Positions 1 through 64,000 of a DNA stretch of 64,000 bases are shown in pieces; within the stretch, counting starts at the first letter, position 1; each line of letters opens with the position of its first letter. Both the position numbers and the translations under genes were made by a program. Under the pieces are notes generated by a model. The model made no database searches and had not been told where the DNA came from. It was given only the letters and a program-made list of their open reading frames with translations. Origin of the DNA: Candidatus Aphodoplasma sp. (GTDB lineage Bacteria > Bacillota > Clostridia > UBA1381 > UMGS1253); contig JAZQIM010000021.1 in NCBI GenBank assembly GCA_045541115.1, positions 34,775-98,774 of the forward strand. Reading direction: 5' to 3'.

Positions 1-249
1 GAGGCAAATGCGATAATCAGTGCGGCAAGACGTGACATGATTGGCGCGACGCTCTACATTGTATGTGTCGACCCGAAAACAGGCGAGGTAGTACCCGGCA
101 CAAACTCATGTGCGATGTGTAAAAGACAGATTATAAATGCGGGTATTTCAAAGGTAGTTGTTCGTGATACCGCTGAAAACTACCGTGCAATCCTCGTTGA
201 AGACTGGATTGAAAATGACGAAACGCTCGAAGGCTCATTTGGATATTAA
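1..249 (+). CDS. dCMP (deoxycytidylate) deaminase, C-terminal part; 5' end lies outside the window
   Basis: Frame is open from base 1 (EANAIISAARRDMIGATLY...). Zinc-ligand motif SCAMCKRQIINAGI and tail resemble ComEB-type CMP/dCMP deaminases. Confidence 0.7.
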   Translation, partial: EANAIISAARRDMIGATLYIVCVDPKTGEVVPGTNSCAMCKRQIINAGISKVVVRDTAENYRAILVEDWIENDETLEGSFGY

Positions 250-253
250 AATT

Positions 254-285
254 AAAACCGACAGATGATCTTCTGTCGGTTTTTT
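254..285. terminator. bidirectional intrinsic terminator between convergent genes
   Basis: Stem CCGACAGA (258-265) / TCTGTCGG (272-279), preceded by an A-run and followed by a T-run. Confidence 0.8.
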
Positions 286-295
286 ATATGTTTAA

Positions 296-1000
296 TTACT
301 TAATCTCGAGTATCGCGTATATACTTGCGTTTTCATCGTGAAGCACATATGTATCGGCATCGTCTCCTTTGCAAAGTCCAACACATATAATGTCGCCTTC
401 AACGGCGGCTTTTTTATAGCTTACACGAAGCTCGTTTATTTTATAGTCCCTTGGAAGTGTGTTCGTGACATAATCTATATAATGAACATTGTTTACATGA
501 TTGTTCGTATCAAGGTCACGACGCTCTACGGTATATCTGCAAATGTCATCATACTGCTTTGGTGCACGAAGGCGTGCGTTTGTCGCACTACCAAATACGA
601 AGCGTGGCTCGGGAGAGTATACGGCGGAAATATCGGGAGTAATTCTTTGTATTTTCTGGTTTATGCCGTAATATAAAAACCATGCCGAGCTTGCGACAGC
701 AAGTGCATTATCGTTTTTGTCGACGATTTCAAAATCGCGGTATCCGTATAAGCCGGAGAAGTCAGTTGCCCATGTGCGCGCACGGATTGTCTGCGCATAT
801 TTAGGATACTCATTTATTTTTATGTGCCAGCTTTCAAGAAGCCATGCGAGGTTTTTATCAATAAGGATGTTTATGCCTTGACCGACTGAGTCGGAGTGAA
901 ACATCGTAGTATCCTGAAAGTATGATACGAGCGAGCTGAGTGATACTTCGCCGTTTTGAGAAACCTCGCTGTATCTTACCGTATATTCTTTTTCAAACAT
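296..1000 (-). CDS. acyl-ACP thioesterase family protein
   Basis: Track ORF is 296..1021. I place the start at ATG 1000 (MFEKEYTVRY) because AGGAGG lies 6 nt upstream, inside the longer reading. The ~234 aa double hot-dog layout and NNHVNNVHY motif fit FatA/B-like thioesterases. Confidence 0.65.
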   Translation of the reverse strand: MFEKEYTVRYSEVSQNGEVSLSSLVSYFQDTTMFHSDSVGQGINILIDKNLAWLLESWHIKINEYPKYAQTIRARTWATDFSGLYGYRDFEIVDKNDNALAVASSAWFLYYGINQKIQRITPDISAVYSPEPRFVFGSATNARLRAPKQYDDICRYTVERRDLDTNNHVNNVHYIDYVTNTLPRDYKINELRVSYKKAAVEGDIICVGLCKGDDADTYVLHDENASIYAILEIK

Positions 1001-1017
1001 ATGCTGCCTCCTAAAAA

Positions 1018-1806
1018 TCAAAAATCAGTAAATGAAAGCCTTTTAATGCTTCTGCATTTTCCGCTTTTTTCATCTATATCAAGTATGACGCCGTTAAATT
1101 GTGCACCGCCGTCAGCGAGCTCAAATTTTTGCGGCAGTGACGTCACAAAGCGGTCGATTATTATTTTTCTATCCATTCCAAGCACCGAATGATATGCCCC
1201 CGTCATGCCGACATCGGTAATATAGCCGCTTCCTTTTGGCAAGATCTTTTCGTCTGCTGTCTGAATGTGAGTGTGTGTGCCGACAACGGCGCTTACCTTA
1301 CCGTCTAAAAAGTAGCCAAGAGCGACTTTTTCACTTGTTGCCTCGGCATGCATATCTACTATGATTATATTGCAGCCTTCGTCCTTTAGATTTTGTACTT
1401 CGCGTATTGCTGCGTCAAAAGGATTGTCACATGGATCGAGATATACACGCCCTAAAAGGTTAATTACGCCAACCTTTATGCCGCCAATATCGACTGCGAC
1501 ACTTCCTTTGCCGGGGTTTTCGGACGGAAGGTTTGCTGGGCGTATAACGCGCGATGTTTCGTTTAATATGCTAAAAATATCTTTGTTATTCCACACATGA
1601 TTGCCCATGGTAATTACGTCGACGCTGGCATCGAAAAAACTGTCGGCAACGATTTTGCTTATACCTCTGCCGTGTGCGGCATTTTCGCCATTTACAATAA
1701 CCATATCTATATCATTTTGAAGTCTTATTTCCGGCAGTGAGCTTAGAAACATTGCTCGCCCGCATGAGCCTACAATATCGCCTGTAAATAAAATTTTCAT
1801 ATTCAT
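1018..1806 (-). CDS. ymdB: YmdB-type metallophosphoesterase (2',3'-cyclic-nucleotide 2'-phosphodiesterase, TIGR00282 family)
   Basis: Motifs KILFTGDIVG, GNHVWN and GTHTHIQTADE. Conserved position directly downstream of rny. Confidence 0.8.
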   Translation of the reverse strand: MNMKILFTGDIVGSCGRAMFLSSLPEIRLQNDIDMVIVNGENAAHGRGISKIVADSFFDASVDVITMGNHVWNNKDIFSILNETSRVIRPANLPSENPGKGSVAVDIGGIKVGVINLLGRVYLDPCDNPFDAAIREVQNLKDEGCNIIIVDMHAEATSEKVALGYFLDGKVSAVVGTHTHIQTADEKILPKGSGYITDVGMTGAYHSVLGMDRKIIIDRFVTSLPQKFELADGGAQFNGVILDIDEKSGKCRSIKRLSFTDF

Positions 1807-1876
1807 TTCGCCTTTGCTTTAATATAATTAGGGCTTTGCGCCATAAGACGCAAAGCCACAAATACAGTTTTACATA

Positions 1877-3454
1877 TTATTTTGCATAATCGACTGCGCG
1901 CATCTCACGTATTACGTTAATCTTAATTTGTCCCGGATATTCCATTTCATCCTCAATACGTTTAACGATTTCGCGTGCCATCAAAACTACACCTTCATCT
2001 TTTACATCTTCGGGCTTAACCATGATTCTTATCTCACGGCCTGCCTGAATAGCAAATGATTTTTCAACGCCCTCAAATGAGTTTGCAATCTCTTCGAGCT
2101 TTTCAAGACGCTTAATATATGTTTCAAGATTTTCACGTCTTGCGCCCGGTCTTGCAGCCGATATCGCATCACATGCCTGAACGATTGCAGCGACAACTGT
2201 CTGCGCTTCAACATCTCCATGATGTGCCATGATTGCGTGAATTACGTCGTTACTTTCCTTGTATTTCTTTGCTATGTCAGCGCCGATTGTAACGTGCGAG
2301 CCTTCCATTTCATGGTCGACAGATTTTCCAAGGTCATGCAGAAGACCTGCTCTTTTTGCAAGAGCAATATCAACACCGAGCTCGCCTGCCATAACGCCCG
2401 CCAGATGTGACACTTCGATAGCGTGCTTTAACACATTCTGACCATAGCTTGTTCTGAACTTCAATCTTCCGAGAAGTTTGATGATTTCAGGATGAAGTCC
2501 GTGAACACCTGTTTCAAATGTAGCACGTTCGCCTTCTTGTTTGATATCATTTTCAACCTCACGACGTGCTTTTTCAACAGTTTCCTCGATGCGTGCAGGG
2601 TGGATACGTCCATCTACAATAAGCTTTTCGAGTGCAAGTCTTGCAATTTCACGCCTGATAGGATCAAAGCCTGATACGATAACAGCTTCAGGAGTATCGT
2701 CGATAATAAGGTCGATTCCCGTAAGCGTTTCAAGTGTACGAATGTTTCTGCCTTCGCGACCGATGATTCTGCCTTTCATTTCATCGTTCGGTAGCGGCAC
2801 AACCGATACAGTAGTTTCTGCAGCGTGATCAGCTGCAACCTTTTGTATTGCAAATGCAACAATATTTTTTGCGTTCTTTTCAGCGTTATCTTTTGCTTCC
2901 TGCTCAATGTCTTTAATCATAATTGCAGCTTCGTGGCGGATCTGGCTTTCCAAATCCTTTAGCAAAAATTGTTTTGCTTCTTCTGCAGTAAGACCGGACA
3001 ATTTCTCAAGAGTTTCAATCTGTTGTGCCTTAAGCTTTGCAAGCTCTTCTTCTCTTTCTTCAAGGCTCTTAAGCTTGTTGTTAAGGTTTTCTTCTCTTGC
3101 CTCAAGAGCTTCGCTCTTTTTATCGAGATTTTCTTCTTTTTGCTGGATTCGTCTTTCCTGACGCGAGATTTCGCCACGTCTTTCTTTGACTTCCTTGTCG
3201 AATTCCAATCTCATTTTGTGATTTTCTTCTTTTGCTTCAAGCAAAATTTCACGCTTTTTGCTCTCGGCTGCTTTTTTAGATTCTTCGAGAATTCTTTTTG
3301 CTTCATTTTCAGCTCCGCCAACTACGGCTTCAGCTTCTTTTTTTCTTTTTTCATAGCCTGCTTTTGACGCTGCTATATAAACTATAACAGCTATTGCAAC
3401 CGCAACAACTGCGGATATTGCTATAGTAATTAAAATTTGTGTATCTATAGCCAC
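1877..3454 (-). CDS. rny: ribonuclease Y
   Basis: N-terminal TM helix, long K/E-rich coiled coil, KH domain ([12 protein letters not shown]), HD domain ([10 protein letters not shown]...LLHDLGK). Start is GTG just after GAGGAGG. Confidence 0.95.
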
Positions 3455-3885
3455 ACACCTCCTCTTTTTTTACTCACGAGTGGTGACGGCCGGCTCCTGT
3501 ATTTTAACAGATTTTTGTATAAATTTTCCATACAAATAATATAAAATTAGGCCATTAAAATGTATTTTAAGCAGCAAATAAATATAAGTAACCGCCTTGT
3601 AAAAAATAAGTATGAATAAATTATATTTGAATATATAAATCAGTTAATCCTTATGCAGGAACACTTCGTCTGTGCCACTCGCACGTTGCTTTTATAACCA
3701 AAACGGATCAAAATTTTAATGCGCCGAATACAAAAGCGGATATTTGGCACATATAACTTCAATCATACACTATTATTGTAAACTTTTTTTTATTAAGTGT
3801 CAAGAAAAAATTTTGTGTATTTCAAATTTTTGCGCATAAAAAAATGGCTTATATTTCGACAAAGTGTACAAAAATAAAAATTATA

Positions 3886-3914
3886 TTGCCTTTATCCGAC
3901 GCAGATAGTATAAT
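3886..3914 (+). promoter_or_regulatory. sigmaA-type promoter for the 3941 gene
   Basis: TTGCCT (3886-3891), 17-nt spacer, TATAAT (3909-3914), 27 nt upstream of the start codon. Confidence 0.45.
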
Positions 3915-3940
3915 TAGTTTATAATAAGGGGGAGAAACTA

Positions 3941-5293
3941 ATGAATGGTTATATGAGTGTACCTTTGTCGCAAAGGATATCGCAAAGGAAATATGATCGC
4001 CGGAGAAGAAGGCGGAAATATATAAAAATTTTAATCTGGATTTTAGTATTTATAATTGCTGCAGCGGCCGGATTTTTTGGCGTAAAAGCGCTTGTAGGTA
4101 TTTTCGGCGGTGAAAAGCAGATAAAAACGTCTCAAAAAATAAAGCCCGAGGCAATCATAGCGCAGGCTGACTTTCTTGCGGCGGGATATGATTATGATGC
4201 GGCAATCGAAAAAATAAAGTCGTATGGCGAAGATTATGCGTCAAAAAAGGAGCTTACAGAGGCAATTGCAAGATATGAGTCGACAAAAGCAACGATGGTT
4301 CGCTATGCTGATGTCACGGATATCACGCATGTATTTTTCCATGCACTAATCGTTGATACATCAAAGAGCTTTGACGGAGAATATACTGATGACGGATACA
4401 ATCAGTACATGACAACTGTAAGTGAATTTGAAAAAATGATGCAGGAAATGTATGCGAGAGGGTATGTTCTTGTCGATATTCACGACATCGCATATGAGCA
4501 GACACAGCCTGATGGTACGACGAAGTTTGTGCCCGGAGATATAATGCTCCCGGAAGGGAAAAAACCTTTTGTCATGTCACAAGACGATGTGAATTACTAT
4601 AGCTATATGAAGGGCGACGGTTTTGCAGATAAAATTGTAATAGGCGATGACGGTATGCCGACATGTGAGTATATTTTAGACGATGGAACTGTTGTGCGCG
4701 GCGATTATGACCTTGTGCCTATTTTGGAAAAGTTTATACAAGAGCATCCCGACTTTTCGTATAGGGGTGCACGCGCAACGCTTGCACTTACGGGCTATGA
4801 CGGCGTTTTAGGTTACCGCACATGCCCTACGGCATCTGATTATAACGAAGCAGATATAGAAAAGGCAAAGGCTGTTGCGACGCGTATGCGTGAGCTTGGA
4901 TGGACTTTTGCAAGTCATAGCTGGGGACATCTTTTGTACGGCGAAATCAGCATGGAGAAATTTACATCAGACGTTACTAAATGGGAAGAGCAGGTAAGAC
5001 CGATTATCGGCGATACCGACGTATTGATATATCCTTTTGGAAACGATATTGCTGGCATAGGAAAATATACAGGCGAAAAGTATGAAATGCTTCACTCGCT
5101 TGGCTTTAGATATTATTGTAATGTGGATTCGGCGCCTTCGTGGCTACAGATTCGCGATGATTATGTAAGACAGGGAAGAAGAAACCTTGACGGATACCGT
5201 ATGTGGTATTCGCCGGAGATGCTTAAGGATTTATTTGAGGTAGAGAAGGTGTGGGATAACACAAGACCGACACCTGTTGCACCAATATCATAA
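3941..5293 (+). CDS. membrane-anchored polysaccharide deacetylase family protein (tentative)
   Basis: R/K-rich N-terminus plus one TM helix. HSWGH (NodB-like HSxxH) and an SQDD acidic motif. Strong SD GGGGGAG. Confidence 0.5.
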   Translation: MNGYMSVPLSQRISQRKYDRRRRRRKYIKILIWILVFIIAAAAGFFGVKALVGIFGGEKQIKTSQKIKPEAIIAQADFLAAGYDYDAAIEKIKSYGEDYASKKELTEAIARYESTKATMVRYADVTDITHVFFHALIVDTSKSFDGEYTDDGYNQYMTTVSEFEKMMQEMYARGYVLVDIHDIAYEQTQPDGTTKFVPGDIMLPEGKKPFVMSQDDVNYYSYMKGDGFADKIVIGDDGMPTCEYILDDGTVVRGDYDLVPILEKFIQEHPDFSYRGARATLALTGYDGVLGYRTCPTASDYNEADIEKAKAVATRMRELGWTFASHSWGHLLYGEISMEKFTSDVTKWEEQVRPIIGDTDVLIYPFGNDIAGIGKYTGEKYEMLHSLGFRYYCNVDSAPSWLQIRDDYVRQGRRNLDGYRMWYSPEMLKDLFEVEKVWDNTRPTPVAPIS

Positions 5294-5338
5294 TTTCTGC
5301 TTGCATCTGAAGTAAGTGATTTAAATTTGGAGGAATAA

Positions 5339-7003
5339 ATGAAAAAGCGAAATATAGTTTTGTTGTCAATAGTAGTAATTTTGTCATTGTTTGCTCTTTG
5401 GTTTATGAGCGTAAAAGGTTTTTTCAAAGATCCGGCAAACTTTATGCAGCTTGCAAAAAACAAGGTAGCATCAATTTATTATGACATTACAAAACAAGAA
5501 CCGAAAATTCAGGAGGAAATCATTGTTACAGCCGACGGACATAAGGTGCTTTTAGACAAGCCCAAGGGATATTCTCTTTCATTTCCAATCGATATGAATT
5601 TTGATTTGTCAATAAGCCCTGAACAGATTAAGGCGTACAATGATGATTTAACAGTTATCGTAACACGCGAGTGGGCGCCATATGCTGACGTTATGTGGTA
5701 TGTAGATAATTATTTAAATAATTACTATTTAAATGAGCACTATATTGAAACGAATAATATAACGATACATGAGCATAAAAAGTATGAGCATAACGGCGCG
5801 CAGGCACAGTTTGTTTCGCTTTCGCGCACACCAGATGAGCAACTTATCGAGCGTCAAAACGACTATTCATATTTTTATGTGCTTTCAAAAACAGGTCCGC
5901 AGGCTTTTTTCCGTGTGATGTTTAAGACAGATGATTACGAAAAAAATGCGCCTGTTATAAATGAAATTATAAACTCGTTTGAGGAGATACGCCTTGAGGG
6001 AGAAAATGTGTTTAAAGAAAAATATGAGCCGAATGTGAATAAAAACTGGAATGACGAAACGAAGGCACTGTGGAAAAAAATAAACTCAAAAGACGAATTT
6101 ATGTGGGGAATATTCGTTGACGGTGCATACGATAAAGAGCGAAATCATAAGTGGCTAAAAGACCTTGAACAAAAGGTTGATTATGAGTTTGACTTTGCAC
6201 TTCACTATGTGAATTTAAGCTGGGGTTTTCCTGTGGAGTCGATGCAAAAATTCTATGACGACAATAAAATTACAGAGCTAACGCTTCAGGTATCAAACTT
6301 TAACAATGATGATTTGTTTGGCAAAAACATTAACTTCGATATGTATGACGGACTGCTCGATGAGCAAATACGTGAGTTTGCACGCGGCGCAAAGGAGTTT
6401 GGACATCCGTTTTTGTTTAGACTTAATAATGAGATGAACAGTGACTGGGTAAATTATTCGGGCGTGGCAGCACTTTCTGACCCGGAAATATTTATTTCAA
6501 ACTGGCAAAGAATATACGACATATTTGAAGAAGAAGGCGTAGACAATGCAATCTGGATATTTAATCCGAATGCAGAAGATTGTCCGCCGGCACACTGGAA
6601 TTCATATATCTCATATTTTCCGGGCGATGAGTATGTGCATATGATTGGCATGACGGGCTATAATACGGGCGAGTATTATAAAGAGCTGTATCATGAAAAG
6701 TGGAGAACATTTGACGAAATATATAAAGAGCCATACGAGAAGTATATGAATGTGTTTGGTAAGTTCCCGTTTGTTATTACCGAGTTTGCATCGAGCTCTG
6801 TCGGTGGCGACAAGCCGGGCTGGATACGTGATATGTTTGAGTCAATAAAGAAGTATGACAATATTAAAATGGCGCTTTGGTGGAGCAGTGCGGATTATGA
6901 TATGCGCCCCGAAACATATAAGCATGTTGCAAGGCCATACTTTTTGGATGAAACAGATGAAACGACAAAGGCATTTCGTGAAGGCGTAAAAGAATATAAA
7001 TAA
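5339..7003 (+). CDS. anchored/secreted glycoside hydrolase, GH26-like (tentative)
   Basis: N-terminal signal/anchor. FLFRLNNEMNSDW resembles the GH26 acid/base block RxxHEMNGxW. ITEFASS resembles the nucleophile block. Confidence 0.5.
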   Translation: MKKRNIVLLSIVVILSLFALWFMSVKGFFKDPANFMQLAKNKVASIYYDITKQEPKIQEEIIVTADGHKVLLDKPKGYSLSFPIDMNFDLSISPEQIKAYNDDLTVIVTREWAPYADVMWYVDNYLNNYYLNEHYIETNNITIHEHKKYEHNGAQAQFVSLSRTPDEQLIERQNDYSYFYVLSKTGPQAFFRVMFKTDDYEKNAPVINEIINSFEEIRLEGENVFKEKYEPNVNKNWNDETKALWKKINSKDEFMWGIFVDGAYDKERNHKWLKDLEQKVDYEFDFALHYVNLSWGFPVESMQKFYDDNKITELTLQVSNFNNDDLFGKNINFDMYDGLLDEQIREFARGAKEFGHPFLFRLNNEMNSDWVNYSGVAALSDPEIFISNWQRIYDIFEEEGVDNAIWIFNPNAEDCPPAHWNSYISYFPGDEYVHMIGMTGYNTGEYYKELYHEKWRTFDEIYKEPYEKYMNVFGKFPFVITEFASSSVGGDKPGWIRDMFESIKKYDNIKMALWWSSADYDMRPETYKHVARPYFLDETDETTKAFREGVKEYK

Positions 7004-7004
7004 T

Positions 7005-7036
7005 AAAAAGCCACCTGCTATGCGGGTGGCTTTTTT
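7005..7036 (+). terminator. intrinsic terminator
   Basis: Stem GCCACCTGC / GCGGGTGGC (7010-7030) followed by T6. Confidence 0.85.
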
Positions 7037-7064
7037 GAAAACTTAAAAAAATTTATTTTAAGTA

Positions 7065-7093
7065 TTGCTTTTTTTGCGATTTTATGTTAAACT
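7065..7093 (+). promoter_or_regulatory. possible weak promoter of the toxin-like cassette
   Basis: TTGCTT, 17-nt spacer, TAAACT. The spacer coincides with direct-repeat copy 1. Confidence 0.3.
7069..7087 (+). repeat. direct repeat copy 1 (TTTTTTTGCGATTTTATGT)
   Basis: Matches 9439-9456 (TTTTTTGCGATTTTGTGT) apart from one substitution and one extra T. Confidence 0.65.
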
Positions 7094-7102
7094 TCTTATT
7101 AC

Positions 7103-7127
7103 AAGCAAAACGAACGTATGTTTGGTT
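7103..7127 (+). repeat. inverted-repeat left arm (AAGCAAAACGAACGTATGTTTGGTT)
   Basis: Its reverse complement equals 9383-9405 except for a 2-nt gap. Lies in the 5' leader, 18 nt before ATG 7146. Confidence 0.8.
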
Positions 7128-7145
7128 TAGGAAGGAGGTGAAATT

Positions 7146-8432
7146 ATGAAGATAGAAAACTATCCGCTGAATTCATTTAATACAATATTCCCACTGGACA
7201 AAACTTTTAAAAAGGATTATAATGGAATAAATACATTGCAAAAAAATAAAAATGTTTTTGATGATACATTTGCAAGCTCTGCTCTCGATTACCTGTACTC
7301 TAATGATAATCTGGGCAAAACACAGAGTTTTTTGGAAAACAACGGTTTTCCTTCTGCTGAAGAACGTCAGTATAACAGGGAAGCTTACGGCGCAGCAGAT
7401 GAACGTAAGCTAGTGCTTGATTTACTTAACAGCAAGTCAAACAGCATATTAAATCCACAACTTCCCAATGATACTGACCGTGCATTTTTAAGCGGACTGA
7501 TGGGAGAAGAAGAGGAAAAACTTGATTATCAAAATCAAGTAGCAAATGCAAACAATTCAATAAAAGACTGGCAAAACGTTTTTTTCGGTTCACCACTTGA
7601 GAGTCAACTAAATGGATTTGCCAATTCAGCACTGCAAAAGATAAATACTTCTTCGACGGCACAGCCTACATTTCTTAATGTAAAACCCGCTGAAACTTTT
7701 GATTTTACGCAAGAAAATGACAGTAATAATGAGCAATTCATGGATATGTCTGATACAAACAACACATTGGCTATGGTAAATTTTAATCATAACAATTATG
7801 AATCAGGCTACACAAGCGAGGATCAAGTACAAAACCCGGATGCTTACGAATTCGGAAGAGATTCAGACACTTTCAAAATTATTTCTGATCTTCAAAAGCG
7901 CTGGCTTGCCACAGATGATCCGCAGCAAAGAGATGCATTACATAACATGGCAAACGAAGCAAGACGATTGGCTCGCGAAGGAACTCCGCTCAAATATGCT
8001 CAGGACGAAGTTATGGATTTACTTCATGCAAATGCACAAGAAGCTCAACAATATATAGATACTCTAAGAAAGAGTCCGTTATATGACTGGAGAATGGATT
8101 TTGATTATAAGGCTACATATCTAATTGCTATGGTAGATAAAGGTCCTTGGGATTATAAGCTCAACTCTGAGACGTGGCGAGTGCCTGTGTGGTATACAAC
8201 CTATAACGGAGAAAATTTGGAATATAATAATGAAAATCGCAGAAATTGGATGGCCTGGATATATTTTGATGGCATGATTATGGGCGCTGATAAATTGGGA
8301 AATATGAATATGGCGTATGTTGGCGCTAAGTTAGGATTGCCACGTATTGTATACCAAAACTTTATCACAAATGATAAAGACGATCCTTTTTGGATACAAT
8401 ATGGTATTGATCTTGCAGAGCAAGGAAGGTGA
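7146..8432 (+). CDS. hypothetical protein with C-terminal polymorphic-toxin-like domain (resembles toxin type 44 / Ntox44; tentative)
   Basis: Strong SD AGGAAGGAGGTG. The C-terminal ~120 aa contain KGPWDYKLN ... FDGMIMGADKLGNMNMAYVGAKLGLP, which recalls the GPWDxK / GNxxYGxxG pattern of that family. No signal peptide, LXG, WXG or Rhs-type N-terminus was recognised. Confidence 0.45.
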   Translation: MKIENYPLNSFNTIFPLDKTFKKDYNGINTLQKNKNVFDDTFASSALDYLYSNDNLGKTQSFLENNGFPSAEERQYNREAYGAADERKLVLDLLNSKSNSILNPQLPNDTDRAFLSGLMGEEEEKLDYQNQVANANNSIKDWQNVFFGSPLESQLNGFANSALQKINTSSTAQPTFLNVKPAETFDFTQENDSNNEQFMDMSDTNNTLAMVNFNHNNYESGYTSEDQVQNPDAYEFGRDSDTFKIISDLQKRWLATDDPQQRDALHNMANEARRLAREGTPLKYAQDEVMDLLHANAQEAQQYIDTLRKSPLYDWRMDFDYKATYLIAMVDKGPWDYKLNSETWRVPVWYTTYNGENLEYNNENRRNWMAWIYFDGMIMGADKLGNMNMAYVGAKLGLPRIVYQNFITNDKDDPFWIQYGIDLAEQGR

Positions 8433-8436
8433 CAAG

Positions 8437-9378
8437 ATGGTAAAAAAAATCAAATTTATACTGTTTTTCGCTCTTATATTATTGCTGTTGTGCACTTCTT
8501 GTGCAAAGACCGAGTACGAACCAACGCATCCAAATAAAGTTTCTTTTGGAAATATCAGCAGTGGTGGCTACTTTGTAGAATGTGAAAACGGTTACATCTA
8601 TTTTGATGACGAAAAATGTACTTTCTACAAAAAAGATTTGCTGACAGATACAGTTGAACCTATTGCAAAAAGTCTTATGTGTTCGAGCTTGAACTTGTAT
8701 AACGATTGTTTATATTATACCCGTGGCGATCCCGGCCCCATATGGAAAATGTCTGTGGACGGCAAGCAAAAAAAACCATTGACGTTTTTTAGACAAGGAA
8801 AACAATTAGTTGTATATAACGATCATATGTATTTCTGCCGTTACTCTGCATACACCGATGAGCCGTTGGTTCGGACGGATTTAAACGGAGGAAATGAACA
8901 GGTGTTAGTACAGAAAGTAGGTGGCTATTGCATAATTAACGACCGTATTTATTATACGGATATTGCTATTAAAACGGAGCCAAAACTTTGCAGTATGAAG
9001 ACAGACGGAACAGATGTGAAGCTCATTAGGTATGCATATGCGACTGGTTTGATGCCTATGGGAAATAAGCTGCTTTATTCGGATTACTACAGAGAAAATA
9101 AAATGTTTATTTATGATTTGGACACTGATACAGAAGTTTGTATTTGCGAAGATCGTTGTGTGAGTTTAAATGCAAATGAAAAATGGATTTTTTACAGAAA
9201 TCAAAATGATAATGGAAATTTGTATAAAATACGCCCGGATGGAAGTGAGCGTCAAAAAATTCTTGATGTGGAGGTATCTTATATTCACGTTATAGGAAAC
9301 AGACTTTTTTACAAAGATTCCTATTGGAATAGACCGTTGGATGGCTCGTGGGTTTTTAAATACATTGACATTGAGTAA
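8437..9378 (+). CDS. DUF5050-type beta-propeller lipoprotein
   Basis: Start moved to ATG 8437 (GGAAGGTG SD). Signal peptide ends ...LLLLCTSC. Repeated blocks (NDCLYYTRG..IWKMSVDGKQKKPL, NDRIYYTD..SMKTDGTDVKLI, WIFYRNQNDNGNLYKIRPDGSERQKIL) are typical of DUF5050. Confidence 0.6.
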   Translation: MVKKIKFILFFALILLLLCTSCAKTEYEPTHPNKVSFGNISSGGYFVECENGYIYFDDEKCTFYKKDLLTDTVEPIAKSLMCSSLNLYNDCLYYTRGDPGPIWKMSVDGKQKKPLTFFRQGKQLVVYNDHMYFCRYSAYTDEPLVRTDLNGGNEQVLVQKVGGYCIINDRIYYTDIAIKTEPKLCSMKTDGTDVKLIRYAYATGLMPMGNKLLYSDYYRENKMFIYDLDTDTEVCICEDRCVSLNANEKWIFYRNQNDNGNLYKIRPDGSERQKILDVEVSYIHVIGNRLFYKDSYWNRPLDGSWVFKYIDIE

Positions 9379-9382
9379 CTAT

Positions 9383-9405
9383 AACCAAACACGTTCGTTT
9401 TGCTT
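9383..9405 (-). repeat. inverted-repeat right arm (AACCAAACACGTTCGTTTTGCTT on + strand)
   Basis: Partner of 7103-7127. Starts 4 nt after the stop codon of the lipoprotein gene. Confidence 0.8.
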
Positions 9406-9412
9406 AAACAAT

Positions 9413-9444
9413 AAAAAGACACATCAGCTGGGTGTGTCTTTTTT
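9413..9444 (+). terminator. intrinsic terminator
   Basis: Stem GACACA (9418-9423) / TGTGTC (9433-9438) followed by T6. Confidence 0.8.
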
Positions 9445-9456
9445 GCGATTTTGTGT
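9439..9456 (+). repeat. direct repeat copy 2 (TTTTTTGCGATTTTGTGT)
   Basis: See 7069-7087. Confidence 0.65.
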
Positions 9457-9458
9457 GC

Positions 9459-9487
9459 TTGACTCGCAGTAAAAAGTATATTATACT
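9459..9487 (+). promoter_or_regulatory. sigmaA-type promoter
   Basis: TTGACT, 17-nt spacer, TATACT, upstream of the 9524 gene. Confidence 0.5.
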
Positions 9488-9523
9488 TTTAATAAATACA
9501 TCGTAAATTGGGAGGCGGCGCAG

Positions 9524-10657
9524 ATGAAATACAGACGATTAAACAGAAGCGATATTGACGTATCCTTACTCGGACTCGGATGTATGCGATTTCCCAAAAT
9601 AGAAGACACACAGAAAATAGATGAGCTAAAAGCACAAGAGATTATCGACTATGCATATACGCACGGTGTGAATTATTTTGACACGGCTTTTATATATCAC
9701 GAGGGACTTTCGGAAGAGTTTATCGGCAAGGCACTTAAAAAGTATCCGAGAGATACATATATGATTGCAGATAAAATGCCCGGCTGGCTTTTAAATGATG
9801 CATCTGACGTAGAAAAGATTTTTAATACACAGCTAAAGCGATGCGACAGCGGTTATTTTGATTTTTATCTGTTGCATGGTGTAGACGATGAGCGCTTCGA
9901 TGATAAGTATCGAAAGTATAAAGCAATTGAGTTTTTGGAAGAAATGAGAAAACAAGGGAAAATACGTCATCTCGGATTTTCGTTTCACGATACGCCTGAA
10001 GTGCTTGAGCGCGTCGCCGATGCGCATGACTGGGATTTTGCGCAGATACAGCTTAACTATCTTGATTGGGATTTGCAGCGGGCAAAAAAGCAATATGAAG
10101 TGCTTAAAAAAAGAAATATTCAGTGTATTATTATGGAGCCTGTGCGCGGAGGCGCGCTTGCTGATCTTGGCGATGAGGCAAATGGTGTGCTTAAAAAAGC
10201 CGAGCCTGATAAAAGTATAGCTTCGTGGGCGATTCGGTTCGCCGCAGGTTTGGAAAACGTGCTTACGGTTCTATCGGGAATGTCAAACATGGAGCAGGTA
10301 AGAGATAATGTAGAAACGGTTAGCAATCTTGAAGAGCTTGATGATGTAAAGAAAAGTACACTTTTTAATGCGCTTGAGATATACAGAAAAAAAGATATGG
10401 TAAAATGCACTCATTGTAATTACTGTATGGATTGTCCTTTTGGAGTAAATATTCCTGAGGTTTTTGCGGTGTATAACAGATACCTTGAAACTTTAAACAG
10501 GGTTGAATTTTTATCATCATACGAAAAAATAGGAAAAGACCATGGCGCCGATATGTGCACAAAATGTAATCGATGTCTTCAGCTTTGTCCGCAAAAAATC
10601 GAGATTTCTGCAAAGCTTGAAAAGATAAACGAGCTTGTAGCAAAATTTAAAAAATAG
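9524..10657 (+). CDS. aldo/keto reductase with C-terminal 4Fe-4S ferredoxin-type domain
   Basis: LLGLGCMRFP AKR N-terminus and YLLHG. C-terminal CxxCxxC..CP plus CTKCNRCLQLCP cysteine clusters (COG1453 architecture). Confidence 0.8.
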   Translation: MKYRRLNRSDIDVSLLGLGCMRFPKIEDTQKIDELKAQEIIDYAYTHGVNYFDTAFIYHEGLSEEFIGKALKKYPRDTYMIADKMPGWLLNDASDVEKIFNTQLKRCDSGYFDFYLLHGVDDERFDDKYRKYKAIEFLEEMRKQGKIRHLGFSFHDTPEVLERVADAHDWDFAQIQLNYLDWDLQRAKKQYEVLKKRNIQCIIMEPVRGGALADLGDEANGVLKKAEPDKSIASWAIRFAAGLENVLTVLSGMSNMEQVRDNVETVSNLEELDDVKKSTLFNALEIYRKKDMVKCTHCNYCMDCPFGVNIPEVFAVYNRYLETLNRVEFLSSYEKIGKDHGADMCTKCNRCLQLCPQKIEISAKLEKINELVAKFKK

Positions 10658-10663
10658 CATAAT

Positions 10664-10690
10664 AAAAGTGCGGCAATAGCCGCACTTTTT
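10664..10690. terminator. bidirectional intrinsic terminator
   Basis: GTGCGGC / GCCGCAC stem flanked by A- and T-runs, between convergent genes. Confidence 0.85.
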
Positions 10691-10693
10691 ATT

Positions 10694-11332
10694 TTATTTG
10701 CAAATTTCAATGCCCTGGCTTGCACCGATTCTGGTTGCGCCGGCATCTTTCATGGATAGGGCGTCTTGTTTTGTGCGTATGCCGCCAGATGCCTTTACTC
10801 CAATGTTTTCGCCGACGGTTTTTCGCATAAGGGCGATATCGCTCGCCGTTGCGCCGCCGCTCGAAAAGCCTGTTGATGTTTTTACATACTTTGCACCTGC
10901 CTGCACAGACAGCTCGCATGCTTTAACTTTTTGCTCATCGTCTAAAAGACACGTTTCAATTATTACTTTTACGAGTGCGCCGTCAGCTGCATCGACTACC
11001 GCCTTGATATCGTTTAGCACATATTCATAGTTACCTTCTTTTAGTGCTCCGATTTGTATTACCATATCGATTTCATCGGCACCGTCTTCTACGGCTTTTT
11101 TCGTTTCAAAAGCTTTTGCTGCACTCGACATCGCGCCTAAAGGAAAGCCTACGACGCTGCACGTTTTTACATCACTGCCGCAAAGGTTTTTGTGCACAAG
11201 CGATGTATAGCATGAATTTGTACACACGCTTGCAAAGCCATATTTTTTTGCTTCTTCGCAGTATTGTATAATCTGATTAGTTGTCGCGTCGGCGCGAAGG
11301 AGTGTGTGGTCGATAATACTGTTAAGATTCAT
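10694..11332 (-). CDS. deoC: deoxyribose-phosphate aldolase
   Basis: Motifs [27 protein letters not shown] (Schiff-base Lys), KASGGIR. Start set at ATG 11332; the track start 11341 is GTG. Confidence 0.9.
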
Positions 11333-11358
11333 TTGTATCACCCGTTTTTCGTAATATT

Positions 11359-12336
11359 TTATTCCTTTGTTTTTATGGTATTGACATTGTCTTTTGTCAA
11401 AAGAGTCGACTCAAGAATGACTTCTTTTTCAACGCTTTCTCCTTTTAGATACTTAATTGCTGTAAGAAGTGCGTTTTTCCCGAGAAAGAACGGCGGCTCG
11501 GCAATCGTCGCATCGAGCGAGCCGTTTTTCACTGCACTGATCGCATCGTCTATCGCGTCACAGCCGATTAAAGTAATTTCGTTTTCTCTTTTTGCCGCTT
11601 TTATCGCTTCGAGCGCACCGAGCGCCATTTCATCGTTTGATGCATAAACGGCATCAATTTTCTTGTTTGCCTGCAAAATGTTTTCCATAACGCTCATAGC
11701 TTTTGCGCGGTCAAAATCGGCAGATTGTGTGGCGACCTTTTTTATATTTTTGTGTTTTGATATTACGTCATTAAAGCCTTTCGAGCGGTCCTGCGCCACA
11801 TTTGTGCCCATGATGCCCTGTATTTCGACAATGTTTGCATCTTTGCCATCTAACATTTTTGCGATATATTCGCCTGCGATATTACCCGATTTAACGGCAT
11901 CAAAGCCAAGGTGGGCAACAACTGTTCCGCCGTTTGCTCTTCTATCCATAGTTACGACGGGGATATTATTTTTGTTACATGCTTCAATTGCCGATACGAT
12001 AGAGTCGGAATCCGCGGGGTCAATTATAATGAGGTCGGGCTTTTGCGCGATAAGGTTTTCGACGTCTGTAATTTGTTTTGACGGGTCATTTTGCGCGTCT
12101 GTAACAGAGAGACGTACATTATTTTCCGATGCACCTTTTTCGACTCCGTTTTTTGCATCGACGAAGTAGGGGTTGTTAAGAGTGTTCATCGAAAGCCCGA
12201 TTTTGTAGCGTTTTTGTGTTCCGTCGGAAGATGAGTTTTGGTTAGTGCCACAAGCTACTATTGATAATGTCATTATAACACATAATGAAATCAGAGCAAG
12301 CCTTTTAATAATTTTTTTTGATTCCTTCATTTTCAC
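11359..12336 (-). CDS. rbsB: ribose ABC transporter substrate-binding lipoprotein
   Basis: Lipobox [21 protein letters not shown] block typical of RbsB-type periplasmic binding proteins. Operon context. Confidence 0.85.
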
Positions 12337-12357
12337 ATTCTCCTTTTTGTTTAGGAT

Positions 12358-13362
12358 TTATCCTTCTATTTTTGTTGAGATATTTTTAAATTTCCTGTCT
12401 ATAAGAACTGCAATTAAAATTACCGCGCCCTTTACGATGTCAGATACGAATGGATTTACGTTCATTAAAACTAAAATGTTATCGAGCACACCCAAAATTA
12501 CTGCGCCTACTACTGTGGGAAGAACAAAGCCCTGGCCACCTGAAAGGCTTGTGCCGCCAAGAATTACTGCGGCAATCGCATCAAGCTCAAAACCGCTTCC
12601 TGCGGTGGGCTGTGCCGCGCCCAGACGCGCCGTTAATATAATGCCGCCAAGACCTGCAAGAAAGCCGTTTAAAGCATAGGCAAGCGTTTCTATTTTGTTT
12701 GTATTGATACCTGAAAGCCGCGATGCTTCCTTGTTTCCGCCAATTGCATATATTTGTCTGCCGAAGGTGGTGTATTGAAGCACAAAAAACGCAACTGCAT
12801 ATACAAAAATAAGCAGCCATATAGGAAAAGGTATGCCGAGAAGCGAGCCTTTTCCGATAAACATATATGAAGAGTCGCTTACGCGTATCGGAGCACCGTT
12901 AGTATAAACGAGCAAAAGTCCTGATAAAAGAGTCAGCGTTGCAAGAGTTACGATAAATGGTGGTAAAGAGCCTTTTGTAATAAAAAGGCCGTTAAATAAT
13001 CCGCATGCCGTGCCAATAGCAAGCGCGCAGAGTATCGCGGCTACAATTGCCAAAGCAGGATTTGATGTGGCATTTGATACAAAGGTGAGTGTGCCTGCAG
13101 AAAGTGCGCCTGAAAGACCGAGAATAGAACCTACTGAAAGGTCGATTCCGCCCGTTAGGATTACAAATGTCATGCCACATGCAAGAATTGCAATAATTGA
13201 AACCTGCCTGATTACGTTAAAAATGTTTGTCAAAGAGAGAAAATCACTCGAAATTATCGATGCGAAGAGCAAAATAATTGTAAGAATTACAAAGCTTCTG
13301 TATTCATTCATCAGCTTATTTACGAAGTGTTTTATGCCTGTCTTTTTAATTTGATTATTCAT
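12358..13362 (-). CDS. rbsC: ribose ABC transporter permease
   Basis: Polytopic, with GGIDLSVGS motif. Start set at ATG 13362 (MNNQIKK), which overlaps the rbsA stop as ATGA. The longer track N-terminus is out-of-context read-through. Confidence 0.85.
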   Translation of the reverse strand: MNNQIKKTGIKHFVNKLMNEYRSFVILTIILLFASIISSDFLSLTNIFNVIRQVSIIAILACGMTFVILTGGIDLSVGSILGLSGALSAGTLTFVSNATSNPALAIVAAILCALAIGTACGLFNGLFITKGSLPPFIVTLATLTLLSGLLLVYTNGAPIRVSDSSYMFIGKGSLLGIPFPIWLLIFVYAVAFFVLQYTTFGRQIYAIGGNKEASRLSGINTNKIETLAYALNGFLAGLGGIILTARLGAAQPTAGSGFELDAIAAVILGGTSLSGGQGFVLPTVVGAVILGVLDNILVLMNVNPFVSDIVKGAVILIAVLIDRKFKNISTKIEG

Positions 13363-14849
13363 TTTTCTACACCTCCTGCCGCATATGCAAGTATAAGTTC
13401 TTGCGATGCTTCTGATTTTGATACTTCTTTTACAATTTTTCCTTCCTTCATTACAAGAATTCTGTCGCATATACCGATTACTTCGGGCAGGTCGGATGAG
13501 ATTACAATTATGCTTTTATCCTGCTTTGTAAGAAGGTCAATAATTTGATAGATTTCTGCCTTTGCACCGACGTCGACGCCACGTGTAGGCTCGTCTAAGA
13601 TAAGAATGTCGGGGCTTGCTTGCAGAACTTTTGCAAATACTACTTTTTGTTGATTTCCGCCGCTTAAATTTCCTACAATGTGCTCGGGTGTTGGCACCTT
13701 AATGGCGAGAGCTTTAATCATGTTTGATATGCGTGTCTTTTCAAGCGAGGGGTTTATTATATTACTTTTTGAAATGCTTTTGAGTGATGACAATGATATG
13801 TTTTCTTTTACGCTTCGCATAAGAACGAGTCCATCATTTTTTCTGTCATCAGGGACAAGGCCTATGCCGTCATTGATGCTTGTGTACGGATTTTTGCATC
13901 GAAGTTTTTTGCCGTTTTTATAGACGTTGCCGCTGCTTTTTGGAAGAGCGCCGTAAATTATTTTTGAAAGCTCAATGTTTCCCGCACCGAGAAGACCGCT
14001 TATGCCGAGAATCTCGCCTTTATGAAGCGTAAAGCTTACACCGTTAACGGCGGGGCCGTGTATATCTTTTGCCTCTAATACGACATCTGCTTTTTTGTAG
14101 TTTCTTTCGGGATAAAGTCTTTCTATATTCTGCCCGACCATGAGCGATACAAGCTCATCGTAATTTGTATTAGCAGTTTTAAGAGTTTTAATATATTTTC
14201 CGTCACGAAAAACTGTTATTGTGTCGCTAATATTAAATATTTCGTCCATTTTGTGCGAGATATATATAATTGAAATTCCTTGCTTTTTAAGAGAGTCGAT
14301 TATTTTAAACAGTACGCCTGTTTCTTCGTCCGTAAGCGCCGCGGTAGGCTCGTCCATTATAATAATGCGCGAATTTACTGACAGGCATTTTGCAATTTCG
14401 ACCATTTGCATATGTGCGACGGATAGTGATGATACGGTTTTGCGTGGGTCTATGTCAAGGCCGAGCTTGTTTAGGATTTGTTGCGCGTTTTTATATATCA
14501 TACTCCAGTTTATAACAGAGCCTTTTGTGTATAGCCTTCCAAGAAAAATATTTTCAGCGATTGATAGATGCGGCACAAGATTAAACTCCTGATACATCAT
14601 GGAAATGCCGACATCCTGAGCGTCTTTTGTTGACTCGAAAACATATTCTTTTCCGTCAACTAATATAGTTCCCGAGCTGTATTTTTGTGCGCCCGATATG
14701 ATTTTCATAAGAGTCGACTTGCCGGCACCGTTTTCGCCGCAAAGTGCATGCACCTCGCCCGGTGCAACTTCAAGGTGTACGTTATCGAGTGCCTTTACGC
14801 CGGGGAAGGTCTTCGTAATATTTTTAAGCTCTAAAATATAGTTGTTCAT
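13359..14849 (-). CDS. rbsA: ribose import ATP-binding protein (tandem ABC ATPase)
   Basis: Walker A GENGAGKST, a second ABC half with LSGGNQQKV, ~496 aa. Confidence 0.9.
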   Translation of the reverse strand: MNNYILELKNITKTFPGVKALDNVHLEVAPGEVHALCGENGAGKSTLMKIISGAQKYSSGTILVDGKEYVFESTKDAQDVGISMMYQEFNLVPHLSIAENIFLGRLYTKGSVINWSMIYKNAQQILNKLGLDIDPRKTVSSLSVAHMQMVEIAKCLSVNSRIIIMDEPTAALTDEETGVLFKIIDSLKKQGISIIYISHKMDEIFNISDTITVFRDGKYIKTLKTANTNYDELVSLMVGQNIERLYPERNYKKADVVLEAKDIHGPAVNGVSFTLHKGEILGISGLLGAGNIELSKIIYGALPKSSGNVYKNGKKLRCKNPYTSINDGIGLVPDDRKNDGLVLMRSVKENISLSSLKSISKSNIINPSLEKTRISNMIKALAIKVPTPEHIVGNLSGGNQQKVVFAKVLQASPDILILDEPTRGVDVGAKAEIYQIIDLLTKQDKSIIVISSDLPEVIGICDRILVMKEGKIVKEVSKSEASQELILAYAAGGVEK

Positions 14850-14894
14850 CTTATCATCCTCTTATTGTGAGAAATTATGCGACTTGTAATGCCT

Positions 14895-15290
14895 TTAATA
14901 TGCACAGCCGCATACTAAAATTACGCTTGGATATGGCGTAAATTCGCCTGTTCTTATAATTGCTGCGGCATTTGCACTTCGCTCCTTTAGCTCTTTATGT
15001 TCAACATATTTTACGTCGATACCGTCAAGCGTTTTAAGTATGTGCTCATGCATCTTCGGACTTACGCTTTTAAGCTCGTTTGCAAGGATTGCTTCTTCGA
15101 CACATACGTGCTTTAGCATTTCTTCAAGCACCTCGATATATCCAGGTTCACCGCTTTTCCATGCGAGGTCAATACGTTTTACGCCCTTTGGCACAGGAAG
15201 GCCTGCGTCGCATATTATAAGCGTATCTTTGTGACCGAGACATGCAAGAGTATGCGCAATTTCGGGATTTAATATTCCGCCTTTTAACAT
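14895..15290 (-). CDS. rbsD: D-ribose pyranase
   Basis: LNPEIAHTLACLGHKDTLIICDAGLPVP is typical of RbsD. Start at ATG 15290, 8 nt after AAGGAG. Confidence 0.85.
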   Translation of the reverse strand: MLKGGILNPEIAHTLACLGHKDTLIICDAGLPVPKGVKRIDLAWKSGEPGYIEVLEEMLKHVCVEEAILANELKSVSPKMHEHILKTLDGIDVKYVEHKELKERSANAAAIIRTGEFTPYPSVILVCGCAY

Positions 15291-15309
15291 TTGTATCACT
15301 CCTTTATAA

Positions 15310-16230
15310 TCAGAGGTTATTTAAAAATTCATCAATTTCACTTCTTGATGGCATTGCGTTTGCTGTGCCAAGACGCGTTACAGCAAGGTTTGAGACGACG
15401 TTTGCAAAACGAGCGGCATCAAAAATATTTTTCCCCTCACAAAGTGCTGCGAGCAGACCGCCGTTAAAGGCATCGCCCGCGCCTGTTGTGTCAAGAACAT
15501 CTACATCGTAATTTTCTACAATCTCAAATTTATTATCACTTGCAACGAGAGCGCCTTTTTTGCCGAGCGTTATTATGACGCTTTTTACGCCTTTTTCAAA
15601 AAATACATTTGCGGCTTTTTTCGCATCATCAATGCTTTTGATTTTTATGCCTGTAAGGATAGATGCTTCTACTTCGTTTGGTGTAAGGATGTCAATTTTA
15701 TTGTAAATTTCATCGTCGATTTGCTGTACAGGCGCAGGATTTAAAATTACAAAAACACCGTTTTTGGCTGCTTCATCTATAACGCTTTTTACGGCATCTA
15801 CATTTGTTTCAAGCTGTGTAAGAAGAAAATCACTTTTTGCTATGTGGGAAGAAATCCTTGATATATCCGCCTCATCAAACGTGTCGCAGGCGCCGAGTGT
15901 AACGACAATTTCGTTTTGACCGCTGTTTTCATCGACCATTATTATTGCGGCGCCTGTAGATGCTTTGTCAGTTTTAAATACGCAATCGCTATTCATATTT
16001 TCTTTTTGCATCATATTAGTTGCAACATCTGCAAAAAAGTCGCATCCGAGCTTTGTCGCCATAGTGACGTCGGCGCCTGCTCGTTTTGCAGCGATGCATT
16101 GATTAAATCCTTTTCCGCCGGGACCGAGCGCAAACAAAGAGCCTTTTACAGTTTCGCCCGGCTCGGGAAGGTGCGGTGTGCGCGCCATCAAATCAACGAC
16201 GAAGCTGCCGAAAACAATTGCTTTTTTCAT
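15310..16230 (-). CDS. rbsK: ribokinase
   Basis: GGKGFNQ and the C-terminal GAGDAFNGGL PfkB signature. Operon context. Confidence 0.9.
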   Translation of the reverse strand: MKKAIVFGSFVVDLMARTPHLPEPGETVKGSLFALGPGGKGFNQCIAAKRAGADVTMATKLGCDFFADVATNMMQKENMNSDCVFKTDKASTGAAIIMVDENSGQNEIVVTLGACDTFDEADISRISSHIAKSDFLLTQLETNVDAVKSVIDEAAKNGVFVILNPAPVQQIDDEIYNKIDILTPNEVEASILTGIKIKSIDDAKKAANVFFEKGVKSVIITLGKKGALVASDNKFEIVENYDVDVLDTTGAGDAFNGGLLAALCEGKNIFDAARFANVVSNLAVTRLGTANAMPSRSEIDEFLNNL

Positions 16231-16339
16231 TTATATATCTCCTTTACCATAATCTTTTGAAATTATCTTATGTCTATTATGCAAAATTTTTAAAAAAACT
16301 ATACTGTATATGGGATAAAAAACGAGCCATTTAAAAATT

Positions 16340-17695
16340 TTATATCGATAAACTTTCAATAAGAGATGCAAGCTTTTTTGCCTGTGTATAAATAAAGTCC
16401 TTGTCGCTTCCTTCGAGCATTACTCGCACAACGGGTTCTGTGCCCGAAGGGCGTATAAGAACGCGTCCGTTTCTGCCGAGTTTTTCTTCGACCTCGTCTA
16501 TTTCGCATAAGAGTTTTTCGTTTTTTAAAATCTTTTCTCTGTCAGCGCTTTTTACATTTGCATTTATAAGCACCTGCGGAAGAATTGTAACGATTTTTCG
16601 AAGCTCGCTAAGTGGCGTAGATGTGGTTTTCATAATTTTCAAAACAAGAAGTGCCGACAAAAGTCCGTCACCTGTTGAGTTATAGTCAAGGCAAATAATG
16701 TGACCTGATTCTTCGCCACCAAGCGAATATGAGCCTTTAAGCATCTGCTCAAGCACATATCTGTCGCCGACATCGGTTTTTACTACATTTATTCCAAGTT
16801 TTTCTGCCGCAATAAAAAAGCCGAGATTGCTCATTTTTGTAGCAACTATTGTATTTTTCGACAGTGCGCCTTTTTGTTTTAGATAATTTGCGATTATAAG
16901 CATTATCTCATCGCCTGTAAGCGATACGCCGTTTTCATCGACAGCGAGCATCCTGTCGGCGTCGCCGTCAAAAGAAATTCCTATATCATATTTTTTTTCA
17001 TTTCTGATTTTTTCTTCAAGTGTTTTAATGTGTGTAGAGCCGCAATTGTCGTTTATGTTTATTCCGTCAGGTGCGCAGTTTATGCAATCTACGTTTGCAC
17101 CGAGCATGTTTAGTGCTTTTGGTGCAACATATGAGTTTGAGCCATTAGCGCAGTCAAGTAAAATGTTCATATTCTCAAATGAGCAGTCGATAATATCGGA
17201 CAGGTATTTAATATAATCATCGGCACCGCCTGATGCTTTTTCTATGTGTCCGACACCGTCGTGGGTTGGAAGGGTTATATCGTCCTTTTTATAATTAAGG
17301 ATAAAATCCTCAATTTTTTCTTCAAGCTCGTCACTTAATTTATGAGATTGTGAATCAAAAAATTTTATACCGTTATATTCAAATGAATTGTGCGAGGCAG
17401 AAATTACGACTCCTGCATCAGCGCCATATTTTTTTATCAGGTAAGAAACTGCAGGTGTAGGCAAAACGCCAAGCGATACTACCTCAGCGCCCGTCTGGCA
17501 AATGCCTGCACAGAGTGCACATTCGAGCATATCGCCTGAAAGCCTTGTATCTTTGGCTACTAAAATTTTTGGCTTATGTGAAAGCTTATTTGTAAGAACG
17601 CTCGCCCCGGCAAAGCCGAGCATAAATGATAAATTTGCGCTAAGATTTTTATTTGCAATTCCTCTTACGCCGTCTGTTCCAAAAAATTTTCCCAT
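16340..17695 (-). CDS. glmM: phosphoglucosamine mutase
   Basis: Motifs FGTDGVRG, SASHNSFEYNGIKFF (active-site Ser), FDGDADR, GEESGH. Start at ATG 17695 after AAAGGAGG. Confidence 0.95.
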   Translation of the reverse strand: MGKFFGTDGVRGIANKNLSANLSFMLGFAGASVLTNKLSHKPKILVAKDTRLSGDMLECALCAGICQTGAEVVSLGVLPTPAVSYLIKKYGADAGVVISASHNSFEYNGIKFFDSQSHKLSDELEEKIEDFILNYKKDDITLPTHDGVGHIEKASGGADDYIKYLSDIIDCSFENMNILLDCANGSNSYVAPKALNMLGANVDCINCAPDGININDNCGSTHIKTLEEKIRNEKKYDIGISFDGDADRMLAVDENGVSLTGDEIMLIIANYLKQKGALSKNTIVATKMSNLGFFIAAEKLGINVVKTDVGDRYVLEQMLKGSYSLGGEESGHIICLDYNSTGDGLLSALLVLKIMKTTSTPLSELRKIVTILPQVLINANVKSADREKILKNEKLLCEIDEVEEKLGRNGRVLIRPSGTEPVVRVMLEGSDKDFIYTQAKKLASLIESLSI

Positions 17696-17820
17696 AAAAA
17701 AGCCTCCTTTAAGCGTCATAACCTATATTTAATTATATCTGTTTTATGGTGTTATCATACTGGACATATGCAAAAAAATTTGATACAATATAGATAAATA
17801 AAAATTAAGGAGAAAAATAA

Positions 17821-18273
17821 ATGGAAAAAATTGCGAGCTTTACGGTTAATCACGAAACGCTTGAGCCGGGACTTTATATTTCAAGAATAGACGGCGACAT
17901 TACAACATATGATTTGCGTACGAGAAAGCCTAATACGGGCGACCTTATGGATCATAGCACTATGCATTCGTGCGAGCACATGTTTGCAACATATATAAGA
18001 AATTCATATATTAAAGATGATGTAATATATTTCGGACCGATGGGATGCCAGACGGGATTTTATCTTCTTGTACGAAATGCCGACAATAAGAAGGTGCTTG
18101 ACGTATTAAAGACGGCGTGTAAAGATGTTATCTGCCACGAAGGCGACGTTTTTGGAAACTCACCTGTTGAATGCGGAAATTATAAAACATTAAATCTTGA
18201 AAATGCAAAGAAGGAATGTGTGCGTTATCTCGACATACTCGACAAAGTCGATTCGGATAATTTAAATTACTGA
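17821..18273 (+). CDS. luxS: S-ribosylhomocysteine lyase
   Basis: HSCEHMFAT metal motif and GCQTGFY, 150 aa. Confidence 0.95.
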   Translation: MEKIASFTVNHETLEPGLYISRIDGDITTYDLRTRKPNTGDLMDHSTMHSCEHMFATYIRNSYIKDDVIYFGPMGCQTGFYLLVRNADNKKVLDVLKTACKDVICHEGDVFGNSPVECGNYKTLNLENAKKECVRYLDILDKVDSDNLNY

Positions 18274-18290
18274 TAGTGAGGGATAAAAAG

Positions 18291-18983
18291 ATGCTTGGAA
18301 TTATAGGGGCAATGGATATCGAAGTTGATATGTTAAAATCAATGATGGAAGAAAAAAGCATTTGCACTGTCAGCTCGGTAGATTTTGTGAGCGGGAAAAT
18401 TTTAGGTAAGGATGTAGTTGTTGCACGTTGCGGAATCGGAAAAGTAAACGCCGCGATATGTGCGCAGACGATGATTTTAAAATATGCACCGGATACAATA
18501 ATCAATACGGGCGTTGGCGGCTCGCTGTCAAACTCGCTTAATATTGGTGATATTGCGATGGCAGATTATGTCGTGCAAAGTGATGCCGACACGAGCGCGC
18601 TTGGCGATCCTGTAGGACTAATTTCTACAATAAACGTAATAAAAATCCCATCAAGCAAGAGAGTGTGTGATGCGCTTGAAAAGGCAGGCAAAGTTTTGGG
18701 ACTTAAAACTGCATCGGGAACTATTTCGACAAGCGACAGCTTTATCGCATCGGCTGAAAAGAAAAAGTGGCTGGTTGAAAATTTTGATGCAATAGCATGC
18801 GAAATGGAAGGCGGCAGCATAGGCCACGTTTGCTATGTAAACGGAGTTGACTTTGGGGTTGTGAGAGCAATTTCTGATAAGGCAGATGGAAGCTCACATA
18901 TGGATTACGGTGAATTCTGCGCTATGGCAGCAAAAAATTCTACTGCGATGATTTGTGAATATATAAAAAATATGAGTATTTAA
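18291..18983 (+). CDS. mtnN: 5'-methylthioadenosine/S-adenosylhomocysteine nucleosidase
   Basis: Motifs GIIGAMDIE, CEMEGGSIGHVC, VRAISDKADG. Start at ATG 18291; the track start is GTG. Confidence 0.9.
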   Translation: MLGIIGAMDIEVDMLKSMMEEKSICTVSSVDFVSGKILGKDVVVARCGIGKVNAAICAQTMILKYAPDTIINTGVGGSLSNSLNIGDIAMADYVVQSDADTSALGDPVGLISTINVIKIPSSKRVCDALEKAGKVLGLKTASGTISTSDSFIASAEKKKWLVENFDAIACEMEGGSIGHVCYVNGVDFGVVRAISDKADGSSHMDYGEFCAMAAKNSTAMICEYIKNMSI

Positions 18984-19001
18984 ATAAAAGTATATAAAAC
19001 A

Positions 19002-19037
19002 AAAGGGTACGCTTCGCATAAAGGAAGTGTACCCTTT
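19002..19037. terminator. hairpin terminator between convergent mtnN and mecA-like genes
   Basis: Stem AAAGGGTAC (19002-19010) / GTACCCTTT (19029-19037). Confidence 0.65.
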
Positions 19038-19055
19038 AAATTTCTATAAATTAGT

Positions 19056-19670
19056 TTAGTAGCAGCGACTGATATTGAAAAAGTCCTTCGAGTCAGCAAA
19101 ATGAATTGCGTGCTCATTTATATATTCATCAGCAGCATCGCTGTTTTGAAGAGGTCTTGCATATTCGCTTGCAATCATACATAATCTCTTAAAGTCGATA
19201 TGATTGCGATCTATTCTAAGGTAGAATTCGTTTTGTGATTTAAAAAGGTTTGTTCCACAAAAGCTCTCGCATCCGGTGCTTCGAAGCATTTCGCAAAAAC
19301 ATACAAGCGAATTAAATGCAAAGTATGAACATTTATTTTCAGGCGCAATTTTTGCCTTATAGCTGCCGCTTGCGAGCTTTTGTTTTTTGTTTAATTTTGC
19401 AGATTCTTTTTGTGCACTTTCATCATCAGCCCTAAGACGTGTAATTACAAAGACGAAGTCCTCGCCTTGCGGACGTGCTTCAACAAGTATGTTGGAATGT
19501 ATGATATTCTCATCTGTATAGTCTATTGCCTGCTCGATAAGTGAGGCGATAAAATTTCTAAGCTGCGGTAAATCGGGAGAAAGCTCTTTTGGGTCGATGT
19601 CTAAGTCGTTAAGCTCAAGCGGTGTCACGGTTACTCTGATTTTATTGATTGCAAGCTTTTCTATTTTCAT
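19056..19670 (-). CDS. mecA: MecA-family adaptor protein (Clp adaptor, tentative)
   Basis: MKIEKLAINKIRVTVTPLEL N-terminus, acidic linker, and a C-terminal pattern (YFAFNS...EFYLRID...IASEYARP...INEHA) that parallels B. subtilis MecA. Confidence 0.6.
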   Translation of the reverse strand: MKIEKLAINKIRVTVTPLELNDLDIDPKELSPDLPQLRNFIASLIEQAIDYTDENIIHSNILVEARPQGEDFVFVITRLRADDESAQKESAKLNKKQKLASGSYKAKIAPENKCSYFAFNSLVCFCEMLRSTGCESFCGTNLFKSQNEFYLRIDRNHIDFKRLCMIASEYARPLQNSDAADEYINEHAIHFADSKDFFNISRCY

Positions 19671-19822
19671 ATCATATCGCTCCTTTCGATGTCTGATGAC
19701 AAAAATACATTTAGAATATTTAATGTAAATACATTATATTCTTTAAAGCGTGCTTTTGCCATAACAAATATATGACTGTTATATTACTATTACGTAACTT
19801 TATATGTTTTTATACAGAAAAT

Positions 19823-19840
19823 TTGTTATTTATTTAACTA
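19823..19840 (+). promoter_or_regulatory. Rex-like operator candidate (TTGTTATTTATTTAACTA)
   Basis: 16 of 18 positions match the clostridial Rex consensus TTGTTAAwwwwTTAACAA. Ends 4 nt upstream of the rnf -35 hexamer. Confidence 0.3.
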
Positions 19841-19843
19841 TAA

Positions 19844-19872
19844 TTGCAATATATAAAGATGTATGTTAAAAT
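19844..19872 (+). promoter_or_regulatory. sigmaA-type promoter of the rnf operon
   Basis: TTGCAA, 17-nt spacer, TAAAAT with a TGT extended -10. Confidence 0.5.
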
Positions 19873-19933
19873 ATATAAATAATGACCTGAATTTAACGAA
19901 TTTGGTGAGTCTCAAAAAGGAGATGATGCGAAA

Positions 19934-21271
19934 ATGGCATACAGTTTTAAAGGCGGACTTCATATAGAAGATAATAAAACAAATACAAATAGCTTGCCTA
20001 TATATGTTCTTGATGGCGTAAGTGAGCACGTATTTCCGTTGCAACAGCACATCGGCGCACCACTTAATCCTATAGTAGAGATTGGGAGTTATGTAAAGGT
20101 CGGCACAAAAATAGCTGATAGCGATGCTTTTATATCGGCGCCGATACATAGCTCTGTTTCGGGAACTGTTACGGCGATTGAAAAACGCCTTCATCCTAAT
20201 GGCGCGATGGTGCAAAGCATTATTGTTGCAAATGACGGACAATACCTTATAGACGAAAATGTGACTCCAAAAGGAGAATTATGCGACTTATCGCCGGAAG
20301 AAATCGTGAAAATTGTTCGTGAAGCGGGAATAGTCGGAATGGGAGGTGCGACTTTTCCTACGCACGTAAAGCTCTCGCCACCAAAAGATAAGAAAATAGA
20401 ATATGTAATTGTAAACGGAGCGGAGTGTGAGCCATATCTTACGAGTGACCACAGAGTGCTTCTTGAGATGCCGGATATGGTTTTATTTGGACTGCAAGTG
20501 GCAATGCGCGCGCTTGGACTTGATAAAGGACACATAGCGATAGAGCAAAATAAGCCCGATGCAATTTTACTTATAGAAGAAAAGCTTAAACAAGATGATT
20601 ATAAAGACATAAAGCTTTGCGAGCTTCGAACAAAATATCCGCAAGGCTCTGAAAAACAGCTTATACAGGCAATAACAGGCCGTGAGGTACCTTCAGGAGC
20701 GCTACCTGCAGATGTCGGCGTTGTAGTTATAAATGTTGATACGGCCGTTGCGATTGCAACAGCAATTAAAACCGGTATGCCGTCGATTCGAAGAATCGTT
20801 ACGGTATCGGGCGATGCCGTTTCAAAGCCGGCAAATTTCGAAGTAAGACTCGGCGTTAGTTTTTCGTATCTTTTTGAAAAGGCACAAGGCTTTATTAAAG
20901 AGCCTGAAAAGATTATTATGGGTGGACCTATGATGGGGCAGGCTCAGGAATCTACTGATGTGCCGGTAATAAAGGGGACTTCTGCACTGCTTGCTTTTAG
21001 CTCAGATATGGTAGTGTATGATGAAGATGATGCGTGCATACGTTGCGGTAAATGCGTAGAATCATGTCCGATGAAGCTGATGCCGTTATACCTTAATATG
21101 TATGCTCAGCATAGTGAGTGGGAAATGTGCGAAAAGTACAATGTCCTTGATTGCATTGAGTGCGGTGTATGCTCGTTTTTATGCCCCGGCAGACGTCATC
21201 CAGTGCAAAATATTCGCATTGCCAAGCAGAAGGTGCTTGAACTCAAACGCGAAAGGGACGCTCTAAAATAA
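19934..21271 (+). CDS. rnfC: Rnf electron transport complex subunit C
   Basis: GMGGATFPTHVKL. Two ferredoxin motifs, CIRCGKCVESCP and CIECGVCSFLCP. Confidence 0.95.
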   Translation: MAYSFKGGLHIEDNKTNTNSLPIYVLDGVSEHVFPLQQHIGAPLNPIVEIGSYVKVGTKIADSDAFISAPIHSSVSGTVTAIEKRLHPNGAMVQSIIVANDGQYLIDENVTPKGELCDLSPEEIVKIVREAGIVGMGGATFPTHVKLSPPKDKKIEYVIVNGAECEPYLTSDHRVLLEMPDMVLFGLQVAMRALGLDKGHIAIEQNKPDAILLIEEKLKQDDYKDIKLCELRTKYPQGSEKQLIQAITGREVPSGALPADVGVVVINVDTAVAIATAIKTGMPSIRRIVTVSGDAVSKPANFEVRLGVSFSYLFEKAQGFIKEPEKIIMGGPMMGQAQESTDVPVIKGTSALLAFSSDMVVYDEDDACIRCGKCVESCPMKLMPLYLNMYAQHSEWEMCEKYNVLDCIECGVCSFLCPGRRHPVQNIRIAKQKVLELKRERDALK

Positions 21272-21316
21272 AGATAAACCTGAGGGGAGGATGCAGAGCT
21301 TCTCTGCAATAATAAT

Positions 21317-22360
21317 ATGGCGGATAAAAAGTTTATGGTATCATCATCACCGCATATATCAACGTCAGAAAATACGAAAATGATAATGATAGATGTGATA
21401 ATTGCGCTCATACCTGTACTTATAGCAGGGTGGTTCTATTTTGGTGTACGAGCACTTGTCGTTACATTTTTAAGTGTTGCATCATGTGTGTTATCTGAAT
21501 ACATATATCAGTGCCTATATATTGGATTTCAAATCAAAAATAAAATGCATACGACTATGCGAGATGCATTAGAGAAAGCAAAGACAAAGACAGATATTGG
21601 CGATATGAGCGCCGTTGTTACGGGACTTATGCTTGCTTTTAGCTTGCCTGTTACAACGCCTTATCCGATGGTAATTATCGGCGCTATGTTTGCTATTATA
21701 ATTGTAAAACAGTTGTTTGGCGGAATCGGCAACAATTTCGTAAATCCTGCACTTGCAGCGCGCGCATTTATGCTTGCATCGTGGCCCGTTGCACTGACAA
21801 CGTATGTATCGCCCGTTATGAATTTTGCATCTTATGTATCATCTGCAGATGTGATGACAAGCGCAACTCCGCTCGCTCTTTTAAAAGAAGGCTTCGAGTC
21901 AAGCGCCGCGCCATCATTATATGATGCATTTTTAGGACGCATCGCCGGCTGTATTGGTGAAACGTCGACGATTCTTATAATAATGGGTGCGATATATCTT
22001 ATTGTAAGACGTGTAATCAGCGTAAGGATACCGCTTAGCTATCTTTTGAGTTTTGCGGTTTTGGTATTTTTCTTCGGTTCACATCCGTATGATCTAAAAT
22101 TTGTTATGTATCATTTGTGTACGGGCGGCGTGGTTTTTGCTTCAGTATTTATGGCAACTGACTACGTTACGACGCCTACAACAAAGATGGGACAGATGAT
22201 TTTTGGTGTGGGTTGCGGAATATTGACATTTGTAATACGACGATTCGGCGGATATCCCGAGGGAGCAACGTATGCGATACTACTTATGAATGTTTTGTCA
22301 CCGCTAATCGATAAATACATTCACCCGAGAAGATTTGGGGAGGTGTCAAAGCGTGGATAA
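21317..22360 (+). CDS. rnfD: Rnf complex subunit D
   Basis: Polytopic NqrB/RnfD family. TSATPL FMN-attachment region. Operon order. Confidence 0.9.
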   Translation: MADKKFMVSSSPHISTSENTKMIMIDVIIALIPVLIAGWFYFGVRALVVTFLSVASCVLSEYIYQCLYIGFQIKNKMHTTMRDALEKAKTKTDIGDMSAVVTGLMLAFSLPVTTPYPMVIIGAMFAIIIVKQLFGGIGNNFVNPALAARAFMLASWPVALTTYVSPVMNFASYVSSADVMTSATPLALLKEGFESSAAPSLYDAFLGRIAGCIGETSTILIIMGAIYLIVRRVISVRIPLSYLLSFAVLVFFFGSHPYDLKFVMYHLCTGGVVFASVFMATDYVTTPTTKMGQMIFGVGCGILTFVIRRFGGYPEGATYAILLMNVLSPLIDKYIHPRRFGEVSKRG

Positions 22361-22934
22361 TAATATTAAAAATATACTAAAATACGCTTTTGTGCTGTTC
22401 GTCATAACAGCAATCAGCGCATCGCTGCTTGCGGCGGTAAACATGCTGACAAAGGATATAATCGTGCATAATGCAGTTTTGGAAGAGCAAATAGCTGTAG
22501 AAGAAGTAATGGGATTTGATGCAAGCTTTATTTCTTTGGATCACGCGTCTGTAATGGGATATGGTGCAGAAGCAATATATATTGCAAAAAATAAGGAAGG
22601 CGAAGATGCAGGCATCTGTATAAAAGTGGCCAAGCACGGTTATGGCGGCGAGGTTATAAGTTTAATCGGACTTGATATGGATAATAAGGTTACCGGAATT
22701 TGCATTTTGTCACACTCTGAAACACCGGGACTCGGAGCGAAGTTTACTGATGAAAAATTCATAGATCAGTTTAAAGGAAAAGGCAGGGTAGACGTTGTAA
22801 AGGCCGGAGCAAAAGAAAATGAAGTAAACGCCGTATCGGGTGCTACGAAAAGCTCGAAGGCTCTTGCAGACAGCGTAAATCTGGCAGTTGAGATTGCAAC
22901 AAAAATCAAAGGAGAGGGGATATACTTACAATGA
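22353..22934 (+). CDS. rnfG: Rnf complex subunit G
   Basis: N-terminal anchor and SGATKSS FMN-binding motif. Start probably GTG 22353, 10 nt after GGGAGG; the track start is TTG 22335. Confidence 0.85.
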   Translation: MDNNIKNILKYAFVLFVITAISASLLAAVNMLTKDIIVHNAVLEEQIAVEEVMGFDASFISLDHASVMGYGAEAIYIAKNKEGEDAGICIKVAKHGYGGEVISLIGLDMDNKVTGICILSHSETPGLGAKFTDEKFIDQFKGKGRVDVVKAGAKENEVNAVSGATKSSKALADSVNLAVEIATKIKGEGIYLQ

Positions 22935-23554
22935 AAAATAAAAAGTATTTAGCCACTCTTTTAAATGGAATAATAACGGAAAATCCAACATTTGTTCAGC
23001 TTATAGGAATGTGTCCGACGCTCGCCGTAACGACAACACTTCAAAACGGCATTACCATGGGTATTGCGGCAACGCTTGTTCTTACAGCATCAAACGTTGT
23101 TATATCACTTTTAAGAAAACTTGTACCTGACAAGATACGAATTGCAGCGTATGTTGTAATAATTGCAAGCTTTGTGTCGGTTATTGATATGCTTCTCGAG
23201 GCGTATTTGCCTGAACTTGCAAAAAGCCTTGGAATATTTATTCCTCTTATCGTTGTAAACTGTATAATTCTTGCGCGTGCAGAGGCGTTTGCATCAAAAA
23301 ATTCGGTTGGCCTTGCAGCACTTGATGGACTTGGAATGGGAGCGGGCTTTACGGTTGCGCTTGCCATTATATCCTTTATCCGTGAGCTTCTCGGTTCGGG
23401 AAGTGTATGGGGAATAAATGTTATCGGTCAGGCACCTGCTATGACGATGTTTATACTTCCGCCCGGAGCATTTATAGTGCTCGGAATTGTAATAGGTATG
23501 ATACAGCTTATAACAAGGGTGATAAAAAACAAAAAAGGCGGTGATACACAATGA
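22931..23554 (+). CDS. rnfE: Rnf complex subunit E
   Basis: RnfE/NqrD polytopic family. ATGA overlap with rnfG. Confidence 0.9.
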
Positions 23555-24132
23555 TTGCGCAGCTTTTTACGATTTCACTTACCGCGATATTGATTGAAAA
23601 TTTTGTGCTCGTAAAATTTTTGGGAATATGTCCGTTTCTCGGCGTATCAAAGCGTGTAGATACCGCAGTCGGCATGGGATGCGCGGTTGCGTTTGTAATG
23701 ACTCTTGCATCGGCTATGACATATGCCGTGTGGACATATTTGCTTGTGCCATTTAAACTTGAATATTTACAGACGATAGCCTTTATACTTGTAATTGCCG
23801 TTTTAGTACAGTTTGTTGAGATGGTTTTGCAAAAAATGATGCCGTCACTTTATAATGCACTTGGTATATACCTTCCGCTTATTACGACAAACTGCGCTGT
23901 GCTTGGAGTTGCAATTTTAAACATTGACAACGGTTACAGCTTTATAAGCTCAATCGTTTACGGCTTTAGCGCAGCAGTCGGATTTACACTTGCGATTGTT
24001 ATTTTTGCAGGTGTGCGCGAGAGAATTAGATTCTCAAAAATACCGAAGTGTCTTGAAGGTTTTCCGATAGCACTAATCAGCGCAGGTCTTATTGCACTTG
24101 CGTTTATGGGCTTTTCGGGTTTTAAAATCTGA
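23551..24132 (+). CDS. rnfA: Rnf complex subunit A
   Basis: RnfA/NqrE polytopic family, paralogous to rnfE. ATGA overlap. Confidence 0.9.
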
Positions 24133-24187
24133 TGGCAGACGGTATAAAAATACTTCGGTGTATTTTTGAGATAAGGAGGGAATCGAT

Positions 24188-24973
24188 ATGCAGATAGTAA
24201 TAGCGTTTGCAATACTTGGTGGACTCGGAATCTTGTTTGGCGCATTACTCGGTTTTGCATCAAAGGTTTTTGCGGTTGAAAAAGATGAAAGAATAGATAA
24301 AATTGTTTCCTGCTTACCGGGGGCAAATTGCGGCGGATGCGGTTTTGCCGGTTGCGCTAACTTTGCGCAGGCTGTTGTAAATGGTGAGGTGCCATATTCA
24401 GCTTGTCCGGTGTGCAATGCAGATGCGAAAGAGCAGATTGCCTCGATTATGGGCGTGTCTGCTTCAGGTGATGACGACAAACAAATGTGTGCAGTAGTGC
24501 TTTGCCAAGGAGCGAGCGGTGTTGCAGAAGACAAATACATATATAACGGTATAGGTGACTGCAACGCAGCAGCAAGACTTCGTGGTGGACAGAAAAAATG
24601 TGCATACGCATGTCTTGGCTTTGGAAACTGTGTATCTGCGTGTGTGTTTGGAGCGATATCGATACAAAACGGCGTGGCAGTAGTTGACAAGGAAAAATGT
24701 ACGGCGTGCGGCCAGTGCGTAAAAGCGTGCCCGAAGCATGTAATAAAGCTTACTACAAAAACAGATAAACCGATTGTTATTTGCAGTTCGAAGGACAAGG
24801 GCGCTGCCGTTACAAAAGCGTGTCGCGTTGGATGTATTGGATGCGGGCTTTGTGTAAAGGAATGTCCGGTAGATGCGATTATATTAAAAGATAATATCGC
24901 TATAATTGACGATGAAAAATGTATCAATTGCGGTAGGTGCAAAGAAAAATGTCCGAGGGGCATTATAAAATAA
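24188..24973 (+). CDS. rnfB: Rnf complex subunit B
   Basis: N-terminal anchor, CGGCGFAGC cluster, then several CxxCxxCxxxCP ferredoxin motifs. Confidence 0.9.
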   Translation: MQIVIAFAILGGLGILFGALLGFASKVFAVEKDERIDKIVSCLPGANCGGCGFAGCANFAQAVVNGEVPYSACPVCNADAKEQIASIMGVSASGDDDKQMCAVVLCQGASGVAEDKYIYNGIGDCNAAARLRGGQKKCAYACLGFGNCVSACVFGAISIQNGVAVVDKEKCTACGQCVKACPKHVIKLTTKTDKPIVICSSKDKGAAVTKACRVGCIGCGLCVKECPVDAIILKDNIAIIDDEKCINCGRCKEKCPRGIIK

Positions 24974-24997
24974 GTTTTACTATAAGGAGACAATGAA

Positions 24998-25354
24998 ATG
25001 TATTTTTTTTCTGATATATTTAAACCTTTAAGATGGCATATTCTTGCGTGCGTGGTTGTATTTTTTATAATGCCCGCATTTGCATATGTTGTAGCGCCAC
25101 AGCTTGCGACTATGATTATGATGCTTTGCACAATTGCAAATTCGCTCGTAATACTGGCAACTACAATTATTCTTGCTATAAAAGAAGGTTTTAAGTGGTA
25201 CTATCCGCTTATTATAGTTGTTTTATATATAATGTCTACAAGTATATATCAAACGGATTTTATGATACCTAACGCGATTTCATATCTGATTCTTTCATAT
25301 TCAGCGCACATAATAGGATACATAATAAGTAAGCTTATTGAAAGAAATATGTAG
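24998..25354 (+). CDS. small integral membrane protein, function unknown
   Basis: 118 aa, 3-4 predicted TM helices, GGAG SD, followed by a hairpin plus T7 at ~25375-25413. Confidence 0.5.
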   Translation: MYFFSDIFKPLRWHILACVVVFFIMPAFAYVVAPQLATMIMMLCTIANSLVILATTIILAIKEGFKWYYPLIIVVLYIMSTSIYQTDFMIPNAISYLILSYSAHIIGYIISKLIERNM

Positions 25355-25484
25355 AATATAATTATAAAAACACATATCGGCTTAATCTTATCGATTGGGC
25401 CGATTTTTTTGTCGGTCATAGCACGGGTGTTCTTTACATATATTTTATAGAAAATGTTTTATAAAATATAGCGCAGGAAGGGCT

Positions 25485-26522
25485 ATGGGGGAAGAGATGA
25501 AGTTTTTTAAGAAAAACAGAGTATTTATATGTGTTATATGTGCGTGCCTTTTTAGTGTGACGGTGTGCTGCGCACTGGTATGTACGAATGTAAGTGCGCC
25601 GGTCGATGCGCAGGAGAGCTCGTACATAAAATGGTTTGAGTTTGATGCTACAAATCAGATTCTTACGTGCGCAATGAATAATGATATAGCCTCGAAAAAT
25701 GATGGGGGAGTAAATATAGACTGGATAGAAGTTATCGCCGTACTTGCGACGAAAAACGGCGGAAAATTAAGCTCGTGTAAAACCTCTGATGTAGATGAAG
25801 TATGTGGTAAAATGCGCGGGGGAAAAACGGCGGTAGAAATCAGCGGAAGTGAGAAGTACTATAATTACTACTACGAAGGCTATAGCGCGGCACTTGGCGG
25901 ACTTGTGGGGTATTATGAGATAGAAGAAGATGCGCCTGACGGGAGCAAGCAAATGACAAGAAAATACGGGCTAAAGGGATTTTCGCCGATTGCAAAGGGG
26001 TATGGATTTTCGCATTATGACGATTTTGGTGCAGGAAGGACATACGGCTTTGCCAGAAAGCACCTTGGTAACGATTTGATGGGCAGCGTAGGAACGCCGA
26101 TTATTGCAGTAGAGTCCGGTGTAGTGGAAGCGCTTGGCTGGAATATGTACGGTGGCTGGCGCATAGGCATACGCTCGCTTGACGGAATGCGCTATTATTA
26201 CTATGCACACCTTAGAAAAGACAGACCATATCACGCTTCGCTTTTTGTTGGCAAAACTGTCACGGCGGGCGATGTCATAGGTTATCTTGGCATGAGTGGC
26301 TACAGCACAAAGGAAAACACAAACAACATAAATGTGCCGCATTTGCATTTTGGACTTGAGCTTATATTTGATGAGTCTCAAAAAGAGTCGAACAATGAAA
26401 TATGGATTGATATGTATGAGTTTGTAGAGTTTTTAGAAAAGAACAAATCAAGTGTAATAAAGGATGAGAATAAAGAGTATAACAGGGTATATATGATGCG
26501 AGACCCTGCGGCATATGAATAG
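25485..26522 (+). CDS. M23 (LytM-type) metallopeptidase
   Basis: Signal/anchor. HLGNDL (HxxxD) and PHLHFGLE (HxH) zinc motifs. ATG 25497 is an alternative start. Confidence 0.8.
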   Translation: MGEEMKFFKKNRVFICVICACLFSVTVCCALVCTNVSAPVDAQESSYIKWFEFDATNQILTCAMNNDIASKNDGGVNIDWIEVIAVLATKNGGKLSSCKTSDVDEVCGKMRGGKTAVEISGSEKYYNYYYEGYSAALGGLVGYYEIEEDAPDGSKQMTRKYGLKGFSPIAKGYGFSHYDDFGAGRTYGFARKHLGNDLMGSVGTPIIAVESGVVEALGWNMYGGWRIGIRSLDGMRYYYYAHLRKDRPYHASLFVGKTVTAGDVIGYLGMSGYSTKENTNNINVPHLHFGLELIFDESQKESNNEIWIDMYEFVEFLEKNKSSVIKDENKEYNRVYMMRDPAAYE

Positions 26523-26528
26523 TAAGTT

Positions 26529-26556
26529 AAGCGATGGCGGATGCTATCGCTTTTTT
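26529..26556 (+). terminator. intrinsic terminator
   Basis: GCGATGGC / GCTATCGC stem followed by T6. Confidence 0.8.
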
Positions 26557-26586
26557 ACTTTATAGGAAACTGCGTTCCTATAAAGT
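26557..26586. promoter_or_regulatory. perfect 12-bp inverted repeat ACTTTATAGGAA-N6-TTCCTATAAAGT (operator-like)
   Basis: Read directly from the sequence. No U-tail on either strand. Half-site TTTATAGGAA recurs at 26729-26738. Confidence 0.4.
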
Positions 26587-26770
26587 AAAAAACTTTGATT
26601 ATATTGCCGTGCAAAATGCACATGGCTAAAAAAAGCGATATTGCTCCGCGTTTGTGCCAAAGGCGGTGCGGCAAAGCCGCTTTTTTTATAAAAAAATCGT
26701 GACAAAAGAGTGGAATTGTGCTATTGTATTTATAGGAAATGATTTAATACAGAAAAGAGGCGCGGCAGAT

Positions 26771-27340
26771 ATGAAAAAATACTTTATAACAAGACAAAGA
26801 AAAAATGAAATAAAAGATACTGTGATTGAGATAATGAAAAACAGCGCCGTAAAATCACTTCCCGTAAAGCTTAATGACATAATGAAAGCGTACAAAATCA
26901 GATGCATAAAAATGGACAAAATTACACCGCGCAGCTCGAAACATGCAGGCGATATAAATGATGACGGATATATAATAAAAAGCGGCGAGAGCTATGTTAT
27001 ATTTTATAATCCGACTCACACAAGAGCAAGAATTCGCTATACGCTTGCGTGCCAGTTGGCACATATATTTTTAGGACATATTTTAAAGGGCGCATCAGAT
27101 AAAAAGACCGATATCGAGGCTGCTTATTTTGCAGATGAGCTTTTAATGCCATTATCTGTACTTGACAGCTATGGCGCACGAAGTGCAGAAGATATTATGA
27201 GACGGTGCGACGTGTCATATACGGCGGCGAAAATTCGCCAAAGAGATTTTGTGCGCCGTGATAAATACAAAAAAGCAAACGGCGAGACACGCTACGATAT
27301 AAAGTTTTTAAATCAGTTTTTCTCGAGCGATGATAAATAA
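26771..27340 (+). CDS. ImmA/IrrE (DUF955)-like protein with degenerate zinc motif
   Basis: RIRYTLACQLAHIFLGH ... EAAYFADELLMP parallels the ImmA/IrrE RFTLAHELGHxxLH ... EANxFAxELLMP, but HExxH is CQxxH. Start set at ATG 26771, because the track start 26654 runs through a hairpin plus T7. Confidence 0.6.
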   Translation: MKKYFITRQRKNEIKDTVIEIMKNSAVKSLPVKLNDIMKAYKIRCIKMDKITPRSSKHAGDINDDGYIIKSGESYVIFYNPTHTRARIRYTLACQLAHIFLGHILKGASDKKTDIEAAYFADELLMPLSVLDSYGARSAEDIMRRCDVSYTAAKIRQRDFVRRDKYKKANGETRYDIKFLNQFFSSDDK

Positions 27341-27361
27341 GATTTATAAATCGGAGGATAT

Positions 27362-27529
27362 ATGATGTTTGAAAAGGTAATATATAAGCTGGTTTCATTT
27401 GACGGCGATTATGCTCTGCTTGTAAGTGAAGATGGCATTGAAAATAGAGTAGCAAGGGCACTTCTTCCGCCCGATGCAGACGAAGGCTCTAGAATAAAGT
27501 GGGAGAATTTTGAATACGAGACAATATAA
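27362..27529 (+). CDS. DUF3006-family small protein (55 aa; below the ORF-track cutoff)
   Basis: My translation: MMFEKVIYKLVSFDGDYALLVSEDGIENRVARALLPPDADEGSRIKWENFEYETI. It fits the DUF3006 pattern (FEGDyAvL ... LP..a.EG). GGAGGA SD lies upstream. Confidence 0.6.
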   Translation: MMFEKVIYKLVSFDGDYALLVSEDGIENRVARALLPPDADEGSRIKWENFEYETI

Positions 27530-27553
27530 AAAATACAGCAAGGAGATGAAATA

Positions 27554-28216
27554 ATGATAAAAGCATGTCTTTTTGATTTGGACGGAACACTTTTAGATAC
27601 GCTTACTACTATATCATATTACGGAAATCTTGCGCTTGAACGGTTTGGTTTTTCGCCGATCGAAAAGGAAAAATATAAGTATTTAATAGGCAATGGAGCA
27701 AAGATTTTAATTGATCGTATGTTAAAATATATCGATGCATATAGTGAGGAGATGTCACAAAAGGTGTATGCTTTTTATAACGAAAGCTATAATTCGGATA
27801 CGCTGCTTTACACAAAGCCGTATGACGGAATTGTAAATATGCTTTGTGACATAAAAAAGCGAAAGATTTTATCGGGCGTAATTTCAAACAAGCCTGATTT
27901 TGCGACACGCTCTGTAGTAAAAGAAATTTTTGACAAATCGCTTATTGACAGCGTTCGCGGCCAGGTAGACGGAGTGCCGATAAAGCCTAATATAGATGGT
28001 CCGCTTTTCGTGTTAAATGAGATGAAGGTTTTGCCGTCTGAAACGATTTATATAGGCGATTCCGGAGTCGACATGCAGACGGGCAAAAATCTTGGAGCAT
28101 TTACGATTGGAGTATCGTGGGGATTTCGCGATGAAAAAGAGCTAATCGAAAACGGCGCCGATTTGATAGTAAATAATCCGCATGAAATTGTTGAATATAT
28201 AGATAGCATAATATAA
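27554..28216 (+). CDS. HAD-superfamily hydrolase (phosphoglycolate phosphatase-like)
   Basis: LFDLDGTLLDT motif I, SNK motif, and GDSGVD motif IV. Confidence 0.8.
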   Translation: MIKACLFDLDGTLLDTLTTISYYGNLALERFGFSPIEKEKYKYLIGNGAKILIDRMLKYIDAYSEEMSQKVYAFYNESYNSDTLLYTKPYDGIVNMLCDIKKRKILSGVISNKPDFATRSVVKEIFDKSLIDSVRGQVDGVPIKPNIDGPLFVLNEMKVLPSETIYIGDSGVDMQTGKNLGAFTIGVSWGFRDEKELIENGADLIVNNPHEIVEYIDSII

Positions 28217-28250
28217 AAAAGGCAGAGCAAAATGCTCTGCCTTAATTTTT
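28215..28250. terminator. bidirectional intrinsic terminator
   Basis: GGCAGAGCA / TGCTCTGCC stem flanked by A- and T-runs. Confidence 0.85.
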
Positions 28251-28256
28251 GCTATA

Positions 28257-29321
28257 TTAAAGTGTAACTGTCCAGCCAAATGTATCTTCACATTTGCCCC
28301 ACTGAATTCCTGTGATTGTGTCGTAGAGCTTCTGGCTTACAGGTCCGATTTCGTTATTGTTGATTGTCATAACATCGTCTTTGAAGCGAAGCTTTCCAAC
28401 GGGAGAAATTACTGCAGCAGTACCTGTGCCGAAACATTCTTCGAGTGCGCCGCTCTTTTGTGCATCGATAAGCTCGTCAACAGATATTCTTCTTTCTTCA
28501 ACTTCATATCCCCAGCTTTTACATACGTTTATTACGGAGTTACGCGTAATTCCCGGAAGAATGCTGCCGTTAAGCATCGGTGTAACGATTTTTCCGTTAA
28601 TTTTAAAGAATATGTTCATTGCGCCGACTTCTTCGATATATTTTCTCTCCACTCCATCGAGCCAGAGAACCTGTGAGTATCCGTCGTCATGTGCTTTTAC
28701 CTGCGCAGCAAGGCTTGCAGCATAGTTGCCGCCTGTTTTTGCATATCCGATACCGCCTTTTACGGCTCTTACATAATCGTCTTCAATCCAGATTCCAACC
28801 GGAGCAAGTCCGCTTGCATAATATGCGCCGCTCGGCGAAAGGATTATGATGAATAAATATGTTTTTGACGGTGCAACGCCTAAAAATTCGTCTGTTGCGA
28901 TTACAAATGGTCTTATGTATAATGATGTACCGTCTTGTGTCGGAATCCAGTCCTCGTCAACTTTTACAAGCGCCTTTACAGCTTCCACAAAGTCTTCTTC
29001 AGGAATCTGAGGTATGCAAAGTCTTTCGTTTGAAGCGTTTGCGCGCTTTGCATTCATATCAGGGCGGAACAGTCTCGTTTTACCGTCTACGCCTTTATAT
29101 GCCTTTAAGCCTTCAAACATTTCCTGACCATAGTGAAATACCATTGCAGATGGTGCAAGTGATATATTCTGGTAGGGAACTATTCTTGCATCGTGCCAGC
29201 CTTTGCCTTCGGTATAATTCATTACAAACATATGGTCAGTTGCAATTTTACCGAAGCCAAGTTGTGTATCCGGTGATGGCTTTTGTTTTGGTGATGTAGT
29301 TTTTGTGATAGAAATATTCAT
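28257..29321 (-). CDS. ilvE: branched-chain amino acid aminotransferase
   Basis: Class IV aminotransferase blocks FEGLKAY, GGNYAASL, LPGITR. Start at ATG 29321 after AAGGAAG. Confidence 0.9.
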   Translation of the reverse strand: MNISITKTTSPKQKPSPDTQLGFGKIATDHMFVMNYTEGKGWHDARIVPYQNISLAPSAMVFHYGQEMFEGLKAYKGVDGKTRLFRPDMNAKRANASNERLCIPQIPEEDFVEAVKALVKVDEDWIPTQDGTSLYIRPFVIATDEFLGVAPSKTYLFIIILSPSGAYYASGLAPVGIWIEDDYVRAVKGGIGYAKTGGNYAASLAAQVKAHDDGYSQVLWLDGVERKYIEEVGAMNIFFKINGKIVTPMLNGSILPGITRNSVINVCKSWGYEVEERRISVDELIDAQKSGALEECFGTGTAAVISPVGKLRFKDDVMTINNNEIGPVSQKLYDTITGIQWGKCEDTFGWTVTL

Positions 29322-29478
29322 TACTATCAACTTCCTTTCATATCATAGATTTTAAAAATTTCCTTTTATATTATAACTAAAAATTTTTTATTTGTAAAGT
29401 GTTGATATAATAAAAACTGCGTTTGTTAAGCTCATTAAAAATTTAAAGCTAAAAACGTGTGAAATTGCGGGCAAATGT

Positions 29479-29507
29479 TTGACATATAGATAATCGTGGT
29501 GTATAAT
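29479..29507 (+). promoter_or_regulatory. consensus sigmaA promoter
   Basis: TTGACA, 17-nt spacer, TATAAT. Confidence 0.6.
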
Positions 29508-29535
29508 ATGAAACGTTGTAATTTAACAAAAAATT

Positions 29536-35697: not shown

Positions 35698-36945
35698 CTA
35701 AATTATATCTGCTACGCTCTTTCCGCACAGAGCGCCACTTGCCCATGCCCATGTAAGGTTGTATCCGCCGCAATCGCCGTAAACGTCTAACACCTCGCCG
35801 CAGGCAAACAGACCGCTTGATTTTTTTGATTCAAGAGTATTTATATTGAAATCAAGAAGAGATGCACCGCCACCCATAACCTGCGCATCCTGTGCGCCCT
35901 TTGTGCCGACAACTTTTAAGTTAAAGTGTTTTAGCGAGTGAGCGATTTTTCTTAGCTGCTCATCTGTAAGTGAGCTTATGTTTTCCGAAAGTGAAGCGAC
36001 ATTTGCATACTTTATAGCTGCCATCGCTATGCGCTTATTTAAAAAGCCGCACAAAAGGTTTTCGAGCGTAAGATGTGAAAGGTTGTCCCTTCGAGTTTTA
36101 AGCTCACATAAAAGAGATTTTTCATCATATTCACATGCAAGGTCAACACTTAAAATAAGATTGTGCTTTTTTGATTCGTTAAGAAGCGCTGATATGTAGC
36201 CCGAAAGCTGCATCACAGCTATTCCTGAAAGGCCGTAGTCGCAAAAAAGAATTTCGCCCATCTCTTTTCGAATGCACGTGCCGTCTGATAAAAGGCAGAC
36301 ACTTGCATGTGCACGCATACCTTTTGCCATTTTTGTAATTTCGCTTTCACACACTACTGCACATAGGGCAGGGTAGGTGCTGTGGATTTTATGTCCAAAG
36401 GATTTTAATAGCTTTAGTCCAATATCACTTCCGCCGCTTGCGCTGCTGCCCGATGCAATAACGACAGCGTCAGCAGCTATTTCTGACACGCCGCAGCAGA
36501 TAGTGTATAGTCCATCTTTCTTTGTAATTTTCTTTATTTCATGCTCGCATAAAATTTCGATTCCGAGTCTTTGTATTTCGAAACGAAGTGCATCAAGTAC
36601 CGACGATGCCTGCATGCTCCGAGGATAAACACAGGTCGCATTCGTGACAGTAGTCGTAAGTGAGAGAGATTTAAAAAAGGCTGTAATAGAAGAAACATCA
36701 AAGCTTTTTAGCACAGAGCAAACGGCATCTATATCATGTGAATGATAAGCGTTTATGTCCTCGTTTGTATTTGTGAGATTGCATTTGCCGTTGCCTGTTG
36801 ACAGAAGTTTTTTGCCCGCACGCGTATTTTTTTCGATAAGTATAACGCGCGCGTTTTTGCCTCTTTTTATCAGGCGACGCTTTGCATTTATAGCACACAT
36901 CATTCCTGATGCGCCGCCGCCTATAATGGCTATAGTTTTACTCAT
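35698..36945 (-). CDS. NAD(P)/FAD-dependent oxidoreductase, HI0933/BaiN-like flavoprotein
   Basis: IAIIGGGASGMMCA dinucleotide fold and C-terminal GEVLDVYGDCGGYNLTWAWASG. Start ATG 36945 overlaps the upstream stop (ATGA). Confidence 0.75.
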   Translation of the reverse strand: MSKTIAIIGGGASGMMCAINAKRRLIKRGKNARVILIEKNTRAGKKLLSTGNGKCNLTNTNEDINAYHSHDIDAVCSVLKSFDVSSITAFFKSLSLTTTVTNATCVYPRSMQASSVLDALRFEIQRLGIEILCEHEIKKITKKDGLYTICCGVSEIAADAVVIASGSSASGGSDIGLKLLKSFGHKIHSTYPALCAVVCESEITKMAKGMRAHASVCLLSDGTCIRKEMGEILFCDYGLSGIAVMQLSGYISALLNESKKHNLILSVDLACEYDEKSLLCELKTRRDNLSHLTLENLLCGFLNKRIAMAAIKYANVASLSENISSLTDEQLRKIAHSLKHFNLKVVGTKGAQDAQVMGGGASLLDFNINTLESKKSSGLFACGEVLDVYGDCGGYNLTWAWASGALCGKSVADII

Positions 36946-38858
36946 GCTTTTTCTCCTTTGCAAAAACGCTCTACATCATAAATCTTTATACTCATCGGCT
37001 CGACATTTAGGATAAATCGGCCGTTTTGCGATTCGTATTGTTCGTTATCGCGCGTAAGTCTATATGCAAAAAATCGTCCAAGCTCGAGCGGCGCATTCCA
37101 CGAGCTATTCTCGTCTGTGTTTATTATAATGAGCTTGAAATCGTCGTCTGCTATGCGCACAAACGCGCACACCTGTCCATCGCCATATACGCTTTCAAAA
37201 TCTCCTGCGCTTAAGGCGTGACTGTCTTTTCGCATTTTAATAATAGATTTAAAGTGATCGCAAATAGGCGATGTAGTCTTATTAAAGTCGAAGCATGCGC
37301 GGCAAAATGGGTCGCGCGCACCCTGCATACCAATTTCATCGCCGTAAAAAATGCTCGGCATTCCGGGCATGCACATAAGAAAAGAGAAAATCAAGCATGT
37401 ACGCTTATATGCAAGTGCATATTGATTTTTATCTAGTGTGTAGTTTGCCTGCTCTGTGCGACTGAGTGAGTCGGGCATGCCTGACATCTTTGTAAATATG
37501 CGCTCGGTATCGTGGCTGCTTAAAAAATTCATAGTTGCCATGAATGCTTCGCGTGGATAGTTTTCACGAAGACTTTGTATTTTTGCATTAAATGTTTTTG
37601 CATCGATTTTGCAAAGAACATAATCAATCATCGCATTTCGAAGCGGATAATTCATAACGCTGTCAAGTTGTTTTCCGCAAAGATAGCTTCGGAGTGTGCC
37701 ATAGCTTATTTTGTTTGACGCATCTTCCCACACTTCGCCGATTATAGCGCAATCAGAATCTACACTTTTTGCTTCGTAGCGCAGCTGCTCGATAAAATCG
37801 CCCGGAAGCTCATCTGCAACATCGAGACGCCATCCGCTTGCGCCAAGCCTGAGCCAACGCTTTATAATACTGTTTTTATCGGTTAGAATATATTTTCTGT
37901 ACGACTGAGAATTTTCATTTACCGCAGGCAGCGTCTTTATGCCCCACCACGATTCATAATCATCAGGAAAGCTTTTAAAGCAGAACCAGTCGTAGTACGG
38001 CGACGAGCTGCCCTGATATGCGCCGACACTTTGATAGGTATTATTTTTATTAAAATATTTGCTATCTGAGCCTGTATGGTTAAATACGCCGTCTAAAATG
38101 ATTTTCATATTGCGCTTTTTTGCTTCTTTACACAAAGTAGCAAAGATTTTTTCGTCGCCAAACATTTTATCGATTTTTTCGTAGTCTGCCGTATCGTATT
38201 TGTGATTTGAATAAGCCTCGAATATAGGGTTTAAGTATAGAATCGTGACACCTAAATCGGCTAAATAGTCGAGCTTTTCGATAACGCCTGCAAGTGAGCC
38301 ACCAAAAAAGTCGTTTGCAAGATATTCTCCGCCAAATTGCTCGGGCAAATAATACGGCATCTCGCCCCAGTTTCTGTATATTATGTCGCTTCGAAGTGAG
38401 GAGTTATCAAATTTATCTGATTTTGCAAATCTGTCGACGAAAATCTGATACATAACTCCGTTTTTTAACCATTCGGGAGTTTTGTAGTCTTTTGTATATA
38501 CGGTAATCTGATAGGGTATGGGATTGTTTTCGTACTGTTCTCCTATGCCGCCAAGACACTGCGCGTTATTGCCGTAATAAACCGATGAGTTATCGAAATT
38601 AAGTTTAAAGCTGTAAAAAAGAACACAAGGCTCGTTTGGCATAGTGATTTGCGCTTCATAAACATATGCACCAAGCATAGTGCTGTGATAATGCATAAGC
38701 TTTTCGTGTTTGCCGCGGCTATCTTCATATTGTATAACGACGGATTCGGGCCAGGCAGAGTCGCCAAGCATCAGCCTTAAGGTAACGGTACAACCACAAA
38801 CAGCCGCACCAAATGGGGTGCGGCAAAAGCTGTTATGGGAGTTGTGTTCGATTCTCAA
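36942..38858 (-). CDS. GH13 alpha-amylase family enzyme (neopullulanase/cyclomaltodextrinase-like) with N-terminal Ig-like domain
   Basis: GH13 regions DGVFNHTG, GWRLDVADE, GEVWED, FLSSHD. Confidence 0.8.
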   Translation of the reverse strand: MRIEHNSHNSFCRTPFGAAVCGCTVTLRLMLGDSAWPESVVIQYEDSRGKHEKLMHYHSTMLGAYVYEAQITMPNEPCVLFYSFKLNFDNSSVYYGNNAQCLGGIGEQYENNPIPYQITVYTKDYKTPEWLKNGVMYQIFVDRFAKSDKFDNSSLRSDIIYRNWGEMPYYLPEQFGGEYLANDFFGGSLAGVIEKLDYLADLGVTILYLNPIFEAYSNHKYDTADYEKIDKMFGDEKIFATLCKEAKKRNMKIILDGVFNHTGSDSKYFNKNNTYQSVGAYQGSSSPYYDWFCFKSFPDDYESWWGIKTLPAVNENSQSYRKYILTDKNSIIKRWLRLGASGWRLDVADELPGDFIEQLRYEAKSVDSDCAIIGEVWEDASNKISYGTLRSYLCGKQLDSVMNYPLRNAMIDYVLCKIDAKTFNAKIQSLRENYPREAFMATMNFLSSHDTERIFTKMSGMPDSLSRTEQANYTLDKNQYALAYKRTCLIFSFLMCMPGMPSIFYGDEIGMQGARDPFCRACFDFNKTTSPICDHFKSIIKMRKDSHALSAGDFESVYGDGQVCAFVRIADDDFKLIIINTDENSSWNAPLELGRFFAYRLTRDNEQYESQNGRFILNVEPMSIKIYDVERFCKGEKA

Positions 38859-38886
38859 ATTATATACCTCCGGGGCTACTTTGTTA

Positions 38887-41328
38887 TCAAATGCTTTTTA
38901 AGTTCCAGATTTTTTCGTTGTATTCCTTTATTGTACGGTCGGAACTGAAAAATCCCGCATATGCAGTATTAAGAATAGCTTTTTTTGTCCATAAAGCCTT
39001 ATTTTTGTATTCTCTGTCAAGTCGCGAATGGGCAGCAATATATGAAGCGAAATCGCGAAGCACCATATACGGATCTGCCATTCCGTAGTCGCCGAATAAA
39101 AGCGACTGATATATCTCGCGAAACATCTGTGGATGCTCCGGCTCGAGTGTGCCGTCAATAAGAGTATCAAGAGCGCGCTTAAGCGGCATATTGCTTGCGT
39201 AAATTGACTGTGGCTCGCCTGTCTGATGCTGGTAACGGGCAGCTACCTCATCTGCGCTAAGACCGAATATATACATATTATTTTTGCCGACTTGCTCGCT
39301 CATTTCAATATTTGCACCATCGAATGTACCGATTGTGAGCGCACCGTTTAGCATAAACTTCATGTTGCCGGTACCTGATGCTTCCTTGCCGGCAGTTGAA
39401 ATCTGCTCCGACACATCTGCAGCAGCAGTTATCATCTCGGCGAGAGTTACGCTGTAATTTTCAATAAAGACAACCTTGATTTTATTGTTTACGCGCGGAT
39501 CGTTGTTTACAAGGTTTGCAACGCTGTTAATAAGCTTTATTATAAGCTTTGCACGTTTATATCCCGGCGAAGCCTTTGCTGCAAAGATAAATGTGCGCGC
39601 ATTTATATCATAGTTAGGATTGTCGATAAGACAGTTATATAGGTATAGTATGTGAAGAACATTTAAAAGCTGACGCTTATACTCGTGAAGGCGTTTTGCC
39701 TGCACGTCAAAAATTGAATTCACATCTACATCTATGTTGTTATGCTCTTTTATATATTTTGCAAGTATTTTTTTGTTTTCAAGCTTGATTGCCGAGAACC
39801 TTTCACAAAAATCCTTGTTTTCTGCAAATTTTTCAAGCTCGGAAAGCTTTGATGCATCAGATAACCACTTTGTGCCGATGCTCTCGTTTATAAGAGCAGT
39901 GAGCGCAGGGTTAGAGTGCATTATCCAGCGTCTGAAGGTTATACCGTTTGTAATTGCATGGAAGCGCGATGTGTCAAGTCTGTAATAGTCGGCAAAAATA
40001 TCGCCGGTTAATATGTCTGTATGCAATTTTGAAACGCCGTTTACGGCGTGACAGGTGGCAAGACACAGATTTGCCATGCTGATTTGTGCATAAGAATTTA
40101 TTACCGCCATGTAATCGATTTTTGCCGCATCGCCGGGATATGCCTGATTTAGCTCATAAAGTAGACGACTGTTAATTTCGCATACTATCATATATATACG
40201 CGGCAAAAGCTCTTCAAACACATTAACAGGCCACTTCTCAAGAGCCTCGCTCATTACCGTATGATTTGTGTAAGCGCATACCTTCGTTGTGATTTCCCAC
40301 GCTTTATCCCAGCCGAGACCTTCGTTATCCATCAGCACACGCATAAGCTCGGGGATAGCAAGTGCAGGGTGTGTATCGTTTATGTGTATTGCAATTTTTT
40401 CGGCAAACAAATCCCAGTTAGTGCCGTATGCATGTTTAAAGTCGCGTATAATCCACTGAATTGTAGCAGATACGAGGAAATACTGCTGGCGCAGACGAAG
40501 CTTTTTGCCTTCATCGTGATTATCTTCTGGGTAGAGTACCTTTGAGATAACCTCTGCCATATCCTTTTCTTCAATAGCTCTTATATACTGACCTTCGTTA
40601 AAGAAAGTCATGTTAAGGTCGTTTGGTGCTTTTGCGCTCCACAAACGAAGCTTGTTTATCATTTTTGAGTCATATCCACAAACAGGCACGTCGTATGGGA
40701 CCGCAAGTACGGTATGAGAATTTTCGTATCTAAACGAAAAACGTCCGTCATTCCAGTCGGTGTATACCTTACCACCAAAAAGAACTTCGACCTGTTCTTC
40801 CGGACGGGCAATTTCCCACACATAGCCGTTTTCAAGCCATGAATCAGGCTGCTCAAACTGGTATCCGTCAATAATTTTTTGACGAAACAGTCCGTATTCA
40901 TAACGGATTGTTGAGCCGTATGCCGGCAAATCGAGCGTTGTGAGAGAATCTATAAAGCAAGCGGCAAGGCGACCGAGTCCGCCGTTGCCAAGACCTGCAT
41001 CACACTCGTTTGAGCATATGCTTTCCATGTCAATTCCTATGTGTTTAAAGACCTTTCTGTAATCTTCCGTGAGGGCGAGATTAAGCATATTTGTGCCTAA
41101 AAGACGGCCCATTAAAAATTCTGAGGAAAGATAGTAGAGCTTTTTTGCCTTTTGATGTTTTACACAATCGTGTGATGTTCTCCATTTGCGCATTATTTCG
41201 TCGCGGACAGTGGAGGCACACGCCTCGTAAATCATGCTTTCGGTAGCGTCTTCAAGCGTCTTACCGAAATGGCGCATAATCTTTCCTGTAATATCGTCGT
41301 ATATCTTTTGCTGTTTTTTTGTAAGCAT
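38887..41328 (-). CDS. glgP: glycogen/maltodextrin phosphorylase
   Basis: 813 aa. EASGTGNMKFMLNGALTIGTFDGANIE (PLP lysine block). Confidence 0.95.
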   Translation of the reverse strand: MLTKKQQKIYDDITGKIMRHFGKTLEDATESMIYEACASTVRDEIMRKWRTSHDCVKHQKAKKLYYLSSEFLMGRLLGTNMLNLALTEDYRKVFKHIGIDMESICSNECDAGLGNGGLGRLAACFIDSLTTLDLPAYGSTIRYEYGLFRQKIIDGYQFEQPDSWLENGYVWEIARPEEQVEVLFGGKVYTDWNDGRFSFRYENSHTVLAVPYDVPVCGYDSKMINKLRLWSAKAPNDLNMTFFNEGQYIRAIEEKDMAEVISKVLYPEDNHDEGKKLRLRQQYFLVSATIQWIIRDFKHAYGTNWDLFAEKIAIHINDTHPALAIPELMRVLMDNEGLGWDKAWEITTKVCAYTNHTVMSEALEKWPVNVFEELLPRIYMIVCEINSRLLYELNQAYPGDAAKIDYMAVINSYAQISMANLCLATCHAVNGVSKLHTDILTGDIFADYYRLDTSRFHAITNGITFRRWIMHSNPALTALINESIGTKWLSDASKLSELEKFAENKDFCERFSAIKLENKKILAKYIKEHNNIDVDVNSIFDVQAKRLHEYKRQLLNVLHILYLYNCLIDNPNYDINARTFIFAAKASPGYKRAKLIIKLINSVANLVNNDPRVNNKIKVVFIENYSVTLAEMITAAADVSEQISTAGKEASGTGNMKFMLNGALTIGTFDGANIEMSEQVGKNNMYIFGLSADEVAARYQHQTGEPQSIYASNMPLKRALDTLIDGTLEPEHPQMFREIYQSLLFGDYGMADPYMVLRDFASYIAAHSRLDREYKNKALWTKKAILNTAYAGFFSSDRTIKEYNEKIWNLKSI

Positions 41329-41342
41329 ATATTTCCTCCTGC

Positions 41343-42782
41343 TTATGATGTAAGTGATTTGTATAATTCCAAATATTGTTTAGCTGAAGAATCCCAGCTA
41401 AAGTCTGCGCGCATCGCATTTCGCACAATCTTTTGCCAAGCGCTCTTTTTCTTAAAAGTCTGATGCGCATAGTCAATTACTGTCAAAAGATCTGATGCGT
41501 TGTAGGGCGCAAAAGAAAAACCGGTTCCCTCGCCTGTATATTCGTTGTATGCAATTACCGTATCTTTAAGTCCGCCTGTTTCGCGCACTATCGGCAGTGT
41601 GCCATATTTTAGGCTGATAATCTGGCTAAGACCGCATGGCTCAAAAAGTGACGGCATTAAAAACGCGTCGCATGCGGCATAAATTTTATGAGCAAGCGCA
41701 TTGCTAAAGCAAATATTTGCGCTGAATTTGTCTGCGTGATTTTGCGCATACCATGAAAACATAGATTCATAGTTATAATCGCCTGTCCCGAGCACTACGA
41801 GCTGGATGTCGCGTTTTTCAAGCTCTGATATAATCTGTGCTATAAGGTCAAGGCCTTTCTGGTCTGTAAGGCGGCTTACGATGCCGAGCATAAATGCGTT
41901 TTCATTTTGCGCAAGTCCAAGCTCTTTTTGAAGAGCGGCCTTGTTTGCGCGCTTGCCGCTGACAAAGTCACGCCTGTTATATTTTTTGTAGATATATTCA
42001 TCGCTCGATGGATTATACTGCTCATACGAAAGTCCATTTACAATGCCATAAAGCTCGTGCGAGCGTGCGCTCAAAAGACCGTCTAAACCTTCGCCATACT
42101 CGCTTGTCTGAATTTCATGCGCATATGTTTTACTTACTGTTGTAATTGCGTCGCAGTAGGCGAGTCCGCCTTTTAAGATATTTAGACTGCCGTTATGCTC
42201 GAACTTGTCGTTTGTAAAGTAAGACTCATCGAGTCCAAAGACATCCTGCAGTGCGTTTTTGTCCCATACACCCTGGAAGCGCAGATTGTGAATCGTCATA
42301 ATCGTTTTGATTCCCTGGTAAAACGGATTATCCTGAAACTGTGTATTTAGCAAGAACGGCATTGGAGCAGTTTGCCAATCGTTTGCATGGATTATATCCG
42401 GACGAAAATCTATATCAGGTAAGATGGAGAGAGCTGCCTTGGAGAAAAAAGCAAACTTTTCTACATCTTCGTGGATATAGCTGTAAAGCTTATCCGATTT
42501 AAAATAAAATTCGTTATCAATAAAATAAATCTTTATTCCCTCATGCTCAAGCTCGAAAATGCCACAGTACTGCATGCGCCAGCTGAGCGGAATTTCGATT
42601 GCTTTTATAAATCGCATTTTGTCTGTATATTCTTTTGCAATACAGCCGTATTTGGGCATAATAATGCGGATGTCAACCTCGTTTTTATCAAAGGCCGAGG
42701 GAAGAGTGCCGCATACATCTGCAAGCCCGCCTGATTTTGCAAAAGGAACTGCTTCTGATGTTGCAAGTAAAACCTTTATCAT
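41343..42782 (-). CDS. glgA: glycogen synthase (ADP-glucose type)
   Basis: KSGGLADV N-terminal motif, GT5 layout, 479 aa. Confidence 0.95.
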   Translation of the reverse strand: MIKVLLATSEAVPFAKSGGLADVCGTLPSAFDKNEVDIRIIMPKYGCIAKEYTDKMRFIKAIEIPLSWRMQYCGIFELEHEGIKIYFIDNEFYFKSDKLYSYIHEDVEKFAFFSKAALSILPDIDFRPDIIHANDWQTAPMPFLLNTQFQDNPFYQGIKTIMTIHNLRFQGVWDKNALQDVFGLDESYFTNDKFEHNGSLNILKGGLAYCDAITTVSKTYAHEIQTSEYGEGLDGLLSARSHELYGIVNGLSYEQYNPSSDEYIYKKYNRRDFVSGKRANKAALQKELGLAQNENAFMLGIVSRLTDQKGLDLIAQIISELEKRDIQLVVLGTGDYNYESMFSWYAQNHADKFSANICFSNALAHKIYAACDAFLMPSLFEPCGLSQIISLKYGTLPIVRETGGLKDTVIAYNEYTGEGTGFSFAPYNASDLLTVIDYAHQTFKKKSAWQKIVRNAMRADFSWDSSAKQYLELYKSLTS

Positions 42783-42804
42783 ATCATAGTCTCCTGTCTT
42801 TTTG

Positions 42805-43926
42805 TCAGATTATATTGCCCTTTGCTATAACAAAAGGATAATTCGGTTGACCTGCTACGGTTTTTCCCGGAAGCATAGTAACCTCTTTATCAAACACGGC
42901 ATTTTCAACGTAGCAGTTTTCCTGTATTACGCTGTTTTGCATTACGATTGAGTTTTTAACTGTCGCACCTTTTGCAATATGCACACCACGAAAGATTATA
43001 GAGTTTTCCACTGTGCCGTCAATGATGCAGCCGTCTGCCACCATTGAGTCCAAAACGCGTGCGTCATCGCCGTAATGTGTGGGAACCTGGTCCTTGACTT
43101 TTGTATAAATTTTTCCTTCTGAAGAAAACAGCTCGCGTCGTATGTCGGCATCAAGGAAATTCATGTTGTTTTTATAATAACTGTCAATCGTGTCTACGCG
43201 TCCCACGTAGCCGTCAAACTTATAGCCGTATAGTCTTAAATTATTTAAATTCTTAATTAAAACATCGATTACCCAGTCATGCTCGCCATGGGCTATACAG
43301 TTTTCAACGATGCTTAGAAGAAGTGAACGCTCTATAATGTACGCGTCCATCGACACACTTCTGCTCTTTGGATGCGGGTGATTTTTTGTAATATCACTGA
43401 TACGTCCGTCGGATTCTACATTTAAAAGGGTGTAGCGTGAAAGCATCTCATCTGTAGCGTTTTTATCTTCGTTATAAATTATGGTAATGTCCGCGTGATT
43501 ATTTTTGTGAAATTCAAGTGCCTTGTTAAAGGTCATGTTATATAGCGTGTTGCCTTTAGAAAGCACAATATAGTCGGGTTTTGTTTTGCGGATAAAGTTG
43601 CTTACAGAGTGTAATACATCGATATCTCCACCGGATTTTCCTGTACTTTCTCTGCCTATATATGGAGGCAGGATATAAAGACCGCTGTTCTTTCTGTTAA
43701 GGTCCCACGCTCTTCCGGAGCCGAGATGGTCCATAAGAGACGAATAGTTAAATTGTGTGGCAACGCCTACGTTGTATATACCGGAGTTTACCATATTCGA
43801 CAAAATAAAGTCTATAAGACGGTAGCGCCCTGCCATAGGCATAGCTGATATGGCGCGCCTTTCCGTTAAAACGCCGAGTTGCATCTGCTTATCCTCAGTT
43901 AAGATTACTCCTGACATTGCATCCAT
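42805..43926 (-). CDS. glgD: glucose-1-phosphate adenylyltransferase regulatory subunit GlgD
   Basis: Paralog of GlgC that lacks the GGxGxRL motif, with a left-handed beta-helix C-terminus. Sits between glgC and glgA as in Firmicutes. Confidence 0.85.
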   Translation of the reverse strand: MDAMSGVILTEDKQMQLGVLTERRAISAMPMAGRYRLIDFILSNMVNSGIYNVGVATQFNYSSLMDHLGSGRAWDLNRKNSGLYILPPYIGRESTGKSGGDIDVLHSVSNFIRKTKPDYIVLSKGNTLYNMTFNKALEFHKNNHADITIIYNEDKNATDEMLSRYTLLNVESDGRISDITKNHPHPKSRSVSMDAYIIERSLLLSIVENCIAHGEHDWVIDVLIKNLNNLRLYGYKFDGYVGRVDTIDSYYKNNMNFLDADIRRELFSSEGKIYTKVKDQVPTHYGDDARVLDSMVADGCIIDGTVENSIIFRGVHIAKGATVKNSIVMQNSVIQENCYVENAVFDKEVTMLPGKTVAGQPNYPFVIAKGNII

Positions 43927-43928
43927 CT

Positions 43929-45212
43929 TCAGACACCTCCGTTCGCCATTGTCGTATCGTTTTGTGTTTTAGAGCTTACCTTTTTTTCAAAAAGAGTATT
44001 TTCTGCGACGATATCGTTTTCTACCATTGAATTTTTGCCAATTTCAACATTTGCATCAATTATAATATTTCCTTCTAACAGTACGATGCCATCTGAGCAT
44101 ATCTCCGATTTATACGGATTATCCTCAATGTCGCGTACACCTATCATGGCATTTTTGCCTATTTTACATCCCGGACCTATAATTGCTTTTTCTATAATTG
44201 CGCCTTCGTCAATTTTTGCATTCGGCATAACTATACTGTCGCGCACAACAGCGCCATGTCCAATGCTTACACCTTCGGATATTACTGAATGTTCAACTGT
44301 GCCGTATATATCGCAACCTTCTGTAATATGGCAGTTTTTAAGGACTGCACAGCTCGATATGAAATGCGGCGGTTTTACGGGATTACGAGAATAAATCGGC
44401 CATGCAGAGTCGTACATGTTAAGAAGTGGTGGCTGAGTAAGCATATCCATATGCGCTTCCCACAGGCTTTGTACTGTTCCGACATCGCGCCAGTAATCAG
44501 AAAAGTTATATGTGTAGATAGCTTCGTTCATAGAAAGCATCTGCGGAATAACGTTTTTGCCGAAATCGTTTGATGAACGCGGATTATTTTCGTCAACTAT
44601 AAGATATTTTTTTAGTATTTGCCAATTAAAAATATAAATTCCCATCGAAGCGAGATTGCTCTTTGGCTCTTTCGGTTTTTCTTCAAACTCGCAGATGCGA
44701 CCGGACTCATCTACATCCATAATGCCAAAACGCGATGCCTCATCCCATGATACAGGCATGACCGCAACGGTTGCAGCGCCTCCGCTTTGTTTGTGAGATG
44801 CAAGCATTTTCGCATAATTCATCTTGTAAATATGGTCGCCTGAAAGAATAAGAACATATTTTGGGTTAAACTGTTCGATAAACCCGATGTTTTGGTATAT
44901 TGCATTTGCGGTGCCCTTGTACCATTCTCCCTTTTCTGCTTTTACATACGGCGGCAGCACATAAACCCCGCCGAATCTTCTGTCAAGGCCCCACGGTGCT
45001 CCACCTGCTATATAGGTGTTAAGCTCGAGTGGTTGATATTGTGTCAATACTCCGACCGTATCGATGCCCGAGTGGGCACAATTGCTTAATGCAAAATCAA
45101 TTATACGGTACTTTCCGCCAAAGGCAACAGCAGGTTTTGCGATATCTTTTGTTAATGCTCCGAGCCTACTGCCTTGGCCGCCTGCTAAAATCATTGCTAC
45201 ACATTCTGCCAT
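43929..45212 (-). CDS. glgC: glucose-1-phosphate adenylyltransferase
   Basis: [20 protein letters not shown], and an LbH C-terminus. Confidence 0.95.
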
Positions 45213-45544
45213 GTGATCGCCCCTTTCGAGTTTAGTTTACCCCTGTAAATATTACAATCAGAGAAAATTGGTACAAGGTATAAAATATGCTTTACATATG
45301 ATGTTTATGAATCCATTTCCCAATTTATAAATTCGTGTTTGTTTTTTGCTTTTTATGCCGATGCAGATTTTTGTAAATGCACAATATTCCACTGTGTGAA
45401 AAAGTTAAAAGAAATTAACTTATTATTTTATTTAATTATATCACGCACACAATAAAAAATCAATAATTATACATACTAATTAAATAAAAAATTTGCGTAA
45501 AAATGACAAATATTTGAGTTTTAGCAGTCAAGGAACTGTTAAAA

Positions 45545-45573
45545 GTATATATTTATTTCAGCCGTGCAAAATA
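45545..45573 (+). promoter_or_regulatory. possible forespore (sigmaF/sigmaG-type) promoter of gpr
   Basis: GTATA, 17-nt spacer, CAAAATA, resembling G[ACT]ATA-N17-18-CAnnnTA. gpr is sigmaF/G-dependent in Bacillus. Confidence 0.3.
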
Positions 45574-45628
45574 TAACGGAGAAAAACAGACACACAAAAC
45601 ACATTTATATGATCTGAGGTAAAGAAAT

Positions 45629-46609
45629 ATGACTTATAAAAGAACAGACCTTGCACTTGAGGAAACAGAAAAATTTTTAGAAAATGCAATGCAAAAAAAC
45701 ATCGCTAATGCAGTGAAAATCATCGAGCAAACAAAAGGTGATATAAAGATTACGCGCGTTGAGATTTTAAATGAAGAAGGAGCAAAACAGCTTACAAAAC
45801 CGATAGGCACATATGTAACACTTGAAAGCGAAACTCTTAATTATATGGACAATTCACAGCGGGAAGATTTGTGTCTTGCGATAAAAGAGCAGCTCGAAAA
45901 GATTGTAAAGATAGATTTATCAAAGCCGGTGCTTGTTGTCGGGCTTGGAAACAGAAATATTACAGCAGATGCACTCGGGCCAAAGGCTGTTGAGCAAATG
46001 CTTGTAACGCGTCATCTGTTTGAGAATATGCGCGAGGTTGTGGGAGAAGATACGGCTTCGGTATGTGCGCTTGCACCGGGAGTGCTCGGTATTACCGGCA
46101 TTGAAACTATGGAAATTGTTAAGGGAGTGTGCCAAAGAGTTAAGCCGGGACTCGTTATTGCCATCGATGCACTTGCAGCAAGAAAAATCGAAAGGATAAA
46201 TACAACGATCCAGATTTCAAATACGGGCATTAACCCCGGCTCCGGAGTGGGCAATAACAGAAAGGCGCTCAACCGTGACACACTCGGAGTAGACGTAATT
46301 GCGCTTGGCGTGCCTACTGTAGTCGATGCTGTTACGTTTGCAAACGATGCGCTCGATATTACGATTGATGCAATAAAGAAAAGCAGCAAAGAAGCAAAAG
46401 GTGTGCTTGAGCTGCTTTGCGAGCTTAAAGATGAAGAAAAGTATGCACTTTTAGATGATGTGCTTTCCAGTAGCATAGGCGAGATGGTTCTTACAGTCAA
46501 GGAAGTTGATTTGGTAATGAATAAAATATCGAAGGTAATTGCGGGCGGAATCAATACATTTTTGCAAAAAGGAATGCAGATGGAGCAGATAGAAAGCCTT
46601 ACGCTATAG
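45629..46609 (+). CDS. gpr: germination protease (spore SASP endopeptidase)
   Basis: YKRTDLALEE N-terminus and VVGLGNRNITADALGP, 326 aa. Confidence 0.85.
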   Translation: MTYKRTDLALEETEKFLENAMQKNIANAVKIIEQTKGDIKITRVEILNEEGAKQLTKPIGTYVTLESETLNYMDNSQREDLCLAIKEQLEKIVKIDLSKPVLVVGLGNRNITADALGPKAVEQMLVTRHLFENMREVVGEDTASVCALAPGVLGITGIETMEIVKGVCQRVKPGLVIAIDALAARKIERINTTIQISNTGINPGSGVGNNRKALNRDTLGVDVIALGVPTVVDAVTFANDALDITIDAIKKSSKEAKGVLELLCELKDEEKYALLDDVLSSSIGEMVLTVKEVDLVMNKISKVIAGGINTFLQKGMQMEQIESLTL

Positions 46610-46666
46610 GGCGGAAAAATGACGAAATATGTCAATGAAAACTATGTCGCATTGTGCAAAATAAAA

Positions 46667-46695
46667 TTGACATGTATATATAATTGTTATAAAAT
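46667..46695 (+). promoter_or_regulatory. sigmaA-type promoter
   Basis: TTGACA, 17-nt spacer, TAAAAT. Confidence 0.5.
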
Positions 46696-46733
46696 AAATA
46701 TGCACAGTAAATTATAGTTGCATTTTATCGAAA

Positions 46734-48002
46734 GTGGTGAAAAAAGTGAAAAATATAGAGATAAAAGACGGCGTAACAATGCATTATATAGAAGACGCAA
46801 AATTTAAAACGACTACGCTCGGCGTTTATATACACACTCCTCTTAACAGGGAAACTGCATCAAAAAACGCACTTTTGCCAATGGTTTTAAAGCGTGGAAG
46901 TGGGAAGTGGCCAAGCTTTGATGAAATCGAAAAAAGGCTCGATGACCTTTGCGGCGCAGCCTTAAATACGGGAGTCGTAAAGCGCGGTGAAGACCACATT
47001 TTATGCTTCGATATTTCTACTATATCAGATAAATATTATATCGGCGAAGGCGATATACTTCTTTCGTGCGCCGAGCTGTTATTTGACATAATCTTAAATC
47101 CGAAGACAAGCGACGGCGTTTTTTGCGATGAATATGTAGAAAGCGAAAAGAAAAACCTTTGTGATGCTATCGATTCGCTTATAAACGATAAGCAGTCTTA
47201 TGCTTTGTGGCGAATGTATGAAATTATGTGTAAAGATGAAGCTTATGGCGTACATGAGCTCGGAGAAAAACAAGAGGTCGAAAAGATTACGTCAAAAGCT
47301 CTTTATGAGTATTACCAAAATCTACTTAAGAATAGCAAAATCGATATTTTCGTATGCGGAAATGCCGATACAGATAAGCTTTGTGACTGGATTTGTGACG
47401 CGCTTAAAAATGTAGAGACAAAAGACGCGCCATATCCGACTACGAAAAAAATATCGGTTGTTAATGATATTAAAAATATATGCGAAGAGTTTGATGCAAA
47501 TCAGGCAAAGCTTTCACTCGGTTTTCGTATTAAAGGAAGTGTAGATTATGCAAGCATGCTCGTAGCAAATTCCGTGTGGGGAAGCGGAGCTCATTCGAAG
47601 CTTTTTAATAATGTGAGAGAAAAACTCAGCCTCGCGTACTATGCCTTTTCGCGCTATGACAAGTATAAAGATACTATTCTTGTAGGAATGGGTATTGAAA
47701 CGAAAAATTATAAGATGGCATACGATGAAACGCTTTTGCAGCTTAAAAATGTATGTGACAAAGAATTTAGTGAAAATGAACTCGAAAGCGCGAAGGCATT
47801 TATAATAAATGCACTTCGTTCGCAGCGTGACAGCCAATATGCCATGATAGATTTTCATATGGGCCTTCTTATACGCGGCGCCACAGACGATATTGACGAT
47901 TTGTGTGAGAAGGTTAAAGCTGTAACGCCAATGCAAGTATCGCAGACGGCACAGCTTTTCGAGCTTGACACGGTGTATTTTCTTAAAGGCAAGCAGCTAT
48001 GA
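46734..48002 (+). CDS. M16-family (pitrilysin-like) protein lacking the HxxEH zinc motif
   Basis: M16B fold and length. No HxxEH appears in the N-terminal region. GTG start. Confidence 0.7.
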   Translation: MVKKVKNIEIKDGVTMHYIEDAKFKTTTLGVYIHTPLNRETASKNALLPMVLKRGSGKWPSFDEIEKRLDDLCGAALNTGVVKRGEDHILCFDISTISDKYYIGEGDILLSCAELLFDIILNPKTSDGVFCDEYVESEKKNLCDAIDSLINDKQSYALWRMYEIMCKDEAYGVHELGEKQEVEKITSKALYEYYQNLLKNSKIDIFVCGNADTDKLCDWICDALKNVETKDAPYPTTKKISVVNDIKNICEEFDANQAKLSLGFRIKGSVDYASMLVANSVWGSGAHSKLFNNVREKLSLAYYAFSRYDKYKDTILVGMGIETKNYKMAYDETLLQLKNVCDKEFSENELESAKAFIINALRSQRDSQYAMIDFHMGLLIRGATDDIDDLCEKVKAVTPMQVSQTAQLFELDTVYFLKGKQL

Positions 48003-48021
48003 TGCGGAAATGGAGAAAAAT

Positions 48022-49308
48022 ATGATAAATTTTGATATAAGAAAAGACGAATTTATAGATGAGACATTATATCATGGCGTACATGAGAGCGGCGTGAACG
48101 TATATGTTATGCCGAAAAAAGGGTATAACAAGTGCCACGCTATGTTTGCAACGCGTTACGGAAGTATTGAAAGCAAATTTGAAAAAGACGGTAAAATAGT
48201 ATCAATTCCTGATGGCACGGCGCATTTTTTAGAGCACAAGCTCTTTGAGGAAGAAGATGGTAATGTTTTTGATAAATTTGCACTTTTAGGTGCAAGCGCA
48301 AACGCATTTACAAACTTTACTACAACGGCATATCATTTCAGCACTACATCAAATTTTTATGAGAGCCTTGGAGTACTTATAAACTTTGTGCAAAATCCGT
48401 ATTTTACAAAGCAAAGCGTCGACAAAGAGCAGGGCATTATCGGTCAGGAAATAAAGATGTATGACGATGACCCGAACTGGCAGGTGTATTTTAACGTACT
48501 TGGATGCTTGTATAACGAATGCTATATTAAATATGATATTGCAGGAACGGTTGAAAGCATCGCAGAGATTGATAAGGATATTTTATACGACATATATTCT
48601 GTTTTTTATCATCCATCAAACATGGTTTTGTTTATCGCGGGCGATGTGCAGATAGAAAAGGTAAGTGAATGTATAGAAAAATCGCTTAAAAAAGTTACAA
48701 AACCCGAGTCAGAAGTGAAAAGACTGTATCCACACGAAAAAGAAGAAATTGCATCTTCGTATGTGCATAAAACGCTCGATGTAGCGATGCCGCTTTTTGC
48801 GCTTGCGTTTAAAGACACACAGACAGATTTGCGCGGCAAAGATCTTTTCAAAAAGGAGATCGAAACGAAGATTCTTGTTGAGATGCTTTTTGCCAGAAGT
48901 TCTGATATATATAAAACACTATACGAAAAAGGGCTCATAAATGAAAGCTTTGATGCGGAGTATGACTGTCACAGCGAATATGCATTTGTATGCTTATCGG
49001 GAGAGTCGCAAGATCCGTGCGCTGTGCGCGATATTATTACACAGAAGCTCGAAGGATGCACTCTTTTAGAAGAAGACTACCAAAGAGCGAGAAGAGTCGT
49101 ATGGGGAAATTATGTGCGCACATATAACTCGACCGAAGCTATCGGTTACAGCTTCGTGCTTCGCCTTTTGACAGGAATAAATTATTTTGATTTTAAAGAA
49201 GTGTATGAGGCAATAAGCTTTGACGATATAAAGAGAAGAAAAGAGCTTACTTTTGATACAACAAAATGTGCATTGTCCGTAGTTGATAACAAAAAAACAC
49301 AGGGGTGA
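48022..49308 (+). CDS. M16-family zinc peptidase (HxxEH present)
   Basis: GTAHFLEHKLFE zinc motif. Start at ATG 48022, 6 nt after GGAG; ATG 48010 is an alternative. Confidence 0.75.
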   Translation: MINFDIRKDEFIDETLYHGVHESGVNVYVMPKKGYNKCHAMFATRYGSIESKFEKDGKIVSIPDGTAHFLEHKLFEEEDGNVFDKFALLGASANAFTNFTTTAYHFSTTSNFYESLGVLINFVQNPYFTKQSVDKEQGIIGQEIKMYDDDPNWQVYFNVLGCLYNECYIKYDIAGTVESIAEIDKDILYDIYSVFYHPSNMVLFIAGDVQIEKVSECIEKSLKKVTKPESEVKRLYPHEKEEIASSYVHKTLDVAMPLFALAFKDTQTDLRGKDLFKKEIETKILVEMLFARSSDIYKTLYEKGLINESFDAEYDCHSEYAFVCLSGESQDPCAVRDIITQKLEGCTLLEEDYQRARRVVWGNYVRTYNSTEAIGYSFVLRLLTGINYFDFKEVYEAISFDDIKRRKELTFDTTKCALSVVDNKKTQG

Positions 49309-50300
49309 TGACGAGAATGGTTAACACGATTGCGTTTCCAAAGCTTAATATAGAGCTTATGATAAATCGCGTTGCATTTACGCTTTTTGGCAAGGACGTA
49401 TATTGGTATGGAATTATTATTGCGATAGGATTTGCGCTTGGCGTTTGTTTTGCCGTGTGGCGCGCAAAAAAACAAGGCATAAATCCCGATGCAATTTTAG
49501 ATGTCGTGTTATGGGGACTTCCCGTATGCATAATATGCGCGCGTCTTTTTTATGTATTAGGCGATCCCGGCGTGCTTGATGGCGGCTTTTGGAGAATTAT
49601 CGCAATATGGGAAGGCGGAATTGCCATATACGGAGCTATAATCGGAGCGATAATGGTAGGAGTTACATACAGCCTGATAAAAAAGATTAACATGGGACTT
49701 CTTTTTGACGTGTGCGCTCCTTGTATAATGATTGGGCAAATCGTTGGCAGATGGGGCAATTTTGTAAATGCAGAAGTTTATGGAAGAGTCACAGACTCGC
49801 TTTTTGGAATGTCAATAAACGGCGCAGCATGTGTAGAGCCTTTGTTTTTATACGAATCGGCGTTGATGCTGTGCGGGCTTGTTTTAATTCTTTTATATGA
49901 AAAATACAAAAAGGCAGATGGTGAAATCTTTTTACTATACATAATGTGGTACGGTGTGATAAGATTTTTCCTTGAGACGCTTCGCTTCGAGCAGTATGTG
50001 TTAAGAATTGCTACTCTTGCGCTTTCACAGCTTGTCGCGCTGCTTGCTGTTATAGCATCTTTTGCGATTTTAATGTCTTTGTATTTTAGAAGATACAAAG
50101 AAAAAAGCGCTCGGAAAATAAAGGAGAGTAATGTAATGGATAAATATACAAAGTTAAAAGAGCAAATAGAAATGACACGAAAAGAGCTTAATGAGCTTAT
50201 GGATACAGGGGCTAGCCAGGAGCAGATTTATGAGAAGAGCTGTGAACTTGACAGGTTAATTGACGAAGAGATGAAAATAATGAAAGAGATGAGTAAATAA
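49305..50300 (+). CDS. lgt: prolipoprotein diacylglyceryl transferase, reading on without a stop into a Spo0E-like module
   Basis: Lgt blocks YWYGIIIA, GRWGNFVNAEVYG, and LYESA. The Lgt-like part ends near 50130, and the same frame continues to 50300. Confidence 0.85.
   Translation: MMTRMVNTIAFPKLNIELMINRVAFTLFGKDVYWYGIIIAIGFALGVCFAVWRAKKQGINPDAILDVVLWGLPVCIICARLFYVLGDPGVLDGGFWRIIAIWEGGIAIYGAIIGAIMVGVTYSLIKKINMGLLFDVCAPCIMIGQIVGRWGNFVNAEVYGRVTDSLFGMSINGAACVEPLFLYESALMLCGLVLILLYEKYKKADGEIFLLYIMWYGVIRFFLETLRFEQYVLRIATLALSQLVALLAVIASFAILMSLYFRRYKEKSARKIKESNVMDKYTKLKEQIEMTRKELNELMDTGASQEQIYEKSCELDRLIDEEMKIMKEMSK
50136..50300 (+). CDS. Spo0E-like aspartyl-phosphate phosphatase module (54 aa), possibly translated separately
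   Basis: MDKYTKLKEQIEMTRKELNELMDTGASQEQIYEKSCELDRLIDEEM fits the Spo0E family (IE..R.EL ... S.ELD.LI). AAGGAGAG lies 7 nt upstream of the in-frame ATG 50136. Confidence 0.5.
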   Translation: MDKYTKLKEQIEMTRKELNELMDTGASQEQIYEKSCELDRLIDEEMKIMKEMSK

Positions 50301-50307
50301 AAAATTA

Positions 50308-50343
50308 CAGACGCATAAAAAGTGTGTATATGCGTCTTTTTTG
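50308..50343 (+). terminator. intrinsic terminator
   Basis: AGACGCATA / TATGCGTCT stem followed by a T-run. Confidence 0.85.
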
Positions 50344-50362
50344 TTTTATAGGAGGTGGAAAA

Positions 50363-53300
50363 ATGCGCTTTGAGATTTTATATGGCCGCAGCGGATGCGC
50401 CAAAACATATGAGGCTATGGAAAGAATAAAAAAACATATTGCAAACGATGAAAAGTGTGTAATGATTGTGCCGGAGCAGTTTTGCTATAGAGCCGAAAAG
50501 CTTTTTGTATCGTCGCTTGGATCGATAAGCTCGCAGGCCGGCGAGGTCCTTACTTTCACAAGACTTGCGTCGCGCATTTTTTTACAAAAAAAAGGAGCGT
50601 ATAAAATGCCGCTTTCACCAGCAGGCAAAAGTATGCTCATGTACAGAGCAATGCTTTCGCAAAAAAATAAGCTTAAGGCGTATTCCTTAGCAGCTGAAAA
50701 AACCGGCTTTGTGCAAAGGCTTATGGATATAGTATCAGAGTTTAAACGCTATGGCATATCGCCTGGTGATTTAAAGAAGGCAGCAGAAAAGATAGATAAG
50801 CCGGCGCTTGCGGCGAAAATGAACGACCTTTCGCTTATATATGAAAAATATGATGAATTGTTTTTAGATGATTACAGTGATTTTGAGGATAACTTATATT
50901 TAGCGGCGGGCATGCTTGAAAGCAGCGATTATCTAAAGGATACATACATTTTCATAGATGAGTTTACCGACTTTTTGCCGCAGCATTATAAGATGATAGA
51001 GGTTCTTTCCAAAAGAGCAAAAGGCATAGTGGTGTGCCTTTGTGCAGACAAATCGCTTGATAAAAACTCCTTGTTTGCGCCTTCGGTAAAAACATATTTT
51101 AAACTAAAAGCTATGTGCGAAGAAAATAGTATTTCATTTGCAAGCACATACCTTGAAAGTAATTTTTTACATAAAGAAAATGAGGAGCTTTTGCATCTTG
51201 AGAAAAACTTTTTGAAAATTGATGCAAAAAGCTATGATGATACGACAAAAAATATTGAAATATTTGAAGCACTCAACACATATTCAGAAATCGAAAATGT
51301 CGCAAAGAAAATACTGTCTCTTGTGCGCGGAGGCGGCGTAAGATGGCGTGACATCGCTGTTTGCTGCGGCGATGAAGGGATGTATTACGACAATATAAAG
51401 ATGATTTTCTCGCGTTATTCGATACCATGCTTTATATCGGAGAAAAGCGAAATTTCGTCGCATCCGTTAGTGCTTACAATTCTTTCTGCGATAGATGTGA
51501 TTGTGAGCGGCTTTAGCTATGAGAGCGTATTTACATATCTGAAAACAGGCTTTGCAAATATCGACGCACATGAATGTGATTTGCTCGAAAATTATGTGCT
51601 CGCAACGGGCGTGACGAAGCGTGCATGGCTAGATGATAAGGTGTGGAGCTACAGTGATGCGATAAACGAAGAAGCAGCTGTAGAAAATATACAAATAGAT
51701 CAGATACGCCGCCGCGTATGTGCGCCGCTTAAAAAGCTAGGCGATAACATTGGCAACCGTCACAGCGTAGCACATTCGTGTGAGGCTATTTATGAATTTA
51801 TATGTGAACTTTGCATGGAAGAAAAAACGAGAGCGCTTGTTGACGAGTTTAAAGCATCGGGCGAGCTTGTGAGTGCAAATATGTATACGCGTATATGGAA
51901 CAGCATTTTAAATGTATTAGACCAGATAGTGCTCACGACGGGCGAGAAGAAAATTGGTCGAGAGCAGCTTATGAACCTGCTTGAAACGGGATTTTTAAAT
52001 GAGCAGATGGGAATTATTCCGCAGTCGGCAGACAGCGTATCGGTTGTCAATGTGCCGAATGCACGCGTGCAAAGCTGCGATTATATGTTTGCGCTTGGAA
52101 CGAACACAGGCGGATTTGTTGGCGCGACAAAGGACGAAGGCATATTTACGGATATAGAGCGTGAGGCGGCTGAAGATGCAGGCCTTTTAATTGCTCCTAC
52201 GAAGCGAGCTGCGCTTTTTGATGCAGATTATCTGATTTATAAGGCAGTTACAAGACCGAAGAAAAAGCTCTTTATTAGCTATGCCGTTTCGAAAATGGAT
52301 ACGACATCACTTCCTGTGTCACAGGTATGCCGAAATATAAAAAGTATTTTCCCGAATTTATGCATGTCGGATGATTTAGTTAAGGATAAAAATGAAAAGC
52401 CATTTCTCGGCTCTGTGAGCTCGACGTTCTCTGCTCTTGCGCAGAGCATAAATGACGAGTATGACGATAGTGACGGCTTTTTAGAGCAGCTATATGACTG
52501 GTATAGGTCAAATGATGAATATAAAGATAAGGTTTACTCTCTTGAAAAGCTTATTTCATACAGTAATGAGGCGTCAACGCTTTCGCCTGATAAAGTGGAG
52601 AGGTTGTATCCGCGAGGCATAAATACGAGCGCGAGCAGACTTGAGCGATACAGTAAATGCCCGTTTTCGTATTTTGTTGAATATACGCTTAAGGCAAAAG
52701 AGAGAAAAATATTAAAAATCGGCGCGCCCGACATAGGAAATATCATGCATGCTGTGCTTGAACGATTTGAAAAGCAGATAAAAAAAGACAATATAGCATG
52801 GAATCAGATTGATGAAAAATATGTAGAATCGGTAGTTTCTATGATAGTCGATGAAATCGGTGAGAAAGTGTTTTATGGCTCTACGCTTGAAAATAAATCG
52901 ACGCGCTATCTACTTTTACGCCTAAAACGCAATCTCATACGATGTGTCAAATTATTGGTTATGCATATTGCCTCGGGCAGTTTTGAGCCTGTCGGAAGTG
53001 AGATAGAATTTGGCGATGACGGACAGTTAAGGGCAGTGGTAATCGACCTTACAAGCGGTAAAAAGCTCAAAATTCACGGTATTATTGACCGACTTGATAA
53101 ATGTGAGGCAAAAGACGGCACATATTACAGGGTAGTCGATTATAAGTCAGGAAGTAAAAAATTCAGCCTTGAAAATATATATAACAAGCTCGATTTACAG
53201 CTTGTTGTGTATCTTAAGGCGGCTTTGGGTGAAGATGAAAATGCAAAGCCTGCCGGCATGCTTTACTTTAACATTCGTGAGCCGATGATAAATTCGGCAT

Positions 53301-53725
53301 CAAAGATGACAAAAGAAGAATCCGACGCAGCCGTTAAAGACAGCATGAAGCTTGACGGTCTTGTGCTAAACGATATTGAAGTTATACGCGACATGGATAA
53401 AAATTTTGATGGCGAATCGCAGTTTTTGCCGGTAAAGCTTAACAGTAACGGCGAAATACGGATAAACTCATCTGTTGCTACGATGAGTCAGTTTAAAGTG
53501 CTTTTCGAGTATGTAAAAAAGACACTTGCACAAATTGGCGACAGCATTGCAAGCGGAAATATCGATATAATGCCATACAAAGACGGCGAAAACTCGCCTT
53601 GCGTATATTGTGCGTATAAGGCGGTTTGCAAGTTTGATGCATCGCGAAGCAAAAAAGGGTACAGAATGTGTCAGAAGGCCCCGGTATCAAAGGTGTGGGA
53701 AATGTTTAGTGAAGGCAGGAGGTGA
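50363..53725 (+). CDS. addB: ATP-dependent helicase/deoxyribonuclease subunit B
   Basis: Start at ATG 50363 after GGAGGTGG. C-terminal nuclease plus Fe-S cysteines (KCPFSYF ... SPCVYCAYKAVCKF). Paired with addA. Confidence 0.9.
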   Translation: MRFEILYGRSGCAKTYEAMERIKKHIANDEKCVMIVPEQFCYRAEKLFVSSLGSISSQAGEVLTFTRLASRIFLQKKGAYKMPLSPAGKSMLMYRAMLSQKNKLKAYSLAAEKTGFVQRLMDIVSEFKRYGISPGDLKKAAEKIDKPALAAKMNDLSLIYEKYDELFLDDYSDFEDNLYLAAGMLESSDYLKDTYIFIDEFTDFLPQHYKMIEVLSKRAKGIVVCLCADKSLDKNSLFAPSVKTYFKLKAMCEENSISFASTYLESNFLHKENEELLHLEKNFLKIDAKSYDDTTKNIEIFEALNTYSEIENVAKKILSLVRGGGVRWRDIAVCCGDEGMYYDNIKMIFSRYSIPCFISEKSEISSHPLVLTILSAIDVIVSGFSYESVFTYLKTGFANIDAHECDLLENYVLATGVTKRAWLDDKVWSYSDAINEEAAVENIQIDQIRRRVCAPLKKLGDNIGNRHSVAHSCEAIYEFICELCMEEKTRALVDEFKASGELVSANMYTRIWNSILNVLDQIVLTTGEKKIGREQLMNLLETGFLNEQMGIIPQSADSVSVVNVPNARVQSCDYMFALGTNTGGFVGATKDEGIFTDIEREAAEDAGLLIAPTKRAALFDADYLIYKAVTRPKKKLFISYAVSKMDTTSLPVSQVCRNIKSIFPNLCMSDDLVKDKNEKPFLGSVSSTFSALAQSINDEYDDSDGFLEQLYDWYRSNDEYKDKVYSLEKLISYSNEASTLSPDKVERLYPRGINTSASRLERYSKCPFSYFVEYTLKAKERKILKIGAPDIGNIMHAVLERFEKQIKKDNIAWNQIDEKYVESVVSMIVDEIGEKVFYGSTLENKSTRYLLLRLKRNLIRCVKLLVMHIASGSFEPVGSEIEFGDDGQLRAVVIDLTSGKKLKIHGIIDRLDKCEAKDGTYYRVVDYKSGSKKFSLENIYNKLDLQLVVYLKAALGEDENAKPAGMLYFNIREPMINSASKMTKEESDAAVKDSMKLDGLVLNDIEVIRDMDKNFDGESQFLPVKLNSNGEIRINSSVATMSQFKVLFEYVKKTLAQIGDSIASGNIDIMPYKDGENSPCVYCAYKAVCKFDASRSKKGYRMCQKAPVSKVWEMFSEGRR

Positions 53726-53727
53726 AT

Positions 53728-56700
53728 ATGTCGGTGAACTGGACGAGTGAGCAAACAAAAGCGATTGAAAAAAAGGATTGCAACTTGATTGTTGCGGCGG
53801 CGGCAGGTTCGGGTAAGACGGCCGTTTTAGTTGAAAAAATAGTGAACATGATAGAGCATAAAACTGATGTCGACAGGCTTTTGGTTACTACATTTACTGA
53901 TGCGGCTGCAAAGAAAATGAAGCAGGAAATCAGCGATGAAATAAAAAAGAGAATTTTAAGCGACAAAACAAATAATCATCTTGTGCGCCAGCTTACACTC
54001 TTATCAAATGCCGACATATGCACGATTGACTCGTTTTGTATGAAGGTTGTGCGCTCAAGCTTTCATGTGCTGGGCATTGACCCTGATTTTAAAATTGCTG
54101 ACCAAAATGAGTCGGAGCTTTTAAGAATGGTAGCTATTGATGAAGTTTTTGAGCAGATGTATGAATCGGACGATGAGGCGTTTTACAATCTTTTAGAATG
54201 TTATGCAGGTCAAAGAGGCGATGATGCGCTTGTAAACGTTGTGCTTTCGCTTCACGACTTTGTGCGCACAATGCCTGATTATAAAGAGTATCTTTCAAAG
54301 TGCATTGATATGTACAAAACGAGCGGGTCTATATTTGAAAGCAAGTGGGGCAAAGTAGTCGTACAAAGCACAAAGATAGCGCTCGACGGTGCGATTCGCT
54401 GCGTTAAAGATGCACTTGAATATGCGTCGGTTACAGATGAAATGTCAAGCTATGTAGCGTCGCTTGGTATAGACTTAAGAGAGCTTGAAAATATATCGGA
54501 TAAGCTTTGCGGCGGCAATTTTGATGAAACGGCAAAATGCGTAAGAGAGTTTAAGATGGCCGCGGGAGGACGTGCAAAGCCGAAAACGCCCGACGAAGTA
54601 AAAGAAGGCGTTGTAAAAAACCGTGAGTATGTAAAAAAACAGCTATTAAAGCTTGCGCAGGATTTTTATTATGATAGTGAGCAGAATATTAAAGAGGAAA
54701 TGCTTTATGCCGCAAAGCAGGTAGAGGCGCTTTGTAATGTTGTGATAAAGCTTGAGGAGAAGTTTTTTGAAATCAAAAATAAGCGCGGCGTACTTGATTT
54801 TGCTGATATTGAACATCTTGCTCTTAAAGCGCTTAGTATGACAGATGAAAACGAAAAAACAGTTCCAAGTGAGATTGCACGCGAGCTTAAAGAAAAGTAT
54901 GAAATGATACTTATTGATGAGTACCAGGATTCAAACGAGCTTCAGGAGACTATTTTTTCAAGAATTTCGCGCGGCGATAATATTTTTATGGTGGGCGATT
55001 TGAAGCAGAGTATTTACCGCTTTAGACATACTAATCCGCTCTTATTTAAGTATAAAAAGGATACATACACCGAAAGCGGCATAAATCAAAGAGTAATTAT
55101 GTCGGATAATTTCAGAAGCAGAAAAACGGTTGTTGATTTTGTTAACTTTATTATGTCACAAATCTCGTCGCAGACAGTTGGCGAGATGGAGTATGACGAA
55201 ACGGAGAGACTGAACTTCGGCGCGTCATATCCTGATGACGACGAGGATAAAATGTCTGCCGAGATACATATTATAGACGATAATACAGACAGCGATGATG
55301 ACGCAAATGAGATTGTATTTGGCGCTCATGCAGAGGCGGTGCGCGTTGCAAAACGCATTTTGCAGCTAAAGCGTGACGGCTTTGAGATTAACGATAAAAA
55401 AGAAGGCAAACGGCCGTTAAGATATAAAGATATTGTAATTTTAATGCGCTCGCCGAGCGTAGATGCGCAAATTTTTTCAGACGTGCTTGCAAGCTACGGA
55501 ATACCGACATTTTCCGATGTTGGCGGCGGATATTTTATGACCGAAGAAGTTGAACTTATGTTATCTTTATTGTCGGTTATAGACAATCCTATTCAGGATA
55601 TTAAACTGCTTGCACTTATGCGCTCTGTTATAGGAAATTTTGATGACAACGAGCTTTTGCAGATAAGACTTAATGACGCTAAAGCCGATATATACAATGC
55701 GCTTTGCTCATATGCAAATTGTGACGATGAGCTAGGCAAAAAATGCAGCGACTTTCTTTTGAGAATAAACAACTGGAGAAAACGCGCGCAATATATGCAG
55801 GTGCATGAGCTCATATCGTATTTGTACGAAGAAACCGGCTTTTATGATTATGTCGGTGTAGGCGCCATAGGAAAGCAGCGCCGTGCAAATCTCGATTTGC
55901 TTTTAGAATATGCGCGTAGCTTCGAGAAGACAAGTTTTAAAGGGCTTTTTAATTTTATAAATTATGCCGAGCGCATAAAAGGCGCAGGACGTGATATGGG
56001 AAGCGCAAAGCTTATAGGCGAAAATCAGGACGTTGTAAGAATAATGAGTATTCACAAAAGCAAGGGCCTTGAATTTGGCGTTGTTTTTGTGACAAGACTT
56101 GCAAAGAAGTTTAATACGCGCGATTTAAGCAATAACGTCTTGTATCATCCAGCGCTTGGAATAGGTGTAGATTATATCGATGTAGAGGGCAGATACAAAT
56201 ATCCGACATTTATAAAGCGCGCTATCAAAGAAAAACTTCGTTTTGAGCTACTTAGCGAAGAACTTCGTGTGCTTTATGTGGCGCTGACGCGTGCTCGAGA
56301 AAAGCTGATTTTAACACTTGCCCCAAGCGGTATTGAAGCAAAGAAGAAAAGATGGATTTCGGGCGCGATGGGAAAAGAGAAAAACGCTTTGCCGCTGTAT
56401 TATACATCGTCGGCTACTGGAATGAGCGATTGGATTATGGGTGCACTTATGCGCCATGAAGCGTTTCGTGGGTATGCAATGACACATATATCATGCGCCG
56501 ATACAGATGCAAAAATTGATCTTTATACTACGAGTGAAACATTATCTGCTTTTAATGATGGTAATAAAAAAGCGGAGGAAAAAAATGTAAAAAAAGATTA
56601 TACGGAGCTGATAGAAAAAAGCTTAGAGTATGTATATCCGTATGAAAAGGCAAAAAATGTGCCTACAAAGATTTCCGTAACAGAGCTTAAGCGAATTTCT

Positions 56701-57300
56701 AATAGCGAGATTGATGTGCATGAAGTTCGTCTTTGCGCTGAAAATATGCTTAAAATGCCGTCATTTATGAGTAAAAAAGACGGCATGGATGCACTCCGCC
56801 GCGGAAGTGCGATGCACTTTGTTATGCAAAACCTTGATTTATCAATGAGTCTTGACAAAAAGGGCATTATGTCGCAGCTTGAGGATATGATTTGTAATCT
56901 TACAATTACAAAAGAGCAATCAGATGCGGTAGATGCAGAAAAGATTGCATCGTTTTTTGAAAGTGAGCTTGGCAGAAGAATGTTAAAAAGCGATACGGTT
57001 GTAAGAGAATCTTCATTTGAGATTGCACTTAATGCATCGGATGTAATGGATATAGATAACATTGATGAGCAGATTCTGCTTCAAGGAATAGTCGATTGCT
57101 ATTTTTACGAAGGCGATGAGCTTGTGCTTTTGGATTATAAGACTGATTATGCAAAAGATGAAGGCGATATAGAGAAAATAAAAAATCAATATAAACTGCA
57201 GTTAGAGCTTTATGAGAAGGCGTTAGAAAAAATCACAAATAAACGCGTCAAAGAAAAATATTTGTATTTATTTTCATTAGGAAGTGTGGTAAAATATTGA
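53728..57300 (+). CDS. addA: ATP-dependent helicase/nuclease subunit A
   Basis: UvrD-type motifs AAAGSGKT, ILIDEYQDS, VGDLKQSIYRFR. C-terminal RecB nuclease (LLDYKTD). Confidence 0.95.
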   Translation: MSVNWTSEQTKAIEKKDCNLIVAAAAGSGKTAVLVEKIVNMIEHKTDVDRLLVTTFTDAAAKKMKQEISDEIKKRILSDKTNNHLVRQLTLLSNADICTIDSFCMKVVRSSFHVLGIDPDFKIADQNESELLRMVAIDEVFEQMYESDDEAFYNLLECYAGQRGDDALVNVVLSLHDFVRTMPDYKEYLSKCIDMYKTSGSIFESKWGKVVVQSTKIALDGAIRCVKDALEYASVTDEMSSYVASLGIDLRELENISDKLCGGNFDETAKCVREFKMAAGGRAKPKTPDEVKEGVVKNREYVKKQLLKLAQDFYYDSEQNIKEEMLYAAKQVEALCNVVIKLEEKFFEIKNKRGVLDFADIEHLALKALSMTDENEKTVPSEIARELKEKYEMILIDEYQDSNELQETIFSRISRGDNIFMVGDLKQSIYRFRHTNPLLFKYKKDTYTESGINQRVIMSDNFRSRKTVVDFVNFIMSQISSQTVGEMEYDETERLNFGASYPDDDEDKMSAEIHIIDDNTDSDDDANEIVFGAHAEAVRVAKRILQLKRDGFEINDKKEGKRPLRYKDIVILMRSPSVDAQIFSDVLASYGIPTFSDVGGGYFMTEEVELMLSLLSVIDNPIQDIKLLALMRSVIGNFDDNELLQIRLNDAKADIYNALCSYANCDDELGKKCSDFLLRINNWRKRAQYMQVHELISYLYEETGFYDYVGVGAIGKQRRANLDLLLEYARSFEKTSFKGLFNFINYAERIKGAGRDMGSAKLIGENQDVVRIMSIHKSKGLEFGVVFVTRLAKKFNTRDLSNNVLYHPALGIGVDYIDVEGRYKYPTFIKRAIKEKLRFELLSEELRVLYVALTRAREKLILTLAPSGIEAKKKRWISGAMGKEKNALPLYYTSSATGMSDWIMGALMRHEAFRGYAMTHISCADTDAKIDLYTTSETLSAFNDGNKKAEEKNVKKDYTELIEKSLEYVYPYEKAKNVPTKISVTELKRISNSEIDVHEVRLCAENMLKMPSFMSKKDGMDALRRGSAMHFVMQNLDLSMSLDKKGIMSQLEDMICNLTITKEQSDAVDAEKIASFFESELGRRMLKSDTVVRESSFEIALNASDVMDIDNIDEQILLQGIVDCYFYEGDELVLLDYKTDYAKDEGDIEKIKNQYKLQLELYEKALEKITNKRVKEKYLYLFSLGSVVKY

Positions 57301-57325
57301 TATATGTTAATTTGGAGGAAGCAAA

Positions 57326-57649
57326 ATGGCAAAAAAAAGCATATTCAGCAGCGTAAGCCGTGAAAAAAAAGATAATTCAAAAACAGCGCTGATAGCTCTT
57401 TCGTCTGTTGTCGCACTTCTTTTGATTTTTATTTTGTACTGCGCGGTTTTCTTTTCGGGTGACGGCACTTATGGTAATGCTGTACATGATATAAGCGAAA
57501 TGAAGATACAACTTGAAGAAAAGGATTCCCAGATAAATACATTAAAAGAGCAGATAAACACTTTAGAGGAGCAAAAAAGAAAGCTTGAAGATGAGTTGTC
57601 TGCCATCAAAGCTACGCCAGCACCTCAGGACGATGATGATACACAGTAG
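57326..57649 (+). CDS. membrane-anchored coiled-coil protein, function unknown
   Basis: One TM helix, heptad-rich segment (QINTLKEQINTLEEQKRKLEDEL), acidic tail. GGAGGA SD. Confidence 0.5.
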   Translation: MAKKSIFSSVSREKKDNSKTALIALSSVVALLLIFILYCAVFFSGDGTYGNAVHDISEMKIQLEEKDSQINTLKEQINTLEEQKRKLEDELSAIKATPAPQDDDDTQ

Positions 57650-57697
57650 GCGATAGCAGAAACTAAAATAATAAAATTAAAAAAATTTACAAAAACC

Positions 57698-57726
57698 TTG
57701 ACATTACCTAAAAAAAACAGTATAAT
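57698..57726 (+). promoter_or_regulatory. consensus sigmaA promoter (yceD-rpmF)
   Basis: TTGACA, 17-nt spacer, TATAAT. Confidence 0.65.
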
Positions 57727-57755
57727 ATTGATTGCGGCTTTTATGAGGTGTATAT

Positions 57756-58274
57756 ATGGAACTTAATCTATCTGATGTTATCAAAAATGAAGGAAGCGAA
57801 AAGAGCTTTTGCGAAAACGTGAAAATCGAGCCGATAAAGTATATGGGGCTTGAGGTTGCGTTTGATAAAGACGTAAAAGTGTGCGGAAGCGTAAAGAATG
57901 TGAGCGGAGTGTTGCAGCTTATAGCCGATGTTGATGCTCATATCTCTACGAAGTGCGCCAGATGCCTTTGTGATGTAAAAAAAGAGTTTAGCGTAAAGGT
58001 TGCGGAAACTCTTATGCAGGAAGGCGCAGCGGACACAAAAGTAGATTCGCAAGACGATGGTGAGATTATTGTTTTTTCAGGAAACACCCTTTTACTTGAC
58101 GAAATCGTATTAAACAATATACTTGTTAATATGGAAGTAAAGTATTTGTGTTCGCCGGACTGTAAGGGACTTTGTAGCGTGTGCGGAAAAAATCTAAACA
58201 CCGATAAGTGCGATTGCAGTACCGATTTTATTGACCCAAGGCTTGAAGTGTTATCAAAATTATGTGATAAATAA
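57756..58274 (+). CDS. yceD: YceD/DUF177 family protein
   Basis: Cys-rich C-terminus (CSPDCKGLCSVCGKNLNTDKCDC) and conserved position upstream of rpmF. Confidence 0.85.
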   Translation: MELNLSDVIKNEGSEKSFCENVKIEPIKYMGLEVAFDKDVKVCGSVKNVSGVLQLIADVDAHISTKCARCLCDVKKEFSVKVAETLMQEGAADTKVDSQDDGEIIVFSGNTLLLDEIVLNNILVNMEVKYLCSPDCKGLCSVCGKNLNTDKCDCSTDFIDPRLEVLSKLCDK

Positions 58275-58308
58275 ATTAAATTGCTTAATATAATAGGAGG
58301 TGTATCTC

Positions 58309-58488
58309 ATGGCAGTACCAAAGGGAAAAGTATCTAAGGCAAGAAGAGATAAAAGACGTGCAAACTGGAAGCTTGAGGCTCCAAACCTCGTAAAGTGTCC
58401 TAATTGTCAGGAGTTCATGATGCCACACAGAGCATGTGGCAACTGTGGCTTTTACAATGGCAGAGAGGTTATTAAGAAGGCTGAGTAG
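58309..58488 (+). CDS. rpmF: 50S ribosomal protein L32
   Basis: MAVPKGKVSKARRDKRRANWK and zinc ribbon CPNC...CGNC. Start at ATG 58309 after GGAGGTG. Confidence 0.95.
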   Translation: MAVPKGKVSKARRDKRRANWKLEAPNLVKCPNCQEFMMPHRACGNCGFYNGREVIKKAE

Positions 58489-58514
58489 TACTTATATTTA
58501 AAATTGCCTAAATT

Positions 58515-58542
58515 GGCGGACGTATATTCGTCCGCTTTTTTT
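58515..58542 (+). terminator. intrinsic terminator
   Basis: GCGGACG / CGTCCGC stem followed by T7. Confidence 0.85.
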
Positions 58543-58610
58543 CGTTTATAAAAAAGTTTTTGTCATAGCGAATATGGGCGCGCAATAATCTATTATGGGG
58601 AGGCGATTGC

Positions 58611-58868
58611 GTGCTTAGAGCAGGAGATTTACGACAAAAGGAAGTAATAAATATTGCTACGGGGATGCGCCTTGGATTTGTAAGCGACGTCGAAATAAAT
58701 TTTGAGGATGGATACATCGAGTCGATAGTCGTTCCCGTGCAAAACAGGTTTTTTTTCTTTTTTGGAAAAAATGACGATTATATAATACCATGGAAGGATA
58801 TTATACGCGTCGGCGACGACATAATTTTAGTCGATATGCCCGAGCTTATTAACAAAAAAATAAGATAA
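58611..58868 (+). CDS. YlmC/YmxH-family sporulation protein (PRC-barrel)
   Basis: DLRQKEVINIATGMRLGFVSDVEINFEDGYIESIVVP is typical of the family. GTG start after GGAGG. Confidence 0.8.
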   Translation: MLRAGDLRQKEVINIATGMRLGFVSDVEINFEDGYIESIVVPVQNRFFFFFGKNDDYIIPWKDIIRVGDDIILVDMPELINKKIR

Positions 58869-58869
58869 C

Positions 58870-58898
58870 TTGCAAAATTTTTTATTTTAGTGTATAAT
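58870..58898 (+). promoter_or_regulatory. sigmaA promoter with extended -10 (nrdR)
   Basis: TTGCAA, 17-nt spacer, TGTATAAT. Confidence 0.6.
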
Positions 58899-58945
58899 GA
58901 CTATAAATGTATATGAAAATATATTAAAGTACGGAGGAAAGTAAT

Positions 58946-59401
58946 ATGAAGTGTCCGTTTTGCAATTATGAAGATAGCAAGGTAATTGACTCACGTCCCA
59001 CAGAAGAAGGCACATCAATACGTCGCAGAAGAGAATGTATAGAATGCGGCGGACGATTCACTACATACGAAAAGGTAGAAACGATACCTTTAATTGTTGT
59101 TAAAAATGATAAAGCAAGAGAACCATTTGATCGCCATAAGCTTTTAAATGGTCTTGTAAGAGCGTGCGTTAAACGACCTGTATCGATGGCGGACCTTGAG
59201 AGACTCATCGATGATATTGAGGCGACTATGTCCAACTCCTTAAGACGTGAATTTGCATCGCAGGAAATTGGCGAAATGGCAATGGAGCGTTTGAAGGGGC
59301 TTGATGAAGTTGCATACGTGAGATTTGCATCAGTTTATAAAAAATTCCAGGATGTCGATACATTCCGCAAGGAGCTTAACAAGCTTTTGGGTGATGAGTA
59401 A
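58946..59401 (+). CDS. nrdR: transcriptional repressor NrdR
   Basis: [18 protein letters not shown] zinc ribbon plus ATP-cone, 151 aa. Confidence 0.95.
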
Positions 59402-59443
59402 AAGCCTTTTTAGGCAAACTGCATTAACGAAATGAGGAGTTAT

Positions 59444-60304
59444 ATGCCAAGTTTTATTGATTTACATACGCATACAACGGCTTCAGATGGCGCTTTGACA
59501 CCGTCGCAGCTTGTAAGATATGCCGAAGAATGTGGTCTTTGCGCGATAGCAATTACAGACCACGATGCTGTCGGTGGACTTGATGAGGCAAAAGAGGCGG
59601 CACAGGGGCTCGATATTGAAGTAATAAATGGTATAGAGTTTAGTGCGACTTATGATAAGGAACTGCATATATTGGGTTACTATATAGACCCATATGCCGC
59701 CATACTTCAGGGGGCTATGCAGGAGCTGTCGGAAAAAAGAGCAAAAAGAAATATGCATATGATTCAAAAGCTTATAGAAAATGGCTGCGATATTACCCGC
59801 GAAGATGTCTTATCTGCAAAAGAAAGCGACGATATTTCGGAGTTTGGCAGATTGCATATTGCGCTTGCACTTGTAAATAAAGGATATGCAAAAAATCTTA
59901 AAGAGGCATTTAGTAAATATCTTTCGATGGGCGCCTGTGCATACGTTGAGCGCGAGCGTTTTTCGCCAAAGCGATGCATCGAAATTATAAAAAAATCGGG
60001 CGGGTATGCATTTTTGGCACATCCGATATATTTAGATAAAGAGAGTGCGCAGCTCGAAGAGTTTATAGAAGAACTCATTGGATATGGCCTTGACGGCATA
60101 GAATGTTTTCACAGTGCACATACAGACGAATTTTCGGCTCTTTGCGTAGATATAGCAAAAAGACATTCGCTTATGATTAGCGCGGGTTCGGATTATCACG
60201 GCGAAAACAAACGCAGCGCATCTTTAGGTAGAGTAAATAACGGAAGATATATTGAACGCGATATTTTAGATGATATAAAAAACAATATAGCAAAGCTCAA
60301 ATAA
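59444..60304 (+). CDS. PHP-domain phosphoesterase (TrpH/YciV-like)
   Basis: IDLHTHTTASDG and AITDHD. Start at ATG 59444 after GAGGAG. Confidence 0.8.
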   Translation: MPSFIDLHTHTTASDGALTPSQLVRYAEECGLCAIAITDHDAVGGLDEAKEAAQGLDIEVINGIEFSATYDKELHILGYYIDPYAAILQGAMQELSEKRAKRNMHMIQKLIENGCDITREDVLSAKESDDISEFGRLHIALALVNKGYAKNLKEAFSKYLSMGACAYVERERFSPKRCIEIIKKSGGYAFLAHPIYLDKESAQLEEFIEELIGYGLDGIECFHSAHTDEFSALCVDIAKRHSLMISAGSDYHGENKRSASLGRVNNGRYIERDILDDIKNNIAKLK

Positions 60305-60340
60305 AAACAGCCGATATCGATTTTACGATATCGGCTTTAG
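60304..60340. terminator. bidirectional hairpin terminator
   Basis: 11-bp stem AGCCGATATCG / CGATATCGGCT between convergent genes. Confidence 0.75.
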
Positions 60341-60350
60341 TATTTACAGA

Positions 60351-61217
60351 TTACTTATTGTACTTAATATATGATCCGGGAGATGCAATTGCTTCTTCTA
60401 TAGCTTTCATAATCTTAACGGGTGCAATAAAGTCGCTTGCCAGGCGCGGCTGCGCGCTGCCTTTAATAACATCTTCGACATAGTGCATTTCCTTTTCATA
60501 TGCATCTGACAATGTGACACATGCAGTAAGGTTTTCGGCACCTGCTATAACGCTGTATGTATATTTATTTGTTCTGCAAATCATTACAAGGTTTGCAATC
60601 ATGCCGTTTTTGTAGTTTAAAATTACGTTTACGTTGTCATTGTGTACATTTGCAGTAATCGTATCTATATCATCGCCGAATAAGAAGTTTAAGATTTCGA
60701 CGAGATGTATTCCGTGAAATGCAATTCCGCCATACGGATTGTTAAGGCTTGCATATGCGCTTAGAGAAAAGTAATCGACACTTTTTTCGAGCTTTGAAAT
60801 ATCTTCTTTTAACTTAAGTAATTCTGAAGCGCTCTTTAGTGTTGAGCCGCCAAGCAGGGCTGCATCATATTTTTTTGCATAGTCACAAAGCTTTTTTGCA
60901 TCTTCTTCATTAAGAGCAATTGGCTTATCAATCCATATCGGAGTTTTAGATTCTATAAACGGCTTTGCCTGTGCAAAATGGGCGTTGCCATCGCGTGTTA
61001 CGATGAATGCGAGGTCAACCTCGCCAATCATATCCTCGATGTTTTTGCAGCGCGTTTCGATTCCGTATGTATCCATAACATATGTTGTTCTTTCGTCAAA
61101 GCCCGGCTCGCCCCATACGTGAGTGAATTTTGCATCAATAACATTATTTTGATTTATAAGTCTGCAAAAAGCTTCGCAGTGGGTACTTTCCGTGCCGACT
61201 AAACCTATTTTATACAT
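60351..61217 (-). CDS. Gfo/Idh/MocA-family oxidoreductase
   Basis: MYKIGLVGTESTH Rossmann N-terminus and family-typical length. Confidence 0.65.
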   Translation of the reverse strand: MYKIGLVGTESTHCEAFCRLINQNNVIDAKFTHVWGEPGFDERTTYVMDTYGIETRCKNIEDMIGEVDLAFIVTRDGNAHFAQAKPFIESKTPIWIDKPIALNEEDAKKLCDYAKKYDAALLGGSTLKSASELLKLKEDISKLEKSVDYFSLSAYASLNNPYGGIAFHGIHLVEILNFLFGDDIDTITANVHNDNVNVILNYKNGMIANLVMICRTNKYTYSVIAGAENLTACVTLSDAYEKEMHYVEDVIKGSAQPRLASDFIAPVKIMKAIEEAIASPGSYIKYNK

Positions 61218-61240
61218 ATAAACATCTCCTGTGCTATAAA

Positions 61241-62830
61241 TTATTTGCTTATAATAAAGACAGTTTTTGTATTATCTGCCCAATCGACATCTTTATTAAA
61301 TATCTCGCTTATAAAACGGATGGGTACGAGAGTGCGGTCTTTTACAATTATAGATGGCGAGTCAAGAGTAGCCTCATATATAGCGCCGTCATAGTATGTG
61401 ATATGCGCTTTGTCAGAGCCTACGGTCGTCACAATTGTATTTCCCTTCTGGCTTATTGTAATAGTCTTTGTCGCATCATCGTAATCCACAGTAGCGTTTA
61501 GTGATTCAGAAATTGCGCGTAGCGGCACCATCGTTCTGTTGTTTAATATGACAGGCTCACTGTCAAAAGCGATAAAGTGTCCGTCGATGCAAACTTCTAC
61601 TCCTTTTTTCTCGAGCGATTCATACGGATCGCCTTTAGGGGAGAGAAGAGTCTTTTCGCCTTTGTTTAAAAACATATATTTACCGCGAAGGGAATGTGAA
61701 TTTAAAATCGAAAATGCGCTTGCCTCATCTGCCTGATGCCATGTAATATAGTCTGTCGAAATAAGATTTAGTGGTTTTCCGGAAGTGGAAATTCCAAATG
61801 CACTACCGTATAATTTAAGCATTTGTCCGTCAGATAACATAACGCTCGAAGATTCGGTAGTATTTGATGATGTTTTTAAAAGAGATACGCCGCCTGTATT
61901 ATGTACGCTGTCGTGCCATAAAAATGCTTCGCATAAGTTATTTTCGTCGTTACATGTCTTGTAAAGTGGCGTATAAAACATATCCGACGCTTCCCAGTTT
62001 TTCGTATCAGAGCATTTATACACATCGAAAAATGTGTCATCGTATATGCTCGCTATATAAAAGCTTCCGTCATAATAAGAGCCAATAGTCGTTGAGTCGA
62101 CGGGGAGCTTTATAGATGCAAATTCATCTGTAAGAGAAGATGTAAAATAGAGCTTTGCGCCTGAAGTTTCTGTTTTTACAGCGCCGTATATGCTTTTTGT
62201 TTTGTCGTATGATACATAGTCATATGGCAGGACGCATAGCGATAAATCATCATTTAATATAGCGCTAACCTTACCATTTTCAGTATTTATGCCGTTTATT
62301 ATATACATATCGGGATATTTTGATATGTTGAACTCGCCGTCCGATATTTTCTTGTCGGAAAGCTTTACCCAGTCTTTAGCATTAAAAGAAAAGTAGAGAT
62401 ATGCGCTTTTATCTTGAGCATTTTCTTTTTCATATGCTATATATAATTCTCTGTCATAGCTTATAACGGTATCGCGCTTAAATGTGTATAGAAGCTCAAA
62501 GTTTGCGCCGTCATATGATTTTACGAGATAGCCATTATAAAATACGATAAGTGCATCGGAGGACGGCTTTTGGTCGCAAATAATTCTTGCTCCGTCGGAT
62601 CCGTCAATAAAATGCCATTCTTTTGCATTATGTGAATAATAAAGCCCGCCGTCAATACCTGACATATAGTAAACGTTTGATACATAAACAACATTATCCG
62701 ATAATATGTTTTCTTCGGGATAGTCTGTCGGGACAACATCAAAATACGTATAATTTTGCGCATAGGCTATATTTGATAATAAAATACATATAATAGTAAA
62801 AGCTATAATAAAAACGGTTGTCTTTTTCAA
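61241..62830 (-). CDS. secreted protein with propeller-like N-region and two C-terminal copper-amine-oxidase-N (stalk) repeats
   Basis: Signal peptide. Degenerate Asp-box-like repeats (YYSHNAKEW, KSYDGANF, FSFNAKDW). C-terminal MVPLRAISESLNATVDYD and LVPIRFISEIFNKDVDWA. Confidence 0.6.
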   Translation of the reverse strand: MKKTTVFIIAFTIICILLSNIAYAQNYTYFDVVPTDYPEENILSDNVVYVSNVYYMSGIDGGLYYSHNAKEWHFIDGSDGARIICDQKPSSDALIVFYNGYLVKSYDGANFELLYTFKRDTVISYDRELYIAYEKENAQDKSAYLYFSFNAKDWVKLSDKKISDGEFNISKYPDMYIINGINTENGKVSAILNDDLSLCVLPYDYVSYDKTKSIYGAVKTETSGAKLYFTSSLTDEFASIKLPVDSTTIGSYYDGSFYIASIYDDTFFDVYKCSDTKNWEASDMFYTPLYKTCNDENNLCEAFLWHDSVHNTGGVSLLKTSSNTTESSSVMLSDGQMLKLYGSAFGISTSGKPLNLISTDYITWHQADEASAFSILNSHSLRGKYMFLNKGEKTLLSPKGDPYESLEKKGVEVCIDGHFIAFDSEPVILNNRTMVPLRAISESLNATVDYDDATKTITISQKGNTIVTTVGSDKAHITYYDGAIYEATLDSPSIIVKDRTLVPIRFISEIFNKDVDWADNTKTVFIISK

Positions 62831-62955
62831 GATACATACCCTCCTTGCTAATGCTTATTCTAGCACAATGTGCCTTCGGTGTCAACGTAATCATAGTTAA
62901 ATTCGTCGCGGTTTATTTACGTTTTTTAACAGAGTGTAAATTAGTAAAAATATAC

Positions 62956-62984
62956 TTGCAAAAAAAGCCTGAATAGGTTATAAT
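62956..62984 (+). promoter_or_regulatory. sigmaA-type promoter (yajC)
   Basis: TTGCAA, 17-nt spacer, TATAAT. Confidence 0.6.
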
Positions 62985-63073
62985 ATCTAATATATTAGAG
63001 CGTGTATATTTACTTATGCACGCGGATTTAAAAATATTTTATGCCGAAATATGTCGGCGGAATGGAGAATGTT

Positions 63074-63472
63074 ATGTTTGGTATTGTTGCACATGCAGCG
63101 CCGGTGGCAGCGGATGGCGGAGCAGCCGGAATGTCAGGTATTTTTATGATTGTCATAATGTTTGCGATTATGTATTTCCTTCTTATACGTCCGCAGAAGA
63201 AAAAGGAAAAGCAGACAAGAGAAATGATTGCGGCAATCGTTGTTGGCGATGTTATCACAACTATTGGCGGCATTATGGGCAAGGTTGTAAAGGTTAAGGA
63301 AGATGAGATTCTTCTTACAACGGGAATGGTTGGAAATCCTGCTGAACGATCAACTATACGTCTTGCAAAATGGGCGATACGCGACGTTGTTAAAAAGGCT
63401 GAAAATACAGCTGTAATTGATGAGCCGCAGGAGGCTGAAGAAGCAGAGCCGGAAGTAAGCGAAGAAAATTAA
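63074..63472 (+). CDS. yajC: preprotein translocase subunit YajC
   Basis: FAIMYFLLIRPQKKKEKQTREM and VGDVITTIGGIMGKVVKV. Start at ATG 63074 after GGAG. Confidence 0.9.
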   Translation: MFGIVAHAAPVAADGGAAGMSGIFMIVIMFAIMYFLLIRPQKKKEKQTREMIAAIVVGDVITTIGGIMGKVVKVKEDEILLTTGMVGNPAERSTIRLAKWAIRDVVKKAENTAVIDEPQEAEEAEPEVSEEN

Positions 63473-63494
63473 AATTTTTGAATAAAACTGCAAT

Positions 63495-63539
63495 ACTCCG
63501 AATAATGTATAACAGATACGTTATTCGGGGTATTTTTTT
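63495..63539 (+). terminator. intrinsic terminator
   Basis: TACTCCGAATAA / TTATTCGGGGTA stem followed by T7. Confidence 0.8.
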
Positions 63540-63574
63540 ATCTTCAAAAAATTATCAAACACAGGGAGGATAAT

Positions 63575-63994
63575 ATGAAAAATGTTACAGCTGTTTCGGA
63601 AGAAAAAAATACAGCAAAAAAAATGGGCGCTGTATTTAAAGGCGCCATTATTGCGATTATAATAAGTGTTTTACTCTTTTTAGTTTTAGCGCTTGTTATG
63701 CTATATACTCCGTTGCCGCAGCAATCCGTTGGCCCGACTGCCGCTGCGATAAGTCTTCTTTGTGTGTTTTTGGGAGCATATTTATGCGCAAAGGCCTTGG
63801 GTGAAAAAGGATGGCTGTGGGGAAGTGTGTGCGGACTTATTTATTATATTATTTTATATATCAGTGCACTTAGCGCAGTAAAAGAGTTTAATTTTTCGAT
63901 AAAGACGCTTATTATGATTATAATAGGAATGCTTACAGGAATGCTTGGCGGAATATGGGCAGTAAACAGTGGGGCAAAGAAAAGACGAAGATAA
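63575..63994 (+). CDS. small polytopic membrane protein (TIGR04086/YrzE-like, tentative)
   Basis: 139 aa, 4 TM helices, position after yajC. GGGAGGA SD. Confidence 0.45.
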   Translation: MKNVTAVSEEKNTAKKMGAVFKGAIIAIIISVLLFLVLALVMLYTPLPQQSVGPTAAAISLLCVFLGAYLCAKALGEKGWLWGSVCGLIYYIILYISALSAVKEFNFSIKTLIMIIIGMLTGMLGGIWAVNSGAKKRRR

Positions 63995-64000
63995 AGATAT

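Follow-up and report, generated by a model that had tools for sequence, protein, structure and literature searches.

In Bacillus subtilis, a stretch of the 5'UTR of the hbs mRNA pairs with the 3'UTR over 14 bp and modulates RNase Y cleavage and RNase J1 access (Braun, Durand and Condon 2017, PMC5737220). [quoted passage not shown] 2013, PMC3868564). The locus considered here lies in a window of 64,000 nucleotides (the whole stretch of DNA analyzed) from Candidatus Aphodoplasma sp. As with hbs, it would give a Firmicute mRNA with 5'/3'UTR complementarity, in this case predicted from the sequence, with 15 nt perfectly matched and ~26 bp in total. The hbs message is monocistronic, serves a housekeeping function, and has a highly structured leader, whereas the present 5'UTR, folded by itself, shows no predicted structure (z -0.1), its arm begins at the predicted +1, the bicistronic operon spans 2.3 kb, and the arrangement recurs in a family of mobile toxin loci. 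The likeness to icaR is that a Gram-positive mRNA would form a duplex between its own 5'UTR and 3'UTR; the icaR duplex reportedly creates an RNase III substrate, and the duplex predicted here would be long enough for that enzyme. The icaR 3'UTR reportedly pairs with the Shine-Dalgarno region itself, whereas the duplex predicted here stops 2 nt short of it and could thus influence translation only indirectly. To our knowledge, no conserved inverted repeat shared between 5'UTR and 3'UTR has been described as a frame of polymorphic toxin loci. The features of the locus are as follows.

5339-7003, + strand: gene for a GH26-like glycoside hydrolase, the left neighbor (phmmer match to the GH26 domain of C. 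thermocellum endoglucanase H, 2bv9, E 2e-25)
6997-7010, + strand: left copy of the direct repeat TAAAYAATAAAAAG, found by repeat search and compared with the empty-site sequences
7004-9405, + strand: inserted segment (left terminator, promoter, 5'UTR, toxin gene, immunity-like gene, and right arm), missing from empty-site strains
7005-7037, + strand: terminator hairpin carried by the insert (14-nt arms, 93% complementary, then a T-run)
7065-7093, + strand: predicted cassette promoter (-35 TTGCTT at 7065-7070, 17-nt spacer, TG at 7085-7086, -10 TAAACT at 7088-7093)
7070-7087, + strand: left copy of an 18-nt direct repeat, TTTTTTGCGATTTT(A/G)TGT, equal to the spacer of the cassette promoter
7103-7127, + strand: left arm of the inverted repeat, AAGCAAAACGAACGTATGTTTGGTT, 18 nt 5' of the ATG at 7146
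7146-8432, + strand: polymorphic toxin gene, 428 aa (helical N-terminal domain, ~aa 1-165; disordered linker; divergent Ntox44-like C-terminal domain, ~aa 225-428)
8437-9378, + strand: gene for a DUF5050 (LRP1-like beta-propeller) protein (Pfam PF16472, 117.9 bits, E 6.5e-34, residues 37-294)
9383-9405, + strand: right arm of the inverted repeat, 4 nt past the stop codon at 9376-9378, the left arm's reverse complement with a 2-nt gap
9414-9445, + strand: native GH26 terminator, now used by the cassette (13-bp hairpin and T-run)
9439-9456, + strand: right copy of the 18-nt direct repeat (terminator T-tail plus GCGATTTTGTGT)
9459-9487, + strand: promoter-like site of the aldo/keto reductase gene (TTGACT, 17 nt, TATACT; consensus scan 10/12)
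9524-10657, + strand: gene for an aldo/keto reductase with a C-terminal 4Fe-4S domain, the right neighbor (Pfam PF00248, E 9e-43; Fer4_9, E 4e-8)

The two arms lie where the first-pass annotation had placed them, with the same sequences, and the domain matches listed above support its names for both neighboring genes. The perfect core of the repeat is 15 nt long (7103-7117 against 9391-9405), and the final 15 nt of the right arm, ACGTTCGTTTTGCTT, are the motif conserved throughout the family. A perfect 15-nt inverted repeat within 6900-9600 was seen in 2 of 300 dinucleotide shuffles. Across the 64-kb window, the 15-mer was found with up to 2 mismatches at the two arm sites only, and at least 2 such matches occurred in 3 of 100 shuffled windows. 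Only two open reading frames, 7146-8432 and 8437-9378, lie between the arms, which do enclose the gene pair precisely, and neither encodes a transposase or integrase, as had been stated. Transcription is predicted to start at 7101-7103, and the left arm begins 0 to 2 nt from this point; the end of the arm is 2 nt ahead of the Shine-Dalgarno sequence GGAAGGAGG (7130-7138).

The promoter at 7065-7093 was read from the sequence; a consensus promoter scan of the window did not list this site. Its layout is conserved 5' of paralogous toxin genes in nine related loci (L009, L011, L012, L014, L016, L026, L039, L040, and L041), which suggests promoter activity. The 5' arm follows the conserved TGnTAAACT -10 box by 7 to 9 nt (n = 9 loci), with variants of the left arm at the same distance in 8 other loci, and the terminator begins 8 nt 3' of the 3' arm. 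Because promoter and terminator flank the two arms so closely, we infer that both arms are carried on one transcript, with its 5' and 3' ends at the predicted positions; a search of RNA-seq runs for the locus sequence returned no match.

A mobile cassette had been one of two readings proposed for this locus, and empty sites do exist. In contigs from three bovine-gut metagenome runs (X1, X6, and X8), the GH26 stop codon (7001-7003), which forms the left insertion boundary, is joined directly to the right-hand terminator, and the contigs depart from the window sequence exactly at 7003. The joint runs from 7003 to about 9433/9455; the 45 letters between 7003 and 9455 were reconstructed as 23 new letters plus 9433-9454, and the sequences read TAAATAA joined to AAAGAAAAGACAC (X1) or to AACAAAAAGACAC (X6). 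The 2.4-kb segment 7004-9405 is an insertion, present in some strains of this cattle-gut bacterium and absent from others. A homolog of the 9414-9445 hairpin stands directly 3' of the GH26 stop codon in the empty-site contigs, so the insertion point is between this stop codon and the native GH26 terminator, and not between the GH26 terminator and the aldo/keto reductase promoter as first supposed. The hairpin at 7005-7037 is not part of the empty-site allele and recurs in unrelated metagenome contigs; it is predicted now to terminate the GH26 gene and to insulate the cassette promoter. Empty, filled, and alternative alleles share one site, where an X2 contig suggests an orphan-only allele. Homologous pairs of toxin and DUF5050 genes also occur in other genomic contexts, and loci of the toxin family adjoin six different tRNA or tmRNA genes.

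The product of the first gene had been called toxin-like, and the exchange of domains among its relatives, together with its Ntox44-like C-terminus, bears this out. Relatives sharing the N-terminus (49 to 87% identity) end in Ntox44-like, Tox-WTIP, SLT/Tse3-like, Hydrolase_2, peptidase C39/C70, or other domains, and relatives sharing the C-terminus begin with different N-termini (PG_binding_1 and RHS). This joining of a conserved N-terminal domain to alternative, unrelated C-terminal toxin domains identifies 7146-8432 as a gene for a polymorphic bacterial-warfare toxin, with a presumed toxic activity. The N-terminal domain matched no family in Pfam, NCBIfam, or PHROG, a difference from known polymorphic toxins, and is rare (only 32 representative clusters among 1.84 billion proteins); we propose that it is of the delivery type. 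The C-terminal domain matched Ntox44 (Pfam PF15607) over residues 330-399 with 14.6 bits (E 0.042), which is below the gathering threshold of 24 bits, and 10 of 23 of its homologs matched Ntox44 at E up to 1 (best, 2e-5). By these matches it is a distant relative of Ntox44, not a certified member. An AF2 model of the toxin (pLDDT 71) yielded no fold match in the PDB.

The DUF5050 protein exceeds the PF16472 gathering threshold (27 bits). Its N-terminus has a signal peptide and a lipobox-like LLCTSC; set against the lipobox [LVI][ASTVI][GAS]C, the window sequence ...LILLLLCTSCAKTE fits at -1 (S) and -2 (T) but departs from it at -3 (C). A homolog in L042 has a canonical LFGC lipobox, and we regard the earlier label of lipoprotein as probable. 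A DUF5050 gene lies 3' of this toxin C-terminus in the window, in L009, L010, L011, and L034, and also in L042 under a PG_binding_1 N-terminus. The gene therefore tracks the toxin C-terminus across two different N-terminal domains, and in orphan modules as well, and other toxin C-termini are followed by other genes. The exceptions are L012, in which a 113-aa gene lies between the toxin and DUF5050 genes, and L043, in which the downstream gene has no DUF5050 match. Taken together, the DUF5050 protein is likely the cognate immunity protein. Orphan modules of toxin tail and immunity gene, none of which is in the window itself, are found in relatives L015, L017, L031, L033, and L039. In its conserved N-terminal domain, interchangeable C-terminal toxins, immunity gene directly downstream, and orphan modules in relatives, the family resembles known polymorphic toxins; orphan toxin-tip/immunity modules are reportedly a feature of the CDI (cdiA-CT/cdiI), Rhs, and LXG/T7SS systems (Zhang et al. 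2012; Poole et al. 2011).

The arms recur in related toxin loci and were found only together with this toxin family. The 15-mer is unchanged in 16 of 18 distinct 3' elements from other loci and always lies between stop codon and terminator, behind at least 4 unrelated downstream genes and after orphan modules. It has changed at 3 of 270 positions, compared with 16 of 128 in the adjacent 8-nt spacer, and the terminator stems 3' of it vary by compensatory changes. The core CGAAC/GTTCG is identical in all 5' and 3' arms. Judged by this distribution, the toxin family conserves the inverted repeat as a frame around its operon, and the repeat does not represent a pair of element ends.

What would such a frame do? 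The best reading of the inverted repeat, to which we give a probability of about 45%, is that the 5' and 3' ends of the mRNA pair with each other, and this had been the second proposal of the first-pass annotation. Its geometry fits. The arms are complementary at 23 of 25 nt with one 2-nt bulge, and the 15 perfectly matched nucleotides compare with the ~14 nt or more of UTR pairing of the hbs/icaR type. The window duplex is predicted at -33.4 kcal/mol and outranks every other site within 6 kb (z -6.9); a minimal construct of 5'UTR plus 3'UTR has a predicted fold of -45.9 kcal/mol (z -7.4). Pairing potential is kept in seven cognate loci, each of whose 5'/3' pairs is predicted to be more stable than shuffled arms (from -16.5 to -33.4 kcal/mol, with z from -2.9 to -9.3). 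In register, 77% of cells pair, versus 28 to 46% with the partner slid. One compensatory change was found: in the distant L012/L026 clade (~52% aa identity in the N-terminal domain), with arms AAGCGAAACGAA and TTCGTTTCG(C/T)TT, an A-U pair is replaced by G-C through a double change, accompanied by G-U wobbles that fit the sense RNA only. This covariation (A-U in four sequences, G-C in two) concerns a single pair, changed in two loci that are related to each other, among sequences that cannot be counted as independent. The pairing reading is weakened by uncompensated changes in the 5' arm, whose outer 8 nt differ in this way in L009, L014, L039, and L041 (AAGCAATT, AAACACTT, and AATCATCT). Within the L009 and L014 loci, a site other than the cognate one makes the best duplex partner.

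Segment 7004-9405 is best explained as a self-contained toxin/immunity expression cassette without a recombinase gene of its own, composed in order of an insulating terminator, an extended -10 promoter, the toxin gene, and the gene for the probable DUF5050 lipoprotein. The left arm would be the first ~25 nt of the predicted mRNA and the right arm the last ~25 nt ahead of the terminator hairpin, and in the full-length bicistronic message the two would form about 26 bp at about -33 kcal/mol. Such a duplex would bury the 5' end of the mRNA and place a long helix beside the ribosome-binding site. Message stability, processing, and possibly translation of the toxin would then depend on read-through of the immunity gene. 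Candidate enzymes are RNase J1 and RNase Y, if the duplex protects, or RNase III, if it is cleaved; the gene at 1877-3454 of the window, from a reading of its translation, presumably encodes RNase Y.

The main rival to mRNA end pairing, which we consider unlikely, places the function in the DNA: the 15-mer and the terminator after it would form a junction at which modules of toxin C-terminus and immunity gene are exchanged, stacked as orphans, or inserted at new sites, with a second copy, in the course of degenerating, in the 5'UTR. The work would fall to a recombinase whose gene lies elsewhere or to recombination, driven by homology, between the conserved N-terminal coding region and the 3' element. 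The right insertion boundary (9405) falls exactly at the motif end, as does the break in homology with L011, a coincidence that would suit a function in the DNA as well; the left boundary (7004), however, lacks the motif. In L015, L017, L031, L033, and L039, the motif follows every module, including the orphans, and it stays constant behind differing upstream genes. It is perfect even in L013, L015, and L017, which lack the -10 box and the 5' arm, so it is conserved for a reason beyond pairing with that arm or by gene conversion. The 22-mer of motif plus spacer is confined to 3 genomes of one clade and adjoins toxin or DUF5050 genes in every case in which flanking genes can be read, and the variety of alleles and of tRNA or tmRNA neighbors marks a family that is clearly recombining. 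Against this, no integrase, transposase, or invertase was found within 5 kb in the window or in the annotated flanks of six relatives (L009, L011, L012, L039, L040, and L041), the genes called near 7 loci include no recombinase, and 15 nt by itself is too short for RecA-type recombination. A junction also leaves unexplained why the reverse complement of the motif should lie exactly at the transcript start, and the compensatory change in L012/L026. Integron attC cassettes offer a partial likeness, in that head-to-tail modules each close with a conserved sequence and, after it, an imperfect palindrome able to form a hairpin. Here, however, each full module has its own promoter, no integrase was found, the hairpin looks like a terminator (T-run and covarying stems), and no R''/R' attC core sites were recognized by eye.

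It is less probable still that both arms are operators for a regulator encoded elsewhere, which would bind the quasi-palindromic core ACGAACGT/ACGTTCGT both where transcription starts and where the operon ends, and so repress or loop the toxin operon. The span of the 5' arm, +1 to +25, is a classic repressor position, and the constant core and strict conservation of the 3' motif would suit sequence-specific recognition. But it is hard to see why an operator should sit 2.3 kb downstream, always between stop codon and terminator. The 5' arm is free to vary in its outer half, neither the cassette nor its neighboring genes include a regulator, and the G-U pairs and shifted helix extent of L012/L026 fit RNA pairing better. 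Arms of 15 to 25 bp in inverted orientation, with a promoter just outside one of them, might also suggest that a site-specific invertase flips the 2.3-kb operon against the fixed promoter as a phase-variable ON/OFF switch of the toxin. We think this very improbable: contigs of 12 metagenome runs contained no strand-changing joint at 7117 or 9391 (though a minor orientation may be masked in assembled contigs), no invertase gene is nearby, the 5' arm is absent in three loci, and the repeated 3' motifs of orphan-bearing loci are direct repeats of each other. The mobile-cassette proposal holds in that empty sites exist and homologous pairs occur elsewhere. In its literal form, a non-autonomous MITE-like transposon with 23/25-nt terminal inverted repeats and an 18-nt target duplication, it is scarcely credible. 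Inverted repeats, the 18-nt direct repeat, no transposase inside, and presence/absence polymorphism do recall MITEs, but the empty-site comparison contradicts this form, as only the right arm ends at a boundary. The inserted DNA begins ~100 nt before the left arm and brings a terminator and a promoter of its own on that side, so the ends of the element are not those of the inverted repeat; elsewhere, too, the promoter beyond the arm is conserved together with the cassette, no target duplication adjoins the arms, and their copies are tied to this toxin family alone.

The 18-nt direct repeat itself is present as first reported (17 of 18 positions agree), but it is not the duplicated target or att-like site proposed. 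A rough estimate puts it no more than marginally above chance, since the T-run of a terminator tail supplies 6 of its 18 bases. Its left copy lies inside the insert and has homologs, TTTTTTCAAGTTTTGTGT and TTTTTTGAGATTGTATGA, in the promoter spacers of paralogous loci, and L009 and L011 lack the direct repeat. At the position of the right copy, the X4 contig, whose upstream sequence differs from the GH26 stop, reads TTTTTTGCGCCCTGCCAT, and mismatch counts suggest the same for the empty-site contigs X1 and X6, in place of the single repeat copy expected of a target duplication. The true insertion boundaries are adjoined instead by a repeat overlooked in the first pass, TAAAYAATAAAAAG, at 6997-7010 and 9405-9418; each copy heads a terminator-like stretch, and the two stretches match at 76% of positions across 41 nt. 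The cassette had looked AT-rich by eye, and windowed GC confirms a small difference (0.361 for the insert versus 0.401 for the whole window), which is the lowest among 2.4-kb windows, with 0.3% of such windows as low or lower.

The first-pass annotation had read the toxin-like and lipoprotein genes as a possible mobile cassette and had called for a search for alleles lacking it. By aligning Logan contigs of bovine-gut metagenomes to the window, we found such empty sites in three runs, X1, X6 and X8, whose contigs (1301, 722 and 160 nt, respectively) run from the GH26-like gene to the reductase gene without the cassette. The X1 contig reads ...TAAATAA, then AAAGAAAAGACACATCTTCGCGA, then TGTGTCTTTTTTGCG...TGCTTGACT. 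In strains without the cassette, the GH26 stop codon thus leads straight into the hairpin that, in the window, lies on the cassette's right side (9414-9445); this places the insert at 7004-9405. The insert carries its own terminator, a predicted promoter, two genes and the right arm of the inverted repeat, and it uses the native terminator. The features of the region are as follows.

5339-7003, left neighbor, GH26-like hydrolase (2bv9, E 2e-25)
7005-7037, insert-borne terminator
7065-7070, predicted promoter, -35 box TTGCTT
7085-7086, predicted promoter, TG
7088-7093, predicted promoter, -10 box TAAACT (17-nt spacer)
7103-7127, left (5') arm
7146-8432, toxin gene
8437-9378, DUF5050 gene
9383-9405, right (3') arm
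9414-9445, native terminator
9524-10657, right neighbor, aldo/keto reductase with a 4Fe-4S domain

It is very probable that the cassette is a self-contained unit inserted at this site. Its suspected AT-richness was borne out, with a GC fraction of 0.361 against a window mean of 0.401, the lowest of any 2.4-kb stretch in the window. The sequences flanking the insert, TAAATAATAAAAAG (6997-7010) and TAAACAATAAAAAG (9405-9418), may be a short target duplication or a microhomology used in insertion; a repeat search found that the terminator-like stretches 6997-7037 and 9405-9445, each starting TAAAYAATAAAAAG, are 76% alike. Other alleles were recovered as well. A contig from run X2 (436 nt, depth 3) passes from 7003 through 18 nt, GATGAAAATATTTTGCTT, into the last 23 nt of the toxin gene (from 8410) and the DUF5050 gene, apparently a toxin-less, immunity-only allele at this site. 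The final bases of this stretch, TTTTGCTT, equal the last 8 nt of the conserved 15-mer described below, and the contig provides independent support for the cassette belonging here. Two contigs from run X4 (4940 and 4992 nt) continue from the GH26 stop (7003) into AAATAATTATCCACCCGCATAGCGGGTGGT... and return with ...CGTTATACAAG ahead of the native terminator (9433). They appear to carry a different insert, and the site may be a hotspot. The GH26-gene relatives in species-representative genomes (L001-L008) share no conserved neighbors downstream and so yielded no empty site. Scans of JGI metagenomes with the GH26 protein and a profile of the toxin N terminus gave no match from either, nor did searches for exact matches to the GH26 and reductase proteins of the window. 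The insert-borne hairpin AAAAAGCCACCTGCTATGCGGGTGGCTTTTT (7002-7036) recurs with 1 to 4 mismatches in many unrelated bovine-gut metagenome contigs (summed depth of 33 in X7; also X5, X8, X9, X10 and X12) and may be a recurrent terminator type or a small repeated element.

The 18-nt direct repeat noted at first pass, TTTTTTGCGATTTT(A/G)TGT, is present at 7070-7087 and 9439-9456 (17/18 identical). Its left copy lies within the insert, where it forms the promoter spacer; this promoter layout is kept in nine paralogous loci, with spacers such as TTTTTTCAAGTTTTGTGT and TTTTTTGAGATTGTATGA. The right copy consists of the native terminator's T-tail and 9 further nt, and at this position the X4 contig reads TTTTTTGCGCCCTGCCAT; mismatch counts suggest that the X1 and X6 empty-site contigs match the X4 reading. 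Because the left copy is inside the insert and the right copy differs in X4, the direct repeat is not a duplicated target. No such 18-nt repeat was found in L009 or L011, two relative loci in other genomes. Campbell-type integration through the repeat predicts a left-type terminator in the empty site, where the right type was found, and was rejected; literal terminal inverted repeats with a target duplication were likewise discarded, as the insert begins at 7004 and the left arm at 7103. Between the window and X4 (and, as mismatch counts imply, X1 and X6), 7 changes fall within the 8 nt at 9448-9455 (ATTTTGTG versus CCCTGCCA), and these are exactly the bases that make the right copy. This cluster could have arisen by chance or as a templated patch with the promoter spacer as its source.

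The toxin gene encodes a 428-aa product with no above-threshold match in Pfam; neither it nor the DUF5050 protein has a match in NCBIfam or PHROGs. Its N-terminal ∼165 residues are 49 to 87% identical to proteins with unrelated C termini, including Tox-WTIP, SLT/Tse3-like muramidase, Hydrolase_2 and peptidase C39/C70, and its last ∼200 residues are also found behind PG_binding_1 and RHS-associated N termini. The relatives thus have a polymorphic-toxin architecture. The C-terminal domain is a distant relative of Ntox44: the window toxin scores 14.6 bits (E 0.042; threshold, 24 bits), and 10 of 23 homologs of the domain match Ntox44 (best, 2e-5). The N-terminal domain is predicted to be helical, is rare (32 representative clusters in 1.84 billion proteins) and appears to be previously undescribed. 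An AlphaFold model of the toxin (pLDDT 71) had no fold match in the PDB. The second gene encodes a DUF5050/LRP1-like beta-propeller (E 6.5e-34) with a signal peptide and a lipobox-like LLCTSC at its N terminus. A DUF5050 gene stands behind this toxin C terminus under two different N-terminal domains, and orphan modules retain it with just the last ∼30 nt of the toxin gene. Tracking the toxin C terminus and persisting in orphans is the behavior expected of a cognate immunity gene, and the propeller, a probable lipoprotein, is likely the immunity protein, a role that would be new for DUF5050. In another Clostridia metagenome-assembled genome (MAG), locus L042 carries a PG_binding_1/Ntox44-like toxin and DUF5050 pair flanked by two copies of a 172-aa NrdG-like gene (1134-1652, 5122-5640) and a partial nrdD, with an rve transposase downstream. 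The inverted-repeat frame was not found at L042, which has the same toxin C terminus and another N terminus.

Homologous toxin and DUF5050 pairs occupy other positions in other genomes: after a tmRNA gene in L009/L010 (identified via the homolog in L040), after tRNA-Gln in L011 and in yet another context in L012. No relatives were found on viral contigs or plasmids. Loci of the family lie 150 to 300 nt downstream of a tmRNA gene or of various tRNA genes (Gln, Met cluster, Arg, Ser), as follows.

L011, 222-295
L040, 3501-3845
L041, 3-455
L014, 4776-4852
L017, 4612-4703

No integrase was seen at these five loci, and no repeated tRNA 3' end was evident in L011. An upstream hairpin, GGAAAACACAATTTTTAATTGTGTTTTCC, is common to four tRNA/tmRNA-linked loci and therefore travels with the cassette. 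Orphan modules lie behind a first toxin/immunity module in L015 (6631-7729), L017 (7005-8027), and L031, L033 and L039 (1927-2950). Each runs in the order terminator, toxin tail (the last ∼30 nt of an Ntox44-like gene, GIDMA(K/E)QG...), DUF5050 gene, and second 15-mer with terminator. One MAG, JAZNVH01, has four paralogous toxin loci (L013, L014, L015 and L017), and L014 alone retains a good Shine-Dalgarno sequence as well as the 5' arm and the -10 box. L013, L015 and L017 keep intact 413- to 419-aa open reading frames and have in common a ∼45-nt deletion, about 45 nt upstream of the toxin ATG (locus position 5001), that removes all three elements. They may be silent copies.

The inverted repeat itself stood up to closer inspection. 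The left arm, AAGCAAAACGAACGTATGTTTGGTT, ends 18 nt before the toxin ATG (7146), and the right arm, its reverse complement minus 2 nt, begins 4 nt past the stop codon at 9376-9378. The perfect core is 15 nt (7103-7117 versus 9391-9405). A perfect 15-nt inverted repeat within 6900-9600 arose in 2 of 300 dinucleotide shuffles; these shuffles, together with conservation in relatives, rule out chance. No further copies of the 15-mer with up to 2 mismatches occur in the 64-kb window. Downstream of toxin loci of the N-terminal family, the 15-mer ACGTTCGTTTTGCTT is found in constant orientation, once each in L009, L011, L013, L014, L030, L034 and L037 and twice each in L015, L017, L031, L033 and L039; L020 has the variant ATGTTCGTTTCGCTT. 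It sits behind unrelated downstream genes, always a few nucleotides past the stop codon and 8 nt ahead of a terminator hairpin in which stem variation is compensatory. Across 18 distinct elements, 3 of 270 positions are changed in the 15-mer and 16 of 128 in the 8-nt spacer next to it, so the motif is under a constraint of its own. The 22-mer of motif and spacer occurs in only three of 185,579 species representatives, all Aphodoplasma-like Clostridia. The reverse-complement arm lies 7 to 9 nt past the -10 box, at the predicted mRNA start, in the window and in L009, L011, L012, L014, L016, L026, L039, L040 and L041. Its outer 8 nt are variable (AAGCAAAA, AAGCGAAA, AAGCAATT, AAACACTT, AATCATCT or a 5-nt deletion), and CGAAC is constant in all 5' arms. 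L037 (SIG449 contig 4, reverse-complemented, about 200-520) is a decayed locus with a truncated toxin gene, in which a microhomology deletion fuses the promoter spacer to codon ∼9 of the N-terminal domain; its 3' motif is intact 2.5 kb downstream, and its terminator is cut in the loop.

Can the two arms pair in the mRNA, as the first-pass annotation had also suggested? We put the probability that this is their function at about 0.45. The best duplex partner of the window 5' untranslated region (UTR) within 6 kb is the 3' arm (-33.4 kcal/mol, z -6.9). Folded alone, the 5' UTR is unstructured; a minimal construct of both UTRs is predicted to form a ∼26-bp duplex plus the terminator (-45.9 kcal/mol, z -7.4). 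In 7 of 7 loci with both arms known, the cognate duplexes (-16.5 to -33.4 kcal/mol) beat shuffled arms (z -2.9 to -9.3). The distant L012/L026 clade combines the 5' arm AAGCGAAACGAA with a 3' arm of its own, TTCGTTTCG(C/T)TT, located between stop and terminator as in other loci. Relative to the window, this clade has an A-U to G-C double change and G-U pairs that form only in sense RNA, and its helix grows outward, not inward. In-register pairing holds for 77% of the cells of a hand-anchored alignment; sliding the partner lowers this to 28 to 46%. Against pairing, outer-half changes in the 5' arm are uncompensated in L009, L014 and L039, the cognate site is not the strongest partner within L009 and L014, and L013, L015 and L017 have perfect 3' motifs despite the lost 5' arm. 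The more distant N-terminal homologs L019 and L027 have no outstanding 5'/3' duplex, and Rfam gave only subthreshold noise at the cassette, on the terminators. A search for RNA-seq runs containing the cassette sequence gave none. Another distant homolog, L023, has a local 5' UTR hairpin, CAAGC-AAAA-GCTTG, about 40 to 70 nt upstream of locus position 5001, where the window has its 5' arm, consistent with a requirement for a paired 5' end.

In the reading we favor, an expression unit with complementary mRNA ends, the toxin/immunity cassette would be transcribed from its extended -10 promoter, starting at about 7101-7103. The 5' arm would stay single-stranded until the polymerase had cleared the immunity gene and transcribed the 3' arm, and the ends would pair shortly before the terminator formed. 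Pairing of the 5' end protects Firmicute mRNAs from RNase J1 and end-dependent decay. The ∼26-bp duplex would also be an RNase III substrate, 2 nt from the ribosome-binding site. In both cases, what becomes of the toxin message would hinge on finishing the immunity cistron, a simple safety logic in which the message cannot reach its final structure before transcription of the immunity gene is complete. To our knowledge, only a few individual genes have been described in which the two ends of a bacterial mRNA pair at long range. Articles on two of them describe a 14-bp 5'/3' interaction in hbs that modulates RNase Y (PMC5737220) and 5'/3' UTR pairing in icaR (PMC3868564).

The main rival, which we consider unlikely, is that the 15-mer is a cassette junction acting at the DNA level. 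Its end coincides with both the window's right insertion boundary and the break in homology of L011, and it stands behind every module, orphans included, and persists where the 5' arm is gone; junctions, circular or tandem, in which the motif runs into AAACAATAAAAAG and then CCACCTGC... would speak for this reading. However, the surroundings of seven loci showed no recombinase, no 15-mer copy stands at the left insertion boundary, and the reverse-complement copy at +1 is left unexplained. If the 15-mer does act on DNA, it marks a cassette-exchange mechanism with no known enzyme. RNA and DNA roles of the arms are compatible, and a rather improbable combination of them would make the 15-mer and hairpin the junction of an unrecognized, integron-like exchange system for interbacterial toxins without a linked integrase. 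A promoter-bearing locus (the window or the L014 type) would swap toxin-tip/immunity modules with the promoter-less, intact but silent loci L013, L015 and L017. With the 5' UTR copy of the site serving as RNA partner too, expression would be restricted to complete toxin-plus-immunity transcripts. That the arms are operators of a regulator is improbable. An invertible segment is very improbable, no strand-changing joints having been seen in assembled contigs, and a literal MITE is hardly credible. A minus-strand promoter at the 3' arm was dropped, because the region is part of a hairpin and has no -35 box.

Taken singly, 5'/3' UTR pairing, orphan modules and polymorphic toxins are already known. 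What appears new, from computation on few and related sequences, is a family-wide inverted-repeat frame around mobile toxin-immunity operons. The family illustrates the movement and diversification of interbacterial weapons in uncultured cattle-gut Clostridia, with presence/absence alleles, orphan modules and apparently silent copies. Some 3.5 kb upstream of the cassette, the window also has an RNase Y-like gene (1877-3454, minus strand), named from its KH/HD-type open reading frame, which suggests that the host has Firmicute-type RNA decay machinery.
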